Origin: Candidatus Methanomethylophilaceae archaeon
GTDB taxonomy: Archaea > Thermoplasmatota > Thermoplasmata > Methanomassiliicoccales > Methanomethylophilaceae
Direction of reading: 5' to 3'
Length of the DNA: 64,000 nt
Assembly: GCA_050950505.1 (NCBI GenBank)
Contig: JBMNHS010000001.1
Span: 128,001 to 192,000, forward strand
The translations under genes and the position numbers were made by a program. This document shows positions 1 to 64,000 of the stretch, piece by piece (position 1 is the stretch's first letter; every line of letters starts with the position of its first letter). The notes below the pieces were generated by a model. That model was not told where the DNA came from. It saw nothing but the letters and a program-made list of their open reading frames with translations, and did not search any database.

Positions 1-148
1 GCTCGGCCAAATCCTCAAGATAAGATTTCGGATTCAAAACGGCCACGGCTTCACGGAACGTGAGACCGCAACGATCCTGCAACCTGTACACGCTCAGCGC
101 GAACTCTTCTTCGCTGGCGCCAAGATACCATTGTAAAACCATAATCAT
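1..148 (-). CDS. hypothetical protein, 5' part (runs off window start)
   Basis: Manual translation from ATG at 148 (or 142): MIMVLQWYLGASEEEFALSVYRLQDRCGLTFREAVAVLNPKSYLEDLAE, open to the edge, with an AT-rich promoter-like stretch upstream. Confidence 0.45.
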   Translation of the reverse strand, partial: MIMVLQWYLGASEEEFALSVYRLQDRCGLTFREAVAVLNPKSYLEDLAE

Positions 149-268
149 AACAAATATGTTATATTATTTATACTTTTTTGTATCTGCAAATTTCACGCAT
201 ACCGATACATCGGAAACACAGGAACACAGCCCGTGAATTGAATCTTTGAAATCCGTTGAACAGTCAGC

Positions 269-293
269 AAAAAATCGGAAAGGGGCTCCGATT
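269..293 (-). terminator. hairpin plus T-tract downstream of tRNA-Ala
   Basis: AATCGGA(273-279)/TCCGATT(287-293) inverted repeat followed by a T-run on the minus strand. Confidence 0.45.
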
Positions 294-304
294 GAGAAAA
301 TAAG

Positions 305-377
305 TGGACAGGGCGAGATTCGAACTCGCGACCTCTACAATGCCAATGTAGCGATCTTCCAACTGATCTACCTGCCC
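305..377 (-). tRNA. tRNA-Ala(GGC)
   Basis: GGGCAGG...CCTGTCCA cloverleaf, anticodon arm CTACA-TTGGCAT-TGTAG, G3:U70 Ala identity pair, GTTCGAATC T-loop; CCA not encoded. Confidence 0.95.
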
Positions 378-440
378 GGCAATTTGAGAAGATATAATAT
401 TTCTATTAAAGGTTTACCCAGAGGAAGGGTGTATCCGATG

Positions 441-1850
441 TCAATAATCCTCTTCGAGAGTGGATTGGTATCTTTGCACCTCACCCGGAATTATGGTAGG
501 ATACTTTCCGGTCAGACATGCGAGGCATAAATCCTTCTCCGGCAAATCGATGGCCTCGATCAGACCGGTGATGCTTATGTAAGCCAGACTGTCGGCGTTT
601 ATTATCCGTCTTATTTCTTCCACGGAATGATCTGCGCCGATAATCTGTTCTCTTGTCTTCATGTCCACCCCGTAATAACAGGGAGCGATAATCGGAGGGC
701 AACCCACCCGTACATGGACTTCTTTCGCGCCTGCGCCTCTGAGCATGCTTATGAGTTTCTTCAGCGTGGTCCCTCTGACAATGCTGTCGTCCACTATCAG
801 AATCCGCTTTCCTCTTACGGTGCTCTTGATGGGGTTCATCTTCGTGGACACGGCGACTTCTCTCTGTACCTGATCCGGGAGAATAAACGTCCGTTCGGCG
901 AAACGGTTTTTCATGAACCCTTCTTCGTAGGGAATTTTGGATTCGACGGAAAATCCGATTGCATGGGCCCTTCCCGAATCCGGGATGGGCATTATCAAAT
1001 CGACGTCGGCAAGACTTTCTCTTGCAAGAACCTCCCCGATCCGCCTCCTAACGTCATAAACTTCCCTTCCGTCGGATATCGAGTCCGGTCTTGCGAAGTA
1101 GACCCATTCGAACATGCAGTGTGCCTTCGGGGCGTTGAGATTGTAAGGGTAACTTTTCACTTCGTTATGGGTTATTTCCACAATCTCCCCGGGCATCACG
1201 TCTCTTACGAGATCTCCGTTCAGGGCGTCTATCGCCGCGGATTCGGACACAATCATGTAACCGTCTCTGATTTTGCCGATGCAGAGGGGTTTCATCCCTC
1301 TGGGATCCCGGATGCCGAAGAGTCTGTTTCCCATGAGAATGACCAATGAGAACGCTCCGTCCAGTTCCGCGCAGGTTGCTTTGATGGCCTTTACGGGATC
1401 TTCGAAATTAGCCGAATGTTTTCCCAGTATTTTCGTCACGAGTTCGCTGTCGGAATTTGTGAAGAAGGAAGAACCGGTGAAAAGGTATTTTTCCTTGAGT
1501 TGATCGAAATTCGTTATGTCGCCGTTATGGGCGATGGCCAAGGGGCCGTATCTCGTGGTGGACATCAGAGGTTCGGCGTAAGAACGGCTTACCCGTCCCG
1601 CATTGGGATAACGTACGTGTCCGATGCCGACTTTGCCGTGAAGTTTGCTCAGCATGTGTTTGGGCAACGCGGTCTGAACCAGACCGCTGTCCTTCACGGT
1701 GTCAATGGATCCTTCAGAATTAAAAACTGATATTCCAGCACTTTCCTGTCCTCTGTGCTGGATAATCATAAGAGATTTCTGAATGGCAGGCACGACATTG
1801 TTTTCGGCGCTCATACCGACGACGCCGCAACTGTGTTTCGGCCCGGCCAT
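441..1850 (-). CDS. purF: amidophosphoribosyltransferase
   Basis: Short propeptide then CG nucleophile, QHRGQESAGI, AHNG, VDDSIVRGTT PRPP motif, Fe-S Cys (CMFE, PCYYG, CLAC). Confidence 0.95.
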   Translation of the reverse strand: MAGPKHSCGVVGMSAENNVVPAIQKSLMIIQHRGQESAGISVFNSEGSIDTVKDSGLVQTALPKHMLSKLHGKVGIGHVRYPNAGRVSRSYAEPLMSTTRYGPLAIAHNGDITNFDQLKEKYLFTGSSFFTNSDSELVTKILGKHSANFEDPVKAIKATCAELDGAFSLVILMGNRLFGIRDPRGMKPLCIGKIRDGYMIVSESAAIDALNGDLVRDVMPGEIVEITHNEVKSYPYNLNAPKAHCMFEWVYFARPDSISDGREVYDVRRRIGEVLARESLADVDLIMPIPDSGRAHAIGFSVESKIPYEEGFMKNRFAERTFILPDQVQREVAVSTKMNPIKSTVRGKRILIVDDSIVRGTTLKKLISMLRGAGAKEVHVRVGCPPIIAPCYYGVDMKTREQIIGADHSVEEIRRIINADSLAYISITGLIEAIDLPEKDLCLACLTGKYPTIIPGEVQRYQSTLEEDY

Positions 1851-1858
1851 ACAACCAC

Positions 1859-2029
1859 TTATTCGCGGGCTTTAGCCCAATTGTAGTTCCTGAGTCTGGC
1901 GGTTTTGCCGTAACCGCAGGAAGAACAAGTTTTCTTCCTTATGTGGTACGAACTGTTACCGCACCTGCGGCAAGGGATGTGCACTTTCTTTGTGTTGGCC
2001 CTGCCCTGCGACGCTGTTCCTGCTCCCAT
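1859..2029 (-). CDS. rpl37e: 50S ribosomal protein eL37 (L37e), not in ORF track
   Basis: Manual translation [56 protein letters not shown]; Zn finger; conserved LSm-L37e-purF order. Confidence 0.95.
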
Positions 2030-2040
2030 TATATCACTCC

Positions 2041-2256
2041 TTATGGCGAAATGTAAATTATATTGTCTCCGCGCACCACTGCCATTTTGTGCTTGGCGAC
2101 AAGCTGACCTTCCAATAGTTCTTCGGCATTCTTGAGAACCACGTTCATAAACTGATCGTGTCCGTCAAGAACTCCTCTGAATTCCCTCTTGCCTCTCAGA
2201 ACTACGATAACATTGTTGTTTATCGACGTTTCCAGGACAGACAATGGTTTTTTCAT
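2041..2256 (-). CDS. Sm-like (LSm/SmAP) RNA-binding protein
   Basis: Sm1 motif [14 protein letters not shown] and Sm2 motif VVRGDNI; upstream of L37e. Confidence 0.93.
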
Positions 2257-2318
2257 TAAGGTCACCGAATCTCTCATGAGGGGTTTACTATTTTAAGGTT
2301 TGTTATGTGCGTGCGTGT

Positions 2319-3434
2319 TCATACAAACGAACCTATGGACGGAGCGTCCAAGCGGTCCATGTCATAGAAGATTATTGCTTCTTTGATTCCTTCGGCCCCC
2401 ATTCCAGTTCCCATGAAGTGGTCCAACATGGACGCCCTCCACAGCAGATCCAAAACCGAAACCGCCAACGTTCCGTAATATGCGTTGGACATGTGGTCTT
2501 CGTAACCGAACACGTCCATGTTGTTGAACACACTTCCCGCGAAGCTTTCCCTTCGGTTCAGCAGCGACACGTATTGGGCCAACACGTCCCGTCCCCCCTC
2601 TTCCAGGGGTTTCAGGGATATTTTGGAGGACGACGCGAAAGCTTTGTGATGAATCTCCCCCTCATCATCCATTACGGCCCATTCTATGCTGTCGCCGTCG
2701 GCCATGAAGATATTCCAGTTCCATTCCCCGTCGCAGTATATCGGCATGCTGAGAGGGTCCTCCGTGGACATGGAACCCATGGCCGCCGCCCGGGCGGCTT
2801 CATCGAGATTTTCGAAATCCGCTTTGGGATCCGGCTTCACGTCCAAAACGGAAACCGCTTCAAAATATTCGGATATGTCCAATACCCTGCTGAGCTGCGT
2901 CGGATCCGTAAATTTTGACAGGGACACGGCGACGGAACTTCTGATTTCCGTGAGGTCTCCCATAATGCCGGCCGCCGCGCAGTTATGATAAAATTCTTCA
3001 TAAATCGATTTGGAATCTTCCAGCACGGAACTTATTCTGGAACGTGCGTTTTCCACCAGTCCTTTGGCTTCTTTTTCCGCATCGGTATGCTTGCCGTCCC
3101 ATGCCCCCCTGCAGGAAAGATCCAGTTCCACGGATACTTTTTCTCCCACGTAAATGTAAAAAGGATATTGTCTGCAGAATGCCGGACGGTTTCTGTATAT
3201 GTCGCATTTCCGGTTGTTCAGAAATATGCAGGACCCTCTTCCTTTCTTGAGTGCCAGAGCCACGTGATCGTCGGGGTGTCTGGCCTTTACCAAGGCGTAA
3301 GGGTGATTTATCTCAAAAAATTCCATCTCCTCCGGAAGCACTTCGGGCTGACAGAGACAGCACATTCCGCATTCCGGATGGCAATCCACGAATTTGCCTT
3401 TGACTTCCGAATAATCCGCTTCAAAATCAGCCAA
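2319..3434 (-). CDS. YkgJ-family Cys-cluster (CxxCxxCC) protein with long C-terminal domain
   Basis: CHPECGMCC, CIFL, CDIYRNRPAFCRQYPF motifs. Confidence 0.8.
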   Translation of the reverse strand: MADFEADYSEVKGKFVDCHPECGMCCLCQPEVLPEEMEFFEINHPYALVKARHPDDHVALALKKGRGSCIFLNNRKCDIYRNRPAFCRQYPFYIYVGEKVSVELDLSCRGAWDGKHTDAEKEAKGLVENARSRISSVLEDSKSIYEEFYHNCAAAGIMGDLTEIRSSVAVSLSKFTDPTQLSRVLDISEYFEAVSVLDVKPDPKADFENLDEAARAAAMGSMSTEDPLSMPIYCDGEWNWNIFMADGDSIEWAVMDDEGEIHHKAFASSSKISLKPLEEGGRDVLAQYVSLLNRRESFAGSVFNNMDVFGYEDHMSNAYYGTLAVSVLDLLWRASMLDHFMGTGMGAEGIKEAIIFYDMDRLDAPSIGSFV

Positions 3435-4689
3435 TTATGTCCGCTCCCATAAGTTTTCCGCAGAATTTTCCGTCCCGCAGTTGCACGTTGCCTCTCAGTA
3501 TAACGGTTTCGGGGAACACCGCGTCAAACCCTTCGAAAGGTGTCTGTTCGGCTTTGCTGTGCAATTTTCTTCCTTCGATTTTTGTTTTTTTGTTAATATC
3601 GAAAACGGCGAAATCCCCGTCTTTTCCTATTTCGATCGATCCTTTGTTCATTCCGAAGATTCTTGCCGGAGCCGCAGAACACATGTCCACCGCACGGGCC
3701 AGGGGGAACCTGCCGTCACCGACCATCCCCATGAGAATCGGAAGCGTGGTTTCCACCCCCGGAATCCCGCAGGGTGCGTCATTGAACTCCCGGTTTTTCT
3801 CATCTGTTGTGTGAGGGGCGTGATCGCTTCCGAACATGATGCCCTTTCCCTTTTCGAAAGTTTTGAACAGGGCCTCCCTTTCGGATGCATCCCTCAGGGG
3901 AGGGTTCACTTTCATTTTTGTATCCGAACTTTCCTCCGAAGGGAGCAACAGATGATGCAACGTCACTTCGGTTGTGAATCCCAGAGACTCCGCAAGATTC
4001 AATCCTTCCGAGGTCGAGGTGTGGCAGATGTTGATTTTGTTGCCTTTGAATCCCTCCAGCCTGCGGATTGCGTTCAGCTCGGCCGATGTCGGCCGGTTGT
4101 TGCGATGGTCAGCGCAATTGTTTTCGTGTTCCTTGGAAATCATGTTGTCGTCTTCGGCATGAACACTCAGAACCTTTCCGGTTTTCATGACTTCGGATAT
4201 TTTTTCTTCTATGATTGCGTCATCGTTGACCAGTATGCTCCCGGTGGTCGAACCCATGTATAATTTGTATCCCGCAACCAAATCGGCCACTTCGGAAGGT
4301 TTCCCGTTTTCCGTGATTGCGGCCATGAGTCCGAAATCACAGTAAGAACGTCCTTTAAGACTTGCTTTTTTTGCAATTACGGAACTCCGGTCAACAGCAG
4401 GGGGTATGGTATTGGGCATGTCCAGCACACAGGTTATCCCTCCATGAATCGCAGATTCGGAACCCGATGTAAAATCTTCTTTGTGAGTGAGACCGGGATC
4501 TCTGAAATGAACGTGTGGGTCTATCCCTCCGGGAAGGATTATGCTGTCTTCGCCCACATCTATACGTTCTTTGCTCTTTCCCGCGGACGGGCCGATATAG
4601 GATATCTTTCCGTTTTTTATTCCGATTTCAACCTGTTTCAGTCCGCCGTTCACAAAGGCTTTTCCGCTTATTGTCAAATCCGGTGCCAT
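3427..4689 (-). CDS. pyrC: dihydroorotase
   Basis: DPHVHFRDPG, DMPNT, KVNPPLR, GSDHAPH, GIPGVET amidohydrolase motifs. Confidence 0.9.
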   Translation of the reverse strand: MAPDLTISGKAFVNGGLKQVEIGIKNGKISYIGPSAGKSKERIDVGEDSIILPGGIDPHVHFRDPGLTHKEDFTSGSESAIHGGITCVLDMPNTIPPAVDRSSVIAKKASLKGRSYCDFGLMAAITENGKPSEVADLVAGYKLYMGSTTGSILVNDDAIIEEKISEVMKTGKVLSVHAEDDNMISKEHENNCADHRNNRPTSAELNAIRRLEGFKGNKINICHTSTSEGLNLAESLGFTTEVTLHHLLLPSEESSDTKMKVNPPLRDASEREALFKTFEKGKGIMFGSDHAPHTTDEKNREFNDAPCGIPGVETTLPILMGMVGDGRFPLARAVDMCSAAPARIFGMNKGSIEIGKDGDFAVFDINKKTKIEGRKLHSKAEQTPFEGFDAVFPETVILRGNVQLRDGKFCGKLMGADIIG

Positions 4690-4695
4690 TCAACA

Positions 4696-5277
4696 TCACT
4701 TCTTGACTGTTTCGCCGCCGGGAGACGTCTCCGCGAATACCGTCCCGCCGAATCTTTCCATCGTCACCCTCTCTTTTCTCCATATGTCGGGCGACAATCC
4801 CGCTTTCATCGAGAGCTGTTCCAGATACTGAACCGGATTCCAGCTCCATTCCACGGGAACCTGAGGAAGCAAAAGCCCTCTGCGGCCCCGGTATGACATT
4901 ATCAATCCGTCCCGTCCGATTTCTATTTTGCCGATCAGGTCTTCCGAAGTGGAATAATCGATCTCTTCGGGGGGTGTGAGGACGGTTACTTCAAAAACGC
5001 ATTCTTTGGCTTCTTTTGAGGTCAGGGGAGGGAACCGGGGGTCGTGACATGCCGAACGTGCGGACTGCACAATGGCTTCTCCCAGAGTGAAAAACGGCTC
5101 GGGATACCCTATGCAACCCCTCAGATCGCCGGAGGGATATCGGTTTATCGTCACAAACGCCCCGGAAGGCTCTCCGAATTCATCTGGGATTGAGGGATCT
5201 TCATTTATTCCTTCGGTTTCTGCCTCGGCAGCCAATCTTGCGAGTTTGACCGCTTTGCGGCCGAAATCAGTGTTCAT
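4696..5277 (-). CDS. AMMECR1 domain protein (TIGR00296-like)
   Basis: GAFVT, LRGCIG, DPRFPPL, GRDGL, GLLLPQV motifs. Confidence 0.92.
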   Translation of the reverse strand: MNTDFGRKAVKLARLAAEAETEGINEDPSIPDEFGEPSGAFVTINRYPSGDLRGCIGYPEPFFTLGEAIVQSARSACHDPRFPPLTSKEAKECVFEVTVLTPPEEIDYSTSEDLIGKIEIGRDGLIMSYRGRRGLLLPQVPVEWSWNPVQYLEQLSMKAGLSPDIWRKERVTMERFGGTVFAETSPGGETVKK

Positions 5278-5308
5278 TTCACTCTTCGCTCTCTGCGACA
5301 GGAGATTT

Positions 5309-5758
5309 TCAGTCTCCGTTATCCTCGGGAGTCCTTATTTTTATGGATTTGGGTGTCGGACGTTGCTCCGCTTCGCGGTCATCGTCTTCCGGAGGGCGTC
5401 TTTCGTATTCGCGGCGATATTCGTACTCGTTGCGATAATCATCCTCATCCCTCATAAAAGGGGGACGAGGCATGGATCTTATCAACGAATTGATTCCCAT
5501 GACGAATTCGAAACCCGCGTTCATGAAGTGACCCTGTACCTTCGGATCCGTAAATGCGTCAAAAGTCTGTTTTGCGGAGCTTTTGGCTTCCTGTTTGGTT
5601 CTGTCGACGCGGTCGCGTACCTTGTCTTTGCCTTTATTGAAGGTTTCTTCGGCGGATTCCTTCTCCCTTCTAATGAGTTCTTCAAGAGTTTCGAGGTTAT
5701 CCCTGACGAATTTCTCAAGTTCTGACTCAATGTTACGTTTTTCTTCATCTCCTGTCAT
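5309..5758 (-). CDS. hypothetical coiled-coil/amphipathic protein (ArsA partner candidate)
   Basis: GGTGA SD overlaps the ArsA-family stop; alternative start 5770; charged helical N-terminus, amphipathic segment, C-terminal KSIKI. Confidence 0.75.
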   Translation of the reverse strand: MTGDEEKRNIESELEKFVRDNLETLEELIRREKESAEETFNKGKDKVRDRVDRTKQEAKSSAKQTFDAFTDPKVQGHFMNAGFEFVMGINSLIRSMPRPPFMRDEDDYRNEYEYRREYERRPPEDDDREAEQRPTPKSIKIRTPEDNGD

Positions 5759-5762
5759 GGTT

Positions 5763-6956
5763 TCACCCATCTAGATTAGCAACGTTCTTACGCTTTAATC
5801 TTACCGTTAATTCTTCGTCGACCAATTCCGCGTCCAATATATCCGCGTCCTTCAGAGTCAGGGGGAGGGTGACCGTTTTCTTGTGGCTTCCGATCTGTAT
5901 TATCAACACGTCATTCTCGCCTCTGAACATTTCGATGTCGTCTTTCTTGACAAATGGCATTTTGAGTATGAGTCTGTCCACGCCGCCTTCCGAATCGAAT
6001 CTCATCGGACTCTCGTTCGCATAAACTTCGGAAGGATCGGAATCTCCGAACAGCATATCGGCCAAAATATCCAGTTTTTCGGATCCTCTCAGTTCGGTGG
6101 GCATCTGCATGGCATTCAGAATCTTCAGCGGACTGAAAGCGTGGTCTATTTCCTTCAGATATTTTTCCTGCTCTTCCAGTCTGTCTTTGAAATAGCCCTG
6201 TTCCAACCCTTCTCTGGGGTATATTTTGTTGACGATCAGACACTCGACGGTTTTGTTGTAAAGACATGTGTATGTGTAGGTGCGCATGGTTTCGTTGATG
6301 ACCATGCGTTCGGGATTGAGGACCAACCGTATGGTCGTCATATCAGGATTTTCAAGAATGTCCTTGACTTTGATCATCTTGTCCCTTATTTCATCGATGC
6401 TGTTCATCACTTCTTTGCTTGGAAGAGGAAGATTGATGACTTTGGAAACAGTATATCTGGCCACCGACAACAGCTTCTTGAACATCGAATAGAATCTTTC
6501 GATGTACCAATTGGAAATGTCGGGGAAACTCAGCAACTGAAGTGTTTCTCCCGTGGGAGCCGTGTCCATGACTATTACGTCATAGTCGTCGTTTTCTTCG
6601 AACTGCAACACATAGAACAATGCCGCAATCATTTCCATTCCGGGAACGATTGCCATTTCTTCCGCGGTTATGTCGCCCAGGCCTTGGGAAGTCAGAAATG
6701 TGGTCACGTAATCGCTTATATCGGACCATCTCGTGCGCATTTCGTAAATGATGTCGATTTCCAACACATCGAGATTTTCACCTATGTTGAAGGGGTAATT
6801 GGGAAGATCCACATCCAGGGAATCGCCGAGAGAATGGGCGGAATCGGTGCTCATCAACATCGTTCTGTATCCAAGTTTCGCCAATCTTCGGGCGGTGGCC
6901 GCGGAAACCGATGTTTTTCCGACACCGCCTTTACCTGTATAGATTATGATCCTCAT
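5763..6956 (-). CDS. ArsA/Get3-family ATPase with C-terminal HSP20/alpha-crystallin-like domain
   Basis: GKGGVGKT P-loop, STDSAHSLGD switch I, DTAPTG switch II, NK motif; ~75 aa beta-rich C-terminal extension. Confidence 0.9.
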   Translation of the reverse strand: MRIIIYTGKGGVGKTSVSAATARRLAKLGYRTMLMSTDSAHSLGDSLDVDLPNYPFNIGENLDVLEIDIIYEMRTRWSDISDYVTTFLTSQGLGDITAEEMAIVPGMEMIAALFYVLQFEENDDYDVIVMDTAPTGETLQLLSFPDISNWYIERFYSMFKKLLSVARYTVSKVINLPLPSKEVMNSIDEIRDKMIKVKDILENPDMTTIRLVLNPERMVINETMRTYTYTCLYNKTVECLIVNKIYPREGLEQGYFKDRLEEQEKYLKEIDHAFSPLKILNAMQMPTELRGSEKLDILADMLFGDSDPSEVYANESPMRFDSEGGVDRLILKMPFVKKDDIEMFRGENDVLIIQIGSHKKTVTLPLTLKDADILDAELVDEELTVRLKRKNVANLDG

Positions 6957-7040
6957 AAACCGTCAGATAATCCGTGCCTTATAAAAGGTTATATAATTAC
7001 GGTTCGACGGCAAAGATGACCCAAAGAGCTCCGTCCGGCA

Positions 7041-7430
7041 TCAGCCGACCAGATGCACCGAGTGGCTTTGTCCCGATCCCACAGTAACTTTCTTGAAATC
7101 CAGTTTGGCTCCGTCATCCCCTCCGTAAGACACCAGTCTGATTTCCAGACTGTGATCTTTCTTCAGTTTGAAGGATTGGTATTCGTACGTTATTTCAAGG
7201 GAACCGTCAGGTTCCAGAACGGCACCTTCCAACGCGACGTCGTCGTTTATGTAAATCCATATTTTGGAATCTTCGTGCTCACTGTACGGAGTCACCTCTA
7301 TGGAAATCTCCGACGTGTTGTAGAATACGTTTTTGAGGGCGCTTCCTCCGTACACAAAGATTGCCGCGGAAGCGGATATTATCAGAACCGCCGCCAACGC
7401 GGCATACATTGTTTTTTTGGAAACGGACAT
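7041..7430 (-). CDS. hypothetical membrane-anchored protein
   Basis: N-terminal hydrophobic helix (YAALAAVLIISASAAIFVY) followed by a beta-rich soluble domain. Confidence 0.65.
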   Translation of the reverse strand: MSVSKKTMYAALAAVLIISASAAIFVYGGSALKNVFYNTSEISIEVTPYSEHEDSKIWIYINDDVALEGAVLEPDGSLEITYEYQSFKLKKDHSLEIRLVSYGGDDGAKLDFKKVTVGSGQSHSVHLVG

Positions 7431-7566
7431 GGGATTATCTCTCAAGGAACGGTGTTTGCCGGATGGGATGCAGCATACGTATGTTTTGACATCGCGGACT
7501 CCTGCGATATAAGCAGAACGGTATGAAGATAAATAGATTTAGAAGTTAAGGTCGGAGAAGAGGGGG

Positions 7567-7675
7567 TGGTGCCGAGACTGGGGTTCGAACCCAGGACCTT
7601 CGGATTTCCCTGGAAGAGGTCTGTAAGACCAGAACCCTATGAGTCCGACGCTCCACCAGGCTGAGCCATCTCGGC
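7567..7675 (-). tRNA. tRNA-Met(CAT), elongator type, with 32-nt intron (7606-7637) at 37/38
   Basis: GCCGAGA...TCTCGGC-ACCA acceptor, anticodon arm TCGGA-CT-CAT-A/[intron]/A-TCCGA, GGTTCGAAC T-loop; G1:C72 rules out initiator; tRNA-Ile2(CAT) not strictly excluded. Confidence 0.88.
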
Positions 7676-7719
7676 ATAATTGGTTTGTCCGATTATCGGA
7701 TTAGTGTATAAGTAGTTTT

Positions 7720-7746
7720 GCGGGGGCCCGGGCCACGGGCCACCGC
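7720..7746 (-). terminator. GC-rich hairpin just after rps3ae
   Basis: GCGG-GGGCCCG...CGGGCC-ACCGC imperfect inverted repeat next to the stop codon. Confidence 0.4.
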
Positions 7747-7747
7747 T

Positions 7748-8500
7748 TCATTCCGAATCTTCGTCCTCGGCTTCTTCTTCGGATTCCTCGGCAGGCTGCT
7801 CTTCTTCCGCTTCTTCGGCGGGTTCTTCGGCAACTTCTTCCTCGGTTTCCTCGTCATCCGTTTCGGGTTTTGCGGGAGCCTCAATTATGGATTCCGGCTC
7901 TTCCCCTCCGCGGGCCAGGACTTCGGTCTTGCGGATTTCAACCCTCTTGATGGGTATGACGACCCTGCAGGCCCTGGCGACGTTTCTTGCCAAGTCTCCG
8001 GAAATAACGTTCTTGACGAGATCCGCCATGGTCATTTCGGAGCTGAGTTCTTTCACGGTTTCGCCCATGATGCGCCTCATGGCTTCTTCCTGAGAAGACT
8101 GGATGCGCTTTTCGGCGATGCTCATGATTTTGACTCTCATTTCAAAGCCGTCTTTCGTTGTCACATCCACAACGTGATCGGTCTTTGTCTTCTTTCTGCG
8201 GGTAAGTCTCCTTACATAATCCACCGTAAGGTCGTGTCCCGTGAACACCGTCTTTGCGTCGTGTCCGTCAACTTCGTTGACTTTGAATTTCAGCTTGATG
8301 TGCATTTTTGAGAAATCTCCGGTAAGATCCTGAACGGTGACTTCCACGGTCCTTCCTATAAGGTTGGAGGGGTCAGCCGACGGGGTGTCGCCGATTTCGA
8401 TTTCGTTAAACATGCGGGGAGCACGTACCTTGTACCACTCCTTCGATTTCCATTTGTCCCTCACTTTACGGGAGGAACCGCCTTTTCTACCACCTGACAT
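7748..8500 (-). CDS. rps3ae: 30S ribosomal protein eS1 (S3Ae)
   Basis: RKVRDKWKSKEWY, GRTVEVT, DYVRRLTRR, VEIRKTEV; acidic C-terminal tail. Confidence 0.96.
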   Translation of the reverse strand: MSGGRKGGSSRKVRDKWKSKEWYKVRAPRMFNEIEIGDTPSADPSNLIGRTVEVTVQDLTGDFSKMHIKLKFKVNEVDGHDAKTVFTGHDLTVDYVRRLTRRKKTKTDHVVDVTTKDGFEMRVKIMSIAEKRIQSSQEEAMRRIMGETVKELSSEMTMADLVKNVISGDLARNVARACRVVIPIKRVEIRKTEVLARGGEEPESIIEAPAKPETDDEETEEEVAEEPAEEAEEEQPAEESEEEAEDEDSE

Positions 8501-8702
8501 TTGATATTACTCCCAATGGAATGTGATGTTGTGAGTGATTCGATATTCCTATTAAAAGCTATGTCAGAGTATTATTATCATGAACATAAAATAAATATCA
8601 TACCCAGTGTTTTTTTATTACCCTTATTGTAAGAATAATTTACAATTAGGTTGATACCGCTATTATATTAAGGTTGCCCATTTTTACGTTTTCGGAAAAG
8701 CC

Positions 8703-8732
8703 AAAAAATATAAGAAAGGGGCCGAAGCCCCT
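8703..8732 (-). terminator. intrinsic terminator of hdrCB
   Basis: Minus strand AGGGGC-TTCG-GCCCCT followed by TTCTTATATTTTTT. Confidence 0.75.
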
Positions 8733-8742
8733 GGAAAGGTTT

Positions 8743-9588
8743 TCAGAGCTTGACGGGCACTTTGTGCGCGTCGAGACCGAGTTCGTTGGCATCCATGCCC
8801 ATCGCAATTCCGTAGAGCTGCGAAAGGTGAAGCACCGGAAGATTGAATCCGAGTTCATCCTGGCTGGAGTCAAACTGCAGGTGGCAGAAGGGACAGACGT
8901 CCACGATGTATTCCGAACCGCCTGCAACCATGTTCTCAAGGTTCTCTCTGGTGTGCTTGAGAGCGAGTTCACCCTGACCGGATCTTACTCCTCCTCCCGC
9001 ACCGCAGCACATCATCTTCTTGACTCTGGGGACACTCGCAGCGCCGGTGGCCTCAACGAGCTCGTCGAGCATCGTGGGGTTCTCGGGGTTGTCGATGGTC
9101 TTGTGCTTGCTGGGCTTGAGGAAGTGGCAGCCGTAGAATGTGGCGACCTTGTAGTCAACGGGGTTGGTGACTGCTTCCTTGATCTTCTCGATTCCGACTT
9201 CCCTGTACAGAACATCAGCGAAGTGGAACACACTGACGGTTCCCTTGTATTCAAGTCCGATTTCAGCGAGAATCTTGTTGACTTCAGCAAGTTTCTCCGC
9301 ATCGTTGTTGAGTTCGTGAGCCGCATCGAAGAGCGAACCATAGCATCCGTTGCAGATGGTTACGATGTCCAGTCCCTTCTTCTCGGCCAGCGCAAGGTTT
9401 CTTGCGGCGGCGGCGAGCCAGGCTTTCTTGCTGAATGCCCTTATGACACCGGGTGCGGGGCAGCAGCTTGCGTCATCGAAATCGACAAGTTCGATTCCGA
9501 GCTTTTCGCAAACGACCTTGGTCGACTTTTCAATACCGGGGTATCTGAGGGGTGCGATGCATCCCAAAAAGAAAACGTATTTTGCCAT
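8743..9588 (-). CDS. hdrB: CoB-CoM heterodisulfide reductase subunit B
   Basis: FFLGC, SCCPAPG, ICNGC, FYGCH, CCGAGGG, CPFCHLQFD (two CCG domains). Confidence 0.96.
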   Translation of the reverse strand: MAKYVFFLGCIAPLRYPGIEKSTKVVCEKLGIELVDFDDASCCPAPGVIRAFSKKAWLAAAARNLALAEKKGLDIVTICNGCYGSLFDAAHELNNDAEKLAEVNKILAEIGLEYKGTVSVFHFADVLYREVGIEKIKEAVTNPVDYKVATFYGCHFLKPSKHKTIDNPENPTMLDELVEATGAASVPRVKKMMCCGAGGGVRSGQGELALKHTRENLENMVAGGSEYIVDVCPFCHLQFDSSQDELGFNLPVLHLSQLYGIAMGMDANELGLDAHKVPVKL

Positions 9589-9594
9589 ATGATA

Positions 9595-10092
9595 TCACTC
9601 CACAATCTTGTCGAAGCCAGCAGCATCCAGGATTTTCTTGAGGTCTTCCATTGCCTTGGGATTGTTGAGAACCGTGGGCGGCACGCCGGGGAGGCCGAGG
9701 GCTTCCCTCTTTGCTTTGACCTCATCGTTGAAACTCACGGAGTGACCGATTTCATGCAGGTTCTGCGCGGTCTTCTTGTGGTTGTCGAACATGTGACCGT
9801 CGGCGACAGCCATGTTCCTGAGGGAAATGATTATGTCGACAATGGGCACCTCGCGGGGGCACCTCTCCTCACAGGAGTAACAGGTGGTGCAATCCCACAA
9901 GCCACTACCGTCGGCAAAAATTTCTTCTTTGAGTCCGAGCTGCGTTTGCCTGATGATTTTCCTGATCCTGTAGGAAGTGAACCTACCGGAAGGACAGCTG
10001 GCAGTGCAGGTACCGCACTGGAAGCATAATTTGGCATCGGCGCAACCGGCCTCAGCCATTTCCTTAGCGAATTCTACGTTAGGTGTTGCCAT
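9595..10092 (-). CDS. hdrC: CoB-CoM heterodisulfide reductase subunit C
   Basis: CFQCGTCTASCP and CTTCYSCEERCP 4Fe-4S motifs; upstream of hdrB. Confidence 0.95.
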   Translation of the reverse strand: MATPNVEFAKEMAEAGCADAKLCFQCGTCTASCPSGRFTSYRIRKIIRQTQLGLKEEIFADGSGLWDCTTCYSCEERCPREVPIVDIIISLRNMAVADGHMFDNHKKTAQNLHEIGHSVSFNDEVKAKREALGLPGVPPTVLNNPKAMEDLKKILDAAGFDKIVE

Positions 10093-10124
10093 GTGTATTA
10101 CCTGGAAGTTGCACTATCTTGATT

Positions 10125-10174
10125 CTATATAATACAACATGGTCAACGGCGGTGAGTATTAACCTTTCTGTTAA
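10125..10174 (-). promoter_or_regulatory. hdrC promoter TATA plus palindromic operator candidate
   Basis: Minus-strand TTATATAG at ~10125-10132; TTAAC-N6-GTTAA at 10159-10174. Confidence 0.45.
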
Positions 10175-10179
10175 ACCCA

Positions 10180-10983
10180 TCATTCGATCTGTCTGGCAAT
10201 CAGCGCTTTGTTGAGTCTTGCGATGATTCTCGTCTCTTTGCGGTAAATCGAATTTATGGTGTGTCTCAGCATTTTGGGATCCACGGCACTCTTGAGCCTC
10301 AGTCCCCTTCTCACCAGCAAAAACTCATCGATGAAGAAACTTTTGTTCGATCCCAGCAGTTCCGGCAGGGAATATGTGACGGAATCTATCTTGTAGTCCC
10401 GGTCTTCGGAATCAAGATACATGTACGCAACCCTCTGTGCCCCGTATCTGTATTTTATGAAAGACGGGCCGTTGTCCACCATGACCATTCCCATGTAACC
10501 GACCTCGGTCCATTCGAACTCTTCCGCCTCGAAGAGATATAACGGATCGTCGAGCAACGCGTAATCCGCAAGACCTTCTTTCATCATTCTGAGATTGTTC
10601 TCATCATCAGATATTATCAGTTCCGCCTCGGTGAGTTTCAACGCGGACAACACGGACATCATAAGATCCTCGGTCACGGGGCTGCAGCAAACGGTGAACC
10701 TTCTGTCGTTCCTGCATCTGAGTTCGGCGGCGTGATGTTTGTCGATGATGGTCTGCCCGACTTCCGTCAGACGGGTCCCCATGGGAGTGGATTCGGTAAT
10801 CGGAACTCCGGCGGCGCTTTCAATCTGAGAAACATATTTGTGGACGGCGGGAACGGATATTTCCAACACGGAGGCGGCGGCGGTCATGCTGCCGTGCTTT
10901 CCCACTGCGGACAATACCTCGAGCTGCCTGTTGGTAACGGTCTTTCCGTTGATTACCTGATATGTTTCCGTAAAGATATCCAC
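10180..10983 (-). CDS. LysR/ModE-type HTH transcriptional regulator
   Basis: N-terminal HTH (GSMTAAASVLEISVPAVHKYVSQIE...LTEVG) plus a PBP-like C-terminal region. Confidence 0.8.
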   Translation of the reverse strand: MDIFTETYQVINGKTVTNRQLEVLSAVGKHGSMTAAASVLEISVPAVHKYVSQIESAAGVPITESTPMGTRLTEVGQTIIDKHHAAELRCRNDRRFTVCCSPVTEDLMMSVLSALKLTEAELIISDDENNLRMMKEGLADYALLDDPLYLFEAEEFEWTEVGYMGMVMVDNGPSFIKYRYGAQRVAYMYLDSEDRDYKIDSVTYSLPELLGSNKSFFIDEFLLVRRGLRLKSAVDPKMLRHTINSIYRKETRIIARLNKALIARQIE

Positions 10984-11064
10984 GTTCCAATCACTTCTTT
11001 GACGGTTTTAACCCTTGCGCACTGCGGAACGGTATTAATCCGATGAACCGTATCCCCGTTCCGA

Positions 11065-11550
11065 ATGACAGAGAAACTGAAAGATATCATTCTCGTGATA
11101 GGATTGGGAAGTCCGATTATGTGCGACGACGCCGTCGGACTGAGAATCGCCGAAGAAATCGAAAACATGAAAATCCCCGACGTGGAAACCCGTCAGGAAG
11201 CCATCGGAGGATTGGAAATTCTTACCGTGGTCAGAGGTTACCGTTACGTCATCGTCGCCGACTGCATTCAGACCGGAAGCGTGGAACCCGGCACCGTGAT
11301 GATTTTCGATCTTGAGGATTTTGATTCCACCGTGGTCCCCGCCTCCGCCCATGACTTCAATCTGGCCACCGCATTCGCCATCGGAAGAGACGTGGAACCC
11401 GATACCATGCCCGAAATGGTGAAATACGTGGCCGTGGAAGCGGCGGACATCCAGACGCTCAGCGAGACTATGACGCCGGCGGTCGAAGCCGCGGTGCCCA
11501 GTGCGGTGAGCGCGGTTCTTCACATTGCGGAACAGTTCCGTTCGTTCTGA
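11065..11550 (+). CDS. hydrogenase maturation protease (HyaD/HycI family)
   Basis: VIGLGSPIMCDDAVG, VIVADC, SAHD motifs. Confidence 0.9.
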   Translation: MTEKLKDIILVIGLGSPIMCDDAVGLRIAEEIENMKIPDVETRQEAIGGLEILTVVRGYRYVIVADCIQTGSVEPGTVMIFDLEDFDSTVVPASAHDFNLATAFAIGRDVEPDTMPEMVKYVAVEAADIQTLSETMTPAVEAAVPSAVSAVLHIAEQFRSF

Positions 11551-11552
11551 TA

Positions 11553-12818
11553 TCAGATATCAATGGGAATCGGATCTTTCAGTCCGTCGGTTTCTTTTCC
11601 GAGAATTACGGTGTTCAGGTAATCCGGACGGAGTGCTTCGGACGCCGCTTTCATTACGTCCTCTTCCGTGACCGCGTCGATGCCGGAAAGCTTTTCCTCG
11701 AGAACGTACAGGTTGCCGGTCAGCATGTATTCCCCCGCGACGGAGTTCATTCTGCGGGAGGTGGACTCATAACCGCGTATGATGTCGCCTTTTACCATTC
11801 TCTTTACCCTCTCCAGCTCCCCTTCCTCGAATCCTTCGTTGACGAAGGTTTTGATCACTCTGGACGTGGCGTCCAGGGATTTTACGACGTTTTCTGAAGT
11901 GGAGGACATGAACAGCCCGAGATAGGATGAGTCGGTTGCTCTGAGATGGGAGGAATAAACCGAATAAACAAGAGCGTTTTTCTCCCTCACTTCCTGGAAA
12001 AGTCTGGAAGACACTCCCGAACCCAATGTCGCCGAAAGCAGAGACAGAGGCATTGCATAGTCGGAATCGGCGGGTTCGCATACGGGAAATCCCAAAGCGA
12101 CCTGGTAATGGTCCGCGCTGTTGGAGACGAATCTGTATTTCGGTTCCGGTGCCACCGGCGGAGTGCGGGACGGTTTCGATCCCGCTTTCATGCCGTCAAA
12201 CTTTTCGGAAGCCCAGCTGACCGCGTCTTCCGCGTCGACGTCCCCGACGGCAAACACGGAAAGGTTCGGGGTTCCGTATCTGTCGGCATAATATTCGCGG
12301 AGGTCTTCGTAAGTCAGTCCTGCGACGATTTCTTCCAATCCCCCGGGGCCCTGTCCCGGCTCCTGGCCTTCCCACAGGGTGTCGCTGATCAAATCGTGAA
12401 TGTAATTTTCGGGATCGTTTCTCACCATGCTCAGTTCCTGAAGAACGATCTTTTTCTCCATCTCGGTGTCATTTTCGTTAATCAGGGGGTTTGCAATGAT
12501 GTCCGAAACCATTTCCTTGGCCACTTCGGATGTTTCGTTTATCGTTATCCCGTAGTATCCGGTGTATTCCTTGCCGGTGAACGCGTTCATGGCGCCTCCG
12601 GCGCCTTCGATTTCCTTGGACATCTGATACGAAGTGCGGGTTTTGGTGTGCCTGAACACCACATGTTCCAAAAGATGGGATATTCCGTGAACTTCTTTTC
12701 TTTCGTCCCTGGAACCCGTGCGGACCATCACCATGTATCCTGAGCTCCGGCTTCCGGGTATCGGATCCGTAATGACGGGAATTCCCGCTTCCGTGTGCAA
12801 AATGGATATTCTGCTCAT
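11553..12818 (-). CDS. M16 family zinc peptidase
   Basis: TGSRDE, HLLEH inverted zinc motif, NAFT, SSRLFQEVREK. Confidence 0.92.
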   Translation of the reverse strand: MSRISILHTEAGIPVITDPIPGSRSSGYMVMVRTGSRDERKEVHGISHLLEHVVFRHTKTRTSYQMSKEIEGAGGAMNAFTGKEYTGYYGITINETSEVAKEMVSDIIANPLINENDTEMEKKIVLQELSMVRNDPENYIHDLISDTLWEGQEPGQGPGGLEEIVAGLTYEDLREYYADRYGTPNLSVFAVGDVDAEDAVSWASEKFDGMKAGSKPSRTPPVAPEPKYRFVSNSADHYQVALGFPVCEPADSDYAMPLSLLSATLGSGVSSRLFQEVREKNALVYSVYSSHLRATDSSYLGLFMSSTSENVVKSLDATSRVIKTFVNEGFEEGELERVKRMVKGDIIRGYESTSRRMNSVAGEYMLTGNLYVLEEKLSGIDAVTEEDVMKAASEALRPDYLNTVILGKETDGLKDPIPIDI

Positions 12819-12869
12819 GTTGTTCCCCAATGTGAAATAGATTAATAGATTGGCGGTAATCGGTATACC

Positions 12870-13628
12870 ATGTCCGGGCTAAAAGTCATAAGATACGATG
12901 ATGAGAACCTGAGCAATGCCACCGCAATCGTGGGATTTCCCACTGTGGGCCTTGTCGGTTCGATAGTGACCAGCTTCATAATCAAAGAACTCGAAATGCC
13001 GGTTTTCAGAGGAATGGCCTCCGCCGACATGAGCCCGTACTGCATACTTTTGAACGGCGAACCTTACCCCCCGATACGGGTTCACGGATTCTGCCGTGAC
13101 GAGAACACGGAATCGGATTGCGGGGATTTGATGGTGGTCACTTCGGAGGTTGCCCCGAACGTACAGCAGTGCTATACGCTGACCGACGAACTTCTGGACA
13201 TGTTCGCGGATTACGGCATCCGGAGAATCATCTGCATCGAAGGCATACCGAGATTCAGTGACGAGGATCACATGTACGCCTGCGGAAGCACCCCCGCAGC
13301 CAGGGAAATCGTCGATACTTTCGGCGTGGAATCTTTGGAAAACGGGATGATAAAGGGTCTGACCGGAGTCATGCTGTTCGAAGGCAAGGACCGAAACATG
13401 GATGTGGTGACGCTGCTGTGTCCCGCCGACCAGAAGCTTCCCGATCCCCGGGCGGCGGTGGGAATCGTCGAACAGTTGGCGAAGGTGGTTCCGGAACTCA
13501 AGAACGTGGACACGAATCCTTTGGTCAAGGAAGCGGAAGAACTGGAAAAGCGTATTCTGTCCCATGCCCGGCAGAGTGAGGAAAACGATCCCGGGGCGTT
13601 GCCTTACGACCAACATCTGTATGGATAA
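12870..13628 (+). CDS. PAC2-family proteasome assembly chaperone
   Basis: GFPTVGLVGSI, PPIRVH, PDPRAA, L.KEAEELE, C-terminal LYG. Confidence 0.88.
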   Translation: MSGLKVIRYDDENLSNATAIVGFPTVGLVGSIVTSFIIKELEMPVFRGMASADMSPYCILLNGEPYPPIRVHGFCRDENTESDCGDLMVVTSEVAPNVQQCYTLTDELLDMFADYGIRRIICIEGIPRFSDEDHMYACGSTPAAREIVDTFGVESLENGMIKGLTGVMLFEGKDRNMDVVTLLCPADQKLPDPRAAVGIVEQLAKVVPELKNVDTNPLVKEAEELEKRILSHARQSEENDPGALPYDQHLYG

Positions 13629-13661
13629 TTGTTAAATCGAAGGTGCACATAGGTTTCGACG

Positions 13662-14135
13662 ATGAATCTTACACCTTCGAAATTCTTTGTTGCGTCGGGT
13701 TCCGCCACCAGTCCCGTTTCTTCTCTTAACGCCTTTGACAGGGCACTGATGAATGCGGAAATCGGGGAGCAGAATCTGGTGTGCGTATCGTCGGTGATAC
13801 CCGTGAACGCAAAACTGACCGAAAACCGCAAACTGCCCATGGGAGCCGTCACCCATTGTGTTCTGGCTCAGATGAGGGGGGTCGAAGGCGAGACGATTTC
13901 GGCCGGGATTGCATACGTCATGCGCAAGGACGGTCACGGAGGTTACGTGGCAGAAGGCCATCTCCACGGTTCAAAAGACTCCCTCGAAGAAGAACTCCGG
14001 AGCAAAATGGAAGAGATGGGAAGGATGCGCGGGGTTGAACTCGGCGAAATTGTTTTTGTCGTCGAAGAGCTGAAGATACCGAAAGGCGAATACGGTTGCT
14101 GCGTCGCGGCGCTTGTGTTCACGGAGTACGAATGA
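13662..14135 (+). CDS. pdaD: pyruvoyl-dependent arginine decarboxylase
   Basis: LNAFDRAL, NLVCVSSVIP containing the Ser-Ser self-cleavage site. Confidence 0.9.
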   Translation: MNLTPSKFFVASGSATSPVSSLNAFDRALMNAEIGEQNLVCVSSVIPVNAKLTENRKLPMGAVTHCVLAQMRGVEGETISAGIAYVMRKDGHGGYVAEGHLHGSKDSLEEELRSKMEEMGRMRGVELGEIVFVVEELKIPKGEYGCCVAALVFTEYE

Positions 14136-14572
14136 GCAGGTTTGCCGTCACTCCCTGCAATTGCGGAAAACTCAGGGTCATCGACCTGTCTTCCGATACT
14201 TCCGCCTGCCCTTACTGCGGAAGAACCGTAAACCACAGTGTTGTCAAAAAACTGTACGCGGACGAAGACCAGAAGGCGGTAAGGGACGCTTTGGCCCGGT
14301 TGACCGGTTTTGAAATGCCGAAGGAAGACCCGGAAATAAAAAAACGCATCGCGGAAGCCGATCCCTTCTCTTCCCTGGTGTACCGATACGAAGAATGCCG
14401 GGATATCGAATTCAGAATGGAACTTCTTGCGGAAGGCCTTACGGAACTTTACGGCACGTTTACTTTGGAAGACGTGAAAAGAGTGGATGACAAAGACGGG
14501 GAAAAAATTCTTAAAGCCATGATTGCCCAATGCGTGGTCTTCGAGCCGGAACCCGGACGTTACAGAGTCTGA
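14132..14572 (+). CDS. Zn-ribbon hypothetical protein
   Basis: ATGA overlap with pdaD; CNCG...CPYCG; C-terminal wHTH-like FEPEPGRY. Confidence 0.75.
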   Translation: MSRFAVTPCNCGKLRVIDLSSDTSACPYCGRTVNHSVVKKLYADEDQKAVRDALARLTGFEMPKEDPEIKKRIAEADPFSSLVYRYEECRDIEFRMELLAEGLTELYGTFTLEDVKRVDDKDGEKILKAMIAQCVVFEPEPGRYRV

Positions 14573-15292
14573 TCACTTCGGCAGGTCGTCCCGTCTGACT
14601 CCCTGTTGTCTGAGCACGGATCTGACGACTTCCGGAAGATCCGAGAATGCCGTTTTGTAAAGATATGCTGAAGACAGAACCAAGGCGCCGATTATTCCGA
14701 TAACGCCCAGAAGGGTTTCGGGATTCATGAACCAGGGGATCAGAATCAGGTGGAAAATCATGTTCATGAGCATCGCCTGCGAAGTGAATTCCAATATGCT
14801 CAGTCTGGCCACGCCTTCCCCGATGGTCAGGCCGGCGGAAGACAGCATCATGGTTTTCGACACTGTGTACGCAATCAGAATGGCATAATCGTAAGCGGTT
14901 ACGGCTCCTTCCAGGGACGAGGCCGCGGACGTCAGGTAGAATATCATTCCCACCGAAGCTGTGGCTCCGAAACCGAGTCCCAGGCCGTAACCGTAAAAGA
15001 CGGTGTCGGAATTTCCGTGGAACCTTTTCAGATTCATGATTACCAGCAATACCATGATTTCCAGTATTCCGAACAGCAGTGCGTTGATCACCACATTTCC
15101 CCAGAAATATGTGTACACGGCGAAAATAATCGTTCCGGCAATCATCCCCACGACGAACAGCCCGAAAAAGTACGGGTCACTGAAAAACGGTTTCTCCACG
15201 GCGGGATACGTGTACTTTCTGAGCACGGCATACATGAGAATCATTGCGGGTGCAATGCCTATCAGCGCCGCCAATCCGAAATTCAGGTCCAT
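14573..15292 (-). CDS. multi-pass membrane protein (PrsW-like, uncertain)
   Basis: About 7 hydrophobic helices, YGYGLGLGFG and MIFH segments. Confidence 0.7.
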   Translation of the reverse strand: MDLNFGLAALIGIAPAMILMYAVLRKYTYPAVEKPFFSDPYFFGLFVVGMIAGTIIFAVYTYFWGNVVINALLFGILEIMVLLVIMNLKRFHGNSDTVFYGYGLGLGFGATASVGMIFYLTSAASSLEGAVTAYDYAILIAYTVSKTMMLSSAGLTIGEGVARLSILEFTSQAMLMNMIFHLILIPWFMNPETLLGVIGIIGALVLSSAYLYKTAFSDLPEVVRSVLRQQGVRRDDLPK

Positions 15293-15323
15293 AACGAAAT
15301 CATATGTTTGTTACATATAATCC

Positions 15324-17234
15324 TTAGCGTTTTTTGTTTTCGGAATCTTCCATGAGTCTGTCGTAATAATGGATTACCATGCAGGACTTCTCGCAGGCTC
15401 CGCAGGAAGTGCATTTGGACGGATCCACCTTCATCCCTCCGGAAATCTTTATCGCATCGGATTTGCAGGCTTTTACGCATATCCCGCAGGATGTGCACAT
15501 CATCGCACGGACCATGGCTTTTACCGTTCTTTCGAAAAGTCTTTCCGTTTGCCTCATCGAATCGGACACCACGGAAACCTGACCGCCGCCGAAGACCTTC
15601 GCGGTGCCGTCTTTGTTGTTGACCACCGCTATTTCGAAATCCGGGGAGTATTTTGTCTTGCCCACCGTGGTCAACGCATCCGCCACATAGGAAAAATCGC
15701 GGTTTCTCGGCAGGGATATGACCGCTTCCGCAGAATAGCCTCCGGATTCGCACACCGACGCTCCTTTCAGAACATTCATGGAAATTCCGGATACGTCCGC
15801 GGGTGCCAGATGCAGATTCAACCGATCTGCGAGAAGCGTCATTTTGGGCGGCAACACCTTCCATCTCCAGAATCCCATGTCCGCATATTCGGCGGGAAGT
15901 TCTCTCTTTTCGGCGTATCCGTGAAGATAGGTTTCCCATTTTTCATACAAATCGGGATGGAGTCTTTCGGTGTTTCTCCATTCGCTTGACAGGCAGGAAG
16001 CACACAGATAGCACCCTATTCGTTCGAAATCGCGGTCGTACAGGGGGTTGTACTTCAATCCGTTCAACCAGATGTAACACCATACTTCCGCGGAACGCCA
16101 ATTCCGTATCGGGTTTACGTTGATTTGGTTGGGCACGAAAGGATTTTTTGACATCAGCGGAGTCCGTGAACGCGAAAAAGATTCCAAAGCCCTGTTTCCT
16201 TCCACGGTGACCGTTCCTTCGGGAAATTGCTTTTCGATGAGATTCGAAACCGGACCGAGCTTGCATACTTTGCAGCACCATCTGAAATCTTTTGCGGGGG
16301 GTCCGAAGGATTCCACGTTTTCCCAAAAAGCGTTGCCGGCTTCGGCAATGCGCAAATCGTAACCTCCCTCGCGGGCGAAGTCTTTCACGTATTCCGAAGT
16401 CTCGGGATATTCCAGACCTGTGTCGATGAATATCAGAACGGGTTTTCTCCTCAGTGCCTTTTCGGTCAGAGAGCATGCGACAAGGGAATCTTTACCGCCG
16501 GAGAAAGACACCGTGACTTCCCCTCCTCCCCGTGCCGAAGTCTGAATTTCGGACATTGCTATGGTTGTCATCTCCCCCATGTGCCTGCGGTTGGTTTCTA
16601 TGAATTCCCTGCGGCCGGAATCCGGGGAAAAAGGACGGTCGTTCCTGGGACTGAGATCCCTTATTTTGAATCCGCGTTTCGCGTCCTTCATCTCATGGGA
16701 CGGCACATGAGCCACTCCCGGTCCCACTTTTCCGGATCTTTTGACAATCAGAGATTCGCCCTCGTCAAAATCGCCGACTATTTCCCCTATCTTGTCTCCG
16801 GGCACGTTTTTGCCTTTGAGATGTCCGGACATTCCGGAGAAATGCACGATGTTTTTTGTCGCCTTGTCCGCGAAGAAATCCGCGCCGGGTTGGCGGAGTT
16901 CCACGACAAGTTTGTTGAGCTGCATATCGAATCTGAGAATACCCAGCACTTCCCCGTGGGCGATTATTTCATCGGTTCTGTCTTCCCCGGGCACTTTGTT
17001 GAAAAATACCGCTTTTCCGTCAATGGGTTCCGATGTGCCAAAGGTTTTCCTGAACACTTCCGCAAGTATTTCTTTGGCTTCGGCGAAACACGGGCGGATG
17101 TCGCCCGGGCTGTTTATCTCAAACCTTCTGCCTGCTGAACCGCATCCTGAACAGGATTGGCCCAGAATCAGCGTGCCGCAACCGTCGCACCAGTAAGCCG
17201 CCTCTTTTCCGTGAGCGGCGTTTGTTTGAGACAT
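15324..17234 (-). CDS. PAPS-reductase-family protein with Zn ribbon, PUA-like region and C-terminal 2x[4Fe-4S] domain
   Basis: SFSGGKDS PP-loop, DTGLE, RWCCKVCK, RIGCYLC, CTSCGICVKAC and CTSCGACEKSC; SD GAGGTGA before MSQTN. Confidence 0.85.
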   Translation of the reverse strand: MSQTNAAHGKEAAYWCDGCGTLILGQSCSGCGSAGRRFEINSPGDIRPCFAEAKEILAEVFRKTFGTSEPIDGKAVFFNKVPGEDRTDEIIAHGEVLGILRFDMQLNKLVVELRQPGADFFADKATKNIVHFSGMSGHLKGKNVPGDKIGEIVGDFDEGESLIVKRSGKVGPGVAHVPSHEMKDAKRGFKIRDLSPRNDRPFSPDSGRREFIETNRRHMGEMTTIAMSEIQTSARGGGEVTVSFSGGKDSLVACSLTEKALRRKPVLIFIDTGLEYPETSEYVKDFAREGGYDLRIAEAGNAFWENVESFGPPAKDFRWCCKVCKLGPVSNLIEKQFPEGTVTVEGNRALESFSRSRTPLMSKNPFVPNQINVNPIRNWRSAEVWCYIWLNGLKYNPLYDRDFERIGCYLCASCLSSEWRNTERLHPDLYEKWETYLHGYAEKRELPAEYADMGFWRWKVLPPKMTLLADRLNLHLAPADVSGISMNVLKGASVCESGGYSAEAVISLPRNRDFSYVADALTTVGKTKYSPDFEIAVVNNKDGTAKVFGGGQVSVVSDSMRQTERLFERTVKAMVRAMMCTSCGICVKACKSDAIKISGGMKVDPSKCTSCGACEKSCMVIHYYDRLMEDSENKKR

Positions 17235-17293
17235 TTCATCACCTCTGCGTTCAACATACTTCACATTTATAAACAATAAGCCGATGTTCGGAC

Positions 17294-17938
17294 ATGGACG
17301 GCAGATACAGCATAATCGATCTTACGCCGGGTTACGGGCACGGCAGATTCAGCCGTCTTGAACTGAAACACATCCTGATTTCAGTCATCGTTCTTTCTTT
17401 CGCGTTCACATTGGTGATGAAAAGAAACTGGTTGGGTTCCGGCAACGTATTGCTCGGATTTCTTATATTCTTCGCAATCAGTTTTTCGATAATATCCCTG
17501 AGTTTCATCCCTCATGAACTGGGACATAAGTTCGTGGCGCAGAAATACGGCGCATGGTCGGAATACAGAATGTCCGAAAGAGGATTGCTGTTTGCATTGC
17601 TGATATCCCTCTTCGGCTTTCTCATCGCGGCTCCCGGCGCCGTGTACATAAGAGGATACATAAACGAGGAACAGAACGGCAAAATAAGTGCCGCGGGACC
17701 TTTGGTGAACATCGTCATAAGCGCGGTTGCGATTGCGTTGTGGGTAACCTTCCCGACGGGCATCGTCGGAGTGGTGTTGTTCATGCTTGCATACATCAAC
17801 GCGGTTCTTGCTTTGTTCAACCTGATTCCGATTCCTCCGTTGGACGGATCGAAAGTCGTCAAATGGAACGTGGGGGTTTGGGTTACCCTGCTGGTATTGG
17901 GCGCATTGGAACTCCTGTTCGTGTTGGGGTTCTTCTGA
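17294..17938 (+). CDS. site-2 protease (M50) family membrane metalloprotease
   Basis: HELGH, AAGPLVN, NLIPIPPLDGSK. Confidence 0.92.
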   Translation: MDGRYSIIDLTPGYGHGRFSRLELKHILISVIVLSFAFTLVMKRNWLGSGNVLLGFLIFFAISFSIISLSFIPHELGHKFVAQKYGAWSEYRMSERGLLFALLISLFGFLIAAPGAVYIRGYINEEQNGKISAAGPLVNIVISAVAIALWVTFPTGIVGVVLFMLAYINAVLALFNLIPIPPLDGSKVVKWNVGVWVTLLVLGALELLFVLGFF

Positions 17939-17940
17939 AG

Positions 17941-17972
17941 AAATAAAAAATTATAAGCGGGCGGAAGCCCGC
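17941..17972 (-). terminator. terminator between convergent genes
   Basis: GCGGGC-GGAA-GCCCGC (17957-17972) with a T-rich tail on the minus strand. Confidence 0.65.
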
Positions 17973-17979
17973 ATGGTTT

Positions 17980-19413
17980 TCACTGGCATTCTTCGCAGGG
18001 GTACCTGAGACCTGCCAGGGGATCTCCTTCGAAATCGAAGGTTTTGCCGGGATTCAGGATGTTGTTGGGATCCATCGCCCTCTTGATTTCCTTGTAGGTC
18101 TTGATGTTGGAAGCTCTTTCCCTCTTGAAGTCCACCGCTTTGGCGATGCCGACACCATGTTCTCCGGTAACGGTTCCGTCAAGCTCTATGCACTTCCGGA
18201 AGATTTCACTGACCGCGGCCATGCCGCGTTCCCAGTTTTCCCTGCTGTAGGGATCGACCATCATTTTCGTGTGAAGGTTTCCGTCGGAAGCATGTCCGTA
18301 AGTTGCGACAATCACGTCATGCTTGTCGGCGATTTCCCTGAACGCAGTGATTGCTTCGGGGACTCTCGATACGGGAACTCCCATGTCATCCGCCAGCGAC
18401 ACGGATACGAATCCGGGCTTGAGGGCGGACAGCGACGTCATGACGGATTTCCTTGCGTCGGTCCATTTGGCGATTTCCGTTTTGTCGTGAGACGCCGTGA
18501 CGCTGACTGCATTGTTTTCCTTTGCCACTTCCTCGACAATCTTCAGGTCCCTGTCGACTATTTCCTGGGATTCCCCGTCCACTTCGACGATAATCAGCGA
18601 GTTGCAGTCCGGCAACGGGTTTCCGCGGGCTTTGTTCACCGCGGATATCGCCAGGGAATCCATGATTTCGCAGGATCCGGGAATCAGGGGTTTGGCAATC
18701 AATGCGGCAATGCACTTGCCCGCATCGGCCACATCATCGAATGCACAGATGCAGGATGCGGCGAATTTGGGCTTTGTCGTCAACTTGAGGGTTACCTCGG
18801 TAATCACACCGAGCTGACCTTCGGAACCGCAAAGCAGACGGGCCAATTGGTAACCGGAAGAATCTTTGATTGTTCTGGTTCCCGCACGGACGATTTCTCC
18901 GTCGGCCTTCACGAAAGTGAGGCCGAGAACCGCGTCCCTGGTGGCGCCGTATTTTACGGCTCTCATTCCGGAAGCGTTGTTTGCAACCATGCCTCCGATG
19001 GTGCAGGCTTCGCCGGAACCGGGAGACGGAGGGAAAAAGAATCCGTATTTTCCCAATGCTCTGTTAAGATCTTCGTATATGACGCCGGCTTCGACATCCA
19101 CCCACAGGTCCGCTACGCTGATCTCTTTAATTTTATTCATATGCTGCAACGAAAGAACGATGCCGCCTTTGATGGGAACGGCCGAGCCGCACAACCCTGT
19201 GCCTCCCCCTCTGGGAGTGACGGGAATCTTTTCCTCGTTGGCGATTTTCATTATTTCCGAAACCTGCTCGGTGGTTGTCGGCTGAATCACCATGTCAGGG
19301 TTGTTATGATAGATCGAAGCGTCGAATCCGTAGGTGTAAAGAACTGCGGGATCGACGGAATATCCGTTCTTGCCTACGATCTTCTCAATTTTTTCTATAA
19401 TTCTTCGGTCCAT
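17980..19413 (-). CDS. FAD-linked oxidase, GlcD/D-lactate dehydrogenase family
   Basis: PRGGGTGLCG, CTIGGMVANNASG, KYGATRD, GSEGQLG, GHASDGNLH, GEHGVG, NILNPGK. Confidence 0.9.
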   Translation of the reverse strand: MDRRIIEKIEKIVGKNGYSVDPAVLYTYGFDASIYHNNPDMVIQPTTTEQVSEIMKIANEEKIPVTPRGGGTGLCGSAVPIKGGIVLSLQHMNKIKEISVADLWVDVEAGVIYEDLNRALGKYGFFFPPSPGSGEACTIGGMVANNASGMRAVKYGATRDAVLGLTFVKADGEIVRAGTRTIKDSSGYQLARLLCGSEGQLGVITEVTLKLTTKPKFAASCICAFDDVADAGKCIAALIAKPLIPGSCEIMDSLAISAVNKARGNPLPDCNSLIIVEVDGESQEIVDRDLKIVEEVAKENNAVSVTASHDKTEIAKWTDARKSVMTSLSALKPGFVSVSLADDMGVPVSRVPEAITAFREIADKHDVIVATYGHASDGNLHTKMMVDPYSRENWERGMAAVSEIFRKCIELDGTVTGEHGVGIAKAVDFKRERASNIKTYKEIKRAMDPNNILNPGKTFDFEGDPLAGLRYPCEECQ

Positions 19414-19760
19414 ATTTACACCAACTACCATATTCATCCTTCTGATTTATAAATGATACGTAAATTCACACTGTTAAAAATGATAAGGACTCACAGTAAA
19501 TCATCATGGCCACACATACCGGAAATCTTCCGTGATGTGTAACGGGGATTGATTTTCCGTACCCGCCGTCCGCGAAGAATTTCATTTGTTAGATTTCCGT
19601 TTTTATGTGTTGCGGGAGACGTTTTGAATCTGTTTGAAATCCGAGATGTTTTCGTCGAACGTCGGATTTGTTGTTCGGACATCGGTTTTTCCGTCGGTGC
19701 ATATTGATTTGACAAAGAATCGACCAGAAGTTAATTTAAATTGTAAACATACGGAATCAC

Positions 19761-20387
19761 ATGAAATCAAAAATAGTTCTTCTGGGGCCGCCGGGTTCCG
19801 GCAAAGGGACTCAGGGTGAAAAACTCAGTTCGGAATTGGGATTCACAAGACTTTCCACCGGTGACATGCTCAGAGAGGCCGTCAGGAACGGCACTCCCTT
19901 GGGACTCAAAGCCAAAGAATACATGGACAGCGGAACCCTGGTTCCGAACAATCTGATAATCGGACTGATGAAGGAAAAGATTGCCGAAGTTGACGGCGGA
20001 GTCATATTCGACGGATTTCCCAGAACCGTTGAACAGGCGGACGCCCTCGCAAAAGAAATCGATGTGGATTTGGCCATCAATTTCGACGTGAGCGACGATG
20101 AACTTATCATCAGACTCACCGAAAGACGTACCTGTCCCGACTGCAACTGCGTGTTTCATCTCAAATACAACCCGCCCAAGAAGGACGGGGTGTGCGACAA
20201 ATGCGGATGCAAACTTTACCACAGAGACGACGATACCGAAGAAACCGTCAAAAACAGACTCAAGGTTTACAGGGAAAGCACCTTCCCCCTCATCGATTAT
20301 TATGACAAACAGGGAATACTCGTCACGATAATCGGCAAAGGCGACATCGGGGAAATCTTTGCCCAGGTGGAAAAGGCGGTACGCTGA
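19761..20387 (+). CDS. adk: adenylate kinase (bacterial type, Zn lid)
   Basis: GPPGSGKGTQ, STGDMLR, DGFPRT, CPDC...CDKC lid, RDDD. Confidence 0.95.
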   Translation: MKSKIVLLGPPGSGKGTQGEKLSSELGFTRLSTGDMLREAVRNGTPLGLKAKEYMDSGTLVPNNLIIGLMKEKIAEVDGGVIFDGFPRTVEQADALAKEIDVDLAINFDVSDDELIIRLTERRTCPDCNCVFHLKYNPPKKDGVCDKCGCKLYHRDDDTEETVKNRLKVYRESTFPLIDYYDKQGILVTIIGKGDIGEIFAQVEKAVR

Positions 20388-20395
20388 AAACCGAA

Positions 20396-20421
20396 GAGGG
20401 GCACCCGCCCCTCGCTCTTTC
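20396..20421 (+). terminator. terminator after adk
   Basis: GAGGGGC-ACCC-GCCCCTC then a pyrimidine tract. Confidence 0.55.
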
Positions 20422-20424
20422 TAC

Positions 20425-20440
20425 GAAAACTATTAAAATA
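20425..20440 (+). promoter_or_regulatory. BRE/TATA of tRNA-Gln
   Basis: GAAAAC-TA-TTAAAATA about 25 bp upstream of the tRNA 5' end. Confidence 0.55.
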
Positions 20441-20462
20441 TCACTGCATTGGGGAAGTCAAC

Positions 20463-20538
20463 AGCCTCGTAGTGTAGTGGTCAATCATGCAGGTCTCTGG
20501 ATCCTGCGACCGTAGTTCGAATCTGCGCGAGGCTACCA
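20463..20538 (+). tRNA. tRNA-Gln(CTG)
   Basis: A1:U72 AGCCTCG...CGAGGCT-ACCA, anticodon loop CT-CTG-GA, GTTCGAATC; U31.U39 mismatch. Confidence 0.93.
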
Positions 20539-20647
20539 CTTTCCACCCACTTCAGCATTCCGTTTCGGGTTCCGGGGTTTTTCATAATAGATTAATACCG
20601 CGATCCACTTGGCTGGACAGTGGTAATGTGTCCGAACCGGAAATCTG

Positions 20648-21013
20648 TTGATTGCCGCGCTGTTTGTCGCTTTGGGCGGCGCAGTGGGGGCGTTGCTTAG
20701 ATTCGGAGTTTATGAAATAATAGATTCTCACGATTTTCCCTGGGCGACTCTGTCGGTCAACGTGATAGGATGTTTTCTAGCCGCTTTCCTTATGTTCGGA
20801 TTCGGGGAGGTCATCCCTTACGGAATGAAGGATTTTCTCTTTGTCGGGGTGTTCGGTGCATTCACGACAATGTCCGCCATGAGTCTTGACACTTTGAATC
20901 TGATAAATTCCGGAAGTCATCTTCTTGCCGCGTCCAACGCTGTGCTGAACGTGATCCTGTGTGTCCTGGGTGCCGTTGCCGGCAGTGCATTGGCCAACGC
21001 CGTGATTGCCTGA
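20648..21013 (+). CDS. crcB: fluoride channel Fluc/CrcB
   Basis: GGAVGALLR, FPWATLSVNVIG, GAFTTMS; four TM helices; start uncertain. Confidence 0.88.
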   Translation: MIAALFVALGGAVGALLRFGVYEIIDSHDFPWATLSVNVIGCFLAAFLMFGFGEVIPYGMKDFLFVGVFGAFTTMSAMSLDTLNLINSGSHLLAASNAVLNVILCVLGAVAGSALANAVIA

Positions 21014-21020
21014 TTTTCAA

Positions 21021-22910
21021 TCAGTACTGATCCAGTTCGTGAAGGTCTATGTAACGTCCTTCGATGAATTCGGCAAAACTTTTTGCGTAAGTGTCCCGCT
21101 TTCCGAATTTGGTTTCGCTGGAATCTATGATTGTCCACTCTATGTTCGGGTCTTTTACCGTCGCACAGATGTTTTCCAACTCCCACATCGCGTTCGAACA
21201 GGAATATATGGGCATGGTCGCGTGTCCGTCGGTTATGAAAATAACGTAACACTTCTCCCCGGGATGTTTTCTCAGGTAGTTGGTGGCGTAATCTTTCGCC
21301 AGCACCACGGCTTTCGCCAACGGCGTGGATCCTCCCGCAGGAGCCTGTTCCAAAACATCGCAGATGGTTTCCACTGATCTCGTGAAAGGAACGGTCACTT
21401 CCGCGTCACGTTCCCTGAAAGTTATCAGTGCCACCCGGTCTCTTTTCACGTAACTTTCCATCAGCATCGACCTTATCGCATTCTGAATGGGTCCCAGCAT
21501 GCCGCTGTCCACCAGAGAACCGCTGGTATCCACGGCAAATATGAAAGAAGATGAATTGCGCATTGCACGCACTTTTTCCCGAATGTCCTGTTTTTCTATG
21601 TTTATGCTCAGTCCTTTGGAATCCCTCCCTGCCTGATACGGTGCCGCCGCGCGTATGGTTGCGTCGAAAGCCGGATCCGCCGTCTTCCCTTTGGGAATTC
21701 TGAACCCTCTGTATCGGCCTGTGTTTCTTCTGGAAATCATGGCTCTCTTGTGTTTTATTCCTGCGATTTCGTGCAGACGGAGCATTTCGATTTCGTCAAT
21801 TTCTTCGAGAAGGTCTTTGGTTTTTTCATAAATGTAACTGAAACGCAGACCTTCGGGGGTCGATTCCTGACCCGTTCCCTTGCCTTCGTCGGGAAGGAGG
21901 GCATTCAGCAGGTTTTCCTCATCCCTTTCTTCATCATCGTCGTCTTCAGGCAAAGGAATCGGCTCTTCGTCCTCTTCCGGCTCGATGTATATCGGCTCTT
22001 CGTCCTCTTCGGCGTCGATTTTCACTTTGATTACGATTTCGTCTTCGACAACCTGCAACGCCCCTCTTCTGTGGGAAAGACACAACACCAAAGCTTCGGC
22101 GATGTGATCTTCGGACACCTGGGTTTCACCGTCCAAAGCGGCGAGGGCCCTTGCGGTTTTTGCGGTGGATATGTCGCCTCTGTATCCTCTTACGTTGAGG
22201 CTCTGGCATATCTTTACGATTGCGTTTACGTCATCTTCGGTGAGAATGACGGAAGGGAGAATTTTCCTTGCCTGCCGTACCGATTCGATAACGTTCCGGT
22301 CTTCTGAAAAGTATTGGGATATGACGCTCTCGGGATCTTCTTCGAACTGAATGTTCGAAGAAATGATTTCCGCTCTGGCATCGGAATCGGTTTCCGGAAG
22401 AATGGTTACGCAGATATCGAACCTGTCGGCGACACTGTCGGGAAGCTCCCTTTCGGCGGGATCCATGGTTGCCACCGCCGAGGTGTTCACGGAAAATTCC
22501 GCGGAAACGCCTTCACGTTCTACAATAATCCGCCCCGTGTCCACGCTTTCGAGCAACATGTCGAGGATTTTGCCTTCCATCAGATTGACGTTGTCCACAT
22601 AGGCCACGTTGCCGTCGGCTTTGCTCAACAGACCTCCGGAAGCAATTGCGTGTCCGTCTTTGATTGCCGTTTCAAAATCCAATCCTCCGAACAACTGGTC
22701 GTCGGTTATGCTCGGAGGCACGTTGATCAATTTCTTTTCCGACGTGAGTCCGAAAAAGGACCGTACCAATACGCTCTTTGCCGTGCCCGGGGGTCCTTTG
22801 ATGAGAATACTTTTTATCGTATCGTCCACGGCCATGCACAGAAGCGCCTTTTTGGCCGATTCCAGACCTATGATTGCGGAAAAGGGCAGACTCAATACTC
22901 TTTCAGACAT
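21021..22910 (-). CDS. Mg/Co chelatase ChlD-like subunit (AAA + acidic linker + vWA)
   Basis: GPPGTAKS, DRFD, acidic Pro-rich linker, DATIRAAAPYQ, DTSGS MIDAS, FITDG. Confidence 0.9.
   Translation of the reverse strand: MSERVLSLPFSAIIGLESAKKALLCMAVDDTIKSILIKGPPGTAKSVLVRSFFGLTSEKKLINVPPSITDDQLFGGLDFETAIKDGHAIASGGLLSKADGNVAYVDNVNLMEGKILDMLLESVDTGRIIVEREGVSAEFSVNTSAVATMDPAERELPDSVADRFDICVTILPETDSDARAEIISSNIQFEEDPESVISQYFSEDRNVIESVRQARKILPSVILTEDDVNAIVKICQSLNVRGYRGDISTAKTARALAALDGETQVSEDHIAEALVLCLSHRRGALQVVEDEIVIKVKIDAEEDEEPIYIEPEEDEEPIPLPEDDDDEERDEENLLNALLPDEGKGTGQESTPEGLRFSYIYEKTKDLLEEIDEIEMLRLHEIAGIKHKRAMISRRNTGRYRGFRIPKGKTADPAFDATIRAAAPYQAGRDSKGLSINIEKQDIREKVRAMRNSSSFIFAVDTSGSLVDSGMLGPIQNAIRSMLMESYVKRDRVALITFRERDAEVTVPFTRSVETICDVLEQAPAGGSTPLAKAVVLAKDYATNYLRKHPGEKCYVIFITDGHATMPIYSCSNAMWELENICATVKDPNIEWTIIDSSETKFGKRDTYAKSFAEFIEGRYIDLHELDQY
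21958..22010. repeat. 20-bp direct repeat in the ChlD linker (EEDEEPI x2)
   Basis: ATCGGCTCTTCGTCCTCTTC at 21958-21977 and 21991-22010. Confidence 0.8.
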
Positions 22911-23923
22911 GCTCTGAGGGCCTCTCTGTCGAGCCCGGTTTTCTCAAAGGGCTTTTTCTTGACACGGTGGGTCAGAACCATGGGAGCCACAATTCTGAAA
23001 TCGTCCCGGTCCACCTCATCCTTCCCTTCGAATGCCGCATTGGCTCTTGCGGCTCTTATCATGGTGATATCCGCCCTGTGTCCTTCCATATTGAAGTTAA
23101 TGGCAACGTTCGCCGCCACCTTCACAATGTTTTCGCTGACTTCCACATCAAGCAATCTTTCTCTTGCGGAAACTATCTTCTTGCTGAGTTCTTCGGTTTC
23201 TTCGCGGTATTTCTCGATGAATGCTTCCGGGTCCGCGTCGTATTCCAATCTGCGCATGACGACTTCGGCCCGGGACGTGACGTAAATGTCTCCGACCACG
23301 TCGACGCAGAGACCGAATCTGTCCAGAAGCTGAGGCCTGAGTTCCCCCTCTTCGGGGTTCATCGATCCCACAAGAATGAATTTCGAAGGGTGAGAGAAGG
23401 ACACTCCCTCTCTTTCAACGTAGTTGGTTCCCATGGCGGCGGAGTCCAGAAGAAGATCCACGATGTGATCTTCCAGAAGGTTCACTTCGTCGACGTACAG
23501 CATGTTCCGGTTTGCCTGAGCCAGAACTCCGGGTTCGAATTTCTTTTTACCCGTCTGCAAAACGTGTTCCAAATCCAAAGTTCCCGCTATGCGGTCTTCG
23601 GTTGCGCTCAACGGCAATTCCACGACTCGGATGGGGGCCATCCCCGTTTCCAGTTTTTCGCCTTGGTCGATTCTTTCTTTGCAGTCAGAACACAATCTTT
23701 CCGGGCGGGAGGGGTCGCATCTGAATCTGCAGCCTTCGACATATTCGACGTCAGGCAGAATGCTAGCGAGAGACCTCACCGCGGTGGATTTGGCGGTTCC
23801 TTTCTCTCCTCTTATCAAAGCGCCGCCGATGCCGGGGTCAATGATGTTCAGTATGAGTGCCCTTTTCATTTCGTCCTGTTCCACGATGGCGACAAAAGGG
23901 AAAGTCTGTTCTTTTGATTTCAT
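22892..23923 (-). CDS. Mg/Co chelatase ChlI-like AAA+ ATPase
   Basis: FPFVAIVEQ, GEKGTAKS, LYVDEVNLL, NPEEGELRPQLLDRFG. Confidence 0.93.
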   Translation of the reverse strand: MKSKEQTFPFVAIVEQDEMKRALILNIIDPGIGGALIRGEKGTAKSTAVRSLASILPDVEYVEGCRFRCDPSRPERLCSDCKERIDQGEKLETGMAPIRVVELPLSATEDRIAGTLDLEHVLQTGKKKFEPGVLAQANRNMLYVDEVNLLEDHIVDLLLDSAAMGTNYVEREGVSFSHPSKFILVGSMNPEEGELRPQLLDRFGLCVDVVGDIYVTSRAEVVMRRLEYDADPEAFIEKYREETEELSKKIVSARERLLDVEVSENIVKVAANVAINFNMEGHRADITMIRAARANAAFEGKDEVDRDDFRIVAPMVLTHRVKKKPFEKTGLDREALRACLKEY

Positions 23924-24120
23924 GATACCCCGTAGATTGGAAGGGAGTATTAATTTAATTCTGAAAATAACGGCCTTAACGGTCCTATGAATATTTTCTG
24001 TATTTTACGGAAACCGTCATTTCCGCAACCCTGCGGATTCTGTTGATTGTATACCGTATCCTCATCCGTAACTGACAAATTATATTATAGGGGACGGATT
24101 ACGGAATAAAGAGGGTTAAA

Positions 24121-25278
24121 GTGATTGATAGGGAAACGGTATTGGGAAACCTGGAAAGATACGACCTCAGCAAAGCTGAAATCGGAGTCATTGGATCTCA
24201 TTCCGCCTTGGACACATGCGACGGGGCGGTCTCCGAAGGTTTCAGAACCGTCGTGATATGCCAGAAAGGCAGAGACAATACTTTCAGAAAATATTTTAAG
24301 ACTCAGAGGGACGCTGACGGAAACGTCATGAGAGGCGTGGTCGACGACACCGTCGTGTTGGATAAATTCAATCATGTTCTCAAAACCGAAGTTCAGGAGG
24401 ACATCATGTCCAGGAATGTTCTGTTCATTCCCAACCGGTCCTTGGTTGCTTACTGCGGAATCGATGCGATTGAAGATGATTTCGCCGTGCCCATGGTCGG
24501 AAGCAGGAATCTGCTTAGATCCGAAGAGAGGGGCGACGAAAGAGATTACTACTGGATTCTCGAAAAGGCGGGACTGCCGTTCCCCAAAAAGGTCGAAAAA
24601 CCCGAAGACATCGATGGGTTGACCATCATCAAAGTCCCGCACAAAGAAAAGAAACTGGAACGGGGGTTCTTCACTGTCAAAGATTACGAACAGTTCGTCA
24701 CGAAATCCGAAGAACTGATCAGCCAGGGCGTCATCGAGAAAGATTTCCTCAAGGACGCGAGAATGGAAGAGTACATCATAGGACCTGTTTTCAACCTGGA
24801 CTTTTTCTATTCGCCGTTGGAAGAAAAGGGCGAGAAACTGGAATTCATGGGAGTCGACTGGAGATTCGAAAGCTCCCTGGACGGTTATGCCAGACTTCCG
24901 GGAAAGCAGCAGGTGGAGCTTGAAGAAATGGGCGTCCTGCCCGAATACACCGTCTGCGGCCACAACTCCGCGACAATCAGGGAATCCCTGCTTGACAAGG
25001 CCTTCGGATTGGCCGAAACCTATATCGAAGCCACCAAGAAATATTACGACCCGGGCGTGATCGGACCCTTCTGTCTGCAGACCTGCGTCGACAAAGATCT
25101 GAATTTCAAAATTTATGATGTCGCTCCCCGCATCGGGGGAGGAACGAACGTTCACATGTCCGTCGGACACCCTTACGGAAACACTCTCTGGAGAAAGGAG
25201 ATGAGTACCGGAAGAAGATTGGCCATGGAGGTCAGACGCGCAATCGAACAGGAACGCATCGAGGAAATTATTACCTGA
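24121..25278 (+). CDS. purP: PurP-family FAICAR synthetase (ATP-grasp)
   Basis: IGSHSALD, IPNRS, LERGFF, EEYIIG, IRESLL, GPFCLQ, RIGGGTN, GRRLAMEV. Confidence 0.9.
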   Translation: MIDRETVLGNLERYDLSKAEIGVIGSHSALDTCDGAVSEGFRTVVICQKGRDNTFRKYFKTQRDADGNVMRGVVDDTVVLDKFNHVLKTEVQEDIMSRNVLFIPNRSLVAYCGIDAIEDDFAVPMVGSRNLLRSEERGDERDYYWILEKAGLPFPKKVEKPEDIDGLTIIKVPHKEKKLERGFFTVKDYEQFVTKSEELISQGVIEKDFLKDARMEEYIIGPVFNLDFFYSPLEEKGEKLEFMGVDWRFESSLDGYARLPGKQQVELEEMGVLPEYTVCGHNSATIRESLLDKAFGLAETYIEATKKYYDPGVIGPFCLQTCVDKDLNFKIYDVAPRIGGGTNVHMSVGHPYGNTLWRKEMSTGRRLAMEVRRAIEQERIEEIIT

Positions 25279-25287
25279 GGTCATCAA

Positions 25288-25938
25288 ATGATTGAAAAAC
25301 GAATATTACTGCCCGTCGTCCTGCTTGTTCTCATCACGGTTCCCGCATTGTCGGTACTGTGCGTGGAAGAAGCTGAGGCTTCACCGGATTATCTGATAAT
25401 GGATACCGGTACCCTTTCCAAAGGAAGTTTCGACACCAGAAACAACGCTGACGTGAAAATCACCATCGTCAACAATACCGAAAACAAAGTAGACGTAAAA
25501 GTCTGGATAACTTATCAAAACGAAAGCGGGGTTTTGAAAGAGGTTGACATTGAAGTCGCTTCCGAAGACAAAACCGTTGCCGTGCTGAACCTGGGATTCG
25601 GAAGTCAGGGCACCAAATATCTTACCGTGCACGCCAAATCCGATGATGCGGACTTCTACACCGGCAGTGCGGTGAACGAGGCAAGTCACAACTTCACAAT
25701 CCATGTGGACCAATCCGTTTGGTCCAATGCCCTGACTTACGTCGCAATCGTTCTGATTGTTATCGTCATAGCCGTTGCGATATATCTCAGACAGCGCAAT
25801 GCTCCGAAGGTCGAACCTCAGATGACCTTCACCGAATTGGAAGAAATGAGAAAGAGCCAGCGGAAAGACGTAGATGTTTCCTCCGGATCTTCTCCCGAAA
25901 GAAGAAGGTACGAAAGCGACAAACGCAGAAAGAGATGA
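25288..25938 (+). CDS. secreted/type-I membrane protein with Ig/CARDB-like domain
   Basis: Signal peptide, beta-rich middle region, C-terminal TM helix, basic cytoplasmic tail. Confidence 0.7.
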   Translation: MIEKRILLPVVLLVLITVPALSVLCVEEAEASPDYLIMDTGTLSKGSFDTRNNADVKITIVNNTENKVDVKVWITYQNESGVLKEVDIEVASEDKTVAVLNLGFGSQGTKYLTVHAKSDDADFYTGSAVNEASHNFTIHVDQSVWSNALTYVAIVLIVIVIAVAIYLRQRNAPKVEPQMTFTELEEMRKSQRKDVDVSSGSSPERRRYESDKRRKR

Positions 25939-26654
25939 AACTCAGATTCCTGTACTCAAAGGGAGTTTCACCCGAGTACGGAGCGGCGGCGGACGCCGCA
26001 ATCTTCGAAGAAGTTTCGGAGAAACGTTCGCCGCCGACCCTTTTTGTTTATTCAAGAAACCGACCGACGGTTTCCATGGGACGGTTCCGGGATCCGAAAG
26101 AAGATATCCATATTGATTTTATCAACGGAAACGGTATTTCCGTCGTAAGAAGAATCAGCGGCGGCAGCAGTGTTTTTACCGGTTCTTCACAGATAATTTA
26201 TTCCCTGACCGTCAAAGACACCTTCGGAAACAGACAGGAATCCTATTCCGAAATCTGCGGACACATAATGCATGCATTGGAAATGTTGGGCGCGGAGCCG
26301 TCCTTCAAAGAACCCAACGACATCCTCGCGGACGGGAAGAAAATTTCAGGGTCTGCGCAGTACCGTGCCAAAGGGTACCTGATACAGCACGGAACTCTTA
26401 TAATCGGGCCGGAACCGCTTATGGACAAAGTTCTGAAACCGGTAAAAAACCGTTCTTACGGCGGTACCGTGTCTTTAGAAGAAATCCTCGGTCACGGCGT
26501 ATCGGAAGAAGACGTCGTCCGTGCGGTGAGAGACGCTTTCGGAAAGAATTTTATGGAAACTTACGACGGCGAATTCACCGAAAGAGAAACCGGACGCATC
26601 CGTTCCGAAAAGAAAAATTTCAAAGTTTCAGTTTCGGGTCTTTCAGATCCATGA
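25935..26654 (+). CDS. lipoate-protein ligase A family (catalytic domain only)
   Basis: ATGA overlap; VVRRISGGSSVF, PNDI, KKISGSAQ, QHGT. Confidence 0.88.
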   Translation: MKLRFLYSKGVSPEYGAAADAAIFEEVSEKRSPPTLFVYSRNRPTVSMGRFRDPKEDIHIDFINGNGISVVRRISGGSSVFTGSSQIIYSLTVKDTFGNRQESYSEICGHIMHALEMLGAEPSFKEPNDILADGKKISGSAQYRAKGYLIQHGTLIIGPEPLMDKVLKPVKNRSYGGTVSLEEILGHGVSEEDVVRAVRDAFGKNFMETYDGEFTERETGRIRSEKKNFKVSVSGLSDP

Positions 26655-27117
26655 GGGCCACTTCCCTCGGGTCTATGAAGAATCCGATTTTCTTGTGAAG
26701 CAGTATGGAAGGTGCGTTGTCCGGCTGAATCATGCTGTGAGCCACTTCAGCGCCCATGGCGATTCCTTCCTTGATGCATTCCCTCAGCAGTCTGTAAGCG
26801 ACGAGATTCCTTCTGAAATAGGAATGTACGCCCAGGTTTTCAATCCACAGAAGATTCTCCGTATCCGCGATGTTGTGAAGCATCTGTGCGAAAATGAATC
26901 CGATGACTTCCCCGTCTTCCAAGGCAACGAAGCTGAGACCGCTTTCCATATAGGCCCTGAAGTGTTTTTTGCTGCTGGCACCCAGGTTGTCCCTCCACTC
27001 TTCGGGAAGCTCTTCCCATTTGTTTTCGATGGTTTCCGAGAAATACTCCCTGATGCAGGACAGTTCCAGTTCGCGGACACCTTCCAAATCTTTGAGTTTG
27101 AGTTTTCTTATTTCCAT
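26620..27117 (-). CDS. GNAT N-acetyltransferase
   Basis: VIGFIF, LGVHSYFRR, NAPSILLHKKIGF; start overlaps the argS stop. Confidence 0.85.
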   Translation of the reverse strand: MEIRKLKLKDLEGVRELELSCIREYFSETIENKWEELPEEWRDNLGASSKKHFRAYMESGLSFVALEDGEVIGFIFAQMLHNIADTENLLWIENLGVHSYFRRNLVAYRLLRECIKEGIAMGAEVAHSMIQPDNAPSILLHKKIGFFIDPREVALMDLKDPKLKL

Positions 27118-28832
27118 CACATTTCCTCCGGTGCGCCCATTCCCATGCATTCCAGCACGCTTTTCAGAACCGTCCTGGTACACTCCACCAAAGTCAGTCT
27201 GGCATTGGTGTTTTCACCCGCGGACAGCACCGGAAGCGCGGCATAGAACTGATTGAATGCGGAAGCGACTTCGTGACTGTATGCAGGAAGCATGTGGACC
27301 TTTTTCAGATTGCCGGCTTCCTGGAGCACAGATCTGTACCGCGACAGTGTTTTAACAAGTTTTATTTCATACTCATCAGTGAGTTTGGAAGAGTCAAAAT
27401 CATACTCGAAATCCCCGGCTCTGCGAAGCAGGCTGCAGGCTCTGGCATGCACGTACTGAAGATAAGGTCCGCTGTTCCCGTCAAAGTTCAGAGCATCTTC
27501 CCAAGTGAAGACGAACTGTTTCTCCGGTTGAACCCTTACCACGTTGTATCTTATCGCTCCGACTCCGATTATCCGTGCGACTTCCCGCATCTTCTCCTCG
27601 GGCATGTCGTCTCTTCTCTTTTTGATTTCAAGATATGCCCTTTCGACGGCTTCGTCTATGAGATCGTCAAGATAGACAACGACGCCTCTCCGGGTGGACA
27701 TTTTTCCCTCGGGGAGGGAAACGAAAGCGTAGAACATCGGTTCGGGCTCCATGGCGCATCCGTATATCTTCAATGCCAGGCTCAAATACTGAGCCCCCAG
27801 TTTCTGGTCTTCTCCAAGAACGTTGATGACTCTGTCGGATCTGCAGAATTTGTTGAGGTGGTACGCCACGTCCCTTGTGGTGTACAGCGTGGTTCCGTCA
27901 GACCTTGTGAATGTGAATTTTGTGTTTTTGCCCTGAACCCCGAAATAAGCCAGTTCGAGATACCATGCCCCGTCCTCGGTCTGTCCCGCGTACTGGGTCC
28001 CTTTCAGCCGGTTCACCACTTCCACGGCGGAACCGTCGGCTATGAAATCCGACTCCCAGGTATAAACGTCAAGGGATACGTTGAGGTCGTCCAAAGATCT
28101 GTTGAGACCTTCCAACATGGTTTCGGTGGTTCTGCGGACGGCGGAGATGACTTCCTGATCCCCTTTCTCAAACTTGCGGAGCATTTCGTATATTTCTTCG
28201 GAGACTTCCGGGTCTTCCTCCATTCTCCGGTTGGCTTCGCGGTAATAGGCGACCAGTCTGTGATCGTTTTTGTCCCGTTCCTCTTCTTTCACGGAACCTT
28301 CGGGTATGTTCATCACACCCCAGGTCAGAACAACCACCTGTCTGCCCACGTCGTTGACGTAATATTCGGTGGTGACCTCGTTCCCGCACATCCTCAGGCA
28401 TCTTGCGAGAGTATCTCCGATAATCGGATTTCTGGCACGTCCCACGTGAATGGGTCCCGTAGGGTTGATTGAAGTGTGTTCCACTATGACTCTTACCCCG
28501 GTCGGATCCCGTTTTCCGTAATTTTCTCCTTCGGATATTATTTCTTTGAGAGTTTCTTCAACGAGCCGGTCGGTGTCAACGGTGAAGTTCACATAACCGT
28601 TCAGAGCGGAGACCGAACTGACGGTTCCCGAGGGGGTTATGATCGAAGCGATTTTTTCGGCAATGTCCTTCGGAGCGGAACGGAGAACCTTCGCCATTGT
28701 GAAACAGGGAACCGCAAGATCCGCGTTGCCGACGGAGGGAACTTCGATGACAAAATCCGTCTCGGCACCGAGTTCTTCCAAAGCCTTCTTCACTGCGATT
28801 TCGACTTCAATTCTGAAATCCTCTGCTATCAT
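27117..28832 (-). CDS. argS: arginyl-tRNA synthetase
   Basis: EHTSINPTGPIHVGRARN, YVNDVG, KMSTRRG, GPYLQYVHAR. Confidence 0.96.
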   Translation of the reverse strand: MIAEDFRIEVEIAVKKALEELGAETDFVIEVPSVGNADLAVPCFTMAKVLRSAPKDIAEKIASIITPSGTVSSVSALNGYVNFTVDTDRLVEETLKEIISEGENYGKRDPTGVRVIVEHTSINPTGPIHVGRARNPIIGDTLARCLRMCGNEVTTEYYVNDVGRQVVVLTWGVMNIPEGSVKEEERDKNDHRLVAYYREANRRMEEDPEVSEEIYEMLRKFEKGDQEVISAVRRTTETMLEGLNRSLDDLNVSLDVYTWESDFIADGSAVEVVNRLKGTQYAGQTEDGAWYLELAYFGVQGKNTKFTFTRSDGTTLYTTRDVAYHLNKFCRSDRVINVLGEDQKLGAQYLSLALKIYGCAMEPEPMFYAFVSLPEGKMSTRRGVVVYLDDLIDEAVERAYLEIKKRRDDMPEEKMREVARIIGVGAIRYNVVRVQPEKQFVFTWEDALNFDGNSGPYLQYVHARACSLLRRAGDFEYDFDSSKLTDEYEIKLVKTLSRYRSVLQEAGNLKKVHMLPAYSHEVASAFNQFYAALPVLSAGENTNARLTLVECTRTVLKSVLECMGMGAPEEM

Positions 28833-28846
28833 TTTACACACCTTGG

Positions 28847-30079
28847 TTATGACAATCTGTATCGGAGAATTGCCGCGATTCCGCCGAAAGCCCTGATGAG
28901 GATATCCCCTTCTTCGGATTCGTCGGAAATGATTTGCAGATCCGAAGAGAATTGTTCCGTGATTTCGAAAAACTCATCGACCAAATCTTTGTCTTCGGTG
29001 ACTTCGGCGTTCTGTCCGCATTCGGGACAGGTTTGTTTTTCCTCGGCGTCGTCAACCACCAGATTGTTGACGTGCCCCGCCGGACATTCGACGGTGATGT
29101 ATCTCTTGTTCAGTTTCTCCGACACCAACAGAGTTTCAACGGCACCGAGTTCGGCGGCCTTTCTTACGTCTTCATACCCGTAAGCGGACAGCCCTCCGTC
29201 AGATTTCCTTATTTCGTCAAGAAGCCTCTGAACGTGTTTCTTCTCATCGGTCAGTCTTATGCCTTCCATGACATCCTTGGCCTTTTCTACGAGTTCCCTT
29301 ATTCCGGACTCGTCGGTGTTGCCGGTGTCGAAAAGCGGAGAAACTATGATTTTCCTCAGTTCATGGTGAAGATATTCTTCTTTGACGAAGAATTCCTTTG
29401 TGGCTCCGGGGCCTCCGATTATTATTCCTTTCAATTCGGGTTTGTCCAAGAAGGCTTCCGTGCAGTAGTTTGCCACCTTTTTGTAGAATTCGTGGGCGGC
29501 CAGTTCAATCAGTCTTTCAAAACGTACGGAGGACTGACCTCCCTGGTGGTGTTTGCTGGGGACCAGTGAATCGAAATGTTTCAGAACCGTGGTTCTGGAA
29601 CCGCTGACCATGCCTATCGTGGCCTCCCGCCTGTCTATGGTTATCAGACCGTAGGAAGTCTTGTCTTCCAACATGGACTCCAAAGGTTCGGTAAAGAAGG
29701 ATGAATCGCATCGGTACAGGAAGGATGCTATCGGTTCCGGCGGCACCAAAGTATACTGCACCATTTTCGTCTGATCGCCGGCTCTGGGAACCTCGCCGCA
29801 GAATATTGCCAATCCGTTCGGCGGCGGGGATTTGTACGTTCTCAGTCTTGCGGATATGGAATCTATCGCACTGGTAACGTTTTTCATTGTTGTTTTGGAC
29901 TTTATGTTGGACGCCTGGGATTGTTCTTCGCGAAGATACGCCATAACGTCAGAAATCTGTCTGTTCTCCGGAACGTACACCGATATCAGTTCAGTGCCGC
30001 GGCCCCGATACTCCATGATTTCCTGCATTGCTTTTTTGAAATCGTATCTTGCCTTGTCCAAAGTACTGGAATTACTCAT
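28847..30079 (-). CDS. prf1: peptide chain release factor aRF1
   Basis: GTELIS, NIKS, YRCDSSF, GGQS, C-terminal Zn ribbon. Confidence 0.96.
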   Translation of the reverse strand: MSNSSTLDKARYDFKKAMQEIMEYRGRGTELISVYVPENRQISDVMAYLREEQSQASNIKSKTTMKNVTSAIDSISARLRTYKSPPPNGLAIFCGEVPRAGDQTKMVQYTLVPPEPIASFLYRCDSSFFTEPLESMLEDKTSYGLITIDRREATIGMVSGSRTTVLKHFDSLVPSKHHQGGQSSVRFERLIELAAHEFYKKVANYCTEAFLDKPELKGIIIGGPGATKEFFVKEEYLHHELRKIIVSPLFDTGNTDESGIRELVEKAKDVMEGIRLTDEKKHVQRLLDEIRKSDGGLSAYGYEDVRKAAELGAVETLLVSEKLNKRYITVECPAGHVNNLVVDDAEEKQTCPECGQNAEVTEDKDLVDEFFEITEQFSSDLQIISDESEEGDILIRAFGGIAAILRYRLS

Positions 30080-30135
30080 TAATGCACCTAATATTTTTAA
30101 GTCAAGTCTGCTTATCTAATATAAGTATTGGTCTC

Positions 30136-30822
30136 ATGACGGAAAAAGTAGTTGTTTCTATAGGCGGTTCCATCCTCATCCCCGGAAACGAGGATTATGA
30201 ATACATCAAAAAATTGGCCGAACTTCTCAAGGAATTGTCCTCCGAAGTAAAGATATCCGTTGTGTGCGGAGGCGGCAAAACCGCCCGTTATTACGCATCC
30301 GTCTGCCGTGGACTCGGCGGAAACGTTTACGAACAGGACCTTTTCGGCATCACCGCGACGAGAATGAACGCAGGTTTACTGAATTTCGCGTTGGGAAACG
30401 ATAATTTCCCCGATGTTCCGGAAACCGTCGAGGACGCCGTCGCTCTGTTCGAAAAAGGCAACATTGCCGTGATGGGGGGAACGGTTCCGGGACACACCAC
30501 CGACGCCGTCGCGGCCATGCTCGCCGAAGGAATCGGCGCGGATCGCATCGTGAACGCAACTTCCGTCGACGCCGTATATTCCGACGATCCCAACTCGAAC
30601 GGGAATGCCGAAAGATATTCCAGAATCACAATACGCGATTTGGAAAAACTTGTTTACGGGGAGCACGGAGCTTCCAAATCCGGAGTCTTCGATCCTCTGG
30701 GTGTCCGGATAGCCAAAGAGAACCGGATAGATATCCTGACCGTTCACGGAAGGGATTTGGACGATCTGCGTTCCGCGATACTGGGGCAGAAAATCAAAGG
30801 TACTTTCGTGGATTCTCACTGA
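30136..30822 (+). CDS. pyrH: UMP kinase
   Basis: VSIGGS, VCGGG, GGTVPGHTTDAVAA, ATSVDAVY..DP. Confidence 0.94.
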   Translation: MTEKVVVSIGGSILIPGNEDYEYIKKLAELLKELSSEVKISVVCGGGKTARYYASVCRGLGGNVYEQDLFGITATRMNAGLLNFALGNDNFPDVPETVEDAVALFEKGNIAVMGGTVPGHTTDAVAAMLAEGIGADRIVNATSVDAVYSDDPNSNGNAERYSRITIRDLEKLVYGEHGASKSGVFDPLGVRIAKENRIDILTVHGRDLDDLRSAILGQKIKGTFVDSH

Positions 30823-31652
30823 TTGATGAGATCGAAGTCCGAAGAACTTGTGACTTCGAAACCTTCCGATTCTGACACGTCACGTATTCTTGAAGCGAGT
30901 TTGCCTTTCATGGATTTGCGGTGAAGAAATATGATTTTGGTATCCGTCGCTTCGCAGGCATCCCGTACCATTCTCGCAATGTCTTCGTCATCGCTGTCCT
31001 CCAAATGATAGTTGGGAATCATATGGCCGAAATCCACTTTTCTGGACAATGCGGATTCGGTGAATCTCGGGGCGTAATGTCCGCCCCCGATGCCGATTAC
31101 GGCGGGATAATCGCTTTCTCCGTTTTCCATCAACGCCTTTGCCAGGATTTCCGCGGCATGTCTGTCCTTCCAGTGCTCTTCATTGCTCCCGACTTCGATA
31201 AAGAATGTGGGGCGGTCCAACCAAGGACCGTGATGGGTCACTTCGAAAGCCACTTCCGTGTCCCCGATGTCGTTGATTGAAGAAATACGCCGGAGGGTTT
31301 CCGACATGTGATGGGGCGCGGACTCGACCAATTTTTCGGGAAGCCCACCCAAGTCGTTTCCGTGATAGTTTCCCAAAGGGTGCACGGTAAGGGTGGGGCG
31401 TTCGCTTTTCGAAGAGTGCCTTGACATGAATATTATAAGTTCCGGATTGACACCCATTTTTATCGATACGTCGACGACATCGTCAAAGTCCACATGCCAC
31501 CGTTCCGAGGACAACATGTACATTTCATCGGATTTGAGCATGATGCCGTCTTCGCAGGAACACGTCTCTTCCCATTCCGTCAGGTCCAACAGACAGTCTC
31601 TCATGTTTGCGGACGGGATGTCCTGTTCACTGCACACTAACAACTTCTTCAT
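30816..31652 (-). CDS. dtdA: D-aminoacyl-tRNA deacylase (DTD2)
   Basis: SRHSS, TVHPLGN, EVTHHGP, FIEVGS, GIGGGHYAP. Confidence 0.92.
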   Translation of the reverse strand: MKKLLVCSEQDIPSANMRDCLLDLTEWEETCSCEDGIMLKSDEMYMLSSERWHVDFDDVVDVSIKMGVNPELIIFMSRHSSKSERPTLTVHPLGNYHGNDLGGLPEKLVESAPHHMSETLRRISSINDIGDTEVAFEVTHHGPWLDRPTFFIEVGSNEEHWKDRHAAEILAKALMENGESDYPAVIGIGGGHYAPRFTESALSRKVDFGHMIPNYHLEDSDDEDIARMVRDACEATDTKIIFLHRKSMKGKLASRIRDVSESEGFEVTSSSDFDLINQ

Positions 31653-31745
31653 TGCAACAACGAATAGCAGAGGATATACATTAGCTTTAAACCGACGGCC
31701 TATGATAATTCTATAAATAGGTACGTATATAAATCCCCGTTAAAT

Positions 31746-32969
31746 ATGACGAAGACTACCATACGTGAAAGGATTCTTTTGCATCTGAGCAGATTCATAA
31801 TGGTCAGCGATCAGGAGAATTACAACCTTCCTTTTGATTTAACACAGGACGGTATTGCCTCCGCACTTGGGATATCCCGAGCTCATTCCTCACTTGAGCT
31901 TAAAAAGCTGAGACGGACGGGCCTGGTTAAGGAAAGGCAAGTTCGTGTTATAGGTTCTAACGTCAGACGCAAAGTGTACCATCTCGAAGAGGAAGGCCTC
32001 AGAGAGGCGGAAATGGTCAAGAAACGACTTGAAGCCGCAGGAATACCTTTTGAAACAATTTTGGATCTTAAGCACTGTGAGCCAGAGCTTATGTGGGCCA
32101 AACTGAACGATTCGGATCGTGATGTTTTGGGCCTGGCTTGTGTAATCCGTATTCCTGTTCACAAAGATGCCCTTCCGCCTGCCAGTTCGGGAGTCATTCC
32201 CGCCACCCATAAAGGCATGGTAGACATTTCAAATGAAGTCAAAATGAGATATCTTGGAGCTGCGGACCCGGAACTTGTACGTAAGTGGAACAGCCTGGCC
32301 GCGGATTGGTATATAGACAACAATTCTGACAACAGAGAAAAGCTATATCACCTTATAAAATCCGGGAGAAATTTCGAATCAGACCGTCTTTTAATCCGGG
32401 ATGCAGGAAAATTTTTAGTAGACTGTGATGAAGAATTGATGAGTATCATAAAAACCATGGACCACCCTGAAAAGACACCGAAATCTTCATGGAGCATACG
32501 AGGTAAATTGGCAATAAATTGCAGAGACGTCGAATATGCAGAAACATGTGCCGAAAGACTGAGGGAAATGGATTCAAGTGAAGGAGACATTCTCAGTGCC
32601 GAAATAAAATACGTCAGAGGAGATTATGAAGGTGCGCTGGAAGATGCCGAAACTTTGTATGCTGAAACGAAAAGCGCAAGAATTGCCATGCTCAGAGGGC
32701 GTTCACTGTACGCATTAGAAGAGTATGACCGGGCCGATAGAGTTTTGGTTGGAACTTTAGAAGAATTTTCAGCAATTGGCGATATCTCCCGTGTGGACGA
32801 ACTTCTTGTGCTTCGTGCGGGTATAGCGCACAAACGGAACGATACGGAAATGGTCATCAGCCTGCTGAACAAGGCTCTGTATTCCGCCATTGGCAACGAA
32901 AAGAAAGAAAAAATCATGAATCTCATCGAAACCGTGGAATCCGGCGAATCAGAACCTGTGTTTGACTGA
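31746..32969 (+). CDS. winged-HTH plus TPR-like helical repeat protein
   Basis: LTQDGIASALGISRAHSSLELKKL HTH with a RKVYHL wing; C-terminal TPR-like helices. Confidence 0.75.
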   Translation: MTKTTIRERILLHLSRFIMVSDQENYNLPFDLTQDGIASALGISRAHSSLELKKLRRTGLVKERQVRVIGSNVRRKVYHLEEEGLREAEMVKKRLEAAGIPFETILDLKHCEPELMWAKLNDSDRDVLGLACVIRIPVHKDALPPASSGVIPATHKGMVDISNEVKMRYLGAADPELVRKWNSLAADWYIDNNSDNREKLYHLIKSGRNFESDRLLIRDAGKFLVDCDEELMSIIKTMDHPEKTPKSSWSIRGKLAINCRDVEYAETCAERLREMDSSEGDILSAEIKYVRGDYEGALEDAETLYAETKSARIAMLRGRSLYALEEYDRADRVLVGTLEEFSAIGDISRVDELLVLRAGIAHKRNDTEMVISLLNKALYSAIGNEKKEKIMNLIETVESGESEPVFD

Positions 32970-34487
32970 TCAGAACAGTCTGCTCTCTTTGAGAGTGTCT
33001 ATATCGGAAATATACAGTTCACGGATATCCGTGATGTTCCATTTCAGCATAGCCAGTCTCTCGAATCCGAATCCCCATGCGAGCACGGGGTGTTTCACTC
33101 CGAAAGGTGCGACGACTTCGGGTCTGAATATTCCTGCGCCTCCCAGTTCCATCCACTTTCCGTTGAAGAACACTTCGAGTTCCAACGACGGTTCGGTGTA
33201 CGGGAAATATGCAGGCCGTATCCTGACCTGATCGAATCCCATTCTTGCGTAGAATTCCCGGATCAGAGAGATGAGAGTGTTAAAGTTCGCGTTTTCATCT
33301 ATGACGATGCCTTCTATCTGAGTGAATTCCGGAAGATGCGTGGCGTCGATGGATTCCTTCCTGAAAATTCTCGATATGGAGAATGCTTTGCAGGGTGCTT
33401 TCGGATTTTCGGCTATGTAGCGTATGCTGCTTACGGTGCTGTGCGTCCTCAGAATGGCGGATTCCGAAAATTCCCTGGACCATTTTCCTCCCCATCCGCA
33501 GGATCCCGTATCCCCGCCGTCTTCATGAAGACGTTTCACTTTTTCCACCAACCCGTCGTCCTCTTCCCGTATGGACGGGGGGTTTTCGAGATAGAACGTA
33601 TCCTGAAGATCCCTTGCGGGATGGTCCTGAGGCGTGAAAAGAACATCCATGTTCCAGAATGACGGTTGGATGTATTCCGAGGTCATTTCGGTGAATCCCA
33701 TATCCAGGAACATCTGTCTGACCTGATCGGTCAACCGGGTTATCGGCGACCTCTTCGCCGGATAAATCGATGGTGCGAAGGTTCTAACGTCATATCTGCG
33801 GAATTCGGCGTCTTTCCATTTTCCGCTCTGTATCAGTCGGTCCGTGACGTCGGTTATCTCGTCTTTGAGTTTCAGTCCCGATTTTGCGGTTTCCGAACCT
33901 TTTTCCGTCAAAGAAATCTCACGGGCGACTTCGGAGACTTCCCGTATCATGTCCCCTCTGCCTTTCAGTTCTTTGATTATGTCCTTGTCGGCCTCGGCAT
34001 CGGATACGGGACCTTTGACAAGTTTTTTGAAAAATGCTTCAACGGGCATTTCCGAACTGATGAGTTTCTTGCCTTCATCGGTAAGAGCCAGCACTGTGGA
34101 GTCTCCGTCCTTCTTTATATCGGCGAGTTTCTTTCTTTTCAGCCAGCCGATTGCGATTTTGTCTTCCCCCCCGGGCAAAACGTCGGCAAGTTCCGACATT
34201 TCCATGTTGCCGCCGGCGGCGTTTATCGCTTCCACGGCTTTTCTTTCCGGAAGGCCCTCGGTGATTGCCGGGTCTTCCCCCCGAACGTAAAATATCGCGG
34301 TTTCTTCAGAAATCTTTGCCAAGCCTTTGGATTCCAACCAGGATGCCGCGCCCATGACTTCCACTTCAACGGAGAAATCATATTTTTCCATCAACGTCAA
34401 CGGCGAGGCTTTTCCTCCCGCGGTATCAAGTGCCAACAGCAATTTGATTTCGTTGTAACTCAGTTCTTCGGCAACGGTTCGGTCCAT
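32970..34487 (-). CDS. pheS: phenylalanyl-tRNA synthetase alpha subunit
   Basis: QDHPARDLQDTF, LRTHST, EFTQIEG, YFPYTEPS, AWGFGFERLAM. Confidence 0.96.
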   Translation of the reverse strand: MDRTVAEELSYNEIKLLLALDTAGGKASPLTLMEKYDFSVEVEVMGAASWLESKGLAKISEETAIFYVRGEDPAITEGLPERKAVEAINAAGGNMEMSELADVLPGGEDKIAIGWLKRKKLADIKKDGDSTVLALTDEGKKLISSEMPVEAFFKKLVKGPVSDAEADKDIIKELKGRGDMIREVSEVAREISLTEKGSETAKSGLKLKDEITDVTDRLIQSGKWKDAEFRRYDVRTFAPSIYPAKRSPITRLTDQVRQMFLDMGFTEMTSEYIQPSFWNMDVLFTPQDHPARDLQDTFYLENPPSIREEDDGLVEKVKRLHEDGGDTGSCGWGGKWSREFSESAILRTHSTVSSIRYIAENPKAPCKAFSISRIFRKESIDATHLPEFTQIEGIVIDENANFNTLISLIREFYARMGFDQVRIRPAYFPYTEPSLELEVFFNGKWMELGGAGIFRPEVVAPFGVKHPVLAWGFGFERLAMLKWNITDIRELYISDIDTLKESRLF

Positions 34488-34490
34488 GTT

Positions 34491-35627
34491 TCATTCACCG
34501 TCCCGGTTCCAATCGAATCCGCCGTAAGTCATCCCTCCGACGGTTTCTCTGGCTTTCTCGCGTTTTGCCTGGTGTTCTTCCAGGAACACGTTGATTCTTG
34601 AAGTGAGTTCTTTCTTGCATTCGCCGCAGAGAATTCCTCCGGCTCTGCATTTCTCCGCCCGTTGGTTCAGTTTGGCGTCGTCAGCTTCGAACATATAGAA
34701 AAAGTACATGAAAACGGCACAGATCTCCGGATTTCCGCCTTTTTCTCTTTGTTCGTCCACGGTAACCCGGCCGCCGGTGAACGCCTGTCCGACTTTCTTC
34801 TTGACTTCCTTCGGATTGTCGGTAGTGTATATCGTTGCGTTACGGTCCGAGGAGGACATCTTGTCCCCGCCGCTGAGTCCCGGGAACATCTTGCAATAAA
34901 CCATTGCGGGTTTGGGATATCCCAGTCCCGGGGCCACATCCCTTGCGGCCCTGAAATGCGGATCCTGATCTATTCCGCAGGGTATCAGACAGGGAATTTC
35001 CTTTCCGGCTTCTTCCGTCGGAAGGAATGCGGGTGCCGCCTGTATCGAAGTGAAGAATATCGAACCGATGTTGGTTGAATTGTCGAATCCGAAAACGGCT
35101 TTGGCGGTGGAGAAAGTTATTTTCTTGGATACTTTCAAAGCGATGGGATACAGAGTCCTGATGTTCTCCGTATCCAGTATTATCCTGGTTTTTTCGGGAT
35201 TGAATCCCAAAGCCGCAAAATCCAATGCGTTTTCATATGCCAGACCGCGGGTCTGTTCCAAGGTCAGATCCTGAAACAGGAACTTCTCGTCATCGGTCAT
35301 CTGGAAAAGCATGTGAACGTCAAAAACATCCTGAAGCCATTTGGCAAACATCCAGGGCATCACGTGTCCCAGATGGGTGTTTCCCGAGGGGCCTCTTCCG
35401 GTATAAAGAACGAATTCTTCCCCTTTGTCGAATTTATCCAACAGTTGATTCAGATCTCTGTGCGAATAGAATATGCCGCGTCTGAGCATCGGGTGCACTT
35501 CCCCGTACTTTTCGAGACGTTTCAGCAATCCGTCGTCTATCGGAACGGTACCGAACTTCTTCTGAAGAAGGTCGTAATCTATTTCTCCCGTGACTTTCCA
35601 CGGAGTTACCGTAAAATTCTCTGCCAT
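34491..35627 (-). CDS. trpS: tryptophanyl-tRNA synthetase
   Basis: VTPW, YTGRGPS, HLGH, DQDPHFR, KMSSS. Confidence 0.96.
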   Translation of the reverse strand: MAENFTVTPWKVTGEIDYDLLQKKFGTVPIDDGLLKRLEKYGEVHPMLRRGIFYSHRDLNQLLDKFDKGEEFVLYTGRGPSGNTHLGHVMPWMFAKWLQDVFDVHMLFQMTDDEKFLFQDLTLEQTRGLAYENALDFAALGFNPEKTRIILDTENIRTLYPIALKVSKKITFSTAKAVFGFDNSTNIGSIFFTSIQAAPAFLPTEEAGKEIPCLIPCGIDQDPHFRAARDVAPGLGYPKPAMVYCKMFPGLSGGDKMSSSDRNATIYTTDNPKEVKKKVGQAFTGGRVTVDEQREKGGNPEICAVFMYFFYMFEADDAKLNQRAEKCRAGGILCGECKKELTSRINVFLEEHQAKREKARETVGGMTYGGFDWNRDGE

Positions 35628-35843
35628 TCAGAACGGTTCACGTACCACAACGGTTTTAATCTTTCTGATTTCGGCAGGGATATCGGCTTTCTGAAAGGGA
35701 GAGAATATTTTTTTCTTATACCTGAGAATGTTTTAACCGAGTCGGTTCGTCAAAAACAAAATGGGGATATTTACAAATCAGCGCCATACCGAATTCTACA
35801 TACGGCAGATTTAATATTGGATATTAGATTTAACGGAATTGAT

Positions 35844-37055
35844 ATGTACATAAAAGGACACATGAAAACACCGTGAAGAAATCATCAACGATGTTCGGAG
35901 CCGTGCTTGTGACCGGTTCCCGGCAGGTCGGTAAAACGACCATGCTCAGGGAAATCACGTCAGACACGAGATATGTTTCATTGGACGATTTGATTTATTT
36001 ATCCTCCGCAGTCAACGAGAGCATAACGTTTTTCAAGGATTTTCCTCCGCCGGTTTTCATTGACGAAGTGCAACGCGCACCTTCACTTTTTACCATGATG
36101 AAAAAATAATAGACGAGAAAAAGAAGAAGGGGCTGTTTTATCTGTCCGGATCGCAGCAGTTCCGAATGATGAAGAACGTCAGCGAATCGCTTGCGGGCAG
36201 AATGGGCATCCTCACTCTGTCAGGATTGTCATTGAGAGAAATGTCGGGAACATCCTTCGACAAACCGTTTATTCCGACAAAGACGTATTTCAGTGAACGG
36301 ACCGAGGCGTATGAACCGATAAATCAGGATTCTCTTTGGGAGATTATCCAAAGGGGATGTTTGCCGGAGCTTTTTTCGACGAAGGAGATGGATTGGAGGA
36401 TGTTTTACTCCTCTTATGTTAACTCGTACATTGAACGCGATGTCCGGGAATTGGTTAACGTCGACAATGAACTGAAGTTCATCAGATTTATGACCGTCAT
36501 TGCCGGAGCACAGGATCCGTTCTCAACCTGTCGTGTGGCTAACGATGTCGGCGTGAGCGTCCCTACTGTTGAACGTTGGATTTCCGTGCTCAGAGCATCC
36601 ACCATCATCCATCTGCTTCAGCCGTATCACAACAATATCACCAACCGTACCGTTAAAATGCCCAAGCTGTATTTTCCGGATACGGGATTGGCGGCATACC
36701 TCACAGGATGGAACACACCGGACGTCCTTCGCAATGGTGCCATGGCAGGCGCATTTTTCGAGACTTTCGTCATTTCCGGGATATTGAAAAGCAACTACAA
36801 TGCGGGCATCCCGGATCCTCATCTTTATTATTACAGAGACCGGGACGGGAATGAGATAGACTTGCTGACAGAAGAAAACGGTCTGCTGCATCCGATAGAA
36901 ATCAAAAAGAATTCCGATCCCGGCAAAAGAGACATCAAAGCATTCAAGATCATAGGTAAATTCGGAAACAGAGGGTCGGAGGAATCGTATGCACCTACGA
37001 CCGTTTGCTCTCACTCGGCGAAAATAACCGGATAATACCCATAGGAATGATTTGA
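35844..37055 (+). pseudogene. frameshifted AAA_14/DUF4143 ATP-binding protein
   Basis: GSRQVGKT, IDEVQ, SGSQQF, SESLAGR, PKLYF.DTGL, YYRD..GNEIDL, PIEIK spread over different frames; breaks near 35865, 36105, 36510-36535 and 36975. Confidence 0.8.
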
Positions 37056-37161
37056 TTCGATTTTTCGGAATGAGGGATAAAGTACAATCCGTTGAATGAA
37101 TCGGCAGATATCCCACTCGGGCCCGTTATAAAATTCCAAGAATGTACGCTTTGTTTCCAAT

Positions 37162-37668
37162 ATGGCGACTCAGACTCTTTTCTGTCCGCCGGCGAAAAAC
37201 GAATCCCTTATTTACATCGTTGAGAATCGTATGCCCATGTGGAAAATTCTTGGAAAGGACGCGATGTACCTTGACATACCTTATGTCTTCGCCGAAAGAA
37301 TGGGAGAACTTGCGGGAGAAGAAGAAAATGCGGACAGGTTCAGATCCTGTCTCGAAGAGTCCGAAATCAAATTCATGATCAATCCGGAAACCGAAGAATG
37401 TTCTTTCATGATTTACATACCCGAGGAGCTTACGCCGGAAGAAATACAGAACCTCGCAGAAACCGCTTTGGCCGTGGCTCAGGCTTACGATGCGCCGTTC
37501 GTTACCGCCGAGAACGTGGAACAGAGATACAAAATCGTACTTACCAACAGCAAAGAACCGGAACTCATCGGCCTGAACAAAACAGAAGGATTCAGCTCCG
37601 GACAGGTATTCATGCCCATCTTCGATTCCCTGTCGAAGCCCGGAAGACTCAACCCCCAGTTTCAGTGA
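37162..37668 (+). CDS. hypothetical protein
   Basis: 168-aa ORF with host-like codon usage; TTATAAAA about 30 bp upstream. Confidence 0.7.
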   Translation: MATQTLFCPPAKNESLIYIVENRMPMWKILGKDAMYLDIPYVFAERMGELAGEEENADRFRSCLEESEIKFMINPETEECSFMIYIPEELTPEEIQNLAETALAVAQAYDAPFVTAENVEQRYKIVLTNSKEPELIGLNKTEGFSSGQVFMPIFDSLSKPGRLNPQFQ

Positions 37669-37677
37669 AGCCCGTCT

Positions 37678-38814
37678 TCAGGGAAGATCCAGTTCCCCGA
37701 AATCGCTGAGATCCCTCAGAGGGGTGCCGGGAAGTTTTTCATCGGCATTTCTTCCGCGGTTCTCATCATCGAGACGGACGAACACGGGAACCGGACGGAA
37801 TACTTTCCATTTGGCGGCTATGTCCCTCACCAACGTTCTTTCGTTTGTGGTGTAGTACAATATGCAGGTGTATCCCACGACGAAAATTATAGCCAGTGCG
37901 GAAACTCCTATGTAAGTCAGAACCTGCAAAGGATCCGATTTGTTGATTGCCAGAAATACGTAAATCAGAGTCGCGCCTATGGGCAGTGCCATTCTTTTCA
38001 TCGTTTCCATGGCGCCGCTGTGAATATGAAAGGCCCGGTAGTTCGTTTCTATGCGCACTTCCAGAGATTTGAATATGGTGAAGGGAAGAACCAACAGAGG
38101 AATCATCAGAATCAGAGAGAACATGAACACGGAAACCGACGTCAACGAACCGTACGTATCGGAATCCATAAAGTTGGGATTCATTGAGATGTAAATCCAG
38201 ATTGTCATGCCCAACATCAACGCCACGGTGATTGTCTGCATCATTTCCTTCCAGGGTATTGACGTCCTTTCAAGATTGTAATTCATTGTGATGTTTCTTG
38301 TATCAAGATCCTCCGGCACGTTGAAAATGAAAGAAATCACTTTGTCGAACACGTTGAATTTTTTCTTGACGTTCATGTATTCTATGGAGTGGACCACTTT
38401 GTAAAACATGAATCTCTGAAAACCTTCGGCCAAAGCGACCACCCCGGTGCCCCCGAAGAGAATGAAGAGCGTAAAGAACAGAATCGTCAGCGTCAAAGTT
38501 ATGTGTCCGGTGAAATGAAGAACCGCGAACAACAGTACAAGCAACAGTACCGCCAACGAAGATTTCCAACGCCTTTCGTGGATGTAAATCAATATTCCAT
38601 CCAGGAACAGCGGCAGAGTCATAACGGGAACGATGTCGTAAAGAGTGTAGTCGCCGGAAACCGCCATAAAATATGCGGCAACGGCACAGGGGATTATGGC
38701 CAGCAAAGTAACCAGCAAAACAGTCTTATCAAATTTCCTTACAAGACTAAGATCCGGAGACAGTTTTGTAGACCAGAAAAACCTGCCTTTTCCCCTTTCG
38801 ATTTTAGGTTTCAT
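37678..38814 (-). CDS. multi-pass membrane protein
   Basis: About 8 TM helices in two bundles; ATGA overlap with the upstream gene. Confidence 0.75.
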   Translation of the reverse strand: MKPKIERGKGRFFWSTKLSPDLSLVRKFDKTVLLVTLLAIIPCAVAAYFMAVSGDYTLYDIVPVMTLPLFLDGILIYIHERRWKSSLAVLLLVLLFAVLHFTGHITLTLTILFFTLFILFGGTGVVALAEGFQRFMFYKVVHSIEYMNVKKKFNVFDKVISFIFNVPEDLDTRNITMNYNLERTSIPWKEMMQTITVALMLGMTIWIYISMNPNFMDSDTYGSLTSVSVFMFSLILMIPLLVLPFTIFKSLEVRIETNYRAFHIHSGAMETMKRMALPIGATLIYVFLAINKSDPLQVLTYIGVSALAIIFVVGYTCILYYTTNERTLVRDIAAKWKVFRPVPVFVRLDDENRGRNADEKLPGTPLRDLSDFGELDLP

Positions 38815-39158
38815 TTCTTTTCCGTCCAAACTTCCACGTCCGCCGTGGCTTTGTCGCCTCTGAACACCCCGAGAACGAAGGACATCTCGGTCCAAGTCTC
38901 GGTGGAGATGGGACCCAACGTACCGTCGGTTATTCCGTCAAGATGTCTTATCGGATTTCCGGTCTGATTGAATACCGCCACATCCACCGGACGGTCGGAC
39001 CTGGCATGGAGATACAGGAGTCTTTTCGGTTTCACGTTTATGTGGATGTGGACCACATTCCTGAACAGACTGGGCTCCGTAGGATCGAATTCGCCCACAA
39101 GAATACCTTCCTGTTCGAATACGACTTGTTTTCTTTTGAAAAGTCCCACTCCGTTCAC
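38811..39158 (-). CDS. small beta-rich hypothetical protein
   Basis: 115-aa ORF translationally coupled to the membrane protein. Confidence 0.65.
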   Translation of the reverse strand: MNGVGLFKRKQVVFEQEGILVGEFDPTEPSLFRNVVHIHINVKPKRLLYLHARSDRPVDVAVFNQTGNPIRHLDGITDGTLGPISTETWTEMSFVLGVFRGDKATADVEVWTEKK

Positions 39159-39218
39159 TCCCGAAAATCAGTATGGAATAGTTGTTTATTAGTATTGGGA
39201 TTTTCAAAATGCGCGGAA

Positions 39219-40211
39219 TCATTCTTCATAATCGATTTCAAGATCCGTTGAAAACTTCCACATCCGGGGGTAATGGCCCGGATCCATGAGAACCCGCTCG
39301 GTGCGGACGGCGGTTCCTTTGTCGGTTTCCATTATTTTGGAAGACGACATGGCCGCCTTTCCCAATCCTATGAGTTCCCCCCGGGCCGTCATCATGGCCA
39401 CAAGGGCATTTTTCCGTATCCCGTCATCGAGCATGTGGACACCGGACACCATGAGATCCGCGCCGTGGCATACCGCGTCAACGGCGGTGGGTTTGACGAT
39501 GAACTTGGGAAGGGGTTCCACAAGATCTTCCATGGGCCTGATCATGCTCCGCAGCCATTTTTCTCTTCCTTTTTCCTGCCAGAACACATATGCGTCTTTC
39601 AGATCGTGAAGAGTGACGGCGTCTTTCTCGGTCATTTTTCCGGAACGGTTTCTTCTCAGTTCCGTCATGCTTCCCCCGCTGCCCAGGGCCTCGCCGATGT
39701 CCACGCATAGCGTCCGTATGTAAGTTCCCGCGTCGCAGGAGACTCTGAAAAGAATGTCCCTCCCGGATATTTCGAATATTTCCAATTCGTGGATTGTACG
39801 TATCCTCATCTGTCTTTTGATTGCGGAACGCACCGGGGGCATCTGGTATATTTTTCCGACAAAACGGTTCATGACCTCCCGTATCCTTTCCTCGGAACGG
39901 TCGGCGTGAAGTCTCATGGAACAGACATATTCCTTGTCGGAAGAAAGAACGATGTCCGTGAGTCTGACGGCCTTTCCGACGGTTATCGGCAACACGCCGC
40001 TGACGTAAGGATCCAACGTGCCTCCGTGACCCATCCGCTCCGCCTGTATCGCGTCCTTCGCCCAGGCGGTGACCTGATGGGAGGTTGGGCCTTGGGGTTT
40101 GTCCAAAGCTATGACTCCGGCCTGCAACAGTTCTCCCAGAGATCTGTCGGAAGGCCGCTTGCCCCATTTGTCCCGTATGGTGTCAGGATCCTTCACTAAC
40201 ATTTCTGTCAT
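39219..40211 (-). CDS. cbf5: RNA-guided pseudouridine synthase Cbf5 (TruB family)
   Basis: DKPQGPTSH, GHGGTLDP, KEYVC, AGTYIR, PUA domain, YPRMWK. Confidence 0.95.
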   Translation of the reverse strand: MTEMLVKDPDTIRDKWGKRPSDRSLGELLQAGVIALDKPQGPTSHQVTAWAKDAIQAERMGHGGTLDPYVSGVLPITVGKAVRLTDIVLSSDKEYVCSMRLHADRSEERIREVMNRFVGKIYQMPPVRSAIKRQMRIRTIHELEIFEISGRDILFRVSCDAGTYIRTLCVDIGEALGSGGSMTELRRNRSGKMTEKDAVTLHDLKDAYVFWQEKGREKWLRSMIRPMEDLVEPLPKFIVKPTAVDAVCHGADLMVSGVHMLDDGIRKNALVAMMTARGELIGLGKAAMSSSKIMETDKGTAVRTERVLMDPGHYPRMWKFSTDLEIDYEE

Positions 40212-40731
40212 TGAGTGCTCCGAGTATTTTATCGATCACTTCGTCGGGGGTGAGGTCGTCGGTATTGATTATCAAATCGTAAACGCTCAGATCGCCGATG
40301 TCGATTCCGTAATACTGCATGTATCTTTTCGCTTCCGACTCCTCGCGTCGGGAAGTGTCTATGCAGGCACGTTCGTATTCCGCGTCTTCCCTGTCGCAGA
40401 TGCGTTTCATGCGGACTTCGGGACTTGCGTGAATGTAGACTCTGAAAGCGTCGATGTCTTTCTTTTTCGTGAGGTATGCGGAAAGTCTCGACTCGAGAAT
40501 TATATTTTTGTTTTCCCGGGCCACGTCAAGAATTGCGGAATCTATCTCCCGGTCAATCGACGGATCTTTTTCCGCCAAGGCGCCGAACTCGGAAACGGTC
40601 ATGCCCCTCTCGGCGGCCATCTCTCTGAAAACTTGTCCGAATATTATCTGACGATATCCCAATATCTCGGATAATCTGCGGCAAGCCGTGGATTTTCCCG
40701 AACCGGGCGGACCGCTGATAGTGATTCTCAT
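40183..40731 (-). CDS. cmk: cytidylate kinase (archaeal type)
   Basis: ISGPPGSGKST, FREMA, ESRL, RYMQYYGIDI. Confidence 0.92.
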   Translation of the reverse strand: MRITISGPPGSGKSTACRRLSEILGYRQIIFGQVFREMAAERGMTVSEFGALAEKDPSIDREIDSAILDVARENKNIILESRLSAYLTKKKDIDAFRVYIHASPEVRMKRICDREDAEYERACIDTSRREESEAKRYMQYYGIDIGDLSVYDLIINTDDLTPDEVIDKILGALNDRNVSEGS

Positions 40732-41426
40732 TCTACCGTAGTCGTGTATTCGCCTTCGGTTTCGGCGATGCGCTTCTTGAGCAGGAGGTATCTGACGAAC
40801 TTACCCATGAGCTGTCCGATGGGAATGCTTATCAGGGTGTAAATCAGAATCCAGGAGGGCAGCACCATGGTTGCCATCAGATCCACCCCGGCCGCCCAGG
40901 GGACGTTGATGAAAAGAAGCGATTCCGGAACACTATGGTTCAGGAAGTAAAACACCCATGCGTAAATCGGTATCACGATTATCATCGTCACGGGCATAAT
41001 TTTCATCTGATCCTGGCTGGATTCCATGGATTTGGACATCATGACGGGCTGTTGATCCGTGAGTTTCTTGATTTTATACAGATTGTTCTCCAATCTGGCT
41101 TCCCTCATCTCCCGGTTGAACTCTTTCTGAAGGTGCTGGCTCTTGGCCATCTTCAGAGGGTCGGAAAGAACGGTTCTGATGACGCTGCTGAGCGTCGTCA
41201 TTATCAGACCCGCAATCATCAGGGTCAGGACGGGGTACTGCCCGCCGAACCCTATGTATTTGAACACGAAATTCAGATACTGTCCAACCTGTTCCCTGTA
41301 CATCATAACGACGAACATCAGAACCAGGGAGAGCAGCATCCCGATCATTGTGTTCTTGGGCATCTGCGGCATGTTTTCCATCTGGTTGCCCATCTGTCCT
41401 TTTCCTCCCGGATTAGCCATTTTCAT
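40728..41426 (-). CDS. DUF106 / EMC3-TMCO1 (Oxa1 superfamily) membrane protein
   Basis: TM, coiled coil, KIMPVTMIIVIPIYAW, WILIY; directly downstream of secY. Confidence 0.88.
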   Translation of the reverse strand: MKMANPGGKGQMGNQMENMPQMPKNTMIGMLLSLVLMFVVMMYREQVGQYLNFVFKYIGFGGQYPVLTLMIAGLIMTTLSSVIRTVLSDPLKMAKSQHLQKEFNREMREARLENNLYKIKKLTDQQPVMMSKSMESSQDQMKIMPVTMIIVIPIYAWVFYFLNHSVPESLLFINVPWAAGVDLMATMVLPSWILIYTLISIPIGQLMGKFVRYLLLKKRIAETEGEYTTTVE

Positions 41427-42958
41427 TCACTCCCGAAGAATCCTCTCATCAGGGGATTCATCTCCATCATCTGTTCGCGTCCCATGGACTCATAGAACTT
41501 AATCAGGATACCCACAGTCAGCAGGACACCGGTACCTCCGGCGTTTCCTGTGGTACCCAGCATGTCGGCGAAAGACGCCAACGCTCCGACCAAGGCACCC
41601 GAAAGGATGGTAATGGCCGGAATATATCTGTCCAGCACCCGCTTCAGAACCCTGGGATCCTTACGGAATCCGGGAATCTGCATACCGCTCTGCTGAATCT
41701 GTTTGGCAACGGCTTCCGATCCCAGATTGGTGGTTTCAACCCAGAACTTGGCGAAGAATATCGAACCCATGACCATTACCGTGAAGTAAATCGCCACTCT
41801 CGATATATTCTGTACCGCCCCGTACCCGTTGCCGTATGTTATCGGATCCAATATCGGCATCAGCCACGACGTCAGTCCCGTCGGTGCCGACAGGTACCAG
41901 GCCAGACCTCCGGCCGCCGTTGTGGATCCCGGTTCGAAATAACCTATCGCGGCATTATGTCCCAGGAAAGGTATTCCGCTGAAGAAATCGTTTGTGTACA
42001 GCAACAGTGTGATCATGCTGACGTTCGCCAGAACGGCGGACATCAGAATGACGGGTATGTTGCTTGCGTACAGCAATTTGATCGGGTATCTTCCCCTGGC
42101 ACCTCTGGCACTGCCGTGGGACAGGGGCAATTCTATGCGTGTGGATTCAAGATACGCCACGGAGAAGAATATCAGCAGTGTGCATAACAGCGCCACCACG
42201 GAGTTGGGTTCCCCGAGGAACATCCATTCGTAACCCCAGTTTGACATATCCGCCGAACTGCTGTTCGACAGAAGATAAATCGCGCGGGGAATCGTTCCCG
42301 CCGGCGGATTGCCGAGACCCACCGCCGCGCCGCCGTCAACGGGATTCCAGTTCAGGGTACCCGTGAATATCGCTTCCGCCACTCCGGCGGCGATAAACAA
42401 CGATATACCGCTGCCTATTCCCCATTTCGAAATCAGTTCGTCCATCAGGAATACGATGTAAGAACCGACGCAGAGCTGGGCTATGATGACCAGTTTGGCT
42501 CCTCCGCCCCCCACTTTGTCTATCAATCCCGATGAGGGAACCAGGTATCCGAATACCTGGGGTACGGCGGTTATCACGATCATGGCGATGACCAGCAGTT
42601 TGAGCACTGACTGGTAGCATGCCTTGTCGTCCTGTTTCGTAAGGTCGAGCTTTATTATTTTGGCGCCGACAAAGAGTTGCATTATGATGGAAGCGGTGAC
42701 TATCGGCCCGATACCCAACTGTAGAATGGTACCTGACGCACCGGCCATGATCGTCCTGTACTGGGCGAACATATCCATTGTGCTTCCCTGGTCCAAGCCG
42801 TAGATGTACACATTGGTCATCACGAAGTACAGCACCAGGACGACGATGACCCACATCATCTTCGTCCTGAAGTGTACATGCCCTTCCGGGCGCTGAACCG
42901 AAGGCAGCCTGTCTGATATAGGTCTCAGTTTGTGGAGCAGACTGGGTTTATCTTCCAT
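41423..42958 (-). CDS. secY: preprotein translocase SecY
   Basis: LGIGPIVTASI, KWGIGSGISLFI, YPIKLLYASNIP, IPGFR, GTGVLL. Confidence 0.97.
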   Translation of the reverse strand: MEDKPSLLHKLRPISDRLPSVQRPEGHVHFRTKMMWVIVVLVLYFVMTNVYIYGLDQGSTMDMFAQYRTIMAGASGTILQLGIGPIVTASIIMQLFVGAKIIKLDLTKQDDKACYQSVLKLLVIAMIVITAVPQVFGYLVPSSGLIDKVGGGGAKLVIIAQLCVGSYIVFLMDELISKWGIGSGISLFIAAGVAEAIFTGTLNWNPVDGGAAVGLGNPPAGTIPRAIYLLSNSSSADMSNWGYEWMFLGEPNSVVALLCTLLIFFSVAYLESTRIELPLSHGSARGARGRYPIKLLYASNIPVILMSAVLANVSMITLLLYTNDFFSGIPFLGHNAAIGYFEPGSTTAAGGLAWYLSAPTGLTSWLMPILDPITYGNGYGAVQNISRVAIYFTVMVMGSIFFAKFWVETTNLGSEAVAKQIQQSGMQIPGFRKDPRVLKRVLDRYIPAITILSGALVGALASFADMLGTTGNAGGTGVLLTVGILIKFYESMGREQMMEMNPLMRGFFGSE

Positions 42959-42979
42959 CGGTCATCACTCATTCCGGTT

Positions 42980-43402
42980 TCATTCGGCTATGCTGCCGCC
43001 CGAAGCTTCGATCTTACCGCGGGCTTTTTCCGAGATCTGGGACACGGTGACCTTTACGGGCACGTCTATGTCTCCCCCTCCCAGAAGCTTGTCGATGCCT
43101 GCCTTGGTGAGGTCAACGGAATATCCGTTTCCTTCCTTCACGGCGAAGCCTTTGTCGACGAAGGCATCCAGGTTCTCCCGGAGTTCGGACACGTTTATGG
43201 TTATGTTGGCCTTGACTTGGCTCTGCGGTCTCTTGAAACCGTATCTGCCGAAGTGATCGGGGAAATACTTGAGCATTTTCATTTTTCCCGTCTTTCTCAG
43301 GCCGGCCATACCGCGACCGCCGGTTATACCCGAACCGCGGCCGGATTTGGTTCCGCGGCCGTGGGAGGTCGATCCTCTGAACTTCTTGGTTCTGCTTGGC
43401 AT
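42980..43402 (-). CDS. rpl15: 50S ribosomal protein uL15
   Basis: RGSTSHGRG, GGRGMAG, FGRYGF, KLLGGG. Confidence 0.95.
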   Translation of the reverse strand: MPSRTKKFRGSTSHGRGTKSGRGSGITGGRGMAGLRKTGKMKMLKYFPDHFGRYGFKRPQSQVKANITINVSELRENLDAFVDKGFAVKEGNGYSVDLTKAGIDKLLGGGDIDVPVKVTVSQISEKARGKIEASGGSIAE

Positions 43403-43411
43403 TTTTATCCC

Positions 43412-43876
43412 TCACAGCATCCTTCTGACGAGGATGTTGATATCTTCTCCTCTGTATCCGAGGGCACCGCCGGAAACGTAGGGGCGTTTGATTCCTTCGT
43501 ATCCTTTTATCGGCGGGTGAAGACGGAACAGGGGTTTGACGCCTTCGGCATCCCTCATCCTGTAGTCGTTCTCGATCATCGCTTTCGCCATTTCGTCGGC
43601 GTCGGCGAATTCGGTGTGTTCTTTGATGTACTCATCGGAGAGGTCGTCGCCTCCGGCAATTTTTCCGCGGCAGCGGATCATTTCGGCCAGAGTTTCGGCG
43701 TCCACTTCTCCCCAGGTGCAGTAATCCTTGATTAATTTCATCATTCCCTTGATGGAATCCGTTTCGGGAAGGATTACGCAGTGGTTGACTTTGTTGAGGC
43801 CGAGGAGATCCATGGTGTGCCTGATGTCACAGTTGACATCGGCCTGTCCGCGAACGCGTATTACTGCGTAAGCCAT
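43412..43876 (-). CDS. rpl30: 50S ribosomal protein uL30
   Basis: AVIRVRG, TWGE, FRLHPPIKG, GALGYRG. Confidence 0.95.
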   Translation of the reverse strand: MAYAVIRVRGQADVNCDIRHTMDLLGLNKVNHCVILPETDSIKGMMKLIKDYCTWGEVDAETLAEMIRCRGKIAGGDDLSDEYIKEHTEFADADEMAKAMIENDYRMRDAEGVKPLFRLHPPIKGYEGIKRPYVSGGALGYRGEDINILVRRML

Positions 43877-43877
43877 T

Positions 43878-44555
43878 TCACTCATCCTCCGTCATGACGG
43901 CATCCGGGTCCGAAAGACGGACCGGTCCGGAAACTATGTTGAGTTCCTTTGCCTGTTTGTCGGTGACCCTCATGGAAGCGGTCATCCTCAAAGCTTCGTA
44001 AGTGGCCATGGCGTAGTTGACTTTGGTTTTGGTCTTTCCTTTCGCGAAGCCCCACGCATCGTTGATGCCGGCCATCACAAGAAGACTTTTCGCAACATCG
44101 CCCACCGCGAGACCGATGCCTCTGGGTGCGGGTTTGATGAACACCGTCACCGAACCGGTGGATCCGGTTATGTTGAAGGGCAATGTGTGCGGGGTTCCGC
44201 AACCGCATTCCCAGGAACCGCATCCTCTCTTGATTTCGATGATGTTCAGTTTTGCGTTGTCGATGGCCTTCCTTATGGAAGGTCCCACCTCTTTCCCTTT
44301 GGCCCTGCCGATTCCGACAAACCCGTCGCCGTTGCCCACAATGCATGTGGCGGCGAATCTGACCCTTCTTCCGGAGTCGGTCATTCTCTGAACCATGTTC
44401 AGATCTATGACTTCATCTTTGAGGTCCGGGAGCAGAATGTCCACGATTTCGGGCTCACGGAGCGGCAGCCTCGTGTCGAGGGCTTCGCTCATGGTGGTGA
44501 TCTCGCCGTTGAGGACCATCTGTCCCAATCTTGTCTTCGGGATCCAATCAGCCAT
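43878..44555 (-). CDS. rps5: 30S ribosomal protein uS5
   Basis: [28 protein letters not shown]. Confidence 0.97.
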
Positions 44556-44557
44556 AA

Positions 44558-45058
44558 TTATTCAGCCTCCATTTTTTCTTTGAGGCTGCTTACCGCCGCC
44601 TCGATTTTTTCGTCTATGTGTTTACCGTTCAATCTGTCATCGGCGGGCCTTATGCCCTCGCCGTGAGGGATTTCAAGGCCGGCGTCGCACATACCCGCGA
44701 GCGCCGCAAACAGCACGCCCCCTTTCTTGGGGACCTGCATGCCTATGTCGAGCACGGCATACTCGATTCCTGCGGCCAAAGCTTTTTTGCCCGCAAGGTA
44801 ACCCGCAAGATATGCCGCGGGGATGGTGGAACAGGAATGTTCCCAACCCATCTTTTGAAGGTCCCGGGTTCCGGCGGTTGCCAGAATCCTGTCCCCTTCC
44901 ATGCCGAATTCGACAAACTGTATTGTTACGTTCTTGTTGGAGCGCCTGAGCACCGCCCTGGTTTCATGGCTCGCAAGGAGCCTGCGGCGGATGTAATAGT
45001 TCGTGCGCCCTTCCCTTCTTCTGCGGAAGGGTACTCTGTATCTGGGTCCTGTTGCCAT
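44558..45058 (-). CDS. rpl18: 50S ribosomal protein uL18
   Basis: [31 protein letters not shown]. Confidence 0.96.
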
Positions 45059-45522
45059 CAGTTCTCCTCCTCCTTCAAATGTCCGGCGTTTATCATATGC
45101 TGCCTGAGGTTCCTGCGGGATCTGTACTGACCTCCCTTGGCCCTTCTGTAATACAGCCTGTAAGTCGCCGGGGTGATTTCACCTTCGTCCCTGAGGGTCT
45201 TGAGTTCGTCACGGATCGGTCTGATGACGGAAATCCAGCGGGTCTTGTCGCGGACGCGGGCGTTCGCGGTACCGGACCTGCTTCCGGGTCCCTTTCTCTT
45301 ACCGGAGGCTTTCTGTGCGGCGTTATGCCTTATTCTGCCTCTGGAGGTTCCCTGCTTGGGTTTCGCTTTGATAAGACCGGAATTGACGGCCGTCCTGATG
45401 TCGGAGCGGGTGATGCATTCCGCAACCTCCTCGAGCCTGTCAGGGTCCATCCAAACACGGTTTTCACCGCATTTGAGGACGTCGGCGGCCATTCTTCTCT
45501 GGTTGGTGAGATCGGTCATCAT
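45058..45522 (-). CDS. rpl19e: 50S ribosomal protein eL19
   Basis: QRRMAADVLKCG, RVWMDP, SRGR, GPGSRSG, YRRAKGG. Confidence 0.96.
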   Translation of the reverse strand: MMTDLTNQRRMAADVLKCGENRVWMDPDRLEEVAECITRSDIRTAVNSGLIKAKPKQGTSRGRIRHNAAQKASGKRKGPGSRSGTANARVRDKTRWISVIRPIRDELKTLRDEGEITPATYRLYYRRAKGGQYRSRRNLRQHMINAGHLKEEEN

Positions 45523-46190
45523 TCCACCATCCTGTTGAGGATTCTTATGCCGAGTTCGTCGGCCCGGTCCTCGATGGCTATTCTTTTTCTCGTTCCCACG
45601 GTGGCTCCGATGCGTATCGCCTCCGCCTTGGGATCGATGTTCTCGAGACCTTTCTCGTTGTGCACAAGCACCTCACGGAATCCGGAGGGGTGCAAATCCC
45701 TTACGGACGCGGGTCCGCGGAATCCGACGCTGACCGCGGGGGGGCGTCTTTTGAGACCCCTTCTCAGACTTGAGTGGGTTCCCCTGGGCTTTCTCCAACT
45801 GGTTCCGATTCTGGAGAACCTGAACCAGTCCTGTCTCTTGAAAGCGGGTCTGCGTCCGCTGATGATTGCTCTCTTGGCGAGGGCGTCGGCGGATTCGTCA
45901 TCGAGTTCGGGCTTGAGTTTCACCACGTATCCCGCGGAGTCCCCGGCCTCGGTGATGACGGGCTCCACGACCGTATCTTCCTCAACCTCTTCGGGGGCCC
46001 CTGCGGCAGCCTTCCATTTCTCGGCTGTTTTGGGTCCGATTCCCGAAACGTTCTTGATTATTTCTTTGAATTTGCCTTCGTCATTGAGTGCTTCCGCGAG
46101 CTCGGCCATGGTTGTGATTCCCATTTCTTTGAGTTCCGCGGTGTTGCGCTCTTTGAAACCGGGAAGGTCACTGAATTTCTTCACGGTCAT
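45519..46190 (-). CDS. rpl32e: 50S ribosomal protein eL32 with N-terminal HhH extension
   Basis: PAFKRQ, WRKPRG, LHPSGFREVLV; N-terminal LPGF and SGIGPKTA HhH motifs. Confidence 0.94.
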   Translation of the reverse strand: MTVKKFSDLPGFKERNTAELKEMGITTMAELAEALNDEGKFKEIIKNVSGIGPKTAEKWKAAAGAPEEVEEDTVVEPVITEAGDSAGYVVKLKPELDDESADALAKRAIISGRRPAFKRQDWFRFSRIGTSWRKPRGTHSSLRRGLKRRPPAVSVGFRGPASVRDLHPSGFREVLVHNEKGLENIDPKAEAIRIGATVGTRKRIAIEDRADELGIRILNRMVE

Positions 46191-46191
46191 C

Positions 46192-46740
46192 TCATTTCAC
46201 CTTGTGTGATTTGTGGACGATGTAAATACCGTCCTGGAATGTTCTCTCGTCGAATCCGAGCCTCTTGGTCGCCTTTTCGATGTTCGCCGCGGTCTGACCG
46301 CAGGCCTCGATGTCGATGCCTTCTACGGTCACGTCCGCGCCGTTGACTTTGACGGTGCATCCGCGAACGATGTTCGCGTAACGCTTCGCGTGGCCTCCGA
46401 GATAGTTGCTCACTTCGACTTTGTCACCGACAACGGCGACTTTCATCGGGAAGTGTGAGTAGACTGTCTTGAGTCCGTAAGTGTAACCTTCCGTCACGCC
46501 TATCACCATGTTTCTCACATGGGCGGCGAAGGTGCCGTTCATCGCTTTCTCCTTCATTTTGGGGTACTCGCAACTTATTACGACTTCTTCTCCTTTGACG
46601 GCAATCTTCACGCGAGGGTGTGCGAAGTTTCTGCTCAATTCCCCCTTGGGTCCTTTGACCGTAAGGACGTCGTCATTCTGAATGACGGTTACGCCCTCGG
46701 GGACGGCGATGGTGCTTTCGATTATCCCTGCCAATACCAT
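46192..46740 (-). CDS. rpl6: 50S ribosomal protein uL6
   Basis: VKGPKG, YSHFPM, GQTAANIE, FQDGIYI. Confidence 0.96.
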   Translation of the reverse strand: MVLAGIIESTIAVPEGVTVIQNDDVLTVKGPKGELSRNFAHPRVKIAVKGEEVVISCEYPKMKEKAMNGTFAAHVRNMVIGVTEGYTYGLKTVYSHFPMKVAVVGDKVEVSNYLGGHAKRYANIVRGCTVKVNGADVTVEGIDIEACGQTAANIEKATKRLGFDERTFQDGIYIVHKSHKVK

Positions 46741-46749
46741 TTTTATTCC

Positions 46750-47139
46750 TCAATATACATATGCCAGCAGTTTCCCGCCGATTCCGAGCTCCTTGGCCCG
46801 GTCCTGGGTGATCACGCCGGCAGTGGTGGTCAAAATAAGGAGACCGAAGTCCTGGGCGGGGAGATACCTCGCTTCGAACTTTTCGATGTCGCCGGTCTTG
46901 ACCGCGTACCTGGGCTTTATCACGCCACAGTTGTTTATCGCGCCTTTGAGCATCACGCGGAACTCTCCGGCCTTTCCGTTTTCAACGTACTCGAATTGGT
47001 TTATGTACCCGTGGTCCTGCATAACCTTCAGCACTCTGCCGATAAGTTTGGAGGACAGCGAAATGGTACATTCCTTCTTTCCGCTCAAAGCTGCATTTTT
47101 CATTACGCACATGGCGTCATTAAGTGGATCGCTTTGCAT
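46750..47139 (-). CDS. rps8: 30S ribosomal protein uS8
   Basis: DPLNDA, INNCGVIKPR, GGKLLAYVY. Confidence 0.96.
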   Translation of the reverse strand: MQSDPLNDAMCVMKNAALSGKKECTISLSSKLIGRVLKVMQDHGYINQFEYVENGKAGEFRVMLKGAINNCGVIKPRYAVKTGDIEKFEARYLPAQDFGLLILTTTAGVITQDRAKELGIGGKLLAYVY

Positions 47140-47149
47140 TTAGTTCACC

Positions 47150-47296
47150 TCACGAATATTTCTTGAACCCAAGTTCAGGTGCGAGGTCCCTGAAACACTG
47201 TCTGCAAAGACGTATTCCATACCTTCTGATTACTCCTCTCTTGCGTCCGCAGCGTGTGCATCCGACGGATCTTCCGAATTGTTTTTCAGGTTTCAT
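47150..47296 (-). CDS. rps14: 30S ribosomal protein uS14 (Zn type), not in ORF track
   Basis: Manual translation [48 protein letters not shown]. Confidence 0.95.
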
Positions 47297-47802
47297 TCTA
47301 TCACCTCGATTCCGTATGTATCAGACATGAACCGAATTGCTTCATCACGTTTCACGCGCTGTCTGGTGGGTATCTTCTTTGTGAGGAGTCTCCTGTATTC
47401 GATTCTGCTTCCGAATCTTCTGAGAACAACGTTCACGTCCATTCCGAAGATTCCGATTTCGGGATCGTATTTCATGCCTTCGAAGTCCGTGTAGTCGGGA
47501 ATTCCGAAGGACATGTTGCCTTCCTGGTCAAAAGAGTACTCCATGATGCGGCCTTCCCTGATGGTCAGAGCCTTTCTGAGGAACTCGTCGGCACTCTGTC
47601 CCCTGAGGGTGACTTTGCATCCGATGGGCATGCCTATGCGTATTCCCAAGTCCCTGTTGATTGTCTTGGATACCGTCTGTATCGGCTTCTGTCCGGTGAC
47701 CATCTCGACGACCTTTTCGGCCTTGACGAGTCTTTCTCCGGCTTCTCCGACACCTACGTTGACGACGATTTTATCGACTTTGAGAGTTTTGGTGCCGGTC
47801 AT
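47293..47802 (-). CDS. rpl5: 50S ribosomal protein uL5
   Basis: [31 protein letters not shown]. Confidence 0.96.
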
Positions 47803-48506
47803 TCTGTCGCCTCCGGTATGGTTATGGCCGCGGATGAACCGCCGATGATGAACACGTTCTTCTTGACGGTTTCGGTGCCGCTCTGGAATCTGACCATGTT
47901 GGCTCCGCTGCCCACGGTGGTGACGTATTCCAAAACGGTTGCCGTCTTGCCCGCGTGGTTACCCTCGATGATCAAGGCCGTTGCGCCCTCGGCGAGTGCG
48001 TAATGGTCCATGATTTTGTTCTCGGCGAAGTTGAGTTTGACCGTATCGCCGGTTTTGTAATCGTTCTTGTCCGAAAGGACATTCCTGCCGCCGGAGAGTT
48101 GAATCTGGAATTTGCCGCCTTTGACGATGGACTTTCCTTCGACCCTGCAAAGGGTCCATTCGGACTGGTCTGCGTCTATTTTCAATGCGGTGAGTTTTCC
48201 TTTGTCCGTCAGGAGAATGCGGTAGTGCATATCCATCTTGGGGATGGAAACCACGTCCATCAGTCCGATGGGCGTGTTGGGGTGTTTGACCGGCACTCCG
48301 CCGACCAGCACCTCACGGTTGCCTATGATTCTCTTGGCCTCCCTCGCGGTGTCACATACCCCGATTACGTCCCTGAGGACGACGGTCGCGGGCATAGCGC
48401 TCTCCACGGAGTGTGCTCCGGGAGAGGGTTTGGCGATCCATACGCTGGCCTTCTTCTTGATGGGCCAGGCTCTGGGTGCCGCCAATCTTTTCATGTGGTC
48501 GCTCAT
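47799..48506 (-). CDS. rps4e: 30S ribosomal protein eS4
   Basis: HMKRLAAPRAW, PSPGAH, GLMDV, GNHAG. Confidence 0.96.
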   Translation of the reverse strand: MSDHMKRLAAPRAWPIKKKASVWIAKPSPGAHSVESAMPATVVLRDVIGVCDTAREAKRIIGNREVLVGGVPVKHPNTPIGLMDVVSIPKMDMHYRILLTDKGKLTALKIDADQSEWTLCRVEGKSIVKGGKFQIQLSGGRNVLSDKNDYKTGDTVKLNFAENKIMDHYALAEGATALIIEGNHAGKTATVLEYVTTVGSGANMVRFQSGTETVKKNVFIIGGSSAAITIPEATE

Positions 48507-48880
48507 TGTTTAGCCTCCTTCTTGCTGTTCAGGGCGTCCATTCTCCAAGGGTCTTCTTCGTTGAGTTTCACAACGACGAGGTTGGAGGCATGGATGGGGC
48601 GCTCCGTGGAGGACCCGTCCGCCTGTTCTATTGTTATTCCTTCAATGGATACCCGGCCGGTTTTGGTGTAAACTTCCAAAACCTTTCCTTCGAATCCGCA
48701 GATGTCTTCGTTGCCCCGGAGCACCACGACGGAGTCTCCCTTGCATACCCTCACGCTGCGGACCCCGTATTTTTCGCGGAGTTCCTCACTGAGGTGGGAA
48801 GACATCGTCTTGCTCTTCTTGTGGGCAGGGGCGTTTGCCTGCGACTTCCTCTGTACCCTTGCTTTGCTACTTTTTGCCAT
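48503..48880 (-). CDS. rpl24: 50S ribosomal protein uL24
   Basis: QRK..ANAPAH, LSEELREKYG, KOW GDSVVVLRG, IHASN. Confidence 0.95.
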   Translation of the reverse strand: MAKSSKARVQRKSQANAPAHKKSKTMSSHLSEELREKYGVRSVRVCKGDSVVVLRGNEDICGFEGKVLEVYTKTGRVSIEGITIEQADGSSTERPIHASNLVVVKLNEEDPWRMDALNSKKEAKQ

Positions 48881-48890
48881 AACTTTCACC

Positions 48891-49289
48891 TCATACGATC
48901 ATGTTGGCGGTAGCGGATACACGGGGCCATCTCTCAGCGGCCTCTCTGGCCACCGGTCCTTTGATATCGGTACCTCTGGTTTCTCCGGTTTCGGTCGTTA
49001 TGACCGCGGCGTTGTCCTCGAAGGATATCATCGTGCCGTCGGCACGTCTCATTGCGCGCTTCTGGCGTACGATCACCGCGTACACAATCTGTCTCCTCAT
49101 CTGGGGAGTGCCTTTTTTGACCGAAGCCATGACCATGTCCCCAACACCCGCCGCCGGAAGTCTTCTGGCGACGCCGTGGTATCGGGGCACGGAGATGATC
49201 TCAATCACTCTGGCACCGGAGTTGTCAATTACGTTCAGGCGGGAGCCCGTGATAAGTCCGTTGGTTTGTTTTCCTGCGATTCCTTTCAT
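48891..49289 (-). CDS. rpl14: 50S ribosomal protein uL14
   Basis: DNSGAR, AGVGD, FEDNAAV, GPVAREAAERWP. Confidence 0.97.
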   Translation of the reverse strand: MKGIAGKQTNGLITGSRLNVIDNSGARVIEIISVPRYHGVARRLPAAGVGDMVMASVKKGTPQMRRQIVYAVIVRQKRAMRRADGTMISFEDNAAVITTETGETRGTDIKGPVAREAAERWPRVSATANMIV

Positions 49290-49294
49290 CAGGC

Positions 49295-49621
49295 TCACTC
49301 CTTCTTGGCTATGACCGCAAAGGATACGGTTTTGGAAATAGGGCGGCACTCCATTATGGTCACCTCATCGCCCGCTTTCACGTTCATGCAGGGCGCCAGG
49401 TGGGCGGAGTAACGTTTGGTCCTCTTTTCGTATCTTTCGTATTTGCCGTCATATTTTGTAAGTGTGCGTTCTACAACGGCGGTTTTGTCCATCCTGACGG
49501 ATGCGACGGTGCCGTTGATCGTCTGCCCCCTGACCGGTAATGTGCCGTGGAACGGGCACATAGGGTCAGTGCACTCGGCCTCAGGGGGCTTTACATCGAT
49601 TCCAATGTTTCTGGCTGTCAT
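49295..49621 (-). CDS. rps17: 30S ribosomal protein uS17
   Basis: CPFHG, KYERYEKR, ECRPISKT. Confidence 0.96.
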   Translation of the reverse strand: MTARNIGIDVKPPEAECTDPMCPFHGTLPVRGQTINGTVASVRMDKTAVVERTLTKYDGKYERYEKRTKRYSAHLAPCMNVKAGDEVTIMECRPISKTVSFAVIAKKE

Positions 49622-49626
49622 AATAT

Positions 49627-49881
49627 TCACCTTATTTTTTTGATTCTGTCCTCAGGCCTGAAGAGAATTTCCGACCCTTCAAGGTCGATATTCCCTTTAC
49701 CCATGACGAATCTGAACACATTGCCTGGCTTGGGTACCATTTTCTCAGTTCCGGCCGATTCTATGGTGAACGTGTTTTTGGTCTCATCGACCACTTTACC
49801 GGAAATTCCCGAGTATGGTGCAGACAGCACTTCCACGTCCAATCCAATGAGTTCAGTTCTCATGAGTTCCGCCTTCTTCAT
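49627..49881 (-). CDS. rnp1: ribonuclease P protein subunit Rpp29
   Basis: ELIGL, GKVVDETKNT, VPK, RPEDRIK. Confidence 0.9.
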   Translation of the reverse strand: MKKAELMRTELIGLDVEVLSAPYSGISGKVVDETKNTFTIESAGTEKMVPKPGNVFRFVMGKGNIDLEGSEILFRPEDRIKKIR

Positions 49882-50181
49882 TCATCTGACTTCCGTTGTG
49901 AATCCCATCTCCTCGAGGGTGGCTTTCACTTTGCGTTTGTGATCTCCCTGAAGTTCGATGCGTCCGTCTTTGTAGGTTCCGCCGGCGGCGCATTTGTTCT
50001 TCAGCTGTTTTGCCAAGTCTGCGATGTTGATGTCGTTTTCATCAATGCCGTCTATGACGGTGACCATCTTCCCGTACCTACGGGTGTCGACAGATATTCT
50101 GACGCTCTGCTGACCACGTGCGATTTCCTCGCACATGCACAGTTCGTCCGGAAGTCCGCAAACAGGACAGATTCCGCCCAT
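49882..50181 (-). CDS. translation initiation factor aIF1 (SUI1)
   Basis: CPVCGLP, RRYGK.VT, LKNKCAAGGT, IELQGDH. Confidence 0.94.
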   Translation of the reverse strand: MGGICPVCGLPDELCMCEEIARGQQSVRISVDTRRYGKMVTVIDGIDENDINIADLAKQLKNKCAAGGTYKDGRIELQGDHKRKVKATLEEMGFTTEVR

Positions 50182-50384
50182 CAGTTATCTTCCTCCTCCT
50201 TCTGGATGGTGAGAATCCGGGCGATGTTTGTTCTTATGGCGCGGATGGCGCCGGGGCTGGTGGGGGCTCCGCCGGTGGCGGCAACTCCCCTCTCGTGCAT
50301 GAGCTCGTCCCTGAGCTCTTTGAGCTTCTGGTTGCGCTCTTCCGCGGTCATGTCCCTGATTTCGGAAGCTCTGAGGGATGCCAT
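50181..50384 (-). CDS. rpl29: 50S ribosomal protein uL29
   Basis: LRASEIRDM, PGAIRAIRTNIARILT. Confidence 0.95.
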   Translation of the reverse strand: MASLRASEIRDMTAEERNQKLKELRDELMHERGVAATGGAPTSPGAIRAIRTNIARILTIQKEEEDN

Positions 50385-51148
50385 CACTGTGCCTCCCCGT
50401 CGGCGGTTTCGGCCGTTTCGGCGACTTCTTCCGCAGGTTCTTTGACTGCTTCTTCAACGGCGGGCTCTTCGGTGATGGTTTCGACCGTCTCTTCGGCTTC
50501 GAAGACTTCCTCTTTCGGAGCGAAGAGATCGGGGAATTTGCCCGACGCTTCGGTCTTGCCGAGAACGCCGATGTCCGTGGGCAGCTTGGAATCGCGGTCC
50601 ATTATCTCGACGGTGACGCCGATTACACCCATCTTGAGTTTCGCCACCGCGAAACCGCGGGTGATGAACTCCTCGCTGGGTTCGCCGCAGAACTTGATGT
50701 GGCCTTCCTTGAACTTCTCGGTCCTGTGTCTCTGACCGGTGAGTTTTCCGGCAAGGATGATGTGACAGCCGCGGGCGCCGGATTCCATGATCCTGCGCAC
50801 GGTGGAGTGTCCCGCCCTGCGGAAGTGCCATCCCCTTTCAAGGGAGAACGCCAGCTTTTCAGCCATAATCTGGGCGTTGAGGTTTGCGTTTTCGACCTCG
50901 ACGACCTCGATCTGGGGGTTTTCAAAGTTGAAATCGTTCTTTATGGCGTTGGTGAGGTTCTTGATGGTCTGTCCTCTCGGACCGATGACCAGTCCGGGCC
51001 TCTCCGTGATCAGCTCAACGTGGGTTCCGTTGGGCCTTCTCTGCACCTGCAGTCCTCCGAAACCTGCACGGCTTACCTCTTTCATGAGGTACTCCTTCAG
51101 AAGTACCCTGCGAATGTTCTCGGAGACGAACTTTCTTTCAGATGCCAT
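50384..51148 (-). CDS. rps3: 30S ribosomal protein uS3
   Basis: RPGLVIG, FRRAG, GKLTGQR, GVIGVTV; acidic tail. Confidence 0.96.
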   Translation of the reverse strand: MASERKFVSENIRRVLLKEYLMKEVSRAGFGGLQVQRRPNGTHVELITERPGLVIGPRGQTIKNLTNAIKNDFNFENPQIEVVEVENANLNAQIMAEKLAFSLERGWHFRRAGHSTVRRIMESGARGCHIILAGKLTGQRHRTEKFKEGHIKFCGEPSEEFITRGFAVAKLKMGVIGVTVEIMDRDSKLPTDIGVLGKTEASGKFPDLFAPKEEVFEAEETVETITEEPAVEEAVKEPAEEVAETAETADGEAQ

Positions 51149-51149
51149 T

Positions 51150-51599
51150 TCACTCCACCTCTTCTATTATTACTTCTATGTTGACGGTTTCCTGGTTCCA
51201 AGGGGTGGCTCTTCCCTGAGCCCTCGGCATGTGACCGGGAATGACCGCGCCTCTGGAAACCGAAATCGTGGAGATGACCATGCTTTCCACGTTCAATCCC
51301 TTGTATTCGGCGTTGGACATGGCGCTTTCCAAAACGGAAAGGACTGCCTTTGCCGCCTTTACGGGGTATCTTCCGGGGCCGACACCGGCTTTGTGGGATA
51401 CGCGTTTGTTGTATCTCTTCAAAGGAACGGGTCTCTTTTGCTCCATGACTTCTTCCAGCATTATTGCCGCAACTTCAACTTTCTTTCCGCGGATCATGCC
51501 GACGACTTCCCTTGCGAATTTGGGGGAAACGGGCATATCCCTGCCGACTGCTTTTGCGGAGATGTCGGGGTCTGAATCCATTGTATATCCTGAAAACAT
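51150..51599 (-). CDS. rpl22: 50S ribosomal protein uL22
   Basis: SPKFAREV, GRYPVKAA, NAEYKGL, PRAQGRA. Confidence 0.96.
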   Translation of the reverse strand: MFSGYTMDSDPDISAKAVGRDMPVSPKFAREVVGMIRGKKVEVAAIMLEEVMEQKRPVPLKRYNKRVSHKAGVGPGRYPVKAAKAVLSVLESAMSNAEYKGLNVESMVISTISVSRGAVIPGHMPRAQGRATPWNQETVNIEVIIEEVE

Positions 51600-51609
51600 A
51601 CCTTACACC

Positions 51610-52074
51610 TCACTTCAGCGGCATGAACTTCGAAGACCTGGTAGCTCCCACTCCGGGTCCCGAGTGCTGCGGCGTTCTTCTGTTGATTACGAATTCTCCG
51701 AGGAAGCAACCGATCATTTCGGGCTTGATCTCGAATTCCTTGAATTCCTTGCCGTCGTACACGGCAACGGATTTGCCGACGAACGCGGGTATTATGGGAA
51801 GGTCTCTGCGGTGAGTCCTTACCACTTCTTCGGATTCCATGAGGGCATCGAAGACTTTTTCCTGTTCGCTGTTCAGTCCGCGCATGTACGTGCGCCTTGC
51901 CCTGGCGGGCAAAAGCTCAAGAACTTCGTCGAACGGCAGTTCGATCAGTTCCTCCATCGTAAGACCGCGGTAGAGGAACTCTCTCTTCCTTCTCGCCTGA
52001 ATCGCGGACGCTTTCTTTCTGTCCCTGCGTCTGGATGCTTTGGCGGATCCTTGAATGATTTTCTTTCTGGCCAT
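51610..52074 (-). CDS. rps19: 30S ribosomal protein uS19
   Basis: FLYRG, RTHRRD, MIGCFLGEF, GVGATRSSKF. Confidence 0.96.
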   Translation of the reverse strand: MARKKIIQGSAKASRRRDRKKASAIQARRKREFLYRGLTMEELIELPFDEVLELLPARARRTYMRGLNSEQEKVFDALMESEEVVRTHRRDLPIIPAFVGKSVAVYDGKEFKEFEIKPEMIGCFLGEFVINRRTPQHSGPGVGATRSSKFMPLK

Positions 52075-52079
52075 ATCAA

Positions 52080-52784
52080 TCACCTCTTACCGGTCTTCTT
52101 TTTCTTCTTCTTAGCAATGAAACCGACCTTCTGACCGGGGGATGCCGTTCTGCTCTGGCAGTTGGGTCCTCCGACGTGGGGGTGGCTTCCACCGCCGTGG
52201 GGGTGATCCGCGGCGTTCATCGCTATACCGGCAACGTGCACGTTCGCCTTGGCTTTGGACCTGAGCTTGTGCACGTTGGCACCGGCTTTTCCGAGGGGTT
52301 TGTCCACCCTTCCGTTGCCGGCCACTATGCCGACAGCGGCTCTGCAGCCGGGGTTGAATTCTTTAAGCTCTCCGGAGGGCATTTCCAGGACGACGTATTC
52401 GCCTCTGCTCACGACGGACGCGGAATTTCCCGCGGCCTTCACGAATTTGCCTCCGTCTCCGGGCATTCCTTCGATGTTGTGTACCGGGGTACCCTCGGGA
52501 ATGCTTGACAGTTCCATTATGTTCCCGGACTTTATGCTGCCGGGACCCACCGTGACGGTTTGTCCGACTTTGATTCCCTCTGCGGCCAACTGATAGTTGG
52601 ATTTGCCGTCGAAATCTATGACGGCCAGGGGACTGGATCTGCCGGGTGCCTGAATCAGGTCTTTGACGACGCCGGCTCCCTCATTCATCGAGGGAAGCTT
52701 CACGTCGGCAACGTGCCTGTGGCTGGGAGAGCGGTACGAGGGCGTTCCGCGCCCTCTTCTCTGTGTTCTCAATCTCTTTCCCAT
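52080..52784 (-). CDS. rpl2: 50S ribosomal protein uL2
   Basis: MGKRLRTQRRGRG, GDGGKF, MNAADHPHGGG, PGQKVG. Confidence 0.97.
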   Translation of the reverse strand: MGKRLRTQRRGRGTPSYRSPSHRHVADVKLPSMNEGAGVVKDLIQAPGRSSPLAVIDFDGKSNYQLAAEGIKVGQTVTVGPGSIKSGNIMELSSIPEGTPVHNIEGMPGDGGKFVKAAGNSASVVSRGEYVVLEMPSGELKEFNPGCRAAVGIVAGNGRVDKPLGKAGANVHKLRSKAKANVHVAGIAMNAADHPHGGGSHPHVGGPNCQSRTASPGQKVGFIAKKKKKKTGKR

Positions 52785-52793
52785 TTGATCACC

Positions 52794-53075
52794 TCAGAAG
52801 ACTCCGACCCTCATGCCCACATCTTCGGCGGAATAACCTTCCGCAAGCTTGATGATGGCGTGTTTGCCGTCCTTCTCTATTCTCGTCCATACTCTTTCGA
52901 CTTTGACTTCGAAGCGCTCTTCGAAGACGGATTTGATGATTCCTTTGTCCGCCTTCCTGTGAACGATGAACTCAATCCTGTTCCCGTCGGAGAAATTCTG
53001 AGCGGGAGTGCCGGAGGTGTGGTTCATGGACTTCTCTGTGACGAGAGGTCTGATCAGCACATCGCTGCGTTTCAC
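52794..53075 (-). CDS. rpl23: 50S ribosomal protein uL23
   Basis: PLVTEKS, FIV, KHAIIKL; alternative GTG start at 53084. Confidence 0.92.
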   Translation of the reverse strand: MKRSDVLIRPLVTEKSMNHTSGTPAQNFSDGNRIEFIVHRKADKGIIKSVFEERFEVKVERVWTRIEKDGKHAIIKLAEGYSAEDVGMRVGVF

Positions 53076-53842
53076 TGTGCCCACTCTCCTATCTTCGCCA
53101 TGGCGGACTGTGTGTAAACCGTGAGACGTCCCGCATCTCCGCCGGGGGCGAGGATGCTTGTGTTGAGGGTGCAGACGGATTCAATGTCCACTCCGGGCAG
53201 GTTCGCCGCTCCTTTGAACACGGGGATTTCCCGGTCGGAAACGACTATCAGAATCGATTTGGGGGTGCGGTACCTTCTGTTCCTCATCTTACCCTTTCCG
53301 GCGCGGATTTTCGTGCCTTCCTTGGCGCGGTCCACATCGTATCCGATTCCTATGCTGTCGAAGAACTGCAATACTTCCGCGGTGGTCGAGATGTCCTGGA
53401 ATGCGTCTTCCACCACAATGGGGAAGGACACTCCGTCATCGAACCTGTGACCCCGCTGTTTCACGAACTCCGCATCCGCCGTTGCGGCGAGAGCGGATTT
53501 TCGGGCGATTGCCAGTTCCTTTTTGTTTATCTTCTGTGCCCAGATCCTCTCGGGGCGGGGCGGGTGTGCTCTGCGTCCCGTGACGTTGTTGGGCGATTCG
53601 GCTCCTCTCCTGCCTCCCTTGAGTCTCTGGACCCGGGCGACGCCGCGTCCTTTGCCCCAGGTGCTGACGGAATGCCTCAGACCCGCTTCTTTGGAGGGTC
53701 CGTAAGGCTGTCTTCCGTTTGCGTTGGATGCGAGAACGGCCTTTTTGATTATATCGGGCCTGAAGTCCGTTTCGAAAGCGACGGGCACATCGATTTTGCC
53801 GGAAACGTCTCCGGTCACCTTGTAAACGTTTGTCTGTTTCAT
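53072..53842 (-). CDS. rpl4: 50S ribosomal protein uL4
   Basis: RPDII, WGKGRGVAR, GRRAHPP, RAGKGKMR, LAPGG. Confidence 0.96.
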   Translation of the reverse strand: MKQTNVYKVTGDVSGKIDVPVAFETDFRPDIIKKAVLASNANGRQPYGPSKEAGLRHSVSTWGKGRGVARVQRLKGGRRGAESPNNVTGRRAHPPRPERIWAQKINKKELAIARKSALAATADAEFVKQRGHRFDDGVSFPIVVEDAFQDISTTAEVLQFFDSIGIGYDVDRAKEGTKIRAGKGKMRNRRYRTPKSILIVVSDREIPVFKGAANLPGVDIESVCTLNTSILAPGGDAGRLTVYTQSAMAKIGEWAQ

Positions 53843-53846
53843 TCAA

Positions 53847-54842
53847 TCATGCCCCCTGCTTGGATTCGGTGGACACGTAGGTCACTTCAGGTACGCTGAG
53901 CTCTGCTCCCTTGGGGGTTCTTGCCGCGTCTCTGAGCCTGATTATTCTCTTAGTGGGGCCGGGAACCGATCCGCTTACCAAAACGTAGGTGTTCCTGACC
54001 TCTCCGTAGTTGAGGAAGCCGCCCTTGGGGTTGATTTCGGCGCCTTCCTGACCCACTTTGATTATCCTCTTGTTGAATTCGGTCCTCTGGTGGTATCCGA
54101 GCTGACCCGCCATGGGTATGGTACCCCTGACGTAACCGGGCCTCTTGGGACCGAGGTTTCCGTAAAGACGGCGGTGTTTGCTGTTTCTGTGGGAAAGGAG
54201 CTTGATTCCCCAGCGCTTGACCGCACCCTGGAATCCTTTTCCTTTTGTCACCGCCACCACATCGACAAAGGAACCTTCGGGGGCGAAATCGGATATTGTG
54301 ACTTCGGTTCCGAGAATTTCCTTTGCGTAAGCGAGGCGCTCTTCGATGGTGCCTCCGCCTATTCTCAGCTCCATGAGCTCGGGTACCTTCTTTGATACTC
54401 CGGTAAGCAACTTGGGCTGTGTGTAAGCAAGAACTCTGACATCCTCGACGTCAAGACCGTCATACCTGGCGAAGGTTTCAGGGGTGTGTTCCTTGGGAAC
54501 CCTCATCTTCTTGTCCAGAAGGGGGTCAAGGTCGTTTGCCCATACTTCGCCGGCGGTCTTGAGACCGAGGGTAGTGTTTTCATAAAGCCTTACGGCTGCG
54601 ATTTTCATGGGAGGAACTTCCAGAACCGTTACCGGAGTCTGAACTTCCATTCCCGACGTTGTGCTCTTTGCGCGTTTGTCCACTACAAAGGCGTGCGTCA
54701 TCCCGGCCTTGTATCCGGCAAATCCCTGTATCTTGGGGGTGCCGTCAACTTCGGGCCAGGTGTGCCTAGGCCTTTGCGACTTCGCTCTTTTCCTGGGGCC
54801 GTAACCCTGGGATCCTCGTTTAGGACGTCTCCTCTGTGGCAT
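53847..54842 (-). CDS. rpl3: 50S ribosomal protein uL3
   Basis: PKRGS, GYKAGMTH, TKGKGFQG, GQLGYHQRTE, GSVPGP. Confidence 0.97.
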   Translation of the reverse strand: MPQRRRPKRGSQGYGPRKRAKSQRPRHTWPEVDGTPKIQGFAGYKAGMTHAFVVDKRAKSTTSGMEVQTPVTVLEVPPMKIAAVRLYENTTLGLKTAGEVWANDLDPLLDKKMRVPKEHTPETFARYDGLDVEDVRVLAYTQPKLLTGVSKKVPELMELRIGGGTIEERLAYAKEILGTEVTISDFAPEGSFVDVVAVTKGKGFQGAVKRWGIKLLSHRNSKHRRLYGNLGPKRPGYVRGTIPMAGQLGYHQRTEFNKRIIKVGQEGAEINPKGGFLNYGEVRNTYVLVSGSVPGPTKRIIRLRDAARTPKGAELSVPEVTYVSTESKQGA

Positions 54843-55015
54843 ATTTTCACTTCCTGCGAGGGTCTCTTCGCTAACCTCGCGGTGTTTTCGGTTGTCGGAC
54901 GGTTCGGATCTTCCGACCGTGACGTCCGTTCGGCCCGAGAATCATTGTATGCGGGACAAACTTGGGTTGCAATTGCATAGCCCGTTGCGTCTGGTCGGAC
55001 ATCATACTGTCCAAT
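54843..55015 (-). ncRNA. candidate structured 5' leader (r-leader) of the uL3 operon
   Basis: Four stem-loops between the TATA box and the SD (see findings). Confidence 0.45.
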
Positions 55016-55038
55016 CTAACGAATGTATCCCCATGTTG

Positions 55039-55055
55039 TACTTAAAACCTCTTAT
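55039..55055 (-). promoter_or_regulatory. BRE/TATA of the ribosomal operon
   Basis: Minus strand ATAAGAGG-TTTTAAGTA. Confidence 0.5.
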
Positions 55056-55147
55056 GCCCGTATAATAGGGGAAACCGAGAAAGAAAGAGTTTGGGAAAAG
55101 GATTTCGAAGGGTTCCGATCGCTTCCGCTTTTTTGTCCGAAAGACTT

Positions 55148-55480
55148 TCAGAAACCTTTCTTCGCCTTGTCCTGAGCCCGCTTCTTGCGGGCTTTGACAT
55201 CAAAACCGGTGACGGCTTCCACGAAAACGTTGAGTTTTCTCTTGGCGTCCAGAATGTCTTCGTCCTTCATTTCGCCGGCGGGAATGTCGGCATTCACGGT
55301 TTCCACCCTGATCGCCGATTTGGACATTATTTCCGCCTCGATGGATTCCAGCACGCCGTATTCCGAAGTGTGAATCCCGTCTTTCACTTTCACGTTTCCG
55401 AAGGTTTCCTTCATGATTTTTTCAAGTCCGCCTTCGTCGATTTTACTGAACCATCCTCGCTTTATGTCGTAATCTACCAT
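55148..55480 (-). CDS. DUF5611-like archaeal protein
   Basis: YDIKRG N-terminus, SEYG, N.FVEAVTGFDVKARKK C-terminus. Confidence 0.75.
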   Translation of the reverse strand: MVDYDIKRGWFSKIDEGGLEKIMKETFGNVKVKDGIHTSEYGVLESIEAEIMSKSAIRVETVNADIPAGEMKDEDILDAKRKLNVFVEAVTGFDVKARKKRAQDKAKKGF

Positions 55481-55484
55481 ATCG

Positions 55485-56474
55485 TCACATCCCGATTGCC
55501 AGGTCGTTTATGATTCCCCGTTCTATGTCCGCCGAACTGCCCAGCATCCTTTCGGCTTTGAGGTAATCTTTCCATTTGTCTCTGCATACGCAGGTAACTT
55601 CCAAGTCTTTAATATTCTGTGTGAAAGAGAACTTTTCCACGGCTTTCAATGCCTCGTTGTCGCATTTTCCGCAGTTGTGCACCCCTCTCTGGGTACCGCC
55701 TCCGGAAGGGGAAGACATGATTCTCGCCTCCACGTTTCCCGACAACCGCTCCATTACTTCGATCAGGGACCAGATCCACGGAGGTCTGAACTCCCCCCGC
55801 TTCCACAGACGTTCGGCCACGGTTCTCCGCTGAACGTTCAACGGATTTATCGATATCTCATCGGAATAACCGTCGGCGAATTTTGCCGAGGATACCGAAT
55901 CTTCGATCGCCTGCCCTTCGGTCACGAACAGAGGTTTGAGAAGAAGATAGGTTCTCACCGTCAGCCCCGCGTCGCGTATCGTTTCGCCGGCTTTCCTGCT
56001 GTCGCCGGGGGTGAATCCTTTCCTGATTGACTGTCTGAGAATCAGAGGGTTTGAACTTTCGAGTCCCAACGCCACGGTGGAGTTCTTGGGAAGGGATCCC
56101 GCCACGTCACCGTCGATGTATTCGGGGCGGCTTTCGAACAGAAGACGTTCGCATCCGGAAAACTCGTCAAAAACCCTTTCCCTCACGGACATGGGTATTT
56201 CATCAACGTCAAGGAAGCTCCCCGAAGTGTATATCTTGACGAAAGGCTCGTTTCCGTAACGGTTCATGACCGCGTCAAGTTGTTTCATCAAATCGGCTTC
56301 GCCGATTTCCGGGGCAGAGGCCACATTGTAACCGCACATTGTGCATCCCCCCGTCTTGGACCAACTGCAACCGCCGGTCCGCAGTATGGCAACCATCGTA
56401 TCGACGGTTTTCCCGGAAGATAGATCTTTTTCCTTCCACATCGCCTCGGGCTCGAAGGGCCTCCTTTCTTTCAT
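55485..56474 (-). CDS. archaeosine biosynthesis radical SAM protein RaSEA (TIGR01210-like)
   Basis: LRTGGCSW....GCTMCGY, KIYTSGSFLD, ESRPEY, YLLLKP, PPWIWS, RGVHNCGKC. Confidence 0.88.
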   Translation of the reverse strand: MKERRPFEPEAMWKEKDLSSGKTVDTMVAILRTGGCSWSKTGGCTMCGYNVASAPEIGEADLMKQLDAVMNRYGNEPFVKIYTSGSFLDVDEIPMSVRERVFDEFSGCERLLFESRPEYIDGDVAGSLPKNSTVALGLESSNPLILRQSIRKGFTPGDSRKAGETIRDAGLTVRTYLLLKPLFVTEGQAIEDSVSSAKFADGYSDEISINPLNVQRRTVAERLWKRGEFRPPWIWSLIEVMERLSGNVEARIMSSPSGGGTQRGVHNCGKCDNEALKAVEKFSFTQNIKDLEVTCVCRDKWKDYLKAERMLGSSADIERGIINDLAIGM

Positions 56475-56529
56475 GGTTCCACACTTATCCTTGACTGTAT
56501 TATATGCTTTCTGATTGGTTGAAATGAAA

Positions 56530-56781
56530 TTACCGTCCCAGTGCGGACTTGGCATAAGAACACAGCGAGGAATACTCCCTCCCTTCTTTTTCCGCATAAA
56601 TCCTGAAAGCTTCAGTAAGTTCCTTCGCCAGACCTTTTCCCCTCAGACTCGGTATCACGGACACCTGTAGCACCGTCAGACGCTCCCCGTCTTTTCTGTA
56701 AGTGAGACGTCCCCCTTCTTCGTTTTCGTAATACAATCTGAACGCCAGGGATTCGGCATCGTGTTCGATTCTCGCCGTCAT
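56530..56781 (-). CDS. YjdJ-like small GNAT acetyltransferase
   Basis: V.PSLRGKGLAKEL, LCSYA. Confidence 0.8.
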   Translation of the reverse strand: MTARIEHDAESLAFRLYYENEEGGRLTYRKDGERLTVLQVSVIPSLRGKGLAKELTEAFRIYAEKEGREYSSLCSYAKSALGR

Positions 56782-56897
56782 GACACCCGTATTCCCCGTT
56801 GAGGATTTTATTGTTCCCCGTTTGTTGAATCCCGGAGTGACCCGGATTCCGGGAAATGTTAATAATACCGATAATTATCCTCACACCGGTACGCCAC

Positions 56898-58247
56898 ATG
56901 GCTGAAAGAATATTGATTATAGGTTCCGGGGCGGCGGGAATGACCGCCGCGTCCTCGGCCAGAAAATTTGACGCGGGTCATGATATCACCGTGATAACGG
57001 AAGATGAGGATATCGCATACTCCCCCTGCGCGGTCCCTTGGGTATTGGAAGGGAAAAATGATTGGGACAACATCGTGATGCACGATGCCGATTACTACTC
57101 TAAGAACAGAAACATTAAAGTCATAATCCGAACCAAGGTTGACTCCGTTGATTCCGATTCGAAGACGGTGACCGCGGGCGGAAAAACTTACCCTTACGAC
57201 AAACTGGTCATCGCCACGGGAGGACGGGTTTTCGTCCCTCCGATAAAAGGCAAAGATCTTGACGGGGTGTTCACCGTCAGAACGGTTCGGGACGGAAAGA
57301 ACATCGAAGCCCGGATGAAGGACGTGAAGGACGTCGTGATTGCCGGTGCGGGAGTCATAGGATTGGAAATGGCCGTCGCCCTCAAAAACGCGGGAAAGAA
57401 CGTGACCGTGATAGAAATGATGGATCAGGTCATTCCGAGAATAGCCGATCCGGACATCGCAAAAGACGTTCAGAAATACATTGAAGACAAAGGCATACGC
57501 ATGGTTCTCAAAGCCCCGGTGGAAGAAGTCCTGGGGGAAAAAACCGTGGAAGGCGTGAAAGCCTCCGGAAAAACCTATCCCTGCGGCATGGTTATTTTTG
57601 CCACCGGCGTACGTGCGAATCTTGACATTCCGAACGAATTGAACCTGGACATCGGCCAACTCGGTGCGGTTGTCGTTTCCCCCACCCTTCAGCCCTACAG
57701 GAAAGGAAGGTTGGTCAACGACATTTATCTTGCCGGGGATTTGGTGCAGTGCCAGTCTGCCGCGGTTCCGGGGCCCACGATGAGCCAGTTGGGATCTTCC
57801 GCGGTGCGTCAGGGAAACATAGCCGGAAAAAACGCCGCCGGCGATTGCGGAATGCTCGGACCCACGGCGAGTCCCTGGGTCAGCGTCATCGATGAAATAC
57901 AGGTTGCGGGCACCGGAATATCCGGAGGGCTTGCGACATGGTACGGAATCGAAACAGTGGAGGGAAAAGCCGAAGGGCTTACCAGAGCCAGATATTCCCC
58001 GGGAGGGAAAAGACTGGTGGTCAAGATAATAGCAGAAAAATCATCTCACAGAATCATCGGCGCACAGATACTCTCGGGAGAGGACGCCAACGGAAGAATC
58101 AATTGGCTGACTTCGGCCATACTTTCCGGAATGACGGCGGAAGGATTCCTTTCCATGACCGAAAACGCATACTGTCCCCCGACCTCAATGGTCAAGGACG
58201 TGGTGGTATCTGCGGCCGAAAATCTCGTACACAACCTAAGTGGCTGA
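56898..58247 (+). CDS. FAD-dependent NADH oxidase / CoA-disulfide reductase family
   Basis: IIGSGAAG, YSPC redox Cys, ATGG, GAGVIGLE, AGD, AYCPP. Confidence 0.9.
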   Translation: MAERILIIGSGAAGMTAASSARKFDAGHDITVITEDEDIAYSPCAVPWVLEGKNDWDNIVMHDADYYSKNRNIKVIIRTKVDSVDSDSKTVTAGGKTYPYDKLVIATGGRVFVPPIKGKDLDGVFTVRTVRDGKNIEARMKDVKDVVIAGAGVIGLEMAVALKNAGKNVTVIEMMDQVIPRIADPDIAKDVQKYIEDKGIRMVLKAPVEEVLGEKTVEGVKASGKTYPCGMVIFATGVRANLDIPNELNLDIGQLGAVVVSPTLQPYRKGRLVNDIYLAGDLVQCQSAAVPGPTMSQLGSSAVRQGNIAGKNAAGDCGMLGPTASPWVSVIDEIQVAGTGISGGLATWYGIETVEGKAEGLTRARYSPGGKRLVVKIIAEKSSHRIIGAQILSGEDANGRINWLTSAILSGMTAEGFLSMTENAYCPPTSMVKDVVVSAAENLVHNLSG

Positions 58248-59031
58248 TATGATGGATTATTCGGAATACAAAACGATATACAACGGCCTGCGAAACCTGA
58301 AAGACGTGAAAAGGTTCGAGGAAGAGGAAGGATACGACAAAAGAATGCTGCAGTCCCTTTACACCCAAAAAGTGACCAGAGACGTCAAGAAGAGATTCTA
58401 TGTCGTGAAAAAGAATGCCAGGCATATGCTGAAAGACTGGAAGAAAGGGAATACCCTGATGGAGCTTGCGGAAAAGAACAGGTTCCCTCCGATGCTGACG
58501 GCAATGATGATTTTCCAGGAAGACGGAGCGTCAAAAAAACAATTCTGGGAATTCGTGCGTGAACCCGAGAAGCTCGAAAGCCGGGAAACCGCCGACGAGT
58601 TGCGGGAAGTCACCGAGAACGATATGATTTACTCGCCTTACGGGAACCAGATTCAAAGAGAACGGGGAATCTGGGGCGAAGAGCTTCTTGAAAATTGGCT
58701 GAACGAACAAGGCGTGGAATACAGAAACGAAGAAGAGCTCCGCAAAGAGTTCGGCAAAACCCCCGACTGTCTGCTTAACGAGCCCATGATGCTCGACGGA
58801 AAAAAGATTTATTGGATCGAAAGCAAAGCGTCTTTCGGGGACAACATCGAATTCAGGTTCAATGCCAGAAAACAGCTCGTTCCCTATTCTGAAATCTTCG
58901 GTCCGGGAATCGTGGTTTATTGGGTGGGCTGTCTGAACGATCTGAAAACCCCCGAAGGGGTTTATGTGACGGACATTTCGATTCTCAAAGAGAAACTGAG
59001 GCCCGTCGCCGAAGAGGAAACCGACGGATGA
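58240..59031 (+). CDS. CDIN1/C15orf41 (TPD domain) PD-(D/E)xK nuclease-like protein
   Basis: G..GEELL, KTPDCLL, WIESKASFGD, QL..Y...FGPG.VVYW.G; helical N-terminus. Confidence 0.82.
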   Translation: MADMMDYSEYKTIYNGLRNLKDVKRFEEEEGYDKRMLQSLYTQKVTRDVKKRFYVVKKNARHMLKDWKKGNTLMELAEKNRFPPMLTAMMIFQEDGASKKQFWEFVREPEKLESRETADELREVTENDMIYSPYGNQIQRERGIWGEELLENWLNEQGVEYRNEEELRKEFGKTPDCLLNEPMMLDGKKIYWIESKASFGDNIEFRFNARKQLVPYSEIFGPGIVVYWVGCLNDLKTPEGVYVTDISILKEKLRPVAEEETDG

Positions 59032-59032
59032 A

Positions 59033-59926
59033 TCAATCCGTCTCTTCCTTTTCCTTTCTCAATTCGCCCATGGTCGCTTCTCTCTGAGCCGCGGCGTTGT
59101 GTTTGTGTATGGATTCCTCGGATTCGCTCCATACCAGGATTTCGGTATCGTCCGGAAGTTCGGGGAAGGTGTCCACCATTCTTTCGAGGACCCCCCTTAC
59201 CACGTCTTCGACGAATTTGGGATTGCGGTGTGAATTGATCACGACCCTCCCCTCATCCTCTCTTTTAAGAAGCTCGTAAGTCGGGGAAGAGAAGGAATCT
59301 TCGATGAGTTCGATAAGAACATCGGCTTCCACTTCATATCCTTCGTCGGTGGTCACCATGGCGGAACATATGTTCCTCTGGTTGTGGGACATCACCGGGT
59401 TTTCCGTGTTGCAGTCCGTAAGTTCGGTGACGGTCTGCTGGGCACAGGGGCATGCGGTCATTCCGATGGCTTCCGCGCCGATCGATTTCCTTATTCCTTT
59501 TTCGCGGTCGGCCATGGCCTTGGCGACAAGGGTGTAGACTTCGTAAGTGTCCCTTCCGTTGGGGGTTTTGCTGGGTTTGAAGTAATCCGTGGTTATGGAT
59601 ACTTCCGCGAACCTGGCGTATTCGTGTTCCACCAACAGTTTCTTGCCGATGTCCACCGCCGCGGCTTCCAGACTGGAGACGGGCTTTTCGATGCTGGCAA
59701 GGGCAACTTCCGTGACCACGGTGACATTGCGGGACATATGGGAACCTTTCTGCTCCGCGGGAAGGTCGACAAAAATGTCAATGTTGCAGTTGAGCGATCT
59801 GTTCAGCTTGTTCTTCGTTCCTTCTCTTTCGACGAGAATCGGTTTTTTTACATCAGTCACGCCTACCCGGGTCAGTTTGAATCCCGTTTCGGATCTTCCG
59901 TACTGGACGTCACATTTTAAACTCAT
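59033..59926 (-). CDS. mptA: GTP cyclohydrolase MptA (FolE2 family)
   Basis: DVQ, LTRVGV, KGSHMSR, GMTACPCA, SHNQR, LLKREDE, PKFVEDVVR, EESIHKH. Confidence 0.9.
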   Translation of the reverse strand: MSLKCDVQYGRSETGFKLTRVGVTDVKKPILVEREGTKNKLNRSLNCNIDIFVDLPAEQKGSHMSRNVTVVTEVALASIEKPVSSLEAAAVDIGKKLLVEHEYARFAEVSITTDYFKPSKTPNGRDTYEVYTLVAKAMADREKGIRKSIGAEAIGMTACPCAQQTVTELTDCNTENPVMSHNQRNICSAMVTTDEGYEVEADVLIELIEDSFSSPTYELLKREDEGRVVINSHRNPKFVEDVVRGVLERMVDTFPELPDDTEILVWSESEESIHKHNAAAQREATMGELRKEKEETD

Positions 59927-59997
59927 ATGAGATTCCGTAAACGTGAGCCGACTTAAAACATATACGTCTACCAACATACGGGTTATACGGGGATTCG

Positions 59998-60636
59998 ATG
60001 AAATATTGCGGAATTGACGAGGCGGGGCGGGGATCCGTCATGGGTCCGATGGTTGTGGGGATTCTGAGAACCGATGAAGACAGGGGATTGATTTCTTTGG
60101 GAGTCAAAGATTCGAAAAAACTGACTCCCGGAAAAAGAGAAGAAATTTACGAAGAACTTGCGGGAAGTTACGAAATCCGTGTCGTTGAGATGAGTGCGTC
60201 GGAGATAGATTCCCTGAGGGAAACAAAAACCCTGAACGAAATAGAATTGGACATGTTCGCGGAAGCCTGCAATCTGTTGCCGGGTTCCTGCACCTACGCG
60301 GATTGTCCCGACGTCAACGAAGGCAGATTCCAATCCTTGCTTGAACGCAGGGTCAAAGGGCGGGTGGTCGCAAAGCACGGAGCGGACAATCATTATCCGG
60401 CTGTGTCCGGAGCCTCCATCGTCGCCAAGGTCGTGAGAGACCGTCGCATCGATGAACTATCCGGGAAACTGGGAGAAAACATCGGCAGCGGATACCCGAG
60501 TGATGCCGTTACCATGGAATTTATAGAAAAATGGATAAAACATAACGGGAGTCCCCCCTTGGATACCAGATGTTCGTGGGAACCGGTGAGACGGATGTTA
60601 TCTGTTGCCGCCAACACGAAACTGGACGATTGGTGA
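59998..60636 (+). CDS. rnhB: ribonuclease HII
   Basis: GIDEAGRG, KDSKKL, ASIVAKV.RD, GSGYPSD. Confidence 0.95.
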   Translation: MKYCGIDEAGRGSVMGPMVVGILRTDEDRGLISLGVKDSKKLTPGKREEIYEELAGSYEIRVVEMSASEIDSLRETKTLNEIELDMFAEACNLLPGSCTYADCPDVNEGRFQSLLERRVKGRVVAKHGADNHYPAVSGASIVAKVVRDRRIDELSGKLGENIGSGYPSDAVTMEFIEKWIKHNGSPPLDTRCSWEPVRRMLSVAANTKLDDW

Positions 60637-60640
60637 TATT

Positions 60641-60973
60641 ATGGATTTACAGCAGTTGTTTGAGGAAAAGATAGTCAAGTTCAACAAAAGAATCGATGAA
60701 GACGAATCTCTGCGGAAAGAGCTGGCTCATCTGAACAAAACCTTCACTCTGGATTTGGACACCGAAGCGTACAGCATGACTTTGGAAGATTCCAAAGTAA
60801 AAGATTTCAAACCCGAAGCGTTGGAAGATGCGGACGTTGTGGTCACGTCCACCCCTGAAACCGTTGTTGCTCTGATTGAGGGCGATCTGAGGCCCATGAG
60901 GGCATACATCACAAAGAAAATCAAAATCAAAGGAAAGATACAGGACCTTATGTTCCTGAAGAAGTTCCTCTGA
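60641..60973 (+). CDS. SCP2 sterol/lipid-binding domain protein
   Basis: ADVVVT, LIEGDLRPMRAYITKKIKIKG..DL. Confidence 0.82.
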   Translation: MDLQQLFEEKIVKFNKRIDEDESLRKELAHLNKTFTLDLDTEAYSMTLEDSKVKDFKPEALEDADVVVTSTPETVVALIEGDLRPMRAYITKKIKIKGKIQDLMFLKKFL

Positions 60974-61001
60974 GAGTCTTCTGAGGACCCGATTCGTTCA
61001 T

Positions 61002-61013
61002 AAGGGTTAAATA
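61002..61013 (+). promoter_or_regulatory. BRE/TATA of tRNA-iMet
   Basis: AAGGG-TTAAATA about 25 bp upstream of the tRNA. Confidence 0.55.
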
Positions 61014-61037
61014 CACTGTATTGATAGAGCGAACCAT

Positions 61038-61115
61038 AGCGAGGTGGGGTAGCCAGGATATCCCGTCGGGCTCATAACCCGGAGACCGGTCGTTCAAATC
61101 GACCCCTCGCTACCA
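61038..61115 (+). tRNA. initiator tRNA-Met(CAT)
   Basis: A1:U72, three G:C pairs in the anticodon stem (GGG-CTCATAA-CCC), GTTCAAATC, encoded CCA. Confidence 0.95.
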
Positions 61116-61354
61116 TCCTTTATCAATTATTATTCCGAATACGCCTGCGTATGTTTCACGGATTGTTCATCGGGATAATCGGAAAAAATATGAATTGAGC
61201 GGTTTGAAGAATATACTGGCACGATTCTGCGGTCTGCCGGCATTGGTTTCTTTACAAGTATCGCATTTTGGTTATTGATATCGGATAAGAAATCTTTCGA
61301 AAAGTTTCCGCATTCTTTAATCCGCATGAAATAAATTTCATATGATGTAATGAT

Positions 61355-61386
61355 TACCCGGAGAACCTTTTAGTTACCTCCGGGTA
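61355..61386 (-). terminator. hairpin downstream of the TPR gene
   Basis: TACCCGGAG (61355-61363) / CTCCGGGTA (61378-61386). Confidence 0.5.
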
Positions 61387-61412
61387 TTTGAAATAAAAAT
61401 TCGAAATTGTGT

Positions 61413-61952
61413 TTAAAGCAATTCTTTGGCCTCTTCCGGTTCGATTTCCAAAGCTTTCAGCATGTACTTGAGGGCTTTTTGCTTATAGGGAATCAAGGCC
61501 TTCTCGATTGCCGCAACGGCTTCCGGCGGGGCGTCTTCCGGAACATCCCCGTAAGTCGCGACGATGGTTCCGTAGTACTCGATCGCAAACTCGGAATACA
61601 GATGGGCGGCTCTCGATTCGTCCATCTCTGCCGCTTCGTTGTACAGCATTTCGGCCTGATCGAATTTGTTTACGGATATGCAGAACGCTCCGTATGCCTG
61701 ATAGTAATCCGCATTGTCGGGATCCAGCTCGCATGCCTTTTCGTAAGCTTCGATTATCTCCTCGGTCTTTATTTTCGCGCCGAACATTCCCGATGCGTAG
61801 TTGCCGCTTTCGGCACGTGCGTACCAGCATTCGGCGTCATCCGGGAATTCCTGAGTCAGTTTTTTGAACTGTGAATATGCCTTTTTGAAATCGCCTTCGT
61901 CGAACAATCTCATCGCATCGACGATTTTCTTGTGTGCAGCGTCGTTTGACAT
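61413..61952 (-). CDS. TPR repeat protein
   Basis: A..LF..GDFKKA, AYEKACELDPDNADYY, ALEIEP TPR patterns. Confidence 0.85.
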   Translation of the reverse strand: MSNDAAHKKIVDAMRLFDEGDFKKAYSQFKKLTQEFPDDAECWYARAESGNYASGMFGAKIKTEEIIEAYEKACELDPDNADYYQAYGAFCISVNKFDQAEMLYNEAAEMDESRAAHLYSEFAIEYYGTIVATYGDVPEDAPPEAVAAIEKALIPYKQKALKYMLKALEIEPEEAKELL

Positions 61953-62045
61953 GTTATCGATGGATAATTGAACGACTTGCTTAAATGTTTGTCCATCGGC
62001 CGGACAAGGAATATATTGCCGGCGGATGATGACATCAAAATCATC

Positions 62046-62567
62046 ATGTACGAATTCGAACCACATCTCGAAAAGAACGGTTTCACCGTCAAGGAAATAC
62101 CGGTGCCCGCACCTTCGCCCAGAGCCGAGGAGTTCCTGGACCTGTGCAAAAGGAACATTTGCGGAGCTTATGACACGAATTGGGGGTGCCCGCCGGGAGT
62201 GGGCACCATTTCCGAAATAACCGAATCCCTGAAAATGTATTCCACAGCGTATCTCGTGAGCAAGAAATACGTACTGGACACCAAAGACCGGGATGCGATA
62301 CAGACGGCCACGGACGAAATCACCGATGCGGTCAGGGCGGCGGTGAACACCGTCAAGGACCGCACCGTCAAAGCCTTCGGCGACGGAGGGTGCAAATACT
62401 GCGGCGTCTGCACCTATCCCGACGATGAATGCCGGTATCCTTCCCAACGGATAGATTCCATAAGCAGCCACGGATTCGATATGGAAGAAATTCTGAAACA
62501 GGTGGGGGAGAAATTGGTTTTCGGGGATGACGCGATTACGCTTTACGCCCTGATTCTTGTGGAATGA
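62046..62567 (+). CDS. DUF2284-like metal-binding protein
   Basis: C..N.CG.Y..NWGCPP, GGCKYC..CTYP...CRYP, GFD. Confidence 0.82.
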   Translation: MYEFEPHLEKNGFTVKEIPVPAPSPRAEEFLDLCKRNICGAYDTNWGCPPGVGTISEITESLKMYSTAYLVSKKYVLDTKDRDAIQTATDEITDAVRAAVNTVKDRTVKAFGDGGCKYCGVCTYPDDECRYPSQRIDSISSHGFDMEEILKQVGEKLVFGDDAITLYALILVE

Positions 62568-62620
62568 CTCCCGCGTCTGAAAAGATTATATCATATCCTT
62601 CCGTACGGGAAGTCTGAAAG

Positions 62621-62893
62621 ATGATGGAGAAAGATACCTTGGAAACGGTGGCACATAATGCGCACCTGAAACTCACTGAGGACGAGACGGATAAATTACA
62701 TAAGGAATTTACCGAGGTTTTGAATTATTTTTCATTGCTGGACGAAGTACCCGTGCGGAAGGTTACGAAGTTGGATCCGGTGGGTACAGCGGGTAACATA
62801 AGAAAAGATGTTCCCGGATCGAAAATCGATTCCGATGAGATTCTCAAAGGAATCGATACGTACGACGGATATGTCAGGGGGCCGAGATTATGA
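62621..62893 (+). CDS. gatC: Asp/Glu-tRNA amidotransferase subunit C
   Basis: VAHNAHLKL, VLNYFSLLDE, RKD, GYVRGPR; ATGA overlap with gatA. Confidence 0.88.
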   Translation: MMEKDTLETVAHNAHLKLTEDETDKLHKEFTEVLNYFSLLDEVPVRKVTKLDPVGTAGNIRKDVPGSKIDSDEILKGIDTYDGYVRGPRL

Positions 62894-64000
62894 GTTCCCC
62901 CGATGTGTCAAAAATCAAAGAACTGAACGAAAAATACGAAATGTTCAGGGTTTTAAATTCAAATGTCATTAAAGGAGATTTTCTGTTTTCGGTCAGCGAT
63001 TCCTTTGTTACGAGCGAAGCGGACACTCTTTGCGGTTCGGAGATTCTTGAAGGATACAATCCTCCTTTCGATGCCGATTCGGTCATTGCGTTCAAGGAAG
63101 CCGGCGGTGTTCCGATCGGCAAAACGAACATGAGCGAATTCGGAACGGTTCCGTACACCAACGGCCCTTACGGGATACCGAAGAATCCTTACGATGCCGA
63201 TAGAACCTGCGGAGGTCCTTCCGCCGGTGCTGCTTGTGCCGCATCGTTGTTGGACACTGTTTCGTTAAGTCTGTCGACCTGCGGTTCTGTTCTGAATTCC
63301 GCGGCTTACTGCGGAGTGTACGGGATGGTTCCCACTTACGGGAAGGTTTCCAAAGCCGGAACGGTTGACGCGGGAAGCTCCGTGGACCGCGTGGGAGTTA
63401 TTTCGTCAAAGTCCGATGACATCGTAAAATATGCAAAAATTCTGATGGATTCCGGAGACGGAAAAAAATCACAGATCAAGACTGTCGGAATTCCCAAAGG
63501 CGTGACGGACAATGTTTCGGATGACGTTAAAAAGAACTTTGAAAGGAATCTGGAAATTTTGAAATCCCTGGGATTCGAACCGAAAACCATAGAATTGCCT
63601 TCAATGAAATACGCGGCAATCGCCTGCAGAATCCTTACCACAGCCGAAGCGTCCACAAGTATGTCCCGTTACTGCGGAATGCGGTACGGCAAACAGGACG
63701 GAGACTACACTCTTGAATCCGACGAGTTCTTCACGTCGGTGAGAACCGAACATTTCGGAACCCCGGCCAAGGAAACGATTCTTCTCGGTTCGTACATGAG
63801 AATGGACGGTACTCGGGAAAGATATTACAACAAGGCCAGAATGGTCCGCGAATTGATGATCGAAGAATATCGGTCCGCATTTAAAGAATGCGACGTTATT
63901 CTTACGCCGACCACAGAATCCGTGGCACCGCTGATTTCGGAAACATCGGAAATGACCATGGTTGAATCTTTCTCCGCCGACATATTCACCGCACCGCCGG
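62890..64000 (+). CDS. gatA: Asp/Glu-tRNA amidotransferase subunit A (partial, catalytic triad degenerate)
   Basis: Manual translation: GSEILEGY, GKTNMSEFG, PKNPYD, YCGVYG..PTYG.VS, AEAST.MSRYCGMRYG; open to the window end. Confidence 0.88.
   Translation, partial: MSSPDVSKIKELNEKYEMFRVLNSNVIKGDFLFSVSDSFVTSEADTLCGSEILEGYNPPFDADSVIAFKEAGGVPIGKTNMSEFGTVPYTNGPYGIPKNPYDADRTCGGPSAGAACAASLLDTVSLSLSTCGSVLNSAAYCGVYGMVPTYGKVSKAGTVDAGSSVDRVGVISSKSDDIVKYAKILMDSGDGKKSQIKTVGIPKGVTDNVSDDVKKNFERNLEILKSLGFEPKTIELPSMKYAAIACRILTTAEASTSMSRYCGMRYGKQDGDYTLESDEFFTSVRTEHFGTPAKETILLGSYMRMDGTRERYYNKARMVRELMIEEYRSAFKECDVILTPTTESVAPLISETSEMTMVESFSADIFTAPP

Follow-up and report, generated by a model that had tools for sequence, protein, structure and literature searches.

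The locus analysed here raises the question of what a Get3/ArsA-type ATPase with a C-terminal alpha-crystallin domain (ACD) does in a methanogenic archaeon, and why its gene is coupled to that of a small protein, hereafter called the partner. Both genes lie in a 64,000-nucleotide stretch of DNA from a Candidatus Methanomethylophilaceae archaeon, referred to as the window; coordinates are positions in the window, and all features described are on its reverse strand. An initial annotation of the sequence proposed that the two proteins form an undescribed chaperone or membrane-targeting system, in which the partner tethers to the ATPase through an IxI motif and places its amphipathic segment in the ATPase groove. 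This overall interpretation is partly supported by our analysis.

The ATPase gene (5763–6956; stop codon TGA at 5763–5765), defined by its open reading frame, Pfam and NCBIfam matches, AF2 modelling and Foldseek, encodes a protein of 397 residues; the genome has no other full-length match to PF02374. The Get3/ArsA ATPase domain is formed by residues 1–303 (6048–6956) and matches the Pfam family PF02374 ArsA_ATPase with an E-value of 2.4e-83 and a score of 280 bits (cut-off 24.3). A motif scan identified an intact deviant Walker A P-loop (GKGGVGKT, residues 8–15), switch I (TDSAH, 37) and switch II (DTAPTG, 131), the positions of which are invariant in the alignment of relatives (A3). The NCBIfam model TIGR00345 GET3_arsA_TRC40 is matched above its threshold (235 bits, cut-off 135), and the solved structures closest in sequence are 5zme, 3zq6, and 3ug6. 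In the AF2 model (pLDDT 81.5), the insert region is formed by helices 144–168 and 181–202 with a low-confidence loop between them. The ACD, an HSP20-like domain of seven beta-strands, spans residues 318–388 (5793–6005). It was delimited by the strands of the AF2 model, a match of residues 328–386 to PF17886 ArsA_HSP20 (E = 2.6e-15), and structural alignment: in Foldseek comparisons with 8egk, 3igf, and 8elf, the ACD aligns together with the rest of the chain. The initial annotation had described a single-domain ArsA-family ATPase lacking CxxC, with a beta-rich C-terminal extension. The single Pfam ArsA_ATPase domain and the motif scan, which found cysteines only at positions 231 and 239, agree with the first point, and the extension is the ACD. 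The ATPase is a Get3/TRC40-like enzyme of the homodimer type that has an ACD; it is not an arsenite pump. It would act on hydrophobic segments, as their chaperone or as a factor that targets them.

The name of the Pfam family and the presence of an ArsB-family permease elsewhere in the genome would fit a single-domain ArsA powering the efflux of arsenite, with the partner as an ArsD-like accessory, but several observations make this extremely unlikely. The ArsA arsenite pump has two tandem ATPase domains, whereas the ATPase of the window has one, and its scores against the ArsA models are far below the cut-offs (TIGR04291, 88.8 bits versus 650; NF041417, 116.7 versus 800). The ATPase has two cysteines and no CxxC motif, and the partner contains no cysteine at all. 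The 64-kb window contains no arsB/acr3, arsD, or arsR gene, as the initial annotation had stated; contig 2 carries the ArsB-like gene, and the SBF, HTH_5, and sub-threshold ArsD-like matches are also outside the window, far from the ATPase. Furthermore, in sister families a thioredoxin-fold Cys-Cys protein is paired with a separate ATPase paralog that lacks the ACD.

The partner gene (5309–5758; start codon ATG at 5758–5756, stop codon at 5309–5311) encodes 149 residues. At the junction of the two genes (5759–5767), the ATG of the partner follows 4 nt after the stop codon of the ATPase, which is embedded in the sequence GGTGA, a site of Shine-Dalgarno type. The two genes are translationally coupled, in agreement with the coupled protein of about 150 residues proposed initially. 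The longest open reading frame of the partner extends to 5770 (5309–5770), where an upstream in-frame ATG would add four residues. However, the relatives begin at the methionine of the sequence MTGDEE, and the start is therefore probably the ATG at 5758–5756. Contigs from RNA libraries of two studies cover the partner with at least 99% identity and bridge the gene junction, which is weak evidence of transcription; the same contigs cover the ATPase gene in parts only.

The partner was predicted by AF2 to consist of long helices and to be mostly helical. The N-terminal acidic long helix (residues 2–69, 5552–5755), modelled as helices 2–20 and 22–69 with block pLDDT of 84–98, is present only in the long form found in the family of the window; sister families have short forms that lack it. 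The core amphipathic helix (residues 71–97, 5468–5548) was delimited by the alignments of relatives A1, A4, and A5, by hhalign, and by Kyte-Doolittle hydropathy. It contains the invariant His77 (5528–5530) and the near-invariant Glu84 (5507–5509), and it also carries Asn, Arg, or Lys. Within the partner, hydrophobicity is highest in the core helix, with a Kyte-Doolittle maximum of 0.82 over 19 residues in the middle of the protein; as judged from sequence, this segment is amphipathic and not transmembrane. It is followed by a charged linker rich in Tyr, Asp, Glu, and Arg (residues 102–135, 5354–5455), the length and sequence of which vary among relatives. In the AF2 model, residues 100–119 form a low-confidence helix and the chain from residue 120 onward has no regular structure (block pLDDT 54–70 over residues 101–130). 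The IxI-type tail motif, Ile-Lys-Ile, is formed by residues 139–141 (5336–5344) and occupies a conserved alignment column.

The partner could not be assigned to a described protein family. No family was matched in Pfam (E-values up to 10) or NCBIfam, a Foldseek search of its fold against the PDB returned no match, and the wide fold search VIA returned only generic coiled coils with Z of at most 6.8 and rmsd above 9; a resemblance to the Get1 coiled coil is thus not supported by Foldseek or VIA. The assignment DUF5304 from the ESM Atlas (score 0.86) was rejected: PF17230 reached its cut-off in none of five actinobacterial genomes that contain the gene pair, no Pfam match to PF17230 was obtained for six additional partners, and the term was absent from the literature searched. 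We also rejected the partner as a tail-anchored client of Get3, because its hydrophobic segment reaches a Kyte-Doolittle value of only 0.82 and is located mid-protein, the C-terminus is charged, and there is no single C-terminal transmembrane helix; the client role considered in the initial annotation needs correcting in that the helix is too polar for a client of the tail-anchor type. No description of the partner family was found in the literature and family libraries searched, and the partner defines an unannotated protein family.

The tail motif is conserved. An IxI-type motif is present in all 57 partner reading frames scored within Methanomassiliicoccales, and an [IV]x[IVLF] column is present in 33 of the 33 rows of the partner alignment A4, which bears out the conservation expected of the motif. 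In the genus of the window, the motif is followed by eight residues, and in its family by up to about 40. The partner IxI is therefore not a free C-terminus in this genus and family, which counts against the tethering, and the reported C-terminal KSIKI needs to be amended: the Ile-Lys-Ile is at 5336–5344 but near-terminal. The HSP20 protein encoded in the same genome ends in Arg-Arg-Ile-Glu-Ile-Glu and thus has a tail of the same form. An amphipathic helix with His-x6-Glu and a C-terminal [IV]-x-[IVL] tail are conserved in partners everywhere.

The ACD-type ATPase is present in 150 of 151 Methanomassiliicoccales genomes, and the partner reading frame is directly downstream in the 60 loci of this order that were examined, 57 of which were scored by script. 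The profile of the short-form partners (A2) also recovers the long forms and matches from three genomes outside the order, and each match adjoins the ATPase. The downstream reading frame carries the tail in all four loci of a Thermoplasmatales-like family. In bacteria and other archaea, a terminal [IV]x[IVL] tail is present on a small downstream reading frame in 41 of 77 assessable loci, a count in which one locus looks false and next to which four near-misses are visible, compared with a background of 86 of 2673 reading frames (3.2%). The archaeal short-form and bacterial (A6) partner profiles match each other in hhalign with a probability of 98.3% (E = 1.3e-14), and the alignment A5, the first row of which is the partner from the window, matches A6 with a probability of 93.6% (E = 2.1e-7). 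The bacterial partner helix maps onto the archaeal core helix. The initial annotation had mentioned proteins with a His/Ala/Glu helix flanking such ATPases in bacteria, and the downstream reading frames of the bacterial loci, together with the hhalign matches, confirm this. Junctions with 4-nt gaps or overlapping stop and start codons are kept across archaeal and bacterial phyla. The partner is present in Thermoplasmatota, both throughout Methanomassiliicoccales and outside this order, and in many non-photosynthetic bacterial phyla, among them Acidobacteriota, Chloroflexota, Bacillota, and Actinomycetota. The two-gene module is widespread, is not confined to one lineage, and looks ancient.

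Among the loci examined, the partner is restricted to ATPases of the ACD type. None of seven loci of ACD-less ATPase paralogs has such a tailed reading frame downstream; four of them share one kind of small downstream protein, which has a thioredoxin fold (PF13192) in the two that were scanned. The small reading frame might be a mere conserved neighbour, or non-functional, and have no physical link to the ATPase, as the missing family annotation, the uninformative fold searches, and a partner copy unlinked to the ATPase in one Anaerolineales genome could suggest. This is very unlikely in view of the tight adjacency across archaeal and bacterial phyla, the conserved motifs, the significant profile matches, and the near-identical RNA-library contigs. 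The evidence supports the partner as a real, coupled, and conserved gene. A search with the A4 profile scored no natural fusions of the ATPase and partner or longer forms, which is weak evidence.

The reverse combination, an ACD-type ATPase with no partner, does occur. In the loci examined from cyanobacteria, Chlorobi, and several Chloroflexi, the ATPase has kept the ACD and there is no partner downstream, and three partner-less genomes that were searched whole do not contain the partner anywhere. Since partner-less ATPases keep the ACD, the domain has at least one role independent of the partner. When ACD columns of partner-linked and partner-less ATPases were compared, the differences at Phe335 and Ile/Val352 were limited to the cyanobacterial clade; this comparison is therefore confounded by phylogeny and lends the docking no support.

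The partner ends in a tail of the type that ACDs bind, and the ACD may therefore serve as the platform on which a regulatory cofactor docks. The beta4–beta8 groove of ACDs is described as binding IXI motifs and BAG3 (PMC6212398). A point on the other side is that the ACD packs against the dimer interface of Get3 in the published Get3d structures (PMC10248533). The reading that we favour, with somewhat better than even confidence, is an ancient two-gene module in which the ACD docks an IxI-tailed cofactor, the helix of which then acts on the ATPase. The partner would be a small soluble cofactor made up of the amphipathic helix with its His-x3-small-x2-Glu pattern, a flexible charged linker, and a tail of the small heat-shock protein (sHSP) type. 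By analogy with sHSP tails and the IPV motifs of BAG3, the tail would anchor in the beta4/beta8 edge groove of the ACD of the ATPase itself, and the tether would keep the His/Glu helix at a high local concentration beside the ATPase body. In this position, the helix would control the cycle or the dimer of the ATPase, or it would act as a gate to the hydrophobic chamber for clients. Prediction of the complex of the ATPase dimer with the partner, run without controls, gave ipSAE values of 0.23 and 0.16 relative to a mark of 0.32, and speaks neither for nor against binding.

The same tether logic would allow the amphipathic helix to sit in the hydrophobic client groove of Get3 as a client, plug, or inhibitor while the tail holds the partner on the ACD. 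Hydrophobicity within the partner indeed peaks in the conserved helix, and the closed hydrophobic chamber of Get3d held a lipid (PMC10248533). However, the helix carries the invariant His, the Glu, and the additional Asn, Arg, or Lys, its hydropathy maximum is far from that of a transmembrane-like client, and the equivalent helix of the bacterial partners is strongly charged (alignment A6); we consider groove occupancy unlikely, though less so than docking of the tail on another protein. Because the partner tail has the same form as that of the HSP20 protein of this genome, and ACDs in general bind IXI motifs in this groove (PMC6212398), the tail could dock on the ordinary sHSP of the cell. 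The partner would then either link the ATPase with the network of sHSPs or compete with their oligomerisation. This appears improbable, as it leaves unexplained why the partner tracks and couples to ACD-type ATPases and is missing beside ACD-less paralogs.

Docking on the ACD of the ATPase can be extended to the whole Get3d-like clade, to which we give slightly less than even weight. The ACD of the clade would be the receptor for an IxI-tailed cofactor, in the manner of an sHSP split in two, the ATPase contributing the ACD and the regulator the tail. The His-x6-Glu protein would be the ancestral missing partner that controls ATP turnover or chamber opening, later lost or replaced in cyanobacteria and hence in plant Get3d. 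The role of the Get3d ACD is stated to be unclear, and the partners of Get3d still to be found, in PMC10248533; a partner co-inherited with ACD-type Get3 ATPases provides a concrete hypothesis for this puzzling domain. The relatives from Brevibacillus and Paenibacillus offer tractable bacterial models of the Get3-ACD/partner system.

The closest known system is Get3d, represented by Arabidopsis At1g26090 (8elf) and Nostoc All4481 (3igf/8egk) (Barlow et al. 2023, PMC10248533). Like Get3d, the ATPase of the window has a single Get3-fold ATPase domain, a C-terminal ACD, and no CxxC, and its model aligns with NosGet3d and AtGet3d over the whole chain (~395–424 columns, TM ~0.65–0.70, Foldseek). 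Several features set it apart. The host is a non-photosynthetic methanogen, placed in Methanomassiliicoccales by the nearest named relatives, whereas the Get3d clade is defined in PMC10248533 as one of photosynthetic lineages; full-length relatives of the ATPase are present in many non-photosynthetic bacteria. By sequence, ARSA1 and archaeal Get3 (E-values 1e-43 to 1e-38) are closer relatives of the ATPase domain than All4481 (2.5e-17) or AtGet3d (6.5e-9), the P-loop and switch motifs are canonical, and the NosAFP equivalog of NCBIfam is matched below its cut-off (134 bits versus 325). The coupled IxI-tailed partner is a further difference, as the cyanobacterial loci have none. A clade of 93 ACD-containing rows (SH-aLRT 93) holds both the ATPase of the window and the cyanobacterial and Chlorobi homologs, in a midpoint-rooted, quick-search tree with no plant or eukaryotic rows.

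Single-domain ATPases with a hydrophobic groove or TRC40-insert, an ACD, and no CxxC were reported in 2019 from Euryarchaeota, Thaumarchaeota, and several bacterial phyla (PMC6593721). The ATPase of the window belongs to this ACD-type class of archaea and non-photosynthetic bacteria, the architecture of which is therefore already published. The passages in the text of that article on operons, gene clusters, gene neighbourhood, or IxI do not mention the partner gene. Of the candidate undescribed two-component system proposed initially, the novelty stands for the partner family, as far as the literature and libraries searched extend, and not for the ATPase.

Like sHSP tails and the IPV motifs of BAG3, the tail consists of a short [IV]-x-[IV] motif, carried by a flexible segment next to an ACD. 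BAG3 sets the precedent here, as it is not itself an sHSP but docks on the ACD of HSPB proteins through such motifs (PMC6212398). Here, by contrast, the ACD is fused to an ATPase, the tail is on a separate small protein, and the binding is the proposed element.

Small proteins or helices that bind an ATPase dimer and control hydrolysis or client hand-over include the Get3 cofactors Get4, Get1, and Get2, and MinE and ParB, which act on SIMIBI/ParA-type ATPases. The partner has no Pfam match (E-values up to 10) and no informative fold match to Get4, Get1/WRB, Get2/CAML, or Sgt2. In Get3d, the ACD occupies the Get4 site (PMC10248533). Tethering of the partner through its tail to the ACD would be a new mode of attachment compared with those of Get4, Get1, Get2, MinE, and ParB.

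The Get3/ArsA-family ATPase gene (5763–6956, reverse strand; 397 residues) encodes the only full-length member of its family in the 1.33-Mb archaeal host genome, which has a completeness of 99.6% and whose closest named relatives are Methanomethylophilaceae-type MAGs of the Methanomassiliicoccales. Pfam assigns residues 1–303 to ArsA_ATPase (E 2.4e-83) and residues 328–386 to ArsA_HSP20 (E 2.6e-15), and the AlphaFold2 (AF2) model (pLDDT 81.5, pTM 0.82) consists of a Get3 fold and, at residues 318–388, a beta domain of seven strands, in agreement with the single-domain ATPase with a beta-rich C-terminus described in the initial annotation. The protein scores 235 bits against the cut-off of 135 of the broad GET3/ArsA/TRC40 family of NCBIfam, and fails the ArsA equivalogs (88.8 versus 650 and 116.7 versus 800 bits) and the NosAFP equivalog (134 versus 325 bits). 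A motif scan found intact P-loop, switch I, and switch II motifs and, as noted initially, no CxxC; the protein has just two cysteines. The 64-kb window is likewise free of ArsB-, SBF-, ArsD-, and ArsR-type matches, though these are present elsewhere in the genome. The best structural match identified by Foldseek is archaeal TRC40 (PDB: 3zq6), and the entire chain, including the beta domain, aligns to NosGet3d (PDB: 8egk, 3igf) and AtGet3d (PDB: 8elf).

The ATPase stop codon is separated by four nucleotides from the ATG (position 5758) of the partner gene, which ends at 5309 on the reverse strand, encodes 149 residues, and shares its start with close relatives. The GGTGA of the stop forms a Shine-Dalgarno-like site. 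This confirms the initially observed pair, in which the stop overlaps the ribosome-binding site of a protein of about 150 residues. RNA-library contigs of two studies contain the partner gene at no less than 99% identity; a 901-nt contig covers 5200–5792, and a 207-nt contig covers 5632–5838 and bridges the ATPase/partner junction. With DNA carry-over possible, they are a weak indication of transcription.

The partner matched no Pfam or NCBIfam family, even at E = 10. The AF2 model, based on a 95-row alignment, contains helices at residues 2–20, 22–69, 72–95, and 100–119, the last of low confidence (block pLDDT 54–70 over residues 101–130), and lacks regular structure from residue 120 onward. 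The most hydrophobic segment of 19 residues reaches a Kyte-Doolittle mean of only 0.82 and is therefore no membrane anchor. Its Ile-Lys-Ile is located at 5336–5344 (reverse strand), as originally placed, but is followed by eight residues rather than ending the protein.

An AMMECR1-family gene (4696–5277, reverse strand) lies 31 nt past the partner gene; a member of that family also lies after the partner in some relatives (loci L036, L044, and L046), and a 4Fe-4S-type cysteine-rich protein takes its place in other families. A 134-residue ORF (7041–7445, reverse strand), which ends 85 nt 5′ of the ATPase start, has an N-terminal hydrophobic anchor, belongs to no Pfam family, and is not tail-anchored. 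About 34 kb from the ATPase, an EMC3_TMCO1/DUF106 homolog of the Oxa1 superfamily (40797–41231, reverse strand; contig positions 168797–169231; PF01956, 75 bits) is Get1-like and a candidate membrane insertase of a Get3-type pathway.

A profile built on eight close homologs detected the partner in 60 of the 63 genomes of the window's family and almost nowhere in the remaining families of the order Methanomassiliicoccales. This lack of matches is a sensitivity effect, because 150 of the order's 151 genomes encode the ACD-type ATPase, named for its alpha-crystallin domain (ACD), and the ORF immediately 3′ of it in the other families encodes a shorter relative of the partner (81–114 residues). 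The short form contains two copies of a helix motif with invariant His and Glu, and its C-terminal end is exactly basic-Lys-Ile-x-[Val/Leu]-acid. The short-form profile matches the long forms, including the window's partner, and in a joint alignment of 33 rows His77 is invariant, Glu84 is near-invariant, and every row has [IV]-x-[IVLF] at the tail column. A script located the tail motif in the last 45 residues of all 57 scored partner ORFs of the order, so that the IxI on which the initial proposal was built is conserved. The motif is at the extreme end in 29 and is followed by further residues in 28, these being the long forms found in the window's family. The 57 were drawn from 60 loci, with L017 omitted because its ATPase lies beyond the fetched stretch, and L036 and L051 because the script took the wrong ORF; a motif-bearing frame is visible in these three as well.

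The long-form profile matches only 91 cluster representatives of 1.84 billion, and many archaeal long forms (among relatives P0012–P0094) have a C-x2-N-x2-C after the His helix. In genus g2 of the window's family (L033, L038) the partner has grown to 270–290 residues by a long Arg/Asp/Glu/Ala-rich helical stretch between the N-terminal and core helices. In L051 and L052 the ATPase frame is split, by a frameshift or an assembly error, and the downstream partner ORF is intact.

Elsewhere in the phylum Thermoplasmatota, the short-form profile matched three genomes, each directly 3′ of the ATPase. Twenty further loci were fetched, 18 of them with enough downstream sequence (L199 and L205 are cut by contig ends). 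All four loci of the Thermoplasmatales-like family f10 have a downstream ORF of 59–66 residues ending in Lys-Ile-x-Ile-Lys, and the tail is present in the single locus of family f51. No IxI-tailed downstream ORF was found in the five loci of family f34 or in any assessed locus of families f8 and f22. All five f34 ATPases (L206–L210) are followed, about 40–55 nt on, by an ORF of 454–456 residues, which is SRP54 according to Pfam in the one locus scanned (L206) and provides a genomic link of the ACD-type ATPase to membrane-protein targeting.

When a single genome was scanned for each species, 80 full-length ATPase relatives, ACD included, were identified at 35–63% identity, from Chloroflexota, Acidobacteriota, Cyanobacteriota, Chlorobiota, Bacillota, Actinomycetota, Dormibacterota, Desulfobacterota-type bacteria, Planctomycetota, and others. 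A same-strand ORF of 45–220 residues, starting at −60 to +250 nt and ending in [IV]x[IVL] with no more than two polar residues after it, is present in 41 of the 77 loci with sufficient downstream sequence, against a background of 3.2% (86 of 2673 ORFs). One of the 41 (L111) appears spurious, and four more loci (L099, L104, L124, L125) are near-misses by eye. No downstream partner was found in the cyanobacterial loci or the three Chlorobi loci, and genome-wide searches of two cyanobacterial genomes and one Chlorobi genome found none. An Anaerolineales genome encodes a tailed partner homolog (G418:C1:608509–608652, E 8.8e-9) with no ATPase within 1.5 kb, and its ACD-type ATPase (L107) has no downstream partner.

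In the bacterial proteins, a shared His...Glu helix precedes a conserved Arg and an Ile-Asp pair. Using hhalign, they align to the archaeal short form with a probability of 98.3% (E 1.3e-14) over 52 columns that include the tail, and to the alignment with the window's partner as top row with 93.6% (E 2.1e-7), the core helix of the window's partner being paired with the bacterial helix. The initial suggestion that similar proteins flank such ATPases in bacteria is thus borne out. No significant family was found by Pfam among sixteen bacterial and five other archaeal partners, or by NCBIfam among nine bacterial and one archaeal partner. Many bacterial partners have a cysteine pair, CxxC or CxC, roughly 20 residues ahead of the His helix (L109, L133, L139, L140, L144, L152, L154, L163, L167, L169, L171, and others); the window's partner has no cysteines. 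The Cys pairs, taken with the invariant His, hint that some members of the family have a metal or redox site.

Sister families, along with two more families in Thermoplasmatota, encode an additional Get3/ArsA paralog that lacks the ACD. None of seven such paralog loci, six with at least 1.8 kb of downstream sequence, has an IxI-tailed ORF. In four of the seven (L194–L197, sister families f3 and f7) the paralog forms a separate two-gene unit, possibly ArsD-like, with one kind of small protein, which has an N-terminal Cys-Cys pair in all three full-length copies and is assigned by Pfam to the thioredoxin fold (PF13192) in the two scanned. A quick maximum-likelihood tree with 104 rows, midpoint-rooted only and without eukaryotic sequences, places the partner-linked ATPases of archaea and bacteria in a single clade with the partner-less ones of cyanobacteria and Chlorobi (SH-aLRT 93). 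The nesting of the cyanobacterial ATPases amid partner-linked lineages suggests that the partner is ancestral and was subsequently lost or moved.

The beta4-beta8 groove of ACDs is bound by C-terminal IXI motifs of small heat-shock proteins and by BAG3 (PMC6212398). The sole HSP20-family protein of the genome (164 residues; same contig, 1495–1989 of fetched locus L182, reverse strand) ends in Arg-Arg-Ile-Glu-Ile-Glu, which matches the partner tails in form. The simplest reading of this likeness and the groove precedent is that the tail anchors the partner on the ACD of the ATPase; cross-talk of the small heat-shock protein with that ACD is conceivable. With the partner docked in this way, the variable linker would leave the His/Glu helix free to contact the ATPase body, where it may regulate hydrolysis or the dimer interface, or gate or plug the hydrophobic chamber. 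That the helix is a simple buried client of the ATPase is disfavoured, because the invariant polar pair sits on one face and the bacterial versions are strongly charged. The original interpretation, tethering through IxI with the helix in the ATPase groove, is partly supported.

Barlow et al. 2023 (PMC10248533) tie Get3d with its ACD to photosynthetic lineages, call the role of the ACD unclear, and describe its partners as unknown. Get3 homologs that carry an ACD were listed by Farkas et al. 2019 (PMC6593721) for non-photosynthetic bacteria and for an archaeal ‘Group 11’, and the architecture of the window's ATPase is therefore not new. In sequence, ARSA1 and archaeal Get3 are nearer to its ATPase domain than either crystallised Get3d protein is. 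Full-text literature searches and a term search of the main text of PMC6593721 returned no mention of the partner. The partner is an archaeal long-form variant of a widespread and, as far as found, undescribed putative cofactor of a known ATPase class.
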